Shown in pieces: positions 1 to 64,000 of a stretch of DNA of 64,000 bases. The notes beneath the pieces are model-generated. The model was given only the letters and a program-made list of their open reading frames with translations, had not been told where the DNA came from and did no database searches. Origin of the DNA: Escherichia coli (GTDB lineage Bacteria > Pseudomonadota > Gammaproteobacteria > Enterobacterales > Enterobacteriaceae); the NCBI RefSeq assembly GCF_048403405.1, contig NZ_CP183129.1, one strand, 5' to 3'. The position numbers were made by a program, and so were the translations under genes. Position 1 is the first letter of the stretch. Each line of letters starts with the position of its first letter.

Positions 1-9
1 CTTAATTTG

Positions 10-129
10 ATGCCTGGCAGTTCCCTACTCTCGCATGGGGAGACCCCACACTACCATCGGCGCTACGGCGTTTCACTTCTGAGTTCGGCATGGGGTCAGG
101 TGGGACCACCGCGCTAAGGCCGCCAGGCA
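10..129 (-). rRNA. rrfB: 5S ribosomal RNA (rrnB operon)
   Basis: Reverse complement matches the E. coli 5S sequence end to end (TGCCTGGCGGCC...CTGCCAGGCAT), 120 nt. Confidence 0.95.
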
Positions 130-221
130 AATTCTGTTTCATCAGACCGCTTCTGCGTTCTGAGTTAATCTGTATCAGGCTGAAAATCTTCTCTCATCCG
201 CCAAAACATCTTCGGCGTTGT

Positions 222-3125
<2,904 letters not shown>

Positions 3126-3318
3126 TCACAACCCGAAGATGTTTCTTTCGATTCATCATCGTGTTGCGAAAATTTGAGAGACTCACGAACAACTTTCGTT
3201 GTTCAGTGTTTCAATTTTCAGCTTGATCCAGATTTTTAAAGAGCAAATATCTCAAACGTCACCCGAAGATGAGTTTTGAGATATTAAGGCAGGTGACTTT
3301 CACTCACAAACCAGCAAG

Positions 3319-3394
3319 TGGCGTCCCCTAGGGGATTCGAACCCCTGTTACCGCCGTGAAAGGGCGGTGTCCTGGGCCTCTAGACGAAGGGGAC
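3319..3394 (-). tRNA. gltT: tRNA-Glu (UUC) in the 16S-23S spacer
   Basis: Reverse complement reads GTCCCCTTCGTCTAGAGGCCCAGGACACCGCCCTTTCACGGCGGTAACAGGGGTTCGAATCCCCTAGGGGACGCCA, the canonical E. coli tRNA-Glu with encoded CCA. Confidence 0.95.
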
Positions 3395-3479
3395 GTATCA
3401 GTCTGCTTCGCAAGACGCCTTGCTTTTCACTTTCTATCAGACAATCTGTGTGAGCACTGCAAAGAACGCTTCTTTAAGG

Positions 3480-5021
<1,542 letters not shown>

Positions 5022-5199
5022 AAAAGTTTGATGCTCAAAGAATTAAACTTCGTAATGAATTACGTGTTCACTCTTGAGACTTGGTATTCATTTTTCGTCT
5101 TGCGACGTTAAGAATCCGTATCTTCGAGTGCCCACACAGATTGTCTGATAAATTTTTAAAGAGCAGTGCCGCTTCGCTTTTTCTCAGCGGCGCGGGGTG

Positions 5200-5375
5200 T
5201 GCATAATACGCCTTCCCGCTACAGAGTCAAGCATTTTTTTGCTTTTCTCTGTTGAGATTCTCAGGAGAACCCCGCTGACCCGGCGACGTGTTTGCCGTTG
5301 TTCCGTGTCAGTGGTGGCGCATTATAGGGAGTTATTCCGGCCTGACAAGAGGAAATTTAAAATAATTTTCTGACC
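5200..5375 (-). promoter_or_regulatory. rrnB P1 and P2 promoters with UP element
   Basis: On the minus strand: P1 -35 TTGTCA (5343-5348) and -10 TATAAT (5321-5326) preceded by the A/T-rich UP element AGAAAATTATTTTAAATTTCCT; P2 -35 TTGACT (5225-5230) and -10 TATTAT (5203-5208). Matches the remembered rrnB promoter sequence. Confidence 0.85.
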
Positions 5376-5393
5376 GCGCAACATTCAACCAAA

Positions 5394-6263
5394 TCAGTCT
5401 AAAACTGCCAGTTTTTCGAGCGTTTCGAAGCCGTAACGCTGTAAAACGGGCAATAATTGTTCAGCTTCTGGCGTCATTGCCATACAAAAGGCAATATTCG
5501 CATCGGCAGATTTTGCATCCGGGGCTTCATGCTCTAGCAACCAGGCCGTTCGGCGAGCAATCGCTGCGCCAGAATCCACCAGCCGGGTTCCCTCTGGCAG
5601 CACCTGTAACAGTTCTTCTTGTAGTAGAGGGAAATGGGTACACCCCAGTACAACGGTATCTGGCGGCTCTTTCATTCTTAACCACGGACGCAAGATACGT
5701 TTTAGCGCATCCAGAGAAACATCTTCGCCATGCAGCTTCGCTTCAGCCAACTCAACCATCTCTGCCGAGCCCAGCATTTCTATCTGGCATTCATTAGCGA
5801 AACGCGCGATCAGCTCATGAGTATAAGAACGTTTAACTGTTCCGCGGGTTGCCAGTAATCCGACAATGCCATTTGCCGTCAGACGTGCAGCAGGTTTAAT
5901 CGCCGGCACGACACCAACAACCGGGAAGTCGAACTTTTCGCGTAATGCAGGAAGTGAAACGGTACTGGCAGTGTTGCAAGCGACCACAGCCAGCGCAAGG
6001 GGATAACGTTTTTGCACTGCGGTGATAATTGCCACCACTCGCTCAACAATAAACGCTTCGCTTTTTTCGCCATACGGGAAAGCGACGTTATCGAAAGCAT
6101 AAATGTAATGGAGATCCGGTAAGAGATGCCGGATCTCGTCATAGACCGACAACCCACCGACGCCGGAGTCAAACACCAGCACGGTGGGACGTGGTTCAGA
6201 AGGTGTAGCTGCCAGACAAGGTGTATTCCCGTCCTGCAGTTTGGTAGCCATAGACTGTCTCAT
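5394..6263 (-). CDS. murI: glutamate racemase
   Basis: 289-aa ORF with the MurI sequence (…[15 protein letters not shown]…); sits immediately upstream of the rrn operon as in K-12. Confidence 0.9.
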
Positions 6264-8039
6264 AATCTTTGTCGAACAGGTTGGCTATTTTACCACGAAC
6301 TGTCAGGTGAGAGGTGACCGGATACGCAACCGCAAGATCCCACAAGCTCACACCACCCATTTTAACGGTTTGATAAGGATAAGATGAGTAATCCTTATCA
6401 TAGCGAGTGCCTAAATACTGATAAGTAATACCCCAGTCGAAGTCATACAACTGCCAGTCGAGCTGGTATTTCACCTGCTGTTTAGCACGGCGTAACAACG
6501 GCGTGTCAGTAATCGCATTGCGCGCATCGACATAATCATAACTCACAGTATGCGTCAGTGGTCCGGTATCAAAATTGGCGGTCGCCTCGACGCCCTTAAT
6601 CCGCGCTTTCCCTTCGTTGTAATATTTCAGGGTGTGATCATCATAATCGATCAAATCACTGACATCGTTACGATATCCGGAAATACGCCAGTTCACCCCA
6701 GCGGTTAAGCCTTCAAACGCGCCTTCCCACTGTTTGCTTTTCTCAGGATTCAGATTCGGATTTCCGTAGAAACCATACAGTTGCCCAAGATTAGGTGCCT
6801 TGTACGACGTGCCATAAGAAGCGATAAAACGATAGCCTTCGATGAATTCCCAACCGGCACTCGTTTGCCAGGTTCCATGACGACCAAACTGTGAGTTATC
6901 GTCGCTGCGGGCTGCGCCTTCAAACGTAAAATCGCCGACTTGTTGCAGCCCAGTCAGATAGATGCCGGTATTACGTTGATCATATCCATCCTTAACATAA
7001 GCTGTGCCCGGTGCCGTGCTCTGCTTCTGCCAGTCAACGCCCGCACCAATATTACCGTGGCCAACGGTAACGTTATTTGCCCACTGGACGGTGTACTGCT
7101 TCATCTCATCCAGCGTCGCGGACGAATCATAACGGCCATAATGGGGATCGTAGTTGTAATCTTTGCTATGGCTATAGCTGGTAATGAGTTGTGATTTAAT
7201 CAGTTCACCGTTATAGCGCAGCCCGGCGTCCCAACTTTGGCTATAGAGTTTACGGGTATCGAGCAACGGTGAGCCGGGAGAATAATACGCGTCATAATTG
7301 GTACGGTTATCATAGCCATAGCCGCGCACAAAGCCGCTCCAGGCATCAGTAAAGTTATGCTCCAGCGCGCCATAAAGCGTTTTACTTAAAAAACCATCGT
7401 TATCTGTCTGCGCTTGCGTTCCGGTATTCCCATAGGCAACAACATCATAACCATGAGTATGGGCATAATCGCCCAACAGCGTTACCCGTGTCTTATCCCC
7501 CAGTTGTTGCTGCGTGGAGACATCATAGTTCTGATAACTATTGCTTCCCCACCCTGCTGAAATTTCCGTTCCGGGTTCATCGCGCGTCGTGATGATATTC
7601 ACCACCCCGCCTATTGCATCGGAACCATAAACAGCGGAGCGCGGTCCACGGATATATTCAATACCTGGACAAGCGCAATAGGGAACTGGCTAAGGTCGGC
7701 AGAACCACTCACTCCCGCCAGATTCAGGCGGACGCCATCAATTAACACCAGCACATGACTGGCATTTGTACCGCGAATAAAAATAGATGAGAGCTGACCT
7801 GAACCGCCGTTTTGGGTGATATCGACACCCGGAAGACGGCGCAGAACATCATTGACTGAGGTCGACTGCCAGCGGTCAATATCCTGACGCGTCACAACGG
7901 TGGTTGGTGCAAGCACAGTGCTGCGCGGCTGTTCAAAACGGTTAGCAGTAACAACGAGAGTATCCGGGCTGGTATCCTGTGCCCAAGCGGAAAAGGCTGT
8001 GACGGAAAACGCCGTCAGCAGCGAAGCTTTTTTAATCAT
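6196..8039 (-). pseudogene. btuB: vitamin B12/colicin/phage BF23 outer-membrane receptor BtuB, disrupted by a frameshift near 7660
   Basis: Two minus-strand ORFs in different frames (7611..8084, 157 aa; 6196..7605, 469 aa) together cover BtuB. The first ends …[27 protein letters not shown] where BtuB, as I recall it, continues …[34 protein letters not shown]…; the downstream frame encodes [32 protein letters not shown]…. True start is the internal MIKKASLL at 8039. Confidence 0.8.
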
Positions 8040-8044
8040 TGTAA

Positions 8045-8285
8045 AGCATCCACAATAGAAGAAGGATGCCGCAGGTTTCATCAATATTACGCGATGATGA
8101 GAACCAGATGCGACGTTAGCCGGCAGGTCTTCGGGCTTGGAGGGGTATCTAAGATACTAAGAGATGATGACTTCCCACCGGATGGCAGTGTCCGCATAAC
8201 GCAATCATCGCACCTTTCCTTACCGCTGCGCGTCAGCTCCAGATTTGCACTGGATTCCCTATTAACTCACAGGACCGGCGAGTGG
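8045..8285 (-). promoter_or_regulatory. cobalamin (B12) riboswitch in the btuB 5' leader
   Basis: Reverse complement of 8040-8290 matches the remembered btuB leader (…GCCGGUCCUGUGAGUUAAUAGGGAAUCCAGUGCGAAUCUGGAGCUGACGCGCAGCGGUAAGG…); the plus-strand ORF 8094..8333 here is spurious. Confidence 0.8.
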
Positions 8286-8407
8286 ATGCTACAGGTTGTA
8301 ACAAGTTACTGTCCAGACTTAGCTCACAAATAGGAATACATCAAGATCTGGACATCTGATGAGCAATCCCTACAATCGCCGCGTACTTTAATTTTTCAGG
8401 ATACATC

Positions 8408-9508
8408 ATGACCCCCGAACACCTTCCAACAGAACAGTATGAAGCGCAGTTAGCCGAAAAAGTGGTACGTTTGCAAAGTATGATGGCACCGTTTTCTAAC
8501 CTGGTTCCGGAAGTGTTTCGCTCGCCGGTCAGTCATTACCGGATGCGTGCGGAGTTCCGCATCTGGCACGATGGCGATGACCTGTATCACATCATTTTCG
8601 ATCAACAAACCAAAAGCCGCATCCGCGTGGATAGCTTCCCCGCCGCCAGTGAACTTATCAACCAGTTGATGACGGCGATGATTGCGGGTGTGCGTAATAA
8701 TCCCGTTCTGCGCCACAAGTTGTTCCAGATTGATTACCTCACCACGCTGAGTAATCAGGCGGTGGTTTCCCTGCTGTACCATAAGAAGCTGGATGATGAG
8801 TGGCGTCAGGAAGCGGAAGCCCTGCGCGATGCACTGCGAGCGCAGAATCTGAATGTGCATCTGATTGGTCGGGCAACGAAAACCAAAATCGCGCTGGACC
8901 AGGATTACATCGATGAACGTCTGCCAGTCGCAGGGAAAGAGATGATCTACCGTCAGGTAGAAAACAGCTTTACCCAGCCGAACGCGGCGATGAATATTCA
9001 GATGCTGGAATGGGCGCTGGACGTCACCAAAGGCTCAAAAGGCGATTTACTGGAGCTGTACTGCGGCAACGGTAACTTTTCATTAGCACTGGCGCGCAAT
9101 TTTGATCGGGTATTAGCCACCGAAATCGCTAAGCCGTCGGTCGCTGCCGCGCAATACAACATTGCCGCTAACCATATTGATAACGTACAAATTATTCGTA
9201 TGGCGGCAGAAGAATTTACTCAGGCGATGAATGGCGTACGCGAGTTTAACCGCCTGCAAGGGATCGATTTAAAGAGTTATCAGTGCGAAACCATTTTTGT
9301 CGACCCACCACGCAGCGGTCTGGACGGTGAAACCGAGAAAATGGTGCAGGCGTATCCACGTATTCTGTATATCTCCTGCAATCCGGAAACGTTATGCAAG
9401 AATCTGGAAACATTAAGTCAGACGCACAAGGTCGAACGTCTGGCTCTGTTTGATCAGTTCCCCTACACGCACCATATGGAATGCGGCGTATTACTGACCG
9501 CGAAGTAA
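8408..9508 (+). CDS. trmA: tRNA (uracil54-C5)-methyltransferase
   Basis: 366-aa [22 protein letters not shown]…; SAM-methyltransferase motifs; K-12 synteny. Confidence 0.9.
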
Positions 9509-9511
9509 AAT

Positions 9512-9540
9512 CCATGCCGGGTGCGCCAGCATCCGGCATG
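9512..9540. repeat. REP-like palindromic hairpin between convergent trmA and yijD
   Basis: ATGCCGGGTGCGCCAGCATCCGGCAT forms an inverted repeat of the GCCGGATGC REP type. Confidence 0.5.
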
Positions 9541-9547
9541 ATACCGA

Positions 9548-9907
9548 TTACTCAGCAACTTCCTGCTTACGGTTACGCATCTTCGCGCCAATCCAGAACA
9601 CCATAATGACGGACAGTACTGCCGGGAAGAAGTTAGAGCCGATATCCGGATATTCCGCACGAACTACCGTGCTGTACAGCAGTACGCCGAGAATAAAACA
9701 GGCAGCTGCCAGACCCGGCAAGCCTACCGGCATAGTGCGATTAAGATAACGTTGATGCAGGCAGTAAACCGTCAGCACCAGGGAAATAATCGGGAATACA
9801 GAAAATGGCACAATGGAGCTAAACAGCGCTGCGAAAGTACCATTAATCGATAAGCCAGCCACCAGCGCCAGCAGCAGCGTACCTCTATCTTGATTTGCTT
9901 GTTTCAT
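9548..9907 (-). CDS. yijD: inner membrane protein YijD
   Basis: 119-aa hydrophobic ORF directly downstream of fabR, as in K-12. Confidence 0.8.
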
Positions 9908-10554
9908 TACTCGTCCTTCACATTTCCCGGAATAATTGCGGTTTTCTCTTGTTCACGGCGATACCAGTAATAAGCCCCTTTCGAAATCATTCGCAGTTGC
10001 AGTACCAGTCGCTCTTCTAATTGCCGACGTTGTTCGACGCCGACGTCCAACGCCTCGGCACCCGCACTGAAGACAATCGTCACCATGGCTTCGGCTTGCG
10101 CTTCAGTAAACGCACGCGGCATATGGTTTTCGAGTTCCAGATAGTCCGCAAGTTCCGCAATGAAGTGCTGAATTTCACGCGCAACGGCAGCACGAAACGC
10201 AGCGGAGGTGCCGGAGCGTTCCCGCAATAATAACCGGAAGGCGTTAGGATTATTACCGATGAACTCCATAAATGTGGAGACCGAGGTGCGGATCACACTC
10301 CCGCCTTTGGCGATACGCTGACGCGCCTGGCGCATGAGTTGGCGTAGCATTAAACCGCTCTCATCAACCATGGTCAGACCCAGTTCGTCTACGTCGCGGA
10401 AATGCCGATAAAAAGAGGTGGGAGCAATGCCCGCTTCACGCGCCACTTCACGCAAACTCAGGCTGGCGAAGCTGCGTTCAGCACTTAATTGGCTAAATGC
10501 GGCTTCCACCAGCGAACGGCGGGTTTTTTCTTTTTGTTGCGCTCTTACGCCCAT
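9907..10554 (-). CDS. fabR: TetR-family repressor of unsaturated fatty acid synthesis FabR
   Basis: ORF 9907..10650; the FabR start is most likely the internal Met ([20 protein letters not shown]…), giving 215 aa; TetR-type HTH. Confidence 0.85.
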
Positions 10555-10888
10555 CACGATGTCTGAATCCTTGCCAAAAGTACTGCTGGCACTATACCAG
10601 AGAATGAACATACTGGATTGCTCCAGTGTTGTGAATGAACGGTAACGCAATAAAACATATTTACTGCAATTCTTTGGCCGGTTCTTTTACGTACAACGGA
10701 AACCTGCCGCTTAAACGGAGAGTATCGTCGATAAAAATCCAATAAAACGTTCAGGTCAAAAGTAAGAAACAGACAAAGCAAAGGCCGCTCACGATATAGC
10801 CAGATAAATGACGGGGATCAATTGGCTTACCCGCGATAAAATGTTACCATTCTGTTGTTTTTATGTATAAGAACAGGTAAGCCCTACC

Positions 10889-12289
10889 ATGCCACATTCC
10901 TACGATTACGATGCCATAGTAATAGGTTCCGGCCCCGGCGGCGAAGGCGCTGCAATGGGCCTGGTTAAGCAAGGTGCGCACGTCGCAGTTATCGAGCGTT
11001 ATCAAAATGTTGGCGGCGGTTGCACCCACTGGGGTACCATCCCGTCGAAAGCTCTCCGTCACGCCGTCAGCCGCATTATAGAATTTAATCAAAACCCACT
11101 ATACAGCGACCATTCGCGACTGCTCCGCTCTTCTTTTGCCGATATCCTTAACCATGCCGATAACGTGATTAATCAACAAACGCGCATGCGTCAGGGATTT
11201 TACGAACGTAATCACTGTGAAATATTGCAGGGAAACGCTCGCTTTGTTGACGAGCATACGCTGGCGCTGGATTGCCCGGACGGCAGCGTCGAAACACTAA
11301 CCGCTGAAAAATTTGTTATTGCCTGCGGCTCTCGTCCATATCATCCAACAGATGTTGATTTCACCCATCCACGCATTTACGACAGCGACTCAATTCTTAG
11401 CATGCACCACGAACCGCGCCATGTACTTATCTATGGTGCTGGAGTGATCGGCTGTGAATATGCGTCGATCTTCCGCGGTATGGATGTAAAAGTGGATCTG
11501 ATCAACACCCGCGATCGCCTGCTGGCATTTCTCGATCAAGAGATGTCAGATTCTCTCTCCTATCACTTCTGGAACAGTGGCGTAGTGATTCGTCACAACG
11601 AAGAGTACGAGAAGATCGAAGGCTGTGACGACGGTGTGATCATGCATCTGAAGTCGGGCAAAAAACTGAAAGCTGACTGTCTGCTCTATGCCAACGGTCG
11701 CACGGGTAATACCGATTCGCTGGCGTTACAGAACATTGGGTTGGAAACTGACAGTCGTGGACAGCTGAAGGTCAACAGCATGTATCAGACCGCGCAGCCG
11801 CACGTTTACGCGGTGGGCGACGTGATTGGTTATCCGAGTCTGGCGTCGGCAGCCTATGACCAGGGGCGCATTGCCGCGCAGGCGCTGGTGAAAGGTGAAG
11901 CCACCGCACATCTGATTGAAGATATCCCTACCGGCATTTACACCATCCCGGAAATCAGCTCTGTGGGCAAAACCGAACAGCAGCTGACCGCGATGAAAGT
12001 GCCATATGAAGTGGGCCGCGCCCAGTTCAAACATCTGGCACGCGCACAAATCGTCGGCATGAACGTGGGCACGCTGAAAATTTTGTTCCATCGGGAAACG
12101 AAAGAGATTCTGGGTATTCACTGCTTTGGTGAGCGCGCTGCCGAAATTATTCATATCGGTCAGGCGATTATGGAACAGAAAGGTGGCGGCAACACTATTG
12201 AGTACTTCGTCAACACCACCTTTAACTACCCGACGATGGCGGAAGCCTATCGGGTAGCTGCGTTAAACGGTTTAAACCGCCTTTTTTAA
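10889..12289 (+). CDS. sthA: soluble pyridine nucleotide transhydrogenase
   Basis: 466-aa [26 protein letters not shown]… with FAD/NAD-binding GxGxxG motifs; convergent with oxyR. Confidence 0.9.
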
Positions 12290-13189
12290 CACTTTATCGA
12301 AATGGCCATCCATTCTTGCGCGGATGGCCTCTGCCAGCTGCTCATAGCGGCTGCGCAGCGGTGAGCCAGGACGATAAACCAGCCCAATAGTGCGGCGTGG
12401 TTCCGGCTTAATGCACGGCAGATAAACAACCCCATCGCGTTTGCGCTCCGGCGGCACAGCCAGCGCTGGCAATAAAGTGATCCCGCTACCTGCCGCCACC
12501 ATGTTGCGCAGCGTCTCCAGGCTGGTCGCGCGGAAGTGTGTATCTTCATCCGCCCCGGCTTCAAAGCAGAAACCCATTGCCTGATCGCGCAAACAGTGAC
12601 CGTCTTCCAGCATCAGCAGTTTTTCCCCTGCCAGATCGGCCATCGGTACGCATTCGCGGTTCGCCCACGGGTGATCTTCATAGATAGCCAGCAACATTGG
12701 CTCATCAAACAACGGCACTTCAATGAATGCTTCGCTCTCTTTCACCAGCGCGAGGATCACGCAATCGAGTTTGCCGCTGTCCAGTTGCGCCAGTAACTGG
12801 TGGGTCTGTGCTTCATGCAGATACATTTCCAGCTTTGGAAAGGTCTGGTGCAGCATCGGGATAATATGCGGTAGCAGGTACGGTCCAACCGTGGGAATCA
12901 AACCAATATGCAGCGGCCCGGACATCGTCTCGCCCTGCTGGCTTGCCATCTCTTTAAGGACTTTCACCTCACGCAGTACGGTACGCGCCTGATCCACCAG
13001 CAGCATTCCCGCCTGGGTGAACAACACTTTACGGCTGGTCCGCTCCAGCAACATCACGCCCAACTCATCTTCCAGCTTACGAATTTGCCCGCTAAGCGTC
13101 GGCTGGCTAACGTGGCAGGAATCTGCCGCACGCCGAAAATGGCGGTGTTCAGCCAATGCCACCAGGTACTCAAGATCACGAATATTCAT
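12272..13189 (-). CDS. oxyR: LysR-family hydrogen-peroxide-responsive regulator OxyR
   Basis: ORF 12272..13219; the internal Met gives [44 protein letters not shown]… (305 aa). Confidence 0.9.
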
Positions 13190-13284
13190 TATCCATCCTC
13201 CATCGCCACGATAGTTCATGGCGATAGGTAGAATAGCAATGAACGATTATCCCTATCAAGCATTCTGACTGATAATTGCTCACA

Positions 13285-13394
13285 GAAACGGAGCGGCACC
13301 TCTTTTAACCCTTGAAGTCACTGCCCGTTTCGAGAGTTTCTCAACTCGAATAACTAAAGCCAACGTGAACTTTTGCGGATCTCCAGGATCCGCT
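13285..13394 (+). ncRNA. oxyS: OxyS small regulatory RNA
   Basis: Plus strand reads GAAACGGAGCGGCACCTCTTTTAACCCTTGAAGTCACTGCCCGTTTCGAGAGTTTCTCAACTCGAATAACTAAAGCCAACGTGAACTTTTGCGGATCTCCAGGATCCGC followed by a T-run; divergent from oxyR. Confidence 0.9.
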
Positions 13395-13455
13395 TTTTTT
13401 TGCCATAAAAAAGCCCGGCGATAAGCCAGGCTCAAATTTGTACATATAAATGTTC

Positions 13456-14829
13456 TTACCCCAACCGAGCCTGCGCAAAAGCAATCGCCTGCGCCACCTG
13501 CTGCGGTGAGACGCCGCCTTTTGCCGCACGCTTGTCGAGGCACGATTGTAGCGACAGAATCGGATAGACATCTTCGCCAATCACCTGACTGAATTTCTGC
13601 AACTCACTGAGCGGCAGATCTTCCAGCGGTTTGCCCTGACGAATGGCTTCCACCACCGCTTCACCAACAATATGGTGCGCCTCGCGGAACGGTACGCCTT
13701 TCGCCACCAGGTAATCCGCCAGTTCAGTGGCGTTGGCGTAACCCTGCTGAGCCGCTTCCTGGCAACGCGGACGTTTCACCTGAATGCCGTCCAGCACCAG
13801 CGCCGCCATATGCAGGCAGTCCAGCCAGGTATCGAGCGCGTCGAACAGACCTTCTTTGTCTTCCTGCATATCTTTGTTGTAAGCCAGCGGCAAACCTTTC
13901 AGCGTCATCATCATGCCGGTTAACGCGCCCTGCACCCGACCGCATTTACCGCGAATCAGCTCCAGCGCATCCGGGTTTTTCTTCTGCGGCATCAATGATG
14001 AACCGGAAGTCACGCGGTCAGAAAGCTCGACAAACCCCGCTTCGCCGGTGTTAAAGAAAATCAGATCTTCAGCAAAACGCGACAGATGCACCATGCCGAT
14101 AGCGGCAGCAGACAGCAGTTCCAGCACGTGGTCACGGTCAGAAACGCTGTCGAGACTGTTACGGGTCGCTGAGGCAAATCCCAGCCAGCCTGCTAATTGT
14201 TCACGGTCGATTTCATAGGCCGTTCCCGCCAGCGCGCCACAGCCTAGCGGGCTGACATCCAGACGCTTAAGTGCATCCTGCAAGCGGCTTTCATCACGCG
14301 CCAACATCTCAACATAGGCCAGGCACCAGTGCGCGAACGTCACCGGCTGGGCGCGTTGCAGGTGAGTGTAACCTGGCATCACCGCGTCCTGATTGTTTTG
14401 TGCGGTTTCCACCAGCGCCGATTGCAGCTGCCGGTTAGCCGTCAGCAACTCGCTAACGGTATCTTTGCACCACAGTTTCAGGTCAGTCGCTACCTGGTCA
14501 TTACGGCTACGCCCGGTATGCAGCTTTTTGCCTAACTGACCCACTTTGTCGATCAGTTTGCCTTCCACCCAGCTATGGATATCTTCGGCGTCGCTTTCGA
14601 GGATTTGTTGTGGCCTGGCGCGAACATCTTCCAGCAGCACGTTCAGCGCCTCTTCCAGTTGCGCCTGCTCTTCTGCGGTTAACACGCCGACCGTTACCAA
14701 GGCTTTGGACCAGGCCACAGAGCCAACAATATCCTGCTCCGCCAGACGGTAATCAAAGCGCAGTGAGTCGTTGAATTGTTTGAACCGTTGATCTGCTGCC
14801 TGGGTAAAACGCCCGCCCCAAAGTGCCAT
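13456..14829 (-). CDS. argH: argininosuccinate lyase
   Basis: 457-aa [37 protein letters not shown]…. Confidence 0.9.
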
Positions 14830-14889
14830 AACTCTGTTTCCTTATTTTGAAATTCAATGCCGGAAAGCTGCGCCTCCGGCCAACAAAAC

Positions 14890-15666
14890 TTAAGCTAAAA
14901 TCCGCGTACCCATCGGCATACCGTTAAACAGTGCCGGAAGCTGTTCCGCATGACGCCAGGAGGCGATATCCACCGGGCGGCCCAGCGTGCGCGCAGCATC
15001 CAGCGCCGCGTTCACTTTCACTATCATGCCGTCAGTAATAATGCCCTGCTCAATCAGTTGTTCTGCTTTCGCGGCGGTCATTTCGGCAATACGTTGCCCT
15101 TTGCCGTCGAGAATGCCGCTGACGTCGGAGAGCAAAATCAGATCCGCGCCCAGCGTTGCCGCCAGCGCCGTCGCTGCCTGGTCAGCATTGACGTTCATCA
15201 GTTGCCCTTCGTCTGTTACGCCAATGGAGCTGACCACCGGCAGATAACCGTTCTCCAGCAAGGTGTTGATAAGCTTAGGCGAACCTGGCTGCGCAAGTCC
15301 AACATGGCCTAACTCTTCATCAAGCTGGGTCACTTTGACGCTGTCGCCGTCACCGAGAAACAAACCTACGGCCGCAATCTGATGTTTCTTCGCCCATGCC
15401 AGCAGGGTTTTATTTGCCGTTCCCGCCAGTGCTCCGGTGATGATGTCAATCTGATCAGCAGGCGTCACCCGCAGGCCGTTTTTCTTTTTCACCGGCAGAT
15501 TCAGCCCTTTCATCAGCTCATCCACCACGCAACCGCCGCCGTGCACAATCACCAGCGGACGCTGATGTGACTCACGATAATTCACCAGTGCGCTAAACAG
15601 ACGTTCCAGCGCCTCTTCACTATCCAGCAGTACGCCGCCCAGTTTGATAATTAATGGATTCATCAT
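14890..15666 (-). CDS. argB: acetylglutamate kinase
   Basis: ORF 14890..15699; start most likely the internal [15 protein letters not shown] (258 aa). Confidence 0.85.
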
Positions 15667-15673
15667 TGCACCC

Positions 15674-16678
15674 TTAAATAAGAGACTGCGTTTCCGCATA
15701 GCCGAAACGTATATTGGCGCACTGTACCGCTTGTGCCGCCGCGCCTTTCAGTAAGTTGTCTTCGGTCGCCACAATAATCAGGTGTTCGCCCTGAACGGCA
15801 AACCCGATATCGCAAAATGGCAGCCCAACGACATTTTTCAGCGCCGGAACGCCTTTGTCATACAGCCGCACCAGCGGTTTATGGGCATACGCCTGCTGTA
15901 ACGCTTGCGCGACTTGCGCCTGGGTCACACCCGATTTCAGGCGGCAGGTAATGGTTTCGAGAATGCCGCGCGGGAAATTGCCCAGATGTGGGGTGAAGAT
16001 AACGTCAGCACCGAGGTGTGTGGCGATCTCTGGTTGATGGCGATGAGTAAAGACGCCATACGGTTGCAGGCTAACTTCACAAAAACTATTTGAAATCGCT
16101 GCCTTACGTCCCGCACCGCTCACGCCGCTGGTGGCGTTGATCACCGGCCACTGATTGAGGTCAAGAAGATCGGCATCAATCAACGGTTTCAGCGCCAGCT
16201 GTGCCGCCGTCGGATAACAGCCTGGCACGGCAATCAAGTTCGCTTCTTTTAATTTATTACCGCACCACTCGGCCAGACCGTAGGCTGCCTGTTCCAGCAG
16301 TTCCGGATACTGATGGGTAAAGCCGTAATATTTTTCATAGAAGGTGGCGTCGTTAACACGAAACGCGCCGGAAAGGTCGAACACCACGCAGCCCGCTTCA
16401 AGAAATTGCGGCGCTAAATCGTGGCTAACTTCATGGGCGGTGGCGAGAAACACCACGTCCACCCCTGGGCTAAACTCGCTGATATCCGACATCGGCTGCA
16501 ACGGCAGATCAACGATGCCTTTTAGCTGCGGATGCAAATCGGAGATTAACTTTCCCGCATCATTGCTTTGCGCTGAAACAGTCAAAGCGGTTATGTTCAT
16601 ATGCGGATGGCGATTTACATAGGTCACTAGCTCTGCGCCAGCGTAGCCGCTGGCACCCACAATCAGCGTATTCAACAT
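15674..16678 (-). CDS. argC: N-acetyl-gamma-glutamyl-phosphate reductase
   Basis: 334-aa [38 protein letters not shown]…. Confidence 0.9.
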
Positions 16679-16769
16679 CGGGGCTATTCACCTTCTTATG
16701 TCTGGTTGCCAGGTTAAACGTAAAACATTCACCTTACGGCTGGTGGGTTTTATTACGCTCAACGTTAGT

Positions 16770-16815
16770 GTATTTTTATTCATAAATACTGCATGAATAT
16801 TGATACTATCATGAC
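16770..16815. promoter_or_regulatory. ArgR operator (ARG boxes) in the divergent argE/argCBH control region
   Basis: A/T-rich TATTCATAAATACTGCATGAATATTGATA with TGAAT/ATTCA half-sites between divergent argC and argE; exact box boundaries not resolved. Confidence 0.5.
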
Positions 16816-16831
16816 CAGAGGTGTGTCAACA

Positions 16832-17983
16832 ATGAAAAACAAATTACCGCCATTTATCGAGATTTACCGTGCTCTGATTGCCACACCTTCAATAAGCGCC
16901 ACGGAAGAGGCACTCGATCAAAGCAATGCAGATTTAATCACTCTGCTGGCGGACTGGTTTAAAAATTTAGGCTTCAATGTGGAAGTGCAGCCTGTGCCAG
17001 GAACTCGCAACAAATTTAATATGCTGGCAAGTACCGGACAGGGGGCTGGCGGTTTGTTGCTGGCGGGGCATACCGATACGGTGCCATTTGATGACGGACG
17101 CTGGACGCGCGATCCGTTTACACTGACGGAGCATGACGGCAAGCTTTACGGCTTAGGCACCGCCGACATGAAAGGCTTTTTTGCGTTTATCCTTGATGCG
17201 CTACGCGAAGTCGACGTCACGAAACTGAAAAAACCGCTCTACATTCTGGCGACTGCCGATGAAGAAACCAGTATGGCCGGAGCGCGTTATTTTGCCGAAA
17301 CTACCGCCCTGCGCCCGGATTGCGCCATCATTGGCGAACCGACGTCACTACAACCAGTACGTGCACATAAAGGTCATATCTCTAACGCCATCCGTATTCA
17401 GGGCCAGTCGGGCCACTCCAGCGATCCAGCACGCGGAGTTAACGCTATCGAACTGATGCACGACGCCATCGGACATATTTTGCAATTGCGCGATAACCTG
17501 AAAGAACGTTATCACTACGAAGCGTTTACCGTGCCATACCCCACGCTCAACCTCGGGCATATTCACGGTGGCGATGCATCTAACCGTATTTGCGCTTGCT
17601 GTGAATTGCATATGGATATTCGTCCGCTACCGGGCATGACACTCAATGAACTTAATGGTTTGCTCAACGATGCATTGGCTCCGGTGAGCGAACGCTGGCC
17701 GGGTCGTCTGACGGTCGACGAGCTGCATCCGCCGATCCCTGGCTATGAATGCCCGCCAAATCATCAACTGGTTGAAGTAGTTGAGAAATTGCTCGGAGCA
17801 AAGACCGAAGTGGTGAATTACTGTACCGAAGCGCCGTTTATTCAAACGTTATGCCCGACGCTGGTTCTGGGGCCTGGCTCAATTAATCAGGCTCATCAAC
17901 CTGATGAATATCTGGAAACACGGTTTATCAAGCCCACCCGCGAACTGATCACCCAGGTAATTCACCATTTTTGCTGGCATTAA
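16832..17983 (+). CDS. argE: acetylornithine deacetylase
   Basis: ORF 16793..17983; start most likely the internal [23 protein letters not shown] (383 aa); M20 peptidase family. Confidence 0.85.
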
Positions 17984-18027
17984 AAAAGCAAATCAGGCTG
18001 ATGACAAAGCCATGCAAGTGCACGGAC

Positions 18028-18078
18028 AGTCCCCTCGTCCCTTCGGGGAGAGGGTTAGGGTGAGGGGAAAACCGTGCC
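18028..18078. repeat. GC-rich palindromic intergenic repeat, BoxC-like
   Basis: CCCCTCGTCCCTTCGGGGAGAGGGTTAGGGTGAGGGG; the same family recurs at 33585-33685. Confidence 0.5.
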
Positions 18079-18394
18079 CATACTGACCCGTAAGCGAGTT
18101 TGTCAGCAATCTCAAATGATGCCCAAATGGTAACTACAACTCATAACTCTTTGGTGTTACTTGAGGCGATTTTTTAACATTTCCATAAGTTACGCTTATT
18201 TAAAGCGTCGTGAATTTAATGGCGTAAATTCCTGCTATTTATTCGTTTGCTGAAGCGATTTCGCAGCATTTGACGTCACCGCTTTTACGTGGCTTTATAA
18301 AAGACGACGAAAAGCAAAGCCCGAGCATATTCGCGCCAATGCGACGTGAAGGATACAGGGCTATCAAACGATAAGATGGGGTGTCTGGGGTAAT

Positions 18395-21046
18395 ATGAAC
18401 GAACAATATTCCGCATTGCGTAGTAATGTCAGTATGCTCGGCAAAGTGCTGGGAGAAACCATCAAGGATGCGTTGGGAGAACACATTCTTGAACGCGTAG
18501 AAACTATCCGTAAGTTGTCGAAATCTTCACGCGCTGGCAATGATGCTAACCGCCAGGAGTTGCTCACCACCTTACAAAATTTGTCGAACGACGAGCTGCT
18601 GCCCGTTGCGCGTGCGTTTAGTCAGTTCCTGAACCTGGCCAACACCGCCGAGCAATACCACAGCATTTCGCCGAAAGGCGAAGCTGCCAGCAACCCGGAA
18701 GTGATCGCCCGCACCCTGCGTAAACTGAAAAACCAGCCGGAACTGAGCGAAGACACCATCAAAAAAGCAGTGGAATCGCTGTCGCTGGAACTGGTCCTCA
18801 CGGCTCACCCAACCGAAATTACCCGTCGTACACTGATCCACAAAATGGTGGAAGTGAACGCCTGTTTAAAACAGCTCGATAACAAAGATATCGCTGACTA
18901 CGAACACAACCAGCTGATGCGCCGCCTGCGCCAGTTGATCGCCCAGTCATGGCATACCGATGAAATCCGTAAGCTGCGTCCAAGCCCGGTAGATGAAGCC
19001 AAATGGGGCTTTGCCGTAGTAGAAAACAGCCTGTGGCAAGGCGTACCGAATTACCTGCGCGAACTGAACGAACAACTGGAAGAGAATCTCGGCTACAAAC
19101 TGCCCGTCGAATTTGTTCCGGTCCGTTTTACCTCGTGGATGGGCGGTGACCGCGACGGCAACCCGAACGTCACGGCCGATATCACCCGCCACGTCCTGCT
19201 GCTCAGCCGTTGGAAAGCCACCGATCTGTTCCTGAAAGATATTCAGGTGCTGGTTTCTGAACTGTCGATGGTTGAAGCAACCCCTGAACTGCTGGCGCTG
19301 GTCGGCGAAGAAGGTGCCGCAGAACCGTATCGCTATCTGATGAAAAACCTGCGTTCTCGCCTGATGGCGACACAGGCATGGCTGGAAGCGCGCCTGAAAG
19401 GCGAAGAACTGCCAAAACCAGAAGGCCTGCTGACACAAAACGAAGAACTGTGGGAACCGCTCTACGCTTGCTACCAGTCCCTTCAGGCATGTGGCATGGG
19501 TATTATCGCCAACGGCGATCTGCTCGACACTCTGCGTCGCGTGAAATGTTTCGGCGTACCGCTGGTCCGTATTGATATCCGCCAGGAGAGCACCCGCCAT
19601 ACCGAAGCATTGGGCGAGCTGACCCGCTATCTCGGCATCGGCGATTATGAAAGCTGGTCAGAGGCCGACAAACAGGCATTCCTGATCCGCGAACTGAACT
19701 CCAAACGTCCGCTTCTGCCGCGCAACTGGCAACCAAGCGCCGAAACGCGCGAAGTGCTCGATACCTGCCAGGTGATTGCCGAAGCACCGCAAGGCTCCAT
19801 TGCCGCCTACGTGATCTCGATGGCGAAAACGCCGTCCGACGTGCTGGCTGTCCACCTGCTGCTGAAAGAAGCGGGTATCGGGTTTGCAATGCCGGTTGCT
19901 CCGCTGTTTGAAACCCTCGATGACCTGAACAACGCCAACGATGTCATGACTCAGTTGCTGAATATCGACTGGTATCGCGGCCTGATTCAGGGCAAACAGA
20001 TGGTGATGATTGGCTATTCCGACTCAGCAAAAGATGCGGGCGTGATGGCAGCGTCCTGGGCGCAATATCAGGCACAAGATGCATTAATCAAAACCTGCGA
20101 AAAAGCGGGTATTGAGCTGACGTTGTTCCACGGTCGCGGCGGTTCCATTGGTCGCGGCGGCGCACCTGCTCATGCGGCGCTGCTGTCACAACCGCCAGGA
20201 AGCCTGAAAGGCGGCCTGCGCGTGACTGAACAGGGCGAGATGATCCGCTTTAAATATGGTCTGCCAGAAATCACCGTCAGCAGCCTGTCGCTGTACACCG
20301 GGGCGATTCTGGAAGCCAACCTGCTGCCACCACCTGAGCCGAAAGAGAGCTGGCGTCGCATTATGGATGAACTGTCAGTCATCTCCTGCGATCTCTACCG
20401 TGGCTACGTACGTGAAAACAAAGATTTTGTGCCTTACTTCCGCTCCGCTACGCCGGAACAGGAACTGGGCAAACTGCCGTTGGGTTCACGTCCGGCGAAA
20501 CGTCGCCCGACTGGCGGCGTCGAGTCGCTGCGCGCCATTCCGTGGATCTTCGCCTGGACGCAAAACCGCCTGATGCTCCCCGCCTGGCTGGGTGCAGGTA
20601 CGGCGCTGCAAAAAGTGGTCGAAGATGGCAAACAGAGCGAGCTGGAGGCTATGTGCCGCGATTGGCCATTCTTCTCGACGCGTCTCGGCATGCTGGAGAT
20701 GGTCTTCGCCAAAGCAGACCTGTGGCTGGCGGAATACTATGATCAACGTCTGGTAGACAAAGCACTGTGGCCGTTAGGTAAAGAGTTACGCAATCTGCAA
20801 GAAGAAGACATCAAAGTGGTGTTGGCGATTGCCAACGATTCCCATCTGATGGCCGATCTGCCGTGGATTGCAGAGTCTATTCAGCTACGGAATATTTACA
20901 CCGACCCGCTGAACGTATTGCAAGCCGAGTTGCTGCACCGCTCCCGCCAGGCAGAAAAAGAAGGCCAGGAACCGGATCCTCGCGTCGAGCAGGCGTTAAT
21001 GGTCACTATTGCCGGGATTGCGGCAGGTATGCGTAATACCGGCTAA
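18395..21046 (+). CDS. ppc: phosphoenolpyruvate carboxylase
   Basis: 883-aa [46 protein letters not shown]…. Confidence 0.95.
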
Positions 21047-21228
21047 TCTTCCTCTCCTGCAACCCCTCGTGCTTTTGCGCGAGGGTTTTCTGAAATACTT
21101 CTGTTCTAACACCCTCGTTTTCAATATATTTCTGTCTGCATTTTATTCAAATTCTGGATATCCCTTCAGATATCCTTAAGGAATTGTCGTTACATTCGGC
21201 GATATTTTTTTCAAGACAGGTTCTTACT

Positions 21229-22962
21229 ATGCATTCCACAGAAGTCCAGGCTAAACCCCTTTTTAGCTGGAAAGCCCTGGGTTGGGCACTGCTCTACTTT
21301 TGGTTTTTCTCTACTCTGCTACAGGCCATTATTTACATCAGTGGTTATAGTGGCACTAATGGCATTCGCGACTCGCTGTTATTCAGTTCGCTGTGGTTGA
21401 TCCCGGTATTCCTCTTTCCGAAGCGGATTAAAATTATTGCCGCAGTAATCGGCGTGGTGCTATGGGCGGCCTCTCTGGCGGCGCTGTGCTACTACGTCAT
21501 CTACGGTCAGGAGTTCTCGCAGAGCGTTCTGTTTGTGATGTTCGAAACCAACACCAACGAAGCCAGCGAGTATTTAAGCCAGTATTTCAGCCTGAAAATT
21601 GTGCTTATCGCGCTGGCCTATACGGCGGTGGCAGTTCTGCTGTGGACACGCCTGCGCCCGGTCTATATTCCAAAGCCGTGGCGTTATGTTGTCTCTTTTG
21701 CCCTACTTTATGGCTTGATTCTGCATCCGATCGCCATGAATACGTTTATCAAAAACAAGCCATTTGAGAAAACGTTGGATAACCTGGCATCGCGTATGGA
21801 GCCTGCCGCACCGTGGCAATTCCTGACCGGCTATTATCAGTATCGTCAGCAACTAAACTCGCTAACAAAGCTACTGAATGAAAATAATGCCTTGCCGCCG
21901 CTGGCGAATTTCAAAGATGAATCGGGTAACGAACCGCGCACTTTAGTGCTGGTGATTGGCGAGTCGACCCAGCGTGGACGCATGAGTCTGTACGGTTATC
22001 CGCGTGAAACCACGCCGGAGCTGGATGCGCTGCATAAAACCGATCCGAATCTGACCGTGTTTAATAACGTGGTGACGTCTCGTCCGTACACCATTGAAAT
22101 CCTGCAACAGGCGCTGACCTTTGCCAATGAAAAGAACCCGGATCTGTATCTGACGCAGCCGTCGCTGATGAACATGATGAAACAGGCGGGTTATAAAACC
22201 TTCTGGATCACCAACCAGCAGACGATGACCGCCCGCAATACCATGCTGACGGTATTTTCGCGCCAGACCGACAAGCAGTACTACATGAACCAGCAACGTA
22301 CGCAGAGTGCGCGTGAATACGACACCAACGTGCTGAAGCCGTTCCAGGAAGTGCTGAATGACCCTGCGCCGAAGAAACTGATCATCGTTCATCTGCTGGG
22401 TACGCATATCAAATACAAATACCGCTACCCGGAAAATCAGGGCAAGTTTGATGGCAATACCGATCATGTTCCGCCGGGATTAAACGCGGAAGAGCTGGAG
22501 TCATATAACGATTATGACAACGCTAACCTGTATAACGATCATGTGGTTGCCAGCCTGATTAAAGACTTTAAAGCAGCAGACCCGAACGGTTTCCTGGTTT
22601 ACTTCTCTGACCACGGTGAAGAGGTTTACGACACGCCGCCGCACAAAACTCAGGGGCGTAACGAAGACAACCCGACGCGTCATATGTACACCATTCCGTT
22701 CCTGCTGTGGACGTCGGAAAAATGGCAAGCGGCTCATCCGCGTGATTTCTCGCAGGATGTTGATCGTAAATACAGCCTTGCGGAACTGATCCACACCTGG
22801 TCAGATTTGGCGGGCTTATCTTACGACGGTTACGATCCAACCCGTTCAGTGGTGAATCCGCAGTTCAAAGAAACTACCCGCTGGATTGGTAACCCGTACA
22901 AGAAAAACGCGCTGATCGATTACGACACGCTGCCATATGGCGACCAGGTAGGTAATCAGTAA
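21229..22962 (+). CDS. eptC: phosphoethanolamine transferase EptC
   Basis: ORF 21184..22962; start most likely the internal MHSTEVQAKPLFSW (577 aa); N-terminal TM segments plus sulfatase-like domain. Confidence 0.85.
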   Translation: MHSTEVQAKPLFSWKALGWALLYFWFFSTLLQAIIYISGYSGTNGIRDSLLFSSLWLIPVFLFPKRIKIIAAVIGVVLWAASLAALCYYVIYGQEFSQSVLFVMFETNTNEASEYLSQYFSLKIVLIALAYTAVAVLLWTRLRPVYIPKPWRYVVSFALLYGLILHPIAMNTFIKNKPFEKTLDNLASRMEPAAPWQFLTGYYQYRQQLNSLTKLLNENNALPPLANFKDESGNEPRTLVLVIGESTQRGRMSLYGYPRETTPELDALHKTDPNLTVFNNVVTSRPYTIEILQQALTFANEKNPDLYLTQPSLMNMMKQAGYKTFWITNQQTMTARNTMLTVFSRQTDKQYYMNQQRTQSAREYDTNVLKPFQEVLNDPAPKKLIIVHLLGTHIKYKYRYPENQGKFDGNTDHVPPGLNAEELESYNDYDNANLYNDHVVASLIKDFKAADPNGFLVYFSDHGEEVYDTPPHKTQGRNEDNPTRHMYTIPFLLWTSEKWQAAHPRDFSQDVDRKYSLAELIHTWSDLAGLSYDGYDPTRSVVNPQFKETTRWIGNPYKKNALIDYDTLPYGDQVGNQ

Positions 22963-23034
22963 ATGACCTTTGTATCGCGTCTGGCGCTATTTGCCGGATG
23001 CGATACTGCCGCAATGTTTACATCGAACTCCCCT

Positions 23035-23066
23035 CAGGCCACACTTTTCAGGTGGCCTTTTTTAAT
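23035..23066 (+). terminator. rho-independent terminator after eptC
   Basis: AGGCCACACTTTTCAGGTGGCC hairpin followed by TTTTTT. Confidence 0.6.
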
Positions 23067-23110
23067 AATGCCAGTTACTGTTTTCCCGTCTACATACCTA
23101 AGGGAATAAC

Positions 23111-23962
23111 ATGTATCACGACGTCAGCTATCTGCTCTCCCGCCTGATCAACGGCCCGCTGTCCCTGCGCCAGATTTACTTTGCCAGCAGTAACGGCCCG
23201 GTGCCCGATCTTGCGTATCAGGTCGATTTTCCACGGCTGGAAATTGTGCTGGAAGGTGAGTTTGTTGATACCGGCGCTGGAGCAACGTTAGTTCCCGGCG
23301 ATGTGCTGTACGTTCCCGCTGGTGGCTGGAATTTTCCACAATGGCAAGCCCCCGCCACTACCTTTAGCGTGCTGTTTGGCAAACAGCAACTCGGCTTCAG
23401 CGTCGTGCAATGGGATGGCAAACAATATCAAAATCTGGCGAAGCAACACGTCGCCCGACGCGGCCCGCGCATAGGTTCTTTTCTGCTACAAACGCTCAAT
23501 GAAATGCAAATGCAGCCGCAGGAGCAGCAAACTGCAAGGCTTATCGTCGCCAGCCTGCTTAGCCACTGCCGCGATTTGCTCGGCAGCCAAATCCAGACCG
23601 CCTCACGCAGCCAGGCACTGTTCGAAGCTATTCGTGATTATATCGACGAACGCTATGCCTCCGCGCTTACCCGCGAATCTGTCGCACAGGCATTCTATAT
23701 TTCGCCAAATTACCTCTCGCACCTGTTTCAAAAAACGGGGGCCATTGGTTTTAACGAATACCTGAATCACACGCGACTGGAGCACGCTAAGACGTTATTG
23801 AAAGGCTATGACCTGAAGGTAAAAGAAGTGGCGCACGCCTGCGGCTTTGTCGACAGCAACTACTTCTGCCGTCTGTTTCGTAAAAATACCGAACGCTCGC
23901 CGTCGGAATATCGTCGGCAGTACCACAGCCAACTGACAGAAAAACCGACTACTCCAGAATAA
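23111..23962 (+). CDS. yijO: AraC-family transcriptional regulator YijO
   Basis: 283-aa ORF with a C-terminal AraC-type HTH (…YISPNYLSHLFQKTGAIGFNEYLNHTRLEHAKTLL…). Confidence 0.85.
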   Translation: MYHDVSYLLSRLINGPLSLRQIYFASSNGPVPDLAYQVDFPRLEIVLEGEFVDTGAGATLVPGDVLYVPAGGWNFPQWQAPATTFSVLFGKQQLGFSVVQWDGKQYQNLAKQHVARRGPRIGSFLLQTLNEMQMQPQEQQTARLIVASLLSHCRDLLGSQIQTASRSQALFEAIRDYIDERYASALTRESVAQAFYISPNYLSHLFQKTGAIGFNEYLNHTRLEHAKTLLKGYDLKVKEVAHACGFVDSNYFCRLFRKNTERSPSEYRRQYHSQLTEKPTTPE

Positions 23963-24290
23963 GATGGGTTTGCTGCGGCGCAGAAAGCACTTTGCGCACC
24001 GCGCTCATCACCCGCTGCGGCTCACGCAGGAAAGCGTAGATGCTGCATTGCACATAGCGGCAATGCTCAAATCGCTCAGCACCAGCAAGCTCGATATCCG
24101 TAATTAACAGCGCAACATCCGCCCGGCGGATATCCTCGTCCGCTAAACGATTCTCCGTTCCCAGCGCGCCCTGAGTTTCAATGCTGACGCCCCACTTCTC
24201 TAACAGGCACAACTTTTCCAGCCGTTCCGCCGCCATATAAGTATGCGCCACGCCACTGACGCAGGCGGTTACTGCCACCAGGTATGCCAT
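23949..24290 (-). CDS. frwD: PTS fructose-like EIIB component FrwD
   Basis: ORF 23949..24353; start most likely the internal MAYLVAVTACVSGVAHTYMAAE (113 aa); PTS IIB Cys motif. Confidence 0.85.
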   Translation of the reverse strand: MAYLVAVTACVSGVAHTYMAAERLEKLCLLEKWGVSIETQGALGTENRLADEDIRRADVALLITDIELAGAERFEHCRYVQCSIYAFLREPQRVMSAVRKVLSAPQQTHLILE

Positions 24291-24291
24291 T

Positions 24292-25170
24292 TTAACCTCC
24301 CACGGTAACCTGAAATCCGGCCCGTTCTGCCATTTCGCGCATCGTTGCCACATCAGCTGACGACGGCGCAGGCACCTCTTTCATCGACCATGTTTTCCCC
24401 AGCAGGCGGTATTTCGGTTCGCCGTACTGGTGAAACGGTAACAGATGGATCTGCCTGATATTCAGCGGGATCAGCACGTCCAGCGCCTGCTGCATATTCT
24501 CCCGGCTGAGCGTGAAACCAGGGATCAGCGGTAAACGCGGGATCACGTTGACGCCCTCACTCACCAGCAAACGCAAGTTCTCCAGCACGCGTGGCAGGTT
24601 CATCTTCACCACATCCCGCGCCTGAGTCGCGTCCATAATTTTTAAATCGAACAGCACTTCATCGCACAATTTCGCCAGTGGTAATAGCTTGCTGGCTGGT
24701 GCGTCTCCGGCAGTTTCAATGGCGCATGACACCCCCCACAGCCGAAGTCGCTGTAAAAAACGGGTAGCAAACTCCGCCTGCATTAACACTTCGCCGCCAG
24801 AAAGCGTGACGCCGCCGCCGGACGTGCGAAAGAAAATGTCATCTTTCATCACTTCCCGTTCCAGCGCGTCAAGGCTGATATCGCGACCAATCCGTTCAAA
24901 CGCACCGGAGGGGCATTCATCCGCATCACGCAAACATTTCGCACAGTGCAGACATTTCGCCTCTCTGCGCACCGTCTGGATTTTGCCGGAGATCGACTCC
25001 GGATTAGCACACCACGGGCAAAGATGCGGACAGCCTTTAAAAAAGACCACCGTACGAATGCCCTCGCCGTCATTCAGTGAATAACGCTGAATGTTGAAAA
25101 TGCGCGCCACATCATTGCGGCGCGTTTCCACAACGTTACAGCTGATGCGCTGTCCGGCGGATGATGTCAT
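24292..25170 (-). CDS. pflC: pyruvate formate-lyase 2 activating enzyme
   Basis: ORF 24292..25239; internal start gives 292 aa; radical-SAM CxxxCxxC (GCPHLCPWCANPES). Confidence 0.85.
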   Translation of the reverse strand: MTSSAGQRISCNVVETRRNDVARIFNIQRYSLNDGEGIRTVVFFKGCPHLCPWCANPESISGKIQTVRREAKCLHCAKCLRDADECPSGAFERIGRDISLDALEREVMKDDIFFRTSGGGVTLSGGEVLMQAEFATRFLQRLRLWGVSCAIETAGDAPASKLLPLAKLCDEVLFDLKIMDATQARDVVKMNLPRVLENLRLLVSEGVNVIPRLPLIPGFTLSRENMQQALDVLIPLNIRQIHLLPFHQYGEPKYRLLGKTWSMKEVPAPSSADVATMREMAERAGFQVTVGG

Positions 25171-27433
25171 CCTGGATCTCCTTCGACAATTCGACAAAGA
25201 AGGCGCTGTATCCGGCAACGCGCACCACCAGCCCGGCATAATCTTGTGGGCGCTGTTGCGCTTCCCGCAACGTGTCGGCGTTCACCACGTTAAACTGAAT
25301 GTGTTGTAACTTAAGCTGGGTAAATGCCCGTAAGAAGTCGGCCAGTTTGCGTAATCCCGCTTCACCTTCCAGGGTCGCCGGAGTGAATTTCACGTTCAGC
25401 AACGTACCGTTAGACAGCAGCGTATTATCGAGCTTACTGACTGACTTCAGTACCGCCGTTGGCCCTTGTGCGTCCTGGCCCAGCATGGGTGACAAGCCGC
25501 CGTCTGCCAGTTGTTCACCGGCAAAACGACCGTCTGGCGTCGCGCCAACCACCGATCCCAACGGGACGTGAGCAGAAACGGTATACGATCCCGGCGTGAA
25601 GTAGCCGCCGCGCGGGTTCTGGTATTTTTCCACTTCTTTGCAGTAGTGGCGTAACAGTTCGGCGCTGATGTTATCCACCTCGTCGATATCGTTACCGTAT
25701 TTCTCGAAGCGGTTAATTAAGCGAGCACGGACTTTTTCGCCTTCTGGCGTTGCGAAGTTGGCTTTTAATACCGACAGCAATTCGTCAAAACTTAAACGCT
25801 GTTGATCAAAAATCATCCCTTTCAACGCATGGAGAGAATCGCTCAGGTTGGCGATACCGATCCCCTGTACGCCGGAGAAGTTATAACGCGCGCCGCCATC
25901 GGTAATATCGCGACCTTTTTCCAGACAATCGCTGATAAAAGACGAGAGCAGCGGTACAGGTGCCCAGTCGCGATGGCCGATATCACAAATATTGCTGCCC
26001 TCTACCATCAGGGTGATGTAGTGGCTGATCTTGGCGCGGATCTGTTCCAGTAAACCTTCATAAGTCAGCGCAGCGTTGCCTTCATTTTCATGCAGGCAGA
26101 TTTCCATCACTTTCAGCAGGTTAAACATCGCGATGTCATGCAAGCCGTAGGTTCTGCCGGGAATAGATAATTCCACGCAGCCCACTACGGAATAGTCGCG
26201 CGCATCTTCCAGCGAAACGCCACGGTTGAGGAACGCTGGCACCACCACTTCATCGTTAAAGATTTGCGGAATACCGGTACCGAGGCGAATAGTTTCTGCG
26301 GTTTTCATCAGGAACGGCGTGTCGATCAAGGCGTTAGTGCGCACCCCCAGGTTCGGTTGCGGTAATTGCACACTTTGATAGGCGTCGAGACAGAGGAACG
26401 AAAGTACGTTCACCGCGCTACGTCCGTTCTCGGTTAACCCGCCGAGCAGTGCGGTATAGCCGGTCGGGAAACCGGCGAAATAACGCGCGCTACTGGTGGA
26501 GCGCAACAGCACGATGTCGTTGCATTTCACCCATAAAGATTCGAGCAGTTCTTTCAGGAACGCCGGATCTTCGCCCTGGGTTAATGATGCCTGATAGAAC
26601 GGCAACATATACTGGTCGAAGCGCCCTAAAGACAGAGAACTGGCGTTGGATTCGTATTGCAGAATGATGTTCATGTACCAGAATAACTGGCACGCCTGCC
26701 AGAACGTCTGCGGCTTATGTTCGGCGTTATGGCGGGAGATCTCCGCAATAGTCAGCAGTTCTTCGCGACGCTGGGCATCTGTGCAGTTTGCCGCCATCGT
26801 TTCCGCCAGTTCAGCGTAACGCAGAATGTGTTTCCGCGAGGCTTCCAGCAGTAACAGCGCTGCCTGATAAAAGTGATTCTCCGGCTGTTGCTGACAATGT
26901 TGCTGCATCTGTGCCACCAGCTCACCCAGCCCGTGATTCAGCAGGCGCGGGTAATCAATAATAATGTGCCCCTGGCCTTTATCCGTCTGGTTGATGCTGA
27001 AAATCTGCGTGCTGGTCGCGGCTTTTACTTCATCCGTCATCTGCCCGTTAATGAAATCTTTCATCGAACGTTTTTCCCAGTACGGGAACAACTCTTCGCG
27101 GTAGATACGTTTATCTTCTTCGCTGATAGCAAAGCGGTCCTGCGGACGCGTCGGGAATTGATCCAGCTCTTTCAGCAGCCAGTAAGGGTCCATTTCCGGC
27201 GACATAATTCCGGCGCGCGGTTTCACCGTACGGTTACCGGCAATCAGTTCTTCATCACGAATCGAAATTTCAACATGTTCAAGGATATGCGCTGTTGCTT
27301 TCGCCCGGCGCAATATCACCGGTTCGCCTTCGGTTTGCCGATGGCTGGCGGTATAAAGCAGCGCCCGCTCCAGCGAGATTTCACGGGTATTGGCAAACAG
27401 TGCAGTTTTGAGGCGAGAGATACGATTCGTCAT
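25136..27433 (-). CDS. pflD: formate acetyltransferase 2 (glycyl-radical enzyme)
   Basis: 765-aa ORF with the C-terminal glycyl-radical motif (RVAGYSAFFVEL). Confidence 0.9.
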   Translation of the reverse strand: MTNRISRLKTALFANTREISLERALLYTASHRQTEGEPVILRRAKATAHILEHVEISIRDEELIAGNRTVKPRAGIMSPEMDPYWLLKELDQFPTRPQDRFAISEEDKRIYREELFPYWEKRSMKDFINGQMTDEVKAATSTQIFSINQTDKGQGHIIIDYPRLLNHGLGELVAQMQQHCQQQPENHFYQAALLLLEASRKHILRYAELAETMAANCTDAQRREELLTIAEISRHNAEHKPQTFWQACQLFWYMNIILQYESNASSLSLGRFDQYMLPFYQASLTQGEDPAFLKELLESLWVKCNDIVLLRSTSSARYFAGFPTGYTALLGGLTENGRSAVNVLSFLCLDAYQSVQLPQPNLGVRTNALIDTPFLMKTAETIRLGTGIPQIFNDEVVVPAFLNRGVSLEDARDYSVVGCVELSIPGRTYGLHDIAMFNLLKVMEICLHENEGNAALTYEGLLEQIRAKISHYITLMVEGSNICDIGHRDWAPVPLLSSFISDCLEKGRDITDGGARYNFSGVQGIGIANLSDSLHALKGMIFDQQRLSFDELLSVLKANFATPEGEKVRARLINRFEKYGNDIDEVDNISAELLRHYCKEVEKYQNPRGGYFTPGSYTVSAHVPLGSVVGATPDGRFAGEQLADGGLSPMLGQDAQGPTAVLKSVSKLDNTLLSNGTLLNVKFTPATLEGEAGLRKLADFLRAFTQLKLQHIQFNVVNADTLREAQQRPQDYAGLVVRVAGYSAFFVELSKEIQDDIIRRTAHQL

Positions 27434-27483
27434 GAGGAACTCCTGTGGGAAAGCGAACCCGCCCTTACGGGCGGGATAAGAAC

Positions 27484-27804
27484 TTAAGCGGTTTGTGCCA
27501 GGTGAGCTTCAATTTTGCTCATAATGGCATCAGCGCGTTTTACCGCGTCGCTGATGTTGACGCGCACGATGGTCTTGCCAGCAAAACGCTCTTCAAACTT
27601 GATGCCGATATCTTTGGTCAGAATCACCATATCGGCGCTCGCCACGTCTTCCGCAGTCAGTTCATTTTCCAGACCAATCGAGCCCTGGGTTTCTACTTTC
27701 ACTTCCCAGCCTTTCGCTTTCGCGGCACTTTCCAGCGCCTCTGCCGCCATATAGGTATGGGCAACACCAGATGGACACGCGGTTACTGCAATAATTTTCG
27801 TCAT
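27484..27804 (-). CDS. frwB: PTS fructose-like EIIB component FrwB
   Basis: 106-aa ORF MTKIIAVTACPSGVAHTYMAAEALE…. Confidence 0.9.
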   Translation of the reverse strand: MTKIIAVTACPSGVAHTYMAAEALESAAKAKGWEVKVETQGSIGLENELTAEDVASADMVILTKDIGIKFEERFAGKTIVRVNISDAVKRADAIMSKIEAHLAQTA

Positions 27805-27818
27805 GGCTCGTTCCTCAA

Positions 27819-28898
27819 TTAATTAATTTCAAAATCCAAATCCAGGTCGTCTTCTTTTTCATCAGTCGAAGACCCATTTTTACGCGCCAGACTTTTCAGC
27901 ACGTTCACACAAACAGCCGTCACCACTGCTCCGACAGCTACTGCTGCGATATAACCCAGCTTGCCTTCAACCACCGGCAGCACAATCAGACCGCCCCAGC
28001 CTGCATAGCACTGCGCACCGACCAGCGCCGCAGTTACTGCACCACAAACTGAACCGACCATGATGGAAGGAATAACACGCAGCGGATCGGCAGCGGCGAA
28101 AGGAATCGCCCCTTCAGTAACCCCAACGCACCCCATCACCAACGCCGCCTTGCCGGTTTCGCGCTCTTCTGCGGAGAAATTTTTACGACCAATCAGCGTC
28201 GCCAGCCCCATCCCCAGCGGCGGGATACAAATACCCACGGCAGCAATGGCCACCACGGTATATACACCCTGAGCAACGCAAATCAGCATGAAGGCATAGG
28301 CCACTTTGTTAACCGGACCGCCCATATCGAACGCCAGCATCAGACCCATGATCACCGCCAGCATAACAATGCTGCCCTGCTGCATCCCCTGAAGCCACTG
28401 AGTCAGGCTGTTGGTCAATGCCCCCACAGGCTCGCCCAGCCCCCACATCATGATGCCTGCGGTAATCAGTGTGCCGACGATCGGAATGATGAAGATTGGC
28501 ATCACCGAGCGCAGAACTTTATGCACCGGAATTTTCTTCAGGTAATGCACCACGATGCCGCCAATAATCCCGGCGATCAGCGCACCAAAGAAGCCCGCAC
28601 CAAAGCTGTTGCCGACCCAGGCACCGATAGCGCACGGGGCCAGCGCAGAGCGTTCTGCAATGGAATAACCAATGTAAGCAGCGAGGAAAGGCACCATCAG
28701 CGTCAAACCTGCAACGCCGATATCAAACAGTTTTTTCAGATTCGGATCGGCTACGGCATCCGGCACTGCGCCTTTGCCATACAACATGACGGAAACCGCC
28801 AGCAAAATACCGCCCGATACCACGAAGGGAATCATGTGTGAAACGCCCGTCATTAAGTGCTGACGGGTATTTTTCAGGATCTGCACCAACTCATTCAT
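27819..28898 (-). CDS. frwC: PTS fructose-like EIIC component FrwC
   Basis: ORF 27819..28919, polytopic membrane protein; start probably the internal MNELVQILKN (359 aa). Confidence 0.85.
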   Translation of the reverse strand: MNELVQILKNTRQHLMTGVSHMIPFVVSGGILLAVSVMLYGKGAVPDAVADPNLKKLFDIGVAGLTLMVPFLAAYIGYSIAERSALAPCAIGAWVGNSFGAGFFGALIAGIIGGIVVHYLKKIPVHKVLRSVMPIFIIPIVGTLITAGIMMWGLGEPVGALTNSLTQWLQGMQQGSIVMLAVIMGLMLAFDMGGPVNKVAYAFMLICVAQGVYTVVAIAAVGICIPPLGMGLATLIGRKNFSAEERETGKAALVMGCVGVTEGAIPFAAADPLRVIPSIMVGSVCGAVTAALVGAQCYAGWGGLIVLPVVEGKLGYIAAVAVGAVVTAVCVNVLKSLARKNGSSTDEKEDDLDLDFEIN

Positions 28899-29206
28899 AA
28901 GCTGCTCCCGGGCTTGCAAAAGCCCATGTCCATATTTTTGATGGAGGAAACAATAGGCAATCGCAGGCGGAGCAAACAGTGGATAAAAAGGCCATTTACT
29001 GGACTTTTGTAATATCAGTACAAAAATGCGATCCGCCTCATAACTTGCGGCAACCCGGAAGCATGCCGCAAAACGGCGTCTTGTGAGACGCGTCGCAAAT
29101 TGACGGTTACATTACATTTGTCCAGCTTTTGGCAGATTTGTCACATGGCAGGCCGTTGCCGTGCGCTCTTATCCTGTAAACAGAAAACCGTACCGGGAGA
29201 GAGGCA

Positions 29207-31708
29207 ATGGCCCTGATTGTGGAATTTATTTGTGAGCTACCTAACGGCGTACATGCGCGCCCGGCAAGCCACGTTGAAACGCTGTGTAATACTTTTTCAT
29301 CACAAATTGAGTGGCATAACCTGCGCACTGACCGCAAGGGCAACGCCAAAAGCGCCCTTGCGCTGATTGGCACCGATACGCTGGTGGGCGATAACTGCCA
29401 GTTACTGATTTCCGGGGCCGACGAACAGGAAGCGCACCAGCGTTTAAGCCAATGGCTGCGCGATGAATTCCCCCACTGCGACGCACCGCTGGCGGAAGTA
29501 AAATCTGACGAACTGGAACCACTGCCGGTTTCACTGACCAATCTGAATCCGCGAATTATCCGCGCCCGCACCGTGTGCAGCGGTAGCGCAGGCGGCATTC
29601 TGACGCCGATCTCTTCTTTAGATCTCAATGCGCTGGGTAATCTTCCCGCTGCCAAAGGCGTTGATGCCGAACAATCCGCACTGGAAAACGGCCTGACGCT
29701 GGTACTGAAAAACATAGAGTTTCGTCTGCTGGATAGCGACGGTGCTACCAGCGCGATTCTGGAAGCGCACCGATCCCTGGCTGGCGATACTTCCCTGCGC
29801 GAACATTTACTGGCAGGCGTCAGCGAGGGATTAAGCTGTGCCGAAGCGATTGTCGCCAGTGCACACCACTTCTGCGAAGAGTTCGCCCGTTCCAGCAGCA
29901 GCTACCTGCAAGAACGCGCCCTGGACGTACGCGACGTCTGCTTCCAGTTACTCCAGCAAATCTACGGTGAGCAACGCTTCCCGGCACCGGGCAAACTGAC
30001 GCAGCCCGCCATTTGTATGGCTGATGAACTAACCCCCAGCCAGTTCCTCGAACTGGATAAAAATCACCTCAAAGGATTGTTGCTCAAAAGCGGCGGCACC
30101 ACCTCACATACCGTAATTCTTGCCCGTTCGTTCAACATTCCGACGCTGGTTGGTGTGGATATTGATGCCCTTACCCCGTGGCAACATCAAACGATTTATA
30201 TCGACGGCAACGCCGGAGCGATTGTGGTTGAGCCAGGGGAAGCCGTAGCCCGTTATTATCAGCAAGAAGCCCGCGTACAGGATGCCCTGCGTGAGCAACA
30301 GCGTGTCTGGCTGACCCAACAAGCCCGTACCGCTGATGGTATCCGCATTGAAATTGCTGCTAACATCGCTCACTCCGTGGAAGCGCAGGCCGCATTCGGC
30401 AATGGTGCGGAAGGAGTTGGTTTGTTCCGCACTGAAATGCTCTATATGGATCGCACCAGCGCACCGGGCGAAAGCGAGCTGTACAACATTTTTTGTCAGG
30501 CGCTGGAGTCCGCCAACGGACGCAGCATTATTGTGCGCACTATGGATATTGGCGGTGACAAACCCGTTGATTATCTGAACATTCCCGCAGAGGCAAACCC
30601 GTTCCTCGGTTATCGCGCCGTGCGTATTTATGAAGAGTACGCGTCGTTATTTACCACACAACTACGGTCGATTCTCCGTGCCTCCGCTCACGGCAGCCTG
30701 AAAATCATGATCCCGATGATCTCTTCAATGGAAGAGATCTTATGGGTGAAAGAAAAACTGGCGGAAGCCAAACAGCAACTGCGCAATGAACATATTCCGT
30801 TTGATGAGAAGATCCAGCTTGGCATCATGCTTGAAGTGCCGTCGGTGATGTTCATCATCGATCAATGCTGTGAAGAGATTGATTTCTTTAGTATTGGTAG
30901 TAATGACCTGACGCAATATCTGCTGGCAGTAGATCGCGATAACGCTAAGGTTACTCGTCACTACAACAGCCTGAATCCGGCATTCTTACGGGCGCTCGAT
31001 TACGCCGTGCAGGCGGTGCATCGCCAGGGCAAATGGATTGGTCTGTGCGGTGAACTGGGAGCGAAAGGTTCCGTGCTGCCGTTGCTGGTCGGTTTAGGGC
31101 TGGATGAGCTGAGCATGAGCGCACCATCAATTCCGGCGGCGAAAGCGCGGATGGCGCAACTTGATAGCCGCGAATGCCGCCAGTTGCTCAACCAGGCAAT
31201 GGCCTGCCGTACTTCGCTGGAAGTGGAACACCTGCTGGCGCAATTCCGCATGACCCAACAGGACGCGCCGCTGGTCACCGCCGAGTGCATCACGCTGGAA
31301 AGCGACTGGCGCAGCAAAGAAGAAGTGCTGAAAGGCATGACCGATAACCTGCTACTGGCGGGCCGCTGCCGCTATCCGCGTAAACTGGAAGCCGACTTGT
31401 GGGCACGCGAGGCCGTTTTCTCTACCGGTCTGGGCTTTAGTTTTGCCATTCCCCACAGCAAATCGGAACATATTGAGCAATCCACCATCAGCGTAGCGCG
31501 TCTGCAAGCGCCGGTGCGCTGGGGCGATGATGAAGCACAATTCATCATTATGTTAACCCTGAACAAACATGCTGCGGGCGATCAGCACATGCGCATTTTC
31601 TCGCGCCTCGCTCGCCGCATCATGCACGAAGAATTCCGTAACGCGCTGGTTAACGCCGCCTCTGCCGACGCTATCGCCAGCCTGCTGCAACATGAACTGG
31701 AACTGTAA
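29207..31708 (+). CDS. ptsA: multiphosphoryl PTS protein (HPr-EI-EIIA fusion)
   Basis: 833-aa ORF with an enzyme I PEP-utilising domain; divergent from frwC. Confidence 0.9.
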
Positions 31709-31719
31709 AAGGAAACATC

Positions 31720-32382
31720 ATGGAACTGTATCTGGACACCGCTAACGTCGCAGAAGTCGAACGTCTGGCACGTATATTCCCGATTGCCGGGGTGACAACT
31801 AACCCGAGCATTATCGCTGCCAGCAAGGAGTCCATCTGGGAAGTGCTGCCGCGCCTGCAAAAAGCGATCGGTGATGAGGGCATTCTGTTTGCTCAGACCA
31901 TGAGCCGTGATGCGCAGGGAATGGTGGAAGAAGCGAAGCGCCTGCGCGACACCATTCCGGGCATTGTGGTTAAAATCCCGGTGACTTCCGAAGGTCTGGC
32001 AGCAATTAAAATACTGAAAAAAGAGGGTATTACTACACTTGGCACCGCTGTATATAGCGCCGCACAAGGGTTATTAGCCGCACTGGCAGGGGCAAAATAC
32101 GTTGCTCCGTATGTTAACCGCGTAGATGCCCAGGGCGGAGACGGCATTCGTACGGTTCAGGAGCTGCAAGCGCTGTTAGAAATGCACGCACCAGAAAGCA
32201 TGGTGCTGGCGGCCAGCTTTAAAACGCCGCGTCAGGCGCTGGACTGTTTACTGGCAGGATGTGAATCCATCACCCTGCCCTTAGATGTAGCGCAACAAAT
32301 GCTCAACACCCCTGCGGTAGAGTCAGCTATAGAGAAGTTCGAACACGACTGGAATGCCGCATTTGGCACTACTCATCTCTAA
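31720..32382 (+). CDS. fsaB: fructose-6-phosphate aldolase 2
   Basis: 220-aa [36 protein letters not shown]… (transaldolase family). Confidence 0.9.
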
Positions 32383-32392
32383 AGGAGCAATT

Positions 32393-33496
32393 ATGGACCG
32401 CATTATTCAATCACCGGGTAAATACATCCAGGGTGCTGATGTGATTAATCGTCTGGGCGAATACCTGAAGCCGCTGGCAGAACGCTGGTTAGTGGTGGGT
32501 GACAAATTTGTTTTAGGTTTTGCTCAATCCACTGTCGAGAAAAGCTTTAAAGATGCTGGACTGGTAGTAGAAATTGCGCCGTTTGGCGGTGAATGTTCGC
32601 AAAATGAGATCGACCGTCTGCGTGGCATCGCGGAGACTGCGCAGTGTGGCGCAATTCTCGGTATCGGTGGCGGAAAAACTCTCGATACTGCCAAAGCACT
32701 GGCACATTTCATGGGTGTTCCGGTAGCGATCGCACCGACTATCGCCTCTACCGACGCACCGTGCAGCGCATTGTCTGTTATCTACACTGATGATGGTGAA
32801 TTTGACCGCTATCTGATGTTGCCAAATAACCCGAATATGGTCATTGTCGACACCAAAATCGTCGCTGGCGCACCTGCACGTCTGTTAGCGGCGGGTATCG
32901 GCGATGCGCTGGCAACCTGGTTTGAAGCGCGTGCCTGCTCTCGTAGCGGCGCGACTACCATGGCGGGTGGCAAGTGCACCCAGGCGGCGCTGGCACTGGC
33001 AGAACTGTGCTACAACACCCTGCTGGAAGAAGGCGAAAAAGCGATGCTTGCTGCCGAACAGCATGTAGTGACTCCGGCGCTGGAACGCGTGATTGAAGCG
33101 AACACCTATTTGAGCGGTGTTGGTTTTGAAAGCGGCGGACTGGCGGCGGCTCACGCGGTGCATAACGGCCTGACCGCTATCCCGGACGCGCATCACTATT
33201 ATCACGGTGAAAAAGTGGCATTCGGTACGCTGACGCAGCTGGTTCTGGAAAATGCGCCGGTTGAGGAAATCGAAACCGTAGCTGCACTTAGCCATGCGGT
33301 AGGTTTGCCAATAACTCTCGCTCAACTGGATATTAAAGAAGATGTCCCGGCGAAAATGCGAATTGTGGCAGAAGCGGCATGTGCAGAAGGTGAAACCATC
33401 CACAACATGCCTGGCGGCGCGACGCCAGATCAGGTTTACGCTGCACTGCTGGTAGCCGACCAGTACGGTCAGCGTTTCCTGCAAGAGTGGGAATAA
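32393..33496 (+). CDS. gldA: glycerol dehydrogenase
   Basis: ORF 32354..33496; start most likely the internal [24 protein letters not shown] (367 aa); Fe-ADH family. Confidence 0.9.
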
Positions 33497-33579
33497 CCTA
33501 CTCCAAACTCCCGGCTTGTCCGGGAGTTTGAGAGTGCAGGCAAAGTGGCTCACTCGTCACTGCGGGCATGTTTTTCCCC

Positions 33580-33690
33580 CTCGCCCTTTCAGGGAGAGGG
33601 TCGGAGTGAGGGTAAATATTCGCCCCGGAGCTGGCCTGTTCCCCTCACCCTAACCCTCTCCCCAAAGGGGAGAGGGGACTGTTCGAGCAC
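33580..33690. repeat. inverted pair of GC-rich BoxC-like palindromic repeats
   Basis: CCCCTCGCCCTTTCAGGGAGAGGGTCGGAGTGAGGGT and, in opposite orientation, CCCCTCACCCTAACCCTCTCCCCAAAGGGGAGAGGGG. Confidence 0.5.
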
Positions 33691-33826
33691 TTTTTATACG
33701 TTATCACCCGTCTGAAACTCCCACGTTGTTCAGGAATTTTTTATCCGCTTCTGGACATTTTCTCTACAGAACAATCGTTAGCCCGGAAGGTCGAATCTGT
33801 GACTCTTATTTTCACGGACGAACCAG

Positions 33827-34444
33827 ATGAAAGCTTCACTGGCGCTGGTCAGCCTGCTAACGGCATTTACCAGCCACTCCTTAAAATCTCCCGCCATTCC
33901 ACCAACCGTGGTACAAATTCAGGCCAACACCAACCTTGCCATCGCAGACGGTGCCAGACAGCAAATCGGCAGCACGCTATTTTACGATCCGGCGTATGTG
34001 CAGCTTACCTATCCTGGCGGTGATGTCCCGCGAGAACGCGGCGTATGTTCCGATGTGGTGATCCGCGCCTTGCGCAGCCAGAAGGTCGATTTGCAGAAAC
34101 TGGTTCACGAAGATATGGCGAAGAATTTTGCTGAGTACCCGCAAAAATGGCAGTTAAAGCGCCCGGACAGCAACATCGATCACCGTCGGGTGCCTAATCT
34201 GGAAACCTGGTTTAGCCGCCATGATAAAACACGCCCCACCAGCAAGAACCCCGGTGATTATCAAGCGGGCGATATTGTCTCCTGGCGATTAGATAACGGG
34301 CTGGCGCATATTGGGGTGGTGTCAGATGGCTTCGCCCGCGACGGTACGCCGCTGGTGATACATAACATTGGCGCAGGCGCGCAGGAAGAAGACGTGCTGT
34401 TTAGCTGGCGGATGGTGGGGCACTATCGGTATTTTGTTAAATAA
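33827..34444 (+). CDS. yijF: DUF1287-family protein YijF (signal peptide)
   Basis: 205-aa ORF MKASLALVSLLTAFTSHS…; K-12 synteny. Confidence 0.8.
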   Translation: MKASLALVSLLTAFTSHSLKSPAIPPTVVQIQANTNLAIADGARQQIGSTLFYDPAYVQLTYPGGDVPRERGVCSDVVIRALRSQKVDLQKLVHEDMAKNFAEYPQKWQLKRPDSNIDHRRVPNLETWFSRHDKTRPTSKNPGDYQAGDIVSWRLDNGLAHIGVVSDGFARDGTPLVIHNIGAGAQEEDVLFSWRMVGHYRYFVK

Positions 34445-34470
34445 GCGATCGCCCCACATGAAGAAAAAAT

Positions 34471-35376
34471 TCAGATGTTTTTTACACTGACAGCTTCTTT
34501 TTTCTTACGGCTCACCAGCGCCAGTGCCAGCACAATCAGCACAATACCGCTACCTTCAACGGCCCCCGGATTCTCACCGAGCAGCCACCAGGAAAAGAGT
34601 ACGCCGCAAACGGGAACGGCCAGTGTGCTTAAGCTGGCAATACTGGCAGGCAAGTTTTTCAGCACAAACAGCCATAAGCTCCACGCCAGCGCCGTCGCCA
34701 GAATCGCACTGTAGGCCAGCGCCCAGAACACGGTGGGCTGCCAGTCAATTTCACGTTGTGGCACCAGTAAAGCGACCGCACTCATCACCAGCGCCGCATA
34801 AAGCATCTGCCAGGATGTTAACGACAATAAATCCACGCGTGGATGGCGGGCGTATAGGCGTTTCGCGACAATCGCGCTCGCCCCCCAACTAACACCGGAG
34901 AGGATTGCCAGCAGGGCACTTTTCATCGAAGAGAAATCGAGTTGCCACGGCTGCAACACCAAAAATAAGCCGAAAGCGGCAATCAGTATCGCGAAATATT
35001 GCCCACGTCGCAGGCGTTCACCGAGAAACAACGCGGCGAAAATCACCACCCAGAACGGCATGGTATAGCTCAGGATCGCCACCTTCCCCGCTCCTCCGCT
35101 AACCAGCGCCCACTGCGCCAGGCCAACCATCCCACAGGTTTGTAACAGGGCAATGGCTAAGGTGTATTTAAACGGTGTCGGGCGCATTCCGCGACCACGT
35201 AATAAAAGGACAATGAATAAAACGAGAGCGCCGAAAATGCAGCGTAAGGCGGTGAAGTCGAAGGCACCGATGTAGCTGGTGACTTGCTTCATGAAAATCC
35301 AGCTATAACTCCAGATAAGTGTGAGCACAACCAGGCCACTGATTGCCAGTGGGTTGCTCTTTCCTGCGGCAGACAT
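34471..35376 (-). CDS. yijE: EamA/DMT-family transporter YijE
   Basis: ORF 34471..35409, polytopic; start probably an internal Met (about 301 aa). Confidence 0.8.
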
Positions 35377-35468
35377 GAGAGATCCAGTGTGTAGTTTTCC
35401 TGTGGACACTATACGCCGGTAAAGAAACTTCAGCGACTGCCATCAGGCAGTCGCTGAAGAAGGTCAGA

Positions 35469-37703
<2,235 letters not shown>

Positions 37704-37977
37704 TTATAATTGAATTAATCCACGGATGCGATAGTTGAGATCTTACATATTGTTGGTTAAAGAGATGTAGATCAAATTGATCGTAATTAAGCTTTTTTGA
37801 TTATGTCCGAATTCGGACAAATGCTTTATAAAAAAGGGTTTTAGCTTTATATCCTTCAAGTAATGAGGGAGAAAACAAGGCTGATAACCTTATTTTCCCG
37901 CCCTCATTTCGAGGCAGCATTTTGTGCTCTGTTTAAAATTTGTGATCACTGTGTGATTTTCACAAAAGGCACAATAC

Positions 37978-38871
<894 letters not shown>

Positions 38872-38925
38872 TTACCTCATCAATCGCTTGTAGTTATATG
38901 TTGTGTTGTGAACATCTATCCATTT

Positions 38926-38949
38926 AGACGTCCAGATGTAAAGATGAAG
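38926..38949. promoter_or_regulatory. MetJ operator (tandem met boxes) upstream of metF
   Basis: Three tandem 8-bp repeats AGACGTCC AGATGTAA AGATGAAG resembling the AGACGTCT met-box consensus. Confidence 0.75.
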
Positions 38950-39249
38950 GAAAAGCCGAGGGGCGTCAACCGAAAAATGACCAATGATGGTGAGGAAAAA
39001 TCAGGGAAGTTGAAAAAAACTCATCTTAATTAGAGGCGATAAAAGATTTCTCTATAGCGCAATCCACCTCGCACGTTTTGACTGATATTCTGACAACACA
39101 GCGACACCTGGGCTTATTCGAAAAACAACGTCCTGCCACCGGATGGTGATGCTAAGGCATCTGATTCGGCCTGCGCCCTCGCGTAGGCCGAATACTGGAT
39201 CTGCAAAATCAACTGGTAACAAACAGATGAATCAACTCAATACGTACTT

Positions 39250-40803
39250 TTACTTGATATCTTTCACGCGCATACCGTTGATCTGTTCATCCGTGATGGT
39301 GTTACCCGCTTTGAAGTAATCAACCACGGCGTGATAAACGTAATAACCGCCCGTTGTGTTACGCGCTTTCCCTTCGGTAAAGGCGGTAAAACCATCTCCA
39401 CCATCAGCAAGGAAACTCTGAGTAGCAATGTGGTAAATCGTCGCATCTTCAATGGGTTTGCCATTCAGAGTCAGCGTGATTACCCGCTGACCAACCGGCT
39501 TACTGCTGTCGTACTTCATTTCCAGGCCTTTCGATACCTGTAAAACGCCATTACTTAAACTTGCGCCGTGTTCCATCAAACTGCGTAATTGTTTACCCGT
39601 GAGATCCATCGTCACCAGTTCGTTGGGAAACGGGAAGGTACTGATGACGCCGCCCATCGTAATCGCCCCTGCGGGGATCTCATTGCGAATGCCGCCAGAG
39701 TTGGTTAACGCCAATTGGGTGTTTTTACCCGCCGCTACCAGTAAAGCATCAGCCGCCAGGTTCCCGAGGGAAGCCGATTCACCATAGGCACGTTTTAATT
39801 CAACCGGCGATTTCGCGACCGTTTGTTGCACCACTTCATCAAGCTTTTTATTCCAGCCGTCGATCACCTGTTTTGTTTGCGGATCGGGCTTCCACTCGTC
39901 GGCGTAAATGGTTTTAAGCTCGAAGTTTTTCACCGTAAAATCATGCGGCTTCTCTTTGTAGTCGAGAACCAGTTTGCCCACATCAATCCCGCCGCTGTCA
40001 GTGGAGAGGATGAGCGTATTGCCGACTTTAATCGGTTCCGGCGTACCCACATGCGCATGTCCGGTGATCAAAATATCCAGCCCTTTCACCTGACTTGCCG
40101 TCTGAATATCTTTATCCAGCGCGCGACGCACATCTGTGCCTCCCATACTGGACTGGCGGGCCGGAACACCTTCATGGATCAGGGCGACGGTCAAATCAAC
40201 CTTGCCTTTAAGTTCATCGATATAACGTTGTAGCCATTTAATTTCATCACGCGCTTCAATCCCCACTCGCGTTGCCGCAGATACCGTGTCATTAAAGGCA
40301 AATACACCGTGCAAACCTATAACGCCTATTTTCACGCCGTCTTTTTCGATGATGGTATATGGCTTATCCCAGAATGATTTACTGCTGTTCTGATAAAAAA
40401 CATTGCCCTGCACAATAGGGAATTTTGCCTGACTCAACTGTAATAATGTGTTGTCCCAGCCGTGGTCAAATTCATGGTTGCCTATCGTGACGGCATCAAA
40501 CGGCATAGTATTCATAATATCGATAATAGCCTTACCTTTGGTCAGGCTGCTGATATATGGCCCGGTAAAATAATCACCCGCATCAAAAAACCATGTCGCT
40601 TTATTTTTTGCTTTTTCTTGCTTAACCAGCGTAGTGATATTTGCCCAGCCGCCAATATCCCGTTTACCATCAGCGATCCACGGCACTTTATAAGGCTCGA
40701 CATGCGCATGGAGGTCGTTGGTATAAATGATGGTGACATCTTTGGCGCAAGCCCAAAACGGCAGTGTTAATGCGATACCCGCAGCAAGTATTTTAATTTT
40801 CAT
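39250..40803 (-). CDS. predicted secreted bifunctional metallophosphatase/5'-nucleotidase (UshA/CpdB family); strain-specific accessory gene
   Basis: 517-aa ORF with a signal peptide ([20 protein letters not shown]) and calcineurin-type metallophosphatase motifs (NDLHAH, GDYFTG, GNHEFD, GHAH) followed by a 5'-nucleotidase C-terminal-like domain. K-12, as I recall it, has no gene between metL and metF. Confidence 0.8.
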
Positions 40804-40935
40804 AAACAGTCCCTTTCAGTGAGATAAAGGATTGCTACATTACGTTCTGAAAGAGTTATTTATGTGAGAGTAATCACATCCACAGGGGAGCGTTGCCGGA
40901 CAAAATCAACGACCATGTGAAATCGTTGGTGATAT

Positions 40936-42066
40936 ATGTCGACTCTGTTTACGATTAATGCCTGCAAGTCGTTTGGTTGCCGTAATTTAGGGCAGCCAAC
41001 ATCTAAAGATTATAGCTGGCCCGACTATCGGCTGGGTTATCCGGCATTGCACTGTCGGGCATGTGGCAGTTACCCGCCGTTGTTTGACGAGCAACAATTT
41101 CGTGACTGGTTGTCAGTTCACTTATCTACTTTTGCAACAGAGAAAGGCCATTTTTGCCCGGTATGTTATGGCACAAAGACGATTTGTTATGGCCACAATC
41201 CACAGGGGTCGCAACGCATTCAATGTCGTAACTGCAAAAAAGTCTGGACACCTAAACAATATCAGAAAGAAATAACGCCTCCTGAAATAATCGAAACGGT
41301 TGCTCTTCTGGTGCCATTTCAGGGAGCCAGCAATGGGCAGAAACTGTATGTTTTAATCAGTTTTGATGCTCTTCGCGGTAATATTCTTCATCTTTCTACT
41401 AATTACACGCAGCATCAGGCTGGAGAAAGTCTGCATTATCGATACAGAGGGAATGCAGAACCAGAGTTACACGAGAGTAATATTGTACAACGCGTTGATA
41501 TGCGCGAAGCACAATTTCTACGCCGCAGTCAGTTTGATGAAATTCAGTATGGCAGCGCAGCGCTCAAACGCAATGCTAAAGGTGTTATTCTGCGTCCGGT
41601 TATCACTGCACACGGGCATTTCAGAGTACTGAATATTTTATTCCCTACAGTAAAAACACATGTAATTTCACACGAGTGTTTTTTAAGAGGTGCGATTATT
41701 ACGGCCTGGGCAGAACTGTTTCGCCAACAGCAAGGTGAGATTTGGTTTATTGAAGAGGAAATAGCTGACTATACCGATAATACGCCCTGGCGTTTTCAGG
41801 GAAAAACTTATCACGGCTGGTGGAAAAATCAGTGGCAACTCTGGGTTCAGGGCAAAAATCGTAAAATGGTATGTGCATTAACGGGCGGAAATATCAGCAA
41901 AGCTGAAATGCTCTCTTTAGCAACCAGCAGACATTTTATCGACTGGCTACATAAACAAGCAGTATTTACTCACAGCGCCCCGCTTTCCGCAGGGCGCGTT
42001 ACGCAAATACTGCTTTCTCTGGCTCAGGATTACAACAACTGCGCCAGGCGGTTAATATCCGACTGA
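40936..42066 (+). CDS. hypothetical protein with two N-terminal CxxC zinc ribbons, the second resembling the IS1 InsA zinc ribbon; strain-specific accessory gene
   Basis: 376-aa ORF; motifs CKSFGC…HCRACG and CPVCYGTKTICYGHNPQGSQRIQCRNCKKVWT (compare the InsA copy in this window, CPRCQSVQVYRHGQNPKRHDRFRGRDCHRVFQ). The remaining ~270 aa match nothing I recognise. The 3' end overlaps the metL stop convergently by 37 bp. Confidence 0.55.
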   Translation: MSTLFTINACKSFGCRNLGQPTSKDYSWPDYRLGYPALHCRACGSYPPLFDEQQFRDWLSVHLSTFATEKGHFCPVCYGTKTICYGHNPQGSQRIQCRNCKKVWTPKQYQKEITPPEIIETVALLVPFQGASNGQKLYVLISFDALRGNILHLSTNYTQHQAGESLHYRYRGNAEPELHESNIVQRVDMREAQFLRRSQFDEIQYGSAALKRNAKGVILRPVITAHGHFRVLNILFPTVKTHVISHECFLRGAIITAWAELFRQQQGEIWFIEEEIADYTDNTPWRFQGKTYHGWWKNQWQLWVQGKNRKMVCALTGGNISKAEMLSLATSRHFIDWLHKQAVFTHSAPLSAGRVTQILLSLAQDYNNCARRLISD

Positions 42067-44462
42067 ATCGCCCCTGCGGTGACGTCGCGCCCCGCGCCAG
42101 GCCCACGGATCACCAGAGGGTTATCGCGATACCAGCGGCTTTCGATGGCAAAGACGTTATCGCACGGCAGCAGTGATGCCAGCGGATGGTCTTCACGCAC
42201 CGCTTCCACGCCCACACGCGCTTTGCCATTGGCATCGAAACGCGCCACGTAGCGCAGCACCAGCCCCATTTCGCGGGCCGCTTCCAGCCGTTGCACCATC
42301 TGCTCGTTAAGTTCATCGCCGTTTTCAAAGAAATGGTCGATGCTACCACCTTCGCAATGGGCAGGCACCAGCGATTCCACGCGCACCTGATCTGGTTCGA
42401 TGTCGTAACCCGCTTCACGCGCCAGAATCACCAGCTTGCGCATCACGTCTTTGCCGGAAAGGTCATCACGCGGATCAGGCTCGGTTAAGCCCTGCTGCCA
42501 CGCCTGATCCACCAGCTCGGTAAACGGCACGCTACCGTCGAATTGCAGGAACAGCCAGGAGAGCGTGCCGGAGAAGATCCCACTGATCGACAAAATAGTA
42601 TCGCCGCTGTCGATCAGATCGCGCACGGTATGGTTGATCGGCAAGCCCGCACCGACGGTGGCGTTGTACAGCCAGTGACGCCCGGTTTTTTCGAAGGCGT
42701 CGTGGATCTGGCGATATTTATTGCTGTCGCTGGCTCCCGCCAGTTTGTTGGCGCTGATGACGTGGAAACCGTGGCTGGCAAAATCGAGATACTGATCAGC
42801 AAGCTGCTGGCTGGCGGTAACGTCCAACACCACTAAATCATCATACGGATGGGCGCGCATCCACAGGAACAGCGACTCTTCATCCTGCTCGACCGCTTCA
42901 TCGTTGAAGAAGGCTAACGCGCGGCTGGCGTCCAGCCCGTCATAACTCAACAGGCTACGGCGGCTGTCCACCACGCCTGCCAGCACAAATTCAAAGCCGG
43001 TACGCGCCGAGAGCGTGCTCTGCTCACGGGCGAACAGTTCCAGCCAGCGGGAACCGATATTGCCCTTGCCGAACAATACCAGGCCGATGCGTTTTTCTGC
43101 GCGGAAGACGGACTGATGCAGCCCCTGAATCAGGCTTTCGGTCGGTCCGGTGCGCAGTACTGCCACCAGGCTGATGCCGTCATCCGACTGCCAGGTAAAT
43201 TCGACCGGCTGGCCTTTCAGTTGCTGCCAGAAGCGGTGGCAATGCAGCGGGTTACGGGTTACGCCCGCCCCAACCATCGCCACCAGCGCCAGCCCCTGAC
43301 GCAGGCGCAGTTCGCCAGGTAATCCCGCTTCGTCGAGGATTTTCAGCGCACTGTCGGCCACTTCTGAGGTGTAGCAAAATTGCAGCAACTGGCGATCGTT
43401 ATGTACGCCAACCGCCAGTGGGCGCACCTGAGCACGTTTCAGGATCTGGTCGATCTCTTTATGCGCCAGTTTGAAATCCTGGCTGGTGGGCACCTGAAAC
43501 TCAATCAAGCAGACATCATCGTGGCTGGTGACAATACGCGCACCAGTACCGGAGGCCAGCACGCGTTCAATGCGCGTGGAACCTTGATCCGGCGTGTAGC
43601 TACAGCGCAGCTGCAGGTCAATTTCGCTGCCAGAAACCGGCTGTAAAGTACGGGCGTGAAGAACGGGAGCCGCCAGACGCGCCAGTTCGCTGGCCTCATC
43701 CAGACGCAGCAACGGCAGCAGGCAGGCATCTTTCACTTTACGCGGGTCGGCACTGTATACCCCGGCGACGTCGCTCCAGATGGTGACGCGAGAAACACCC
43801 GCCAGCGCACCGATTTGTGTCGCGGAATAGTCGGAACCGTTACGCCCCAGCAGCACCGTTTCACCGGCGTTGTTACGGCTGATAAACCCGGTCACCACCA
43901 GACGTTTGCCCGGATGTTGCACCAGTAGCTGTTGCAGCAACGGGTAAGAAAGCCCTTCATCAACCTGCGGTTGCGCAGCGCGTTCAGCGCGTAAAAACTC
44001 GCGGGCATCCAGCCAGGCCGCTGGCAGCCCTTGTTGATTAAGTACCGCAGACATCAGGCGCGCCGACCACACTTCGCCGTGGCCCACCACTTCCGCATAC
44101 ACCGCGTCGTTAATACCGCTGTCGAGCAGCGCCGCCAGGCGTTCCAGATCGCTGACAAAAGCGCTAATGAGGCTATCGGCTTCTTCGGCGGGTAACAGGC
44201 CGCTAATCAGATCGCACTGATAGCGACGCAGCGTTTGTTGAACCTGATGCGCAGAGAGACGATCGGTCTGGCTTAGTTTCAACCAGTTAATCAACTGGTT
44301 AGTGGTGCTACCGGCGGCGGAAACCACCATCATATCGTCAGGCTGAGAGTACTCCGCCATAATGCCCGCGACACGCAAATAACACTTCACATCAGCCAGA
44401 CTACTGCCACCAAATTTATGCAGTTGACGACCTTTCGCCCCTGCCTGCGCAATCACACTCAT
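42030..44462 (-). CDS. metL: bifunctional aspartokinase II / homoserine dehydrogenase II
   Basis: 810-aa ORF; metB-metL operon arrangement. Confidence 0.9.
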   Translation of the reverse strand: MSVIAQAGAKGRQLHKFGGSSLADVKCYLRVAGIMAEYSQPDDMMVVSAAGSTTNQLINWLKLSQTDRLSAHQVQQTLRRYQCDLISGLLPAEEADSLISAFVSDLERLAALLDSGINDAVYAEVVGHGEVWSARLMSAVLNQQGLPAAWLDAREFLRAERAAQPQVDEGLSYPLLQQLLVQHPGKRLVVTGFISRNNAGETVLLGRNGSDYSATQIGALAGVSRVTIWSDVAGVYSADPRKVKDACLLPLLRLDEASELARLAAPVLHARTLQPVSGSEIDLQLRCSYTPDQGSTRIERVLASGTGARIVTSHDDVCLIEFQVPTSQDFKLAHKEIDQILKRAQVRPLAVGVHNDRQLLQFCYTSEVADSALKILDEAGLPGELRLRQGLALVAMVGAGVTRNPLHCHRFWQQLKGQPVEFTWQSDDGISLVAVLRTGPTESLIQGLHQSVFRAEKRIGLVLFGKGNIGSRWLELFAREQSTLSARTGFEFVLAGVVDSRRSLLSYDGLDASRALAFFNDEAVEQDEESLFLWMRAHPYDDLVVLDVTASQQLADQYLDFASHGFHVISANKLAGASDSNKYRQIHDAFEKTGRHWLYNATVGAGLPINHTVRDLIDSGDTILSISGIFSGTLSWLFLQFDGSVPFTELVDQAWQQGLTEPDPRDDLSGKDVMRKLVILAREAGYDIEPDQVRVESLVPAHCEGGSIDHFFENGDELNEQMVQRLEAAREMGLVLRYVARFDANGKARVGVEAVREDHPLASLLPCDNVFAIESRWYRDNPLVIRGPGAGRDVTAGAIQSDINRLAQLL

Positions 44463-44464
44463 TT

Positions 44465-45625
44465 TTACCCCTTGTTTGCAGCCCGGAAGCCATTTTCCAG
44501 GTCGGCAATTAAATCTTCGCCATCTTCAATACCGGTGGAGATACGCAGCAGCGTCTCTGAGATCCCGGCGGCAGCACGCGCTTCTGGTGCCATGCCTGCA
44601 TGTGTCATGGTTGCGGCGTGAGAGATTAAACTTTCCACTCCCCCTAATGATTCCGCCAGCGTAAACAACGACAGCCCGCCCAGGAAACGACGCAGCGTCT
44701 GCTCATCGCCATCCAGTTCAAAACTCAACATTGCGCCAAAGCCTTTTTGCTGGCGCGCGGCAATTTCATGCCCCTGATTTTCCGGCAGCGACGGGTGATA
44801 CAGTTTTTTCACCAACGGCTGGGTTTGCAGATATTTCACAATCGCCTGCGCGTTGCGCTGGGCCAGCTCCATACGCGGCACCAGAGTTCGCAAACCGCGT
44901 AGCAGCAGATAGCTGTCAAACGCGCCGCCCGTCACGCCAATATTGTTTGCCCACCAGGCCAGTTCGGTGACAACGTCCGGATCTTTAGCAATCACCACGC
45001 CGGCCACCACGTCTGAGTGACCGTTCAGATATTTCGTGCATGAATGCAACACCAGATCGGCACCTAATGCCAGCGGATTTTGTAATGCCGGGCTTAAGAA
45101 GGTGTTATCCACCACACTCACCGCCCCGACTTCCCTTGCCAGATGGCAGATTTTCGCAATATCCACGACGCGTAACAATGGATTACTTGGGCTTTCTACC
45201 AGTATCAGTTTGGGGTTTTCTGCCAGCGCTGCCCGTAATGCCTGTTCATCGCCTTGATCAACAAACAACACGCGATAGCAACCGCGTTTCGCCAGGCTGT
45301 CGAACAGGCGATAGCTACCGCCGTAGCAGTCGTGCGGCGCAACCAGCAGATCGCCAGGTTTCAAAAAGACGGTCGTTACCAGGTGAATCGCGGACATGCC
45401 GGTATTAGTAAGTACGGCACCGGCACCGCCTTCCAGTTCTGCCAGCGCACGCTGAACCACATCGCGCGTTGGGTTGCCACGACGCGAGTAATCATGCGCG
45501 CGCGGTTCATTAAATCCGGTAAAGTTATAGGTGCTGGAAAGATGGATCGGTGGGACAACGCAACCATACTGTTCGTCGTCATTTAACCCGCTACGCACTG
45601 CGATGGTGGCCTGTTTACGCGTCAT
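44465..45625 (-). CDS. metB: cystathionine gamma-synthase
   Basis: ORF 44465..45802; internal start MTRKQATIAVRSGLNDDEQYG gives 386 aa; PLP enzyme. Confidence 0.9.
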   Translation of the reverse strand: MTRKQATIAVRSGLNDDEQYGCVVPPIHLSSTYNFTGFNEPRAHDYSRRGNPTRDVVQRALAELEGGAGAVLTNTGMSAIHLVTTVFLKPGDLLVAPHDCYGGSYRLFDSLAKRGCYRVLFVDQGDEQALRAALAENPKLILVESPSNPLLRVVDIAKICHLAREVGAVSVVDNTFLSPALQNPLALGADLVLHSCTKYLNGHSDVVAGVVIAKDPDVVTELAWWANNIGVTGGAFDSYLLLRGLRTLVPRMELAQRNAQAIVKYLQTQPLVKKLYHPSLPENQGHEIAARQQKGFGAMLSFELDGDEQTLRRFLGGLSLFTLAESLGGVESLISHAATMTHAGMAPEARAAAGISETLLRISTGIEDGEDLIADLENGFRAANKG

Positions 45626-45684
45626 GTGATGAAGTTCCCTGGGCTTGGTCGGTGAAATGTCAGGCACCAGAGTAAACATTGTGT

Positions 45685-45720
45685 TAATGGACGTCAATAC
45701 ATCTGGACATCTAAACTTCT
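45685..45720. promoter_or_regulatory. MetJ operator (met boxes) in the metB/metJ divergent control region
   Basis: TGGACGTCAATACATCTGGACATCTAAACTTCT contains tandem AGACGTCT-like 8-mers. Confidence 0.7.
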
Positions 45721-45901
45721 TTGCGTATAGATTGAGCAAATCCCAAATAGCCGTTAAAATTATATGCATTATCACGCCGACAGGTGCATTACACGATGTC
45801 ACGGTAACGCCTGTACGGTAAACTATGCGGGTTTACGGTCAGTACCCACATAAATTGTGTGGTCTGGTCTCAATTTATTGACGAAGAGGATTAAGTATCT
45901 C

Positions 45902-46219
45902 ATGGCTGAATGGAGCGGCGAATATATCAGCCCATACGCTGAGCACGGCAAGAAGAGTGAACAAGTCAAAAAGATTACGGTTTCCATTCCTCTTAAGGTG
46001 TTAAAAATCCTCACCGATGAACGCACGCGTCGTCAGGTGAACAACCTGCGTCACGCTACCAACAGCGAGCTGCTGTGCGAAGCGTTTCTGCATGCATTTA
46101 CCGGGCAACCTTTGCCGGATGATGCCGATCTGCGTAAAGAGCGCAGCGACGAAATCCCGGAAGCGGCAAAAGAGATCATGCGTGAGATGGGGATTAACCC
46201 GGAGACGTGGGAATACTAA
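45902..46219 (+). CDS. metJ: methionine repressor MetJ
   Basis: ORF 45857..46219; internal start [58 protein letters not shown] gives 105 aa. Confidence 0.9.
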
Positions 46220-46278
46220 AGCGGAAAAGAGCGGCGCGGAGTTAACCAGCCGCTTTTTTCATACATGGACGTTTAACG

Positions 46279-46887
46279 ATGAAAATCAGGCTACTGATCC
46301 TCAGCCTGCTGGTTTCTGTGCCTGCATTTGCCTGGCAACCACAAACCGGCGACATCATCTTTCAGATCTCTCGCTCATCGCAAAGTAAAGCGATCCAACT
46401 GGCGACCCATTCCGATTACAGCCACACCGGTATGCTGGTGATGCGTAACAAAAAGCCCTACGTTTTTGAAGCGGTCGGCCCGGTGAAATACACCCCGCTC
46501 AAGCAGTGGATTGCCCATGGTGAAAAGGGCAAATACGTTGTTCGCCGCGTTGAAGGCGGACTGAGTGTTAAACAACAGCAAAAACTGGCGCAAACGGCAA
46601 AACGTTATCTCGGCAAACCGTACGATTTCAGCTTCTCGTGGAGCGACGATCGCCAGTACTGTTCGGAAGTGGTGTGGAAGGTTTACCAGAATGCGCTGGG
46701 AATGCGCGTGGGCGAACAGCAGAAGCTGAAAGAGTTCGACCTGAGCAGCCCACAAGTTCAGGCAAAGCTCAAAGAACGTTACGGCAAGAATATTTCGCTT
46801 GAGGAAACGGTAGTTTCACCACAAGCCGTTTTCGATGCGCCACAACTCACCACGGTCGCCAAAGAGTGGCCGCTGTTTTCGTGGTAA
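46279..46887 (+). CDS. yiiX: YiiX (DUF830, permuted papain-fold hydrolase family)
   Basis: 202-aa ORF with signal peptide; K-12 synteny downstream of metJ. Confidence 0.8.
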   Translation: MKIRLLILSLLVSVPAFAWQPQTGDIIFQISRSSQSKAIQLATHSDYSHTGMLVMRNKKPYVFEAVGPVKYTPLKQWIAHGEKGKYVVRRVEGGLSVKQQQKLAQTAKRYLGKPYDFSFSWSDDRQYCSEVVWKVYQNALGMRVGEQQKLKEFDLSSPQVQAKLKERYGKNISLEETVVSPQAVFDAPQLTTVAKEWPLFSW

Positions 46888-46974
46888 TGGATGATGAAAA
46901 AAATAATTCCCGCCGTAGTCTGTTTGTTGCTTTGTAGTTGCACGACCTTTCCGCAAGCTGTCGCTCCGGTAAAC

Positions 46975-47738
46975 GGTGATGCCTCCAATTAGTTGAATTA
47001 AGGATATAATACTCGCTTTTAAGGTTGTTTCATGGTCACAGTTAACCTTCATTGTCCCCGTTGCCAGTCCGTTCAGGTTTACCGTCACGGGCAGAACCCC
47101 AAAAGACATGATCGATTCCGCGGCCGTGACTGTCACCGGGTATTTCAACTCAGTTACTGTTACGAGCCCCGTAAACCGGGAGTTAAAGACCAAATCGCTG
47201 AAATGGCTTTCAACGGTGCCGGGGTTCGCTATACTGCCCGTACGCTGAAAATCGGCATTAATACAGTCATCCGAACTTTAAAAAACTCTCGCCACGAAGA
47301 ATAACGTCATCCCCGGTCGCTCATGCTGATGTGGCACTCATCTGCGAACGTAGTCAGCAATGGAGCTTTGTCGGCAGTAAAGCGCGACAGCACTGGCTCT
47401 GGTACGTGTACAACACGAAAACTGGTGGTGTTCTGGCCTACACTTTTGGCCCCCGGACTGATGAAACCTGTCGTGAACTGCTGGCGCTGCTTACCCTTTT
47501 ACCATCGGCATGTTGACCACTGACGAATGGGGTAGTTACGCTAGAGAGTTACCAAAGGAGAAGCATCTGACTGGTAAGATTTTTACTCAGCACATTGAGC
47601 GTAACAATCTGACCCTGAGAACCCGAATCAAACGTCTGGCCCGCAGAACCATCTGTTTCTCGCGTTCTGTAGAACTTCATGAAAAAGTCATCGGTGCTTT
47701 TATCGAAAATATATGTTCTACTAATTGGAGTCATCACC
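46975..47738 (+). mobile_element. divergent IS1-family insertion sequence (about 764 bp)
   Basis: Terminal inverted repeats GGTGATGCCTCCAATTAG (46975) and CTAATTGGAGTCATCACC (ending 47738) resemble IS1 ends; the insA-like ORF (47032..47304) has the CPRC…C..C zinc ribbon; insB-like frames 47331..47516 and 47510..47824 are in different frames and one reads through the right IR. Confidence 0.75.
47032..47304 (+). CDS. insA: IS1-family InsA-like protein
   Basis: 90-aa ORF MVTVNLHCPRCQSVQVYRHGQNPKRHDRFRGRDCHRVFQ…NGAGVRYTARTLKIGINTVIRTLKN, clearly related to but divergent from K-12 InsA. Confidence 0.75.
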   Translation: MVTVNLHCPRCQSVQVYRHGQNPKRHDRFRGRDCHRVFQLSYCYEPRKPGVKDQIAEMAFNGAGVRYTARTLKIGINTVIRTLKNSRHEE

Positions 47739-47793
47739 CTTCTGATGAGCTTTCCTTGGATGATTACCAGACTGAATACACAGCCAAAGATTT

Positions 47794-48117
47794 TTACCTC
47801 ATTCTGCTCTTTTTTCTCAAATGACATATATTATATTTTACATCATATTCATAGGTATATGACATTCCCCCGCCCCCCATTATGTCATTGTGGGTTGATG
47901 TTGGGCTTTCATAAAAAAATACATCTTTTTTTGAACTAGCATTAATTATATTTACTTTATATATTAAAATATTTTCTCCATCTGGAAATATTTTAGCCAC
48001 ACAATATAAAGCAGCTAAATCCGAATTACTTAAAAATATATTGTCATCACTCATAACTCCAGCCATTAAATGACTGGAGACTAAAGCAAGGAAATAACAA
48101 CATTGTATTGCCTTCAT
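47794..48117 (-). CDS. putative immunity protein for the orphan Rhs C-terminal toxin
   Basis: Small AT-rich ORF starting one nucleotide after the orphan toxin stop (TAA-A-ATG, with GGGAG upstream); predicted start MKAIQCCYFLALVSSHLMAG is signal-peptide-like. Assigned by position only. Confidence 0.5.
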   Translation of the reverse strand: MKAIQCCYFLALVSSHLMAGVMSDDNIFLSNSDLAALYCVAKIFPDGENILIYKVNIINASSKKDVFFYESPTSTHNDIMGGGGMSYTYEYDVKYNICHLRKKSRMR

Positions 48118-48118
48118 T

Positions 48119-49378
48119 TTAATTACTCCCTTGCCTGATAATTGCAACTCCATTCCCTTTAGCTTTGGGATTATATTTTAGATAGGTGTTATTTGGTGTT
48201 CCCAAGTAACTACTGTATTCTTTTTTTCCCATTCCATTCATATAAGAATTCGTTAAATCTTTGCTTGAAAAATTTAGACTATCATAAACATCATTTTCTT
48301 TTGTTACTTTATTTCCTTTATCGTCAGAGTAAAAACCGTGAGTGTGATAATCACCTACTCTCTCTGAACCTTCAGGGCATTTTATATTTCGCAAGTCTAC
48401 ACTATCATTATCATTTGAACTTATCGGATTCATAGGGAAATATTCACCTTGCTTCTTACATATTAGTCCACCATATTCTTTATTCTTGTTAATTGATTCT
48501 CCATTACACATTGCCAATGCAAATATTCCAATATCATCTATATTTTTTGATTTAAATTCATATAATCCTAATGGATCCATGCCATTCACCGGGCTCAGCG
48601 GATATGTATACAGGTTCCATCCCCCCTTCAGCCCAATCGGATCCTGAGTGATATACCGCCCCTGCAGCGGGTCATAATAGCGGTGGCGGTTGTAATACAG
48701 GCCGGACTCCTCATCATACTGCTGACCCGGCAGGCGGATGAGCTGCTGCAGCTGATGCGGGTTCTCTTCATTCAGCTGGTTACCCCATTCATCGTATTCT
48801 GCGCACCATTCTGTTGCCCCTTCCGTGCTGACAAGCGCCAGCGGCAGGCCGCGATGGTCGCAGTGGTACAGGTGGATTTTTCGCGCCGGCGTGTACACCG
48901 GGTCCATCTGGTTTTGTATCTGCTCCACCGTCAGGCCGCACGATGCCAGCCAGCGGCGGCTTTCCTCGCTCACCCGGTCAGCCAGGATTTCACTTTCCAG
49001 CCGGTCGAGCATCTGCACCAGCACCGGCGGGAACACCACACTGCCACCGTCTTCACCGCCGGACTGCTGAAGCGCATCCGCCAGGCTGCGGCGCTGCGTT
49101 TTCGCCAGCTCACCGGTGGCAGTTTCAACTCTGATGAGTGGCGTGAAGCTCCCCGGCTGATAAACCGTCTGGATGCGGGTTCTGTCGTTCTGTATTGTGG
49201 TCAGCCGGTCGCCGTCCCAGCCGTACCAGGTCACTTCCGGTTTCCATGACAGCGACATCCAGCCCGTCAGGTCCCGTTCACGCCGCCATACCCGTTTTGC
49301 CACCCTGCGGCCCAGCAGGTCGTAAAGATAGCGACTTTCGACCAGCGGCTCTGCATATTGTGTCCGCGTGTAGTGCAC
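48119..49378 (-). CDS. orphan Rhs C-terminal module (core-end fragment plus alternative toxin tip)
   Basis: 419-aa ORF that begins inside rhs core sequence (…[30 protein letters not shown]…), passes the DPLGL demarcation and ends in an AT-rich unique tip (…[16 protein letters not shown]…). The track start is a GTG; core homology continues upstream to about 49620 with no ribosome-binding context. Confidence 0.85.
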
Positions 49379-49612
49379 CAGCCGGTGCCGGCTGTCGTAA
49401 TGGTACCGGTGAGTCCGCTCATCATCCGTGCGGATAACCCCTTCCGGGATGAGGTCGGTTTTCTCCGTCAGCCTGCCGTGACGGTCATACCGGTAAAGAT
49501 AGTGCGCGTCACGGGCGATACGGTTATCCGGCCATGCGCTGAGGGGGCTGTCCGGGTGCAGCTCCGGGTCGGGCAGGCGGTTGCCTGCCGGGTCCGTGGC
49601 ATACGGGATATC
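48612..49612. repeat. roughly 1 kb rhs core-end direct repeat (orphan copy)
   Basis: Near-identical to 52940..53940 (offset 4328 bp; only scattered mismatches by eye). Confidence 0.9.
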
Positions 49613-49654
49613 AATGCCCAGGTTACATATAATAATAAGAGCAATTAACTTAAT

Positions 49655-49981
49655 TTATTTGTTTATAATGCGCTTACTTAATACAAACCATTGAATATAC
49701 CCTCCTGACAGAAAATAAAGCCATATTATTATCGCCATAATATACTTACTATCAATCCTTACGCCAATAATGTCTGAAACAGTCCCTATAAATATTAGAG
49801 CAATAAAGAATACTATGCCTGTTGGAAAACAGATTACCATCATTCCATAAGACATGAGACTAATTAACTCGCTCACATCACGAGTGGAGTCTAATAGTGA
49901 AAGTCTATGCATGGAAAAGAATAGTATTAAAAGCGATAAAGCCAGCCATATAGCTCTGAATAAAAAAATAATATATTTCAT
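49655..49981 (-). CDS. small hypothetical membrane protein with three predicted TM helices
   Basis: 108-aa AT-rich ORF MKYIIFLFRAIWLALSLLILFF… inside the rhs island; function unknown. Confidence 0.45.
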   Translation of the reverse strand: MKYIIFLFRAIWLALSLLILFFSMHRLSLLDSTRDVSELISLMSYGMMVICFPTGIVFFIALIFIGTVSDIIGVRIDSKYIMAIIIWLYFLSGGYIQWFVLSKRIINK

Positions 49982-50085
49982 TACATCACTCCGGTGAATA
50001 CAAATCTAATAAAGCGTCCAATGTTATTTCCGGAGCACTTCATCTTACATGTTTCTAAAGAATCATTAGACCAGTCAGGGCAAGA

Positions 50086-51221
50086 TTACGAAAGCCCGCT
50101 CCCCGCAAGGACTGACGCGAGATAGTTTCTGTCCATGGCTGCTTTTCGCATCTTACGTCTTAACCCTGCCTTGAATACCTTATCATTCGTCAAAATATTA
50201 ATAGCAATGTGCCGTATCCCTGAAAATAATTCTGCTGCGTTTCCTCTTCTTATTTTGCAGTCGTCTTCATTCATTACCACGTCCAGACGCCAGTGCAGCT
50301 TATTCTCCACGTGCCAGTGGTTTCGGATTGCTGTGGCGAACTTCTCAGCGGTTAAATCAGCAGAGCTGATATAATATCTGACCGTCATTTCTGGCTCTTT
50401 CTTTTGTTCTGCTATTATTGACCGAAAGGAGACTGCCACGTATAATTTTTCAGTCCTTTCCATTCAAATGTAAAATCAATAAGTTCATCAGGGACATCGC
50501 AAACAATATGAAGACGGATTTCTTCTCTGCCGTGACTCTTTTCACTAATTGCGTAACTGTCATGCTCTGGATTAATTAATTCTTTCAGCGGAAATGTTTC
50601 CTCAAAGGCTTTATTCAGCCGCCCCTGGTTTCCTTTTACAGCGAATAAGTAATCACCACCCTGTTTTTGTATCTTCTCTGCAATATCTTTCTGGCAACCC
50701 ATCGCATCAGTTGTGATGATTTTCTCTTTAATATACAAAATGTTAAGAAGTTCAGGGATAGCTGTGATCTCATTAGATTTCTCATCCGTCCTGATCTGCC
50801 CCAGGACCAGAATGTGCATTGTTGAGAACGCACTAATGACATGAATCGCTCCCCTGCGGCGACTCTTGTCATAAGAATGCCGGAGTGTTTTTCCATCAAT
50901 TGCGATGACGTCTTTATCATCTGAAGTATGGCAATCTCGCATCCAGTTAATAAAGCACTCGTGAAATTTTGCAGGACTGATACAGGATACAACTCTGGCG
51001 ATGGTATCGTGAACAGGAATACCATTTTCAAAATCACCGTATTGTTTTAAAAAATCGAGATGTGTTTCCCCAAAATCCTCTATATCTTCCCAACCTTCTG
51101 CACCCGAAATAACGGCACAAATAGTCAACAGTAGAATATCCGATAATTTATGTTCCACTTTCCAGGCTTGTCTGTAATCGGGGATAATAGAAATATGCTC
51201 CATCAATTTTTTAAGTTCCAT
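50086..51221 (-). pseudogene. H-repeat-associated (ISAs1-family) transposase, split by a frameshift
   Basis: ORFs 50415..51221 (268 aa, [51 protein letters not shown]…) and 50086..50463 (125 aa, …[32 protein letters not shown]…) overlap in different frames and together resemble the roughly 378-aa K-12 H-rpt proteins. Confidence 0.7.
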
Positions 51222-51755
51222 TTTGTTCTCCTTAATTATGTAAGGAGTATTTGATCATGTATAAGCAATAAAAAACAGCTTTAGGTAATGAGGAATATCT
51301 CAATTTTCAAACATAAAATGCGAATTATTTAGTACAAAAAAGCAGCGTTACGTGATCTTTCCCTGGCATGTCATTAGATGAACCAGTTATACAACCCTCG
51401 GAACAGAATCGAGGTCCTAAAGACGGACCAAAAGCGTTTAAACAACTATGTATTGAAAATCCATTACGATTATAAGTTCCTGTATTAACTGACGGTACTA
51501 ATCGTATGCCGTCAGGTTTTCTATTGCTTGCTCCCGGGTCATTAACATTCCAACTCCATAGGCCTTGAGGTATTGGCCCTCTATTTATAAATGTGTACAA
51601 CGGGGATTATTTTTACATTGCATATTATTACCAGAAGCGACTGGAATACTAAGCACATCATAAAAATTATCATCACCTGGTATATCTGAAACACACGAAA
51701 GCATACCTAAAGTTATGCTGTATAAACAGGTGGCTAATCCCAAGGGGATCGATTC

Positions 51756-51925
51756 CAGAAATCGGGTTCAACGGATACTGATAAAAATTCCACCTACCTT
51801 CCAGCCCAATCGGAGCCTGAGTGTTATACCGCCCCTGCTGCGGTTAATGTTACCGATAATAGTTATAGTACAGCCCTGATTCATCATCATACTACTGCTG
51901 CGGCAGTCTGATGAATTATTGCTTT
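51756..51925. repeat. degenerate third copy of the rhs core-end segment
   Basis: CAACGGATACTGATAAAAATTCCACCTACCTTCCAGCCCAATCGGAGCCTGAGTGTTATACCGCCCCTG… aligns with the main core end at 52925-53090 with many substitutions and stops. Confidence 0.7.

Positions 51926-64000: not shown

Follow-up and report, generated by a model that had tools for sequence, protein, structure and literature searches.

The 64,000-nt stretch of Escherichia coli DNA analysed here (from contig NZ_CP183129.1; hereafter the window) carries an Rhs element on its minus strand between rpmE/priA and yiiX/metJ, the priA ORF lying at 57136..59406 on the plus strand. In this region the window is 100% identical to E. coli CFSAN061763, and the PGAP annotation of that strain was transferred by converting its coordinates into window positions (Table 1). 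Read in the direction of transcription, the full-length rhs gene is followed by a small SEL1-like gene, presumed to be the immunity partner of the active tip, then by the remnant that forms the subject of this report, a complete H-rpt element and a second, partial rhs gene.

Table 1. Features of the Rhs element and of the remnant within it (window positions)
Feature	Position	Strand	Source or remarks
Full-length rhs, 1409 aa	52404..56633	-	ORF list; PGAP 'RHS element core protein'
SEL1-like 155-aa gene, yibG homologue	51925..52392	-	ORF list, PGAP; weak Sel1/TPR Pfam hits
Remnant rhs core end, degenerate PxxxxDPxGL motif at its end	51735..51914	-	BLASTN, translations, alignment to intact alleles
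PGAP pseudogene, 'RHS repeat-associated core domain-containing protein; internal stop; incomplete'	51891..51673	-	PGAP
Decayed Tlde1/DUF2778-type toxin domain	51366..51734	-	Toxin part of K-12 yibS'/yibW'
91-aa ORF, TTG start	51325..51600	-	Codons 1-78 from toxin remnant; last 13 codons and stop from H-rpt terminus
H-rpt element, ISAs1 family, 1,291 bp, complete	50075..51365	-	94.35% to yhhI H-rpt (L008) over 1,292 columns
ISAs1-family transposase, frameshifted	51221..50086	-	PGAP
ybfB	49981..49655	-	PGAP
Second partial rhs (1,506 nt in PGAP; 419-aa ORF)	49624..48119	-	PGAP, ORF list
'RHS element protein dsORF-f3'	48117..47794	-	PGAP; in ORF list 48153..47794 (earlier start, 119 aa)
IS1H, frameshifted	~47032..47724		PGAP

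The 170-aa tip of the main rhs gene matched no Pfam family. This active C-terminal tip (within 52404..53373, minus strand) corresponds to the K-12 orphan pseudogene yibJ, with 97.5% identity continuing through yibG; a tip that is silent in K-12 is the working one in the present strain. The tip of the orphan rhs fragment (48119..49624) matches Pfam DUF4329 (E 3e-16), and the 119-aa ORF comes next. An Rfam L31-Gammaproteobacteria ribosomal protein leader, expected and known, lies just upstream of rpmE (57012..57064, minus strand; 60 bits, E 2e-11). The classical paper on the rpmE-side Rhs element is reportedly that of Zhao and Hill from 1995, and the element is presumably Hill's RhsF, to judge by the PGAP product name 'RHS element protein dsORF-f3'. 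The 'RhsF' of recent EHEC papers (PMC7618764, PMC7216683) follows another gene naming and was set aside as irrelevant.

A decayed core end and its intact counterpart

The remnant starts 11 nt past the stop codon of the SEL1-like gene, where a preliminary description, made from the letters of the window, had placed it: directly 3' of the main immunity gene. That description had taken 51756..51925 for a heavily mutated copy of the rhs core end and had named alignment to rhs core ends as the check. BLASTN of 51960..51300 (minus strand) against the whole window returned two hits. Positions 51914..51763 matched the core end of the main rhs gene (53071..52920) at 77.6% over 152 ungapped nt (E 7e-30), and 51914..51735 matched that of the second orphan (48741..48563) at 73.9% (E 4.5e-26). 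The segment is indeed a mutated core end, and the CCCAATCGG…ATACCGCCCCTG blocks by which it had been recognised fall inside the first of these matches (plus strand, ~51806..51838). Compared with the consensus of five other core ends, it shows 79.6% identity and 31 differences, 18 of them GC>AT and 7 AT>GC; its GC content is 47%, as against 53-58% in the five. The “many A/T substitutions” of the preliminary description were thus right in direction, but the bias is not overwhelming. At the end of the core piece, which measures ~180 nt, the demarcation motif (51735..51777), with the DPxGL cleavage motif in it, is broken by a 1-nt insertion, and a Tlde1-type non-core domain comes after it.

E. coli PE164 has an intact allele at the rhsA locus, in the yibF–yibH interval. 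There it forms the C-terminus of a full-length rhs gene, with Imm57 directly behind it and yibH next. Core end and toxin part of the remnant together are colinear with the 3' end of this gene (84.6% over 557 columns), and lesions were called relative to this allele type. Three in-frame stops lie in the core end (TAG at 51894..51892, TAA at 51852..51850 and TAA at 51846..51844). A 1-nt insertion (+1) in GATCCCC at the DPLGL motif (51750..51744) shifts the frame, a 9-nt in-frame deletion between 51634 and 51633 falls within a GGTAATAAT repeat, and CAA has become TAA at 51587..51585, beside a 1-nt deletion that restores the frame. The two frameshifts cancel, and the 91-aa ORF therefore shares its frame with the core end. 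Read as a potentially functional orphan the sequence fails, since its frame is interrupted by three in-frame stops, two frameshifts and the further TAA. We are highly confident that 51914..51366 (minus strand) is a pseudogene, the dead relic of a Rhs C-terminal tip.

Judged by its sequence, the remnant is the pair of K-12 pseudogenes yibS (b4650) and yibW (b4651). Positions 51960..51366 are 99.2% identical over 595 nt to the end of yibG and yibS'/yibW' of K-12, with the same three stops, two frameshifts and 9-nt deletion, and the longer block yibJ–yibG–yibS'–yibW' of MG1655 (L002, 6198-8198) matches 53373..51366 at 97.5%. The earlier view of an older, displaced and decayed Rhs toxin tip is borne out by the colinearity with the PE164 gene, by the lesions and by this identity with yibS/yibW. 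A literature search on yibS, yibW and yibV returned no relevant papers.

The relic is widespread. Its 595-nt part is present, at a coverage of at least 80%, in 3,461 of 5,426 complete E. coli genomes; the core-end piece is found at 95% identity or more in 3,483 records, and any match to it in at most 3,902 genomes. Six copies were compared (window, K-12, D9, Z1323HEC0494, STK77-E and M19). Every lesion is common to all six, and D9 has one extra stop in the core end. When a 28-mer of the toxin part was searched in a collection of species-representative genomes, the only exact matches were two Amycolatopsis orientalis contigs of 330 and 258 nt. Both are in all likelihood contaminating E. coli DNA, so the search is uninformative about the age of the remnant.

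Toxin family and immunity partner

The toxin part of the remnant is AT-rich, is 89.7% identical in nucleotide sequence to the intact toxin domain of PE164 and has kept both catalytic residues (His codon 51450..51448, Cys codon 51393..51391). The C-terminal domain of the intact allele scores 33.2 bits on Pfam Tlde1_dom (PF10908), above the gathering cutoff of 30.1, and Ralstonia homologues score 36-40 bits. Measured against the same cutoff, the 91-aa ORF alone is a weak match (E 0.003, 18.2 bits), and a reconstruction of the remnant, with the core end in frame 0, the +1 at DPLGL and a back-shift near …CTHL|NRGPIPQG (131-150 aa), reaches 24.5 bits. The reconstruction also matches intact E. coli protein P0002 over its full length (83% identity, 100% coverage), as it does Rhs-Tlde1 proteins of Ralstonia and Paraburkholderia (58-60%). 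His104 and Cys123 (HSC…SEGCITG) and the N-terminal VASGNN…CKNNPxC block are invariant in these alignments.

AlphaFold modelled the C-terminal domain of the intact allele with a pLDDT of 77 and a pTM of 0.75. The top 18 Foldseek matches of this model in the PDB are all of L,D-transpeptidase fold (YkuD-type), most with a probability of 0.98-1.00 and a TM of ~0.5, and include DpaA, YkuD, Ldt enzymes, Pgp2 and Bd1075. A sequence profile search of solved structures returned the Rhs core-end motif only and no match to the toxin domain. Tlde1 proteins carry the catalytic motif H-X(14-17)-(S/T)-H-G-C-h and act on peptidoglycan stems by L,D-carboxypeptidase and exchange reactions, by means of the catalytic His and Cys (PMC9638812). 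Here the sequence reads H…(15 residues)…S-E-G-C-I; the S-E-G-C of this subfamily, with Glu replacing the second His, is invariant in 10 sequences. Sequence and model together indicate that the remnant is what was once a Tlde1-type toxin with a predicted activity against peptidoglycan, a member of a family that has an L,D-transpeptidase-like fold and attacks that polymer.

Rhs toxins of this kind (Rhs-DUF2778, 'Tox-LD-peptidase', 'Tae7') paired with Imm57 have been described (Zhang et al. 2012, PMC3482391; Sibinelli-Sousa et al. 2020 preprint, bioRxiv 10.1101/2020.02.18.954545). The intact PE164 allele and P0002 share with them the Rhs core, the DPxGL motif, the Tlde1_dom and Imm57. The window copy differs from them in being a pseudogene, and the subfamily in having S-E-G-C where (S/T)-H-G-C is canonical. 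Salmonella Tlde1a (STM14_0336), which acts in the periplasm on the tetrapeptide stems of peptidoglycan, belongs to the same Pfam family and follows the same His/Cys logic. In contrast to the remnant, however, Tlde1a is a free-standing T6SS effector with no Rhs fusion, and it is paired with a DUF2195 immunity protein and carries a capping subdomain; its second active-site His is Glu in the Rhs-fused subfamily, and the similarity between the two sequences is detectable at the profile level only.

The Imm57 gene starts 16 nt after the DNA encoding the intact toxin P0002. In K-12, where it is yibV, and in other strains, it stands after the same remnant; in the window the H-rpt junction is found instead, and tblastn detected Imm57 nowhere in the window. 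The 5' region of yibV (K-12 L002, 8264..8346) has a peculiarity of its own: a T7 tract puts the ATG out of frame with the Imm57 domain. The out-of-frame ATG has a signal-peptide-like start, MARLLTIVFF…, and one extra T would yield MARLLTIVFFFSISASA|VTARQ…. This arrangement is present in nine of nine strains examined, including strains with the intact toxin (L002, L003, L007, L008 and L011-L015), and PGAP labels most of these Imm57 genes 'frameshifted'.

Core-end divergence and the 91-aa frame

The two parts of the remnant have diverged from the intact allele to different extents: 35 of 171 sites differ in the core end and 38 of 369 in the toxin part (Fisher p = 0.002). Simple neutral decay at one rate for both parts, starting from a PE164-like ancestor, accounts for these figures imperfectly. 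The greater divergence of the core end might reflect AT-biased decay acting on a GC-rich piece, or a divergence that came earlier and was followed by homogenisation of the active copies. One could envision, along the latter line, that the tip was imported together with a diverged core, that most of the ~20% divergence of the core end preceded its death, and that active copies such as that of PE164 were later gene-converted to E. coli cores. The twofold excess over the toxin part (~20% against ~10%) is one point in favour of this scenario. The distribution of the differences over codon positions (9/5/17; p = 0.027), the 9 synonymous changes among 22 changed codons and the lack of intermediate core ends among the 5,426 genomes also speak for it. 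On the other hand, the amino-acid pattern is specific to the E. coli clade-I core end, and residues invariant in the compared core ends are changed, for example D>A in DPIGL and YYDP>*H*P. Moreover, the 18:7 GC>AT bias, applied to GC-rich third positions, can by itself yield a third-position excess. We consider import of a diverged core a serious contender but an unlikely one. Were it correct, the words “heavily mutated copy” would overstate the decay, and the pseudogene status would be untouched.

The 91-aa ORF exists as first described, with a non-ATG start, and lies on the minus strand. Most of it corresponds to the toxin domain, of which it covers the C-terminal two-thirds, and its last 13 codons (PGKDHVTLLFCTK; 39 nt) are end sequence of the H-rpt/ISAs1 element. 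The preliminary description had left a choice between a toxin fragment and a remnant immunity gene. The former holds; the latter was rejected, because the ORF aligns with the toxin domain itself and the real partner is Imm57. No immunity family in Pfam or NCBIfam matches the ORF, and the NCBIfam scan gave no hit to it at all. It might still be argued that the ORF is a functional small gene, encoding either a truncated toxin made from an internal start or an immunity protein, remnant or orphan. It retains the catalytic His and Cys and is open across 91 codons in the window, and orphan rhs toxins of Salmonella can, according to PMC7043789, be expressed from internal starts. The ~90 codons past the second frameshift stay open in most strains as well, which is unsurprising given the few substitutions. 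Yet the N-terminal third of the domain is missing, and with it the invariant VASGNN…CKNNPxC block, and the C-terminus is IS-end sequence, in a junction form that is present in only 148 of the 5,426 complete E. coli genomes. Two of the six strains compared (STK77-E and M19) have W>* inside the ORF, and the changes are mostly nonsynonymous: in this small sample of six copies the variable sites within the ORF comprise 3 nonsynonymous and 1 nonsense against 1 synonymous. The start codon is TTG, and the promoter and terminator scans gave nothing at the remnant and no promoter-like excess; nor did Rfam, searched at a permissive threshold, place any family there. A functional gene, of either description, is very improbable. 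The ORF is an accidental open stretch in which two-thirds of a toxin are joined to the end of an IS. The evolution of the remnant looks neutral in these alignments, and we infer that it is silent and unexpressed.

It would be equally improbable, in our view, that the remnant is not inert, either with its diverged core end shielding the module from recombinational deletion or with the open two-thirds of the Tlde1 domain serving as a recombination reservoir or being occasionally expressed. The idea that the core-end similarity is a chance or low-complexity match, with no rhs remnant behind it, can be dismissed as refuted by the E value of 7e-30 within the window and by the colinear PE164 alignment, which runs on into a toxin domain fused to an intact Rhs elsewhere, and the pseudogene has been annotated independently, by PGAP and in K-12.

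A proposed history of displacement and truncation

The C-terminal displacement model of Rhs evolution, degenerate fragments included (PMC2935791), offers a framework for these findings. At some time the Tlde1 tip, with Imm57, would have formed the working end of an rhs gene, a position that it still occupies at the rhsA locus of PE164. A new pair of tip and immunity gene (yibJ-CT/yibG) would have recombined onto the core and pushed the Tlde1 tip downstream. The displaced tip, no longer translated within Rhs, would have gained its three nonsense codons, two frameshifts and 9-nt deletion. Later the complete block of tip, yibG and relic would have moved into the Rhs element between rpmE and yiiX, and the H-rpt/ISAs1 element would have come to end the relic at 51366|51365, with loss of the ~20 last toxin codons and of Imm57. 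We infer this order of events; the gene order itself is rhsA-CT/yibA, yibJ-CT/yibG and dead Tlde1 tip with yibV in K-12, and yibJ-CT (as the active end), yibG and dead tip in the window.

The preliminary description had read the remnant as a record of successive toxin replacement at the locus. A history of replacement stands, but its assignment to the present locus does not: the block yibJ-CT/yibG/yibS/yibW sits, with identical lesions, at rhsA in K-12 and other strains. Since the lesions are identical at both loci, the decay must predate the placement of the module in the rpmE–yiiX element. The K-12 locus differs from that of the window in its position (yibF–yibH as opposed to rpmE–yiiX) and in the standing of the yibJ tip, which is an orphan there and the active end here. 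It differs also at the 3' end. In K-12 the toxin sequence extends to its own stop codon (…SEPDSTLTVTD*), with yibV and the H-rpt fragment yibU behind it; the window copy breaks off at …SSNDM against a complete H-rpt and has no yibV.

The cut is sharp. The homology shared with K-12 and with the intact allele ends at 51366 (…GCITGSSNDM), and the junction 51366|51365 falls exactly on the left terminus of the H-rpt, CAGGGAAA…; neither the ~20 last codons of the toxin nor Imm57 follow. The H-rpt matches the Pfam families DDE_Tnp_1_assoc and DDE_Tnp_1. On its far side lie the last ~100 nt of an rhsC tip (49982..50082), then ybfB and a ybfO-type partial core (97% to K-12). Its chimeric flanks, overlapping by 7 nt at the right end, suggest an origin by recombination or by an IS-adjacent deletion rather than by simple insertion. 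The H-rpt joins a block of RhsA type (yibG/yibS/yibW') to one of RhsC type, making the element a mosaic.

A similar case is known from Serratia marcescens, where the SMA1612-1616 fragments (Jackson et al. 2009, PMC2935791) likewise consist of a partial core, the motif and a tip, lie 3' of a full-length rhs and its immunity gene, and bear frameshifts and premature stops. There, however, the core piece hardly differs from the gene upstream, whereas the core end of the present remnant is ~20% diverged and the module is common to different rhs loci. Pseudogene, toxin family and displacement mechanism have all been described already, and the feature is in that sense an ordinary one. What the window offers is a textbook stack of Rhs tips (active tip, immunity gene, older dead tip) in which the dead tip is identifiable as what used to be a Tlde1-type toxin against peptidoglycan, deprived in this strain of its Imm57 partner. 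It provides a clean worked example of C-terminal displacement, decay, IS-mediated truncation and the shuffling of Rhs modules among loci.

A further IS was met in E. coli S1-NGR-02-A (L015), in which an IS2 lies inside the same remnant and only the part equal to 51683..51366 is left beside Imm57; there the dead tip was struck by an IS independently.
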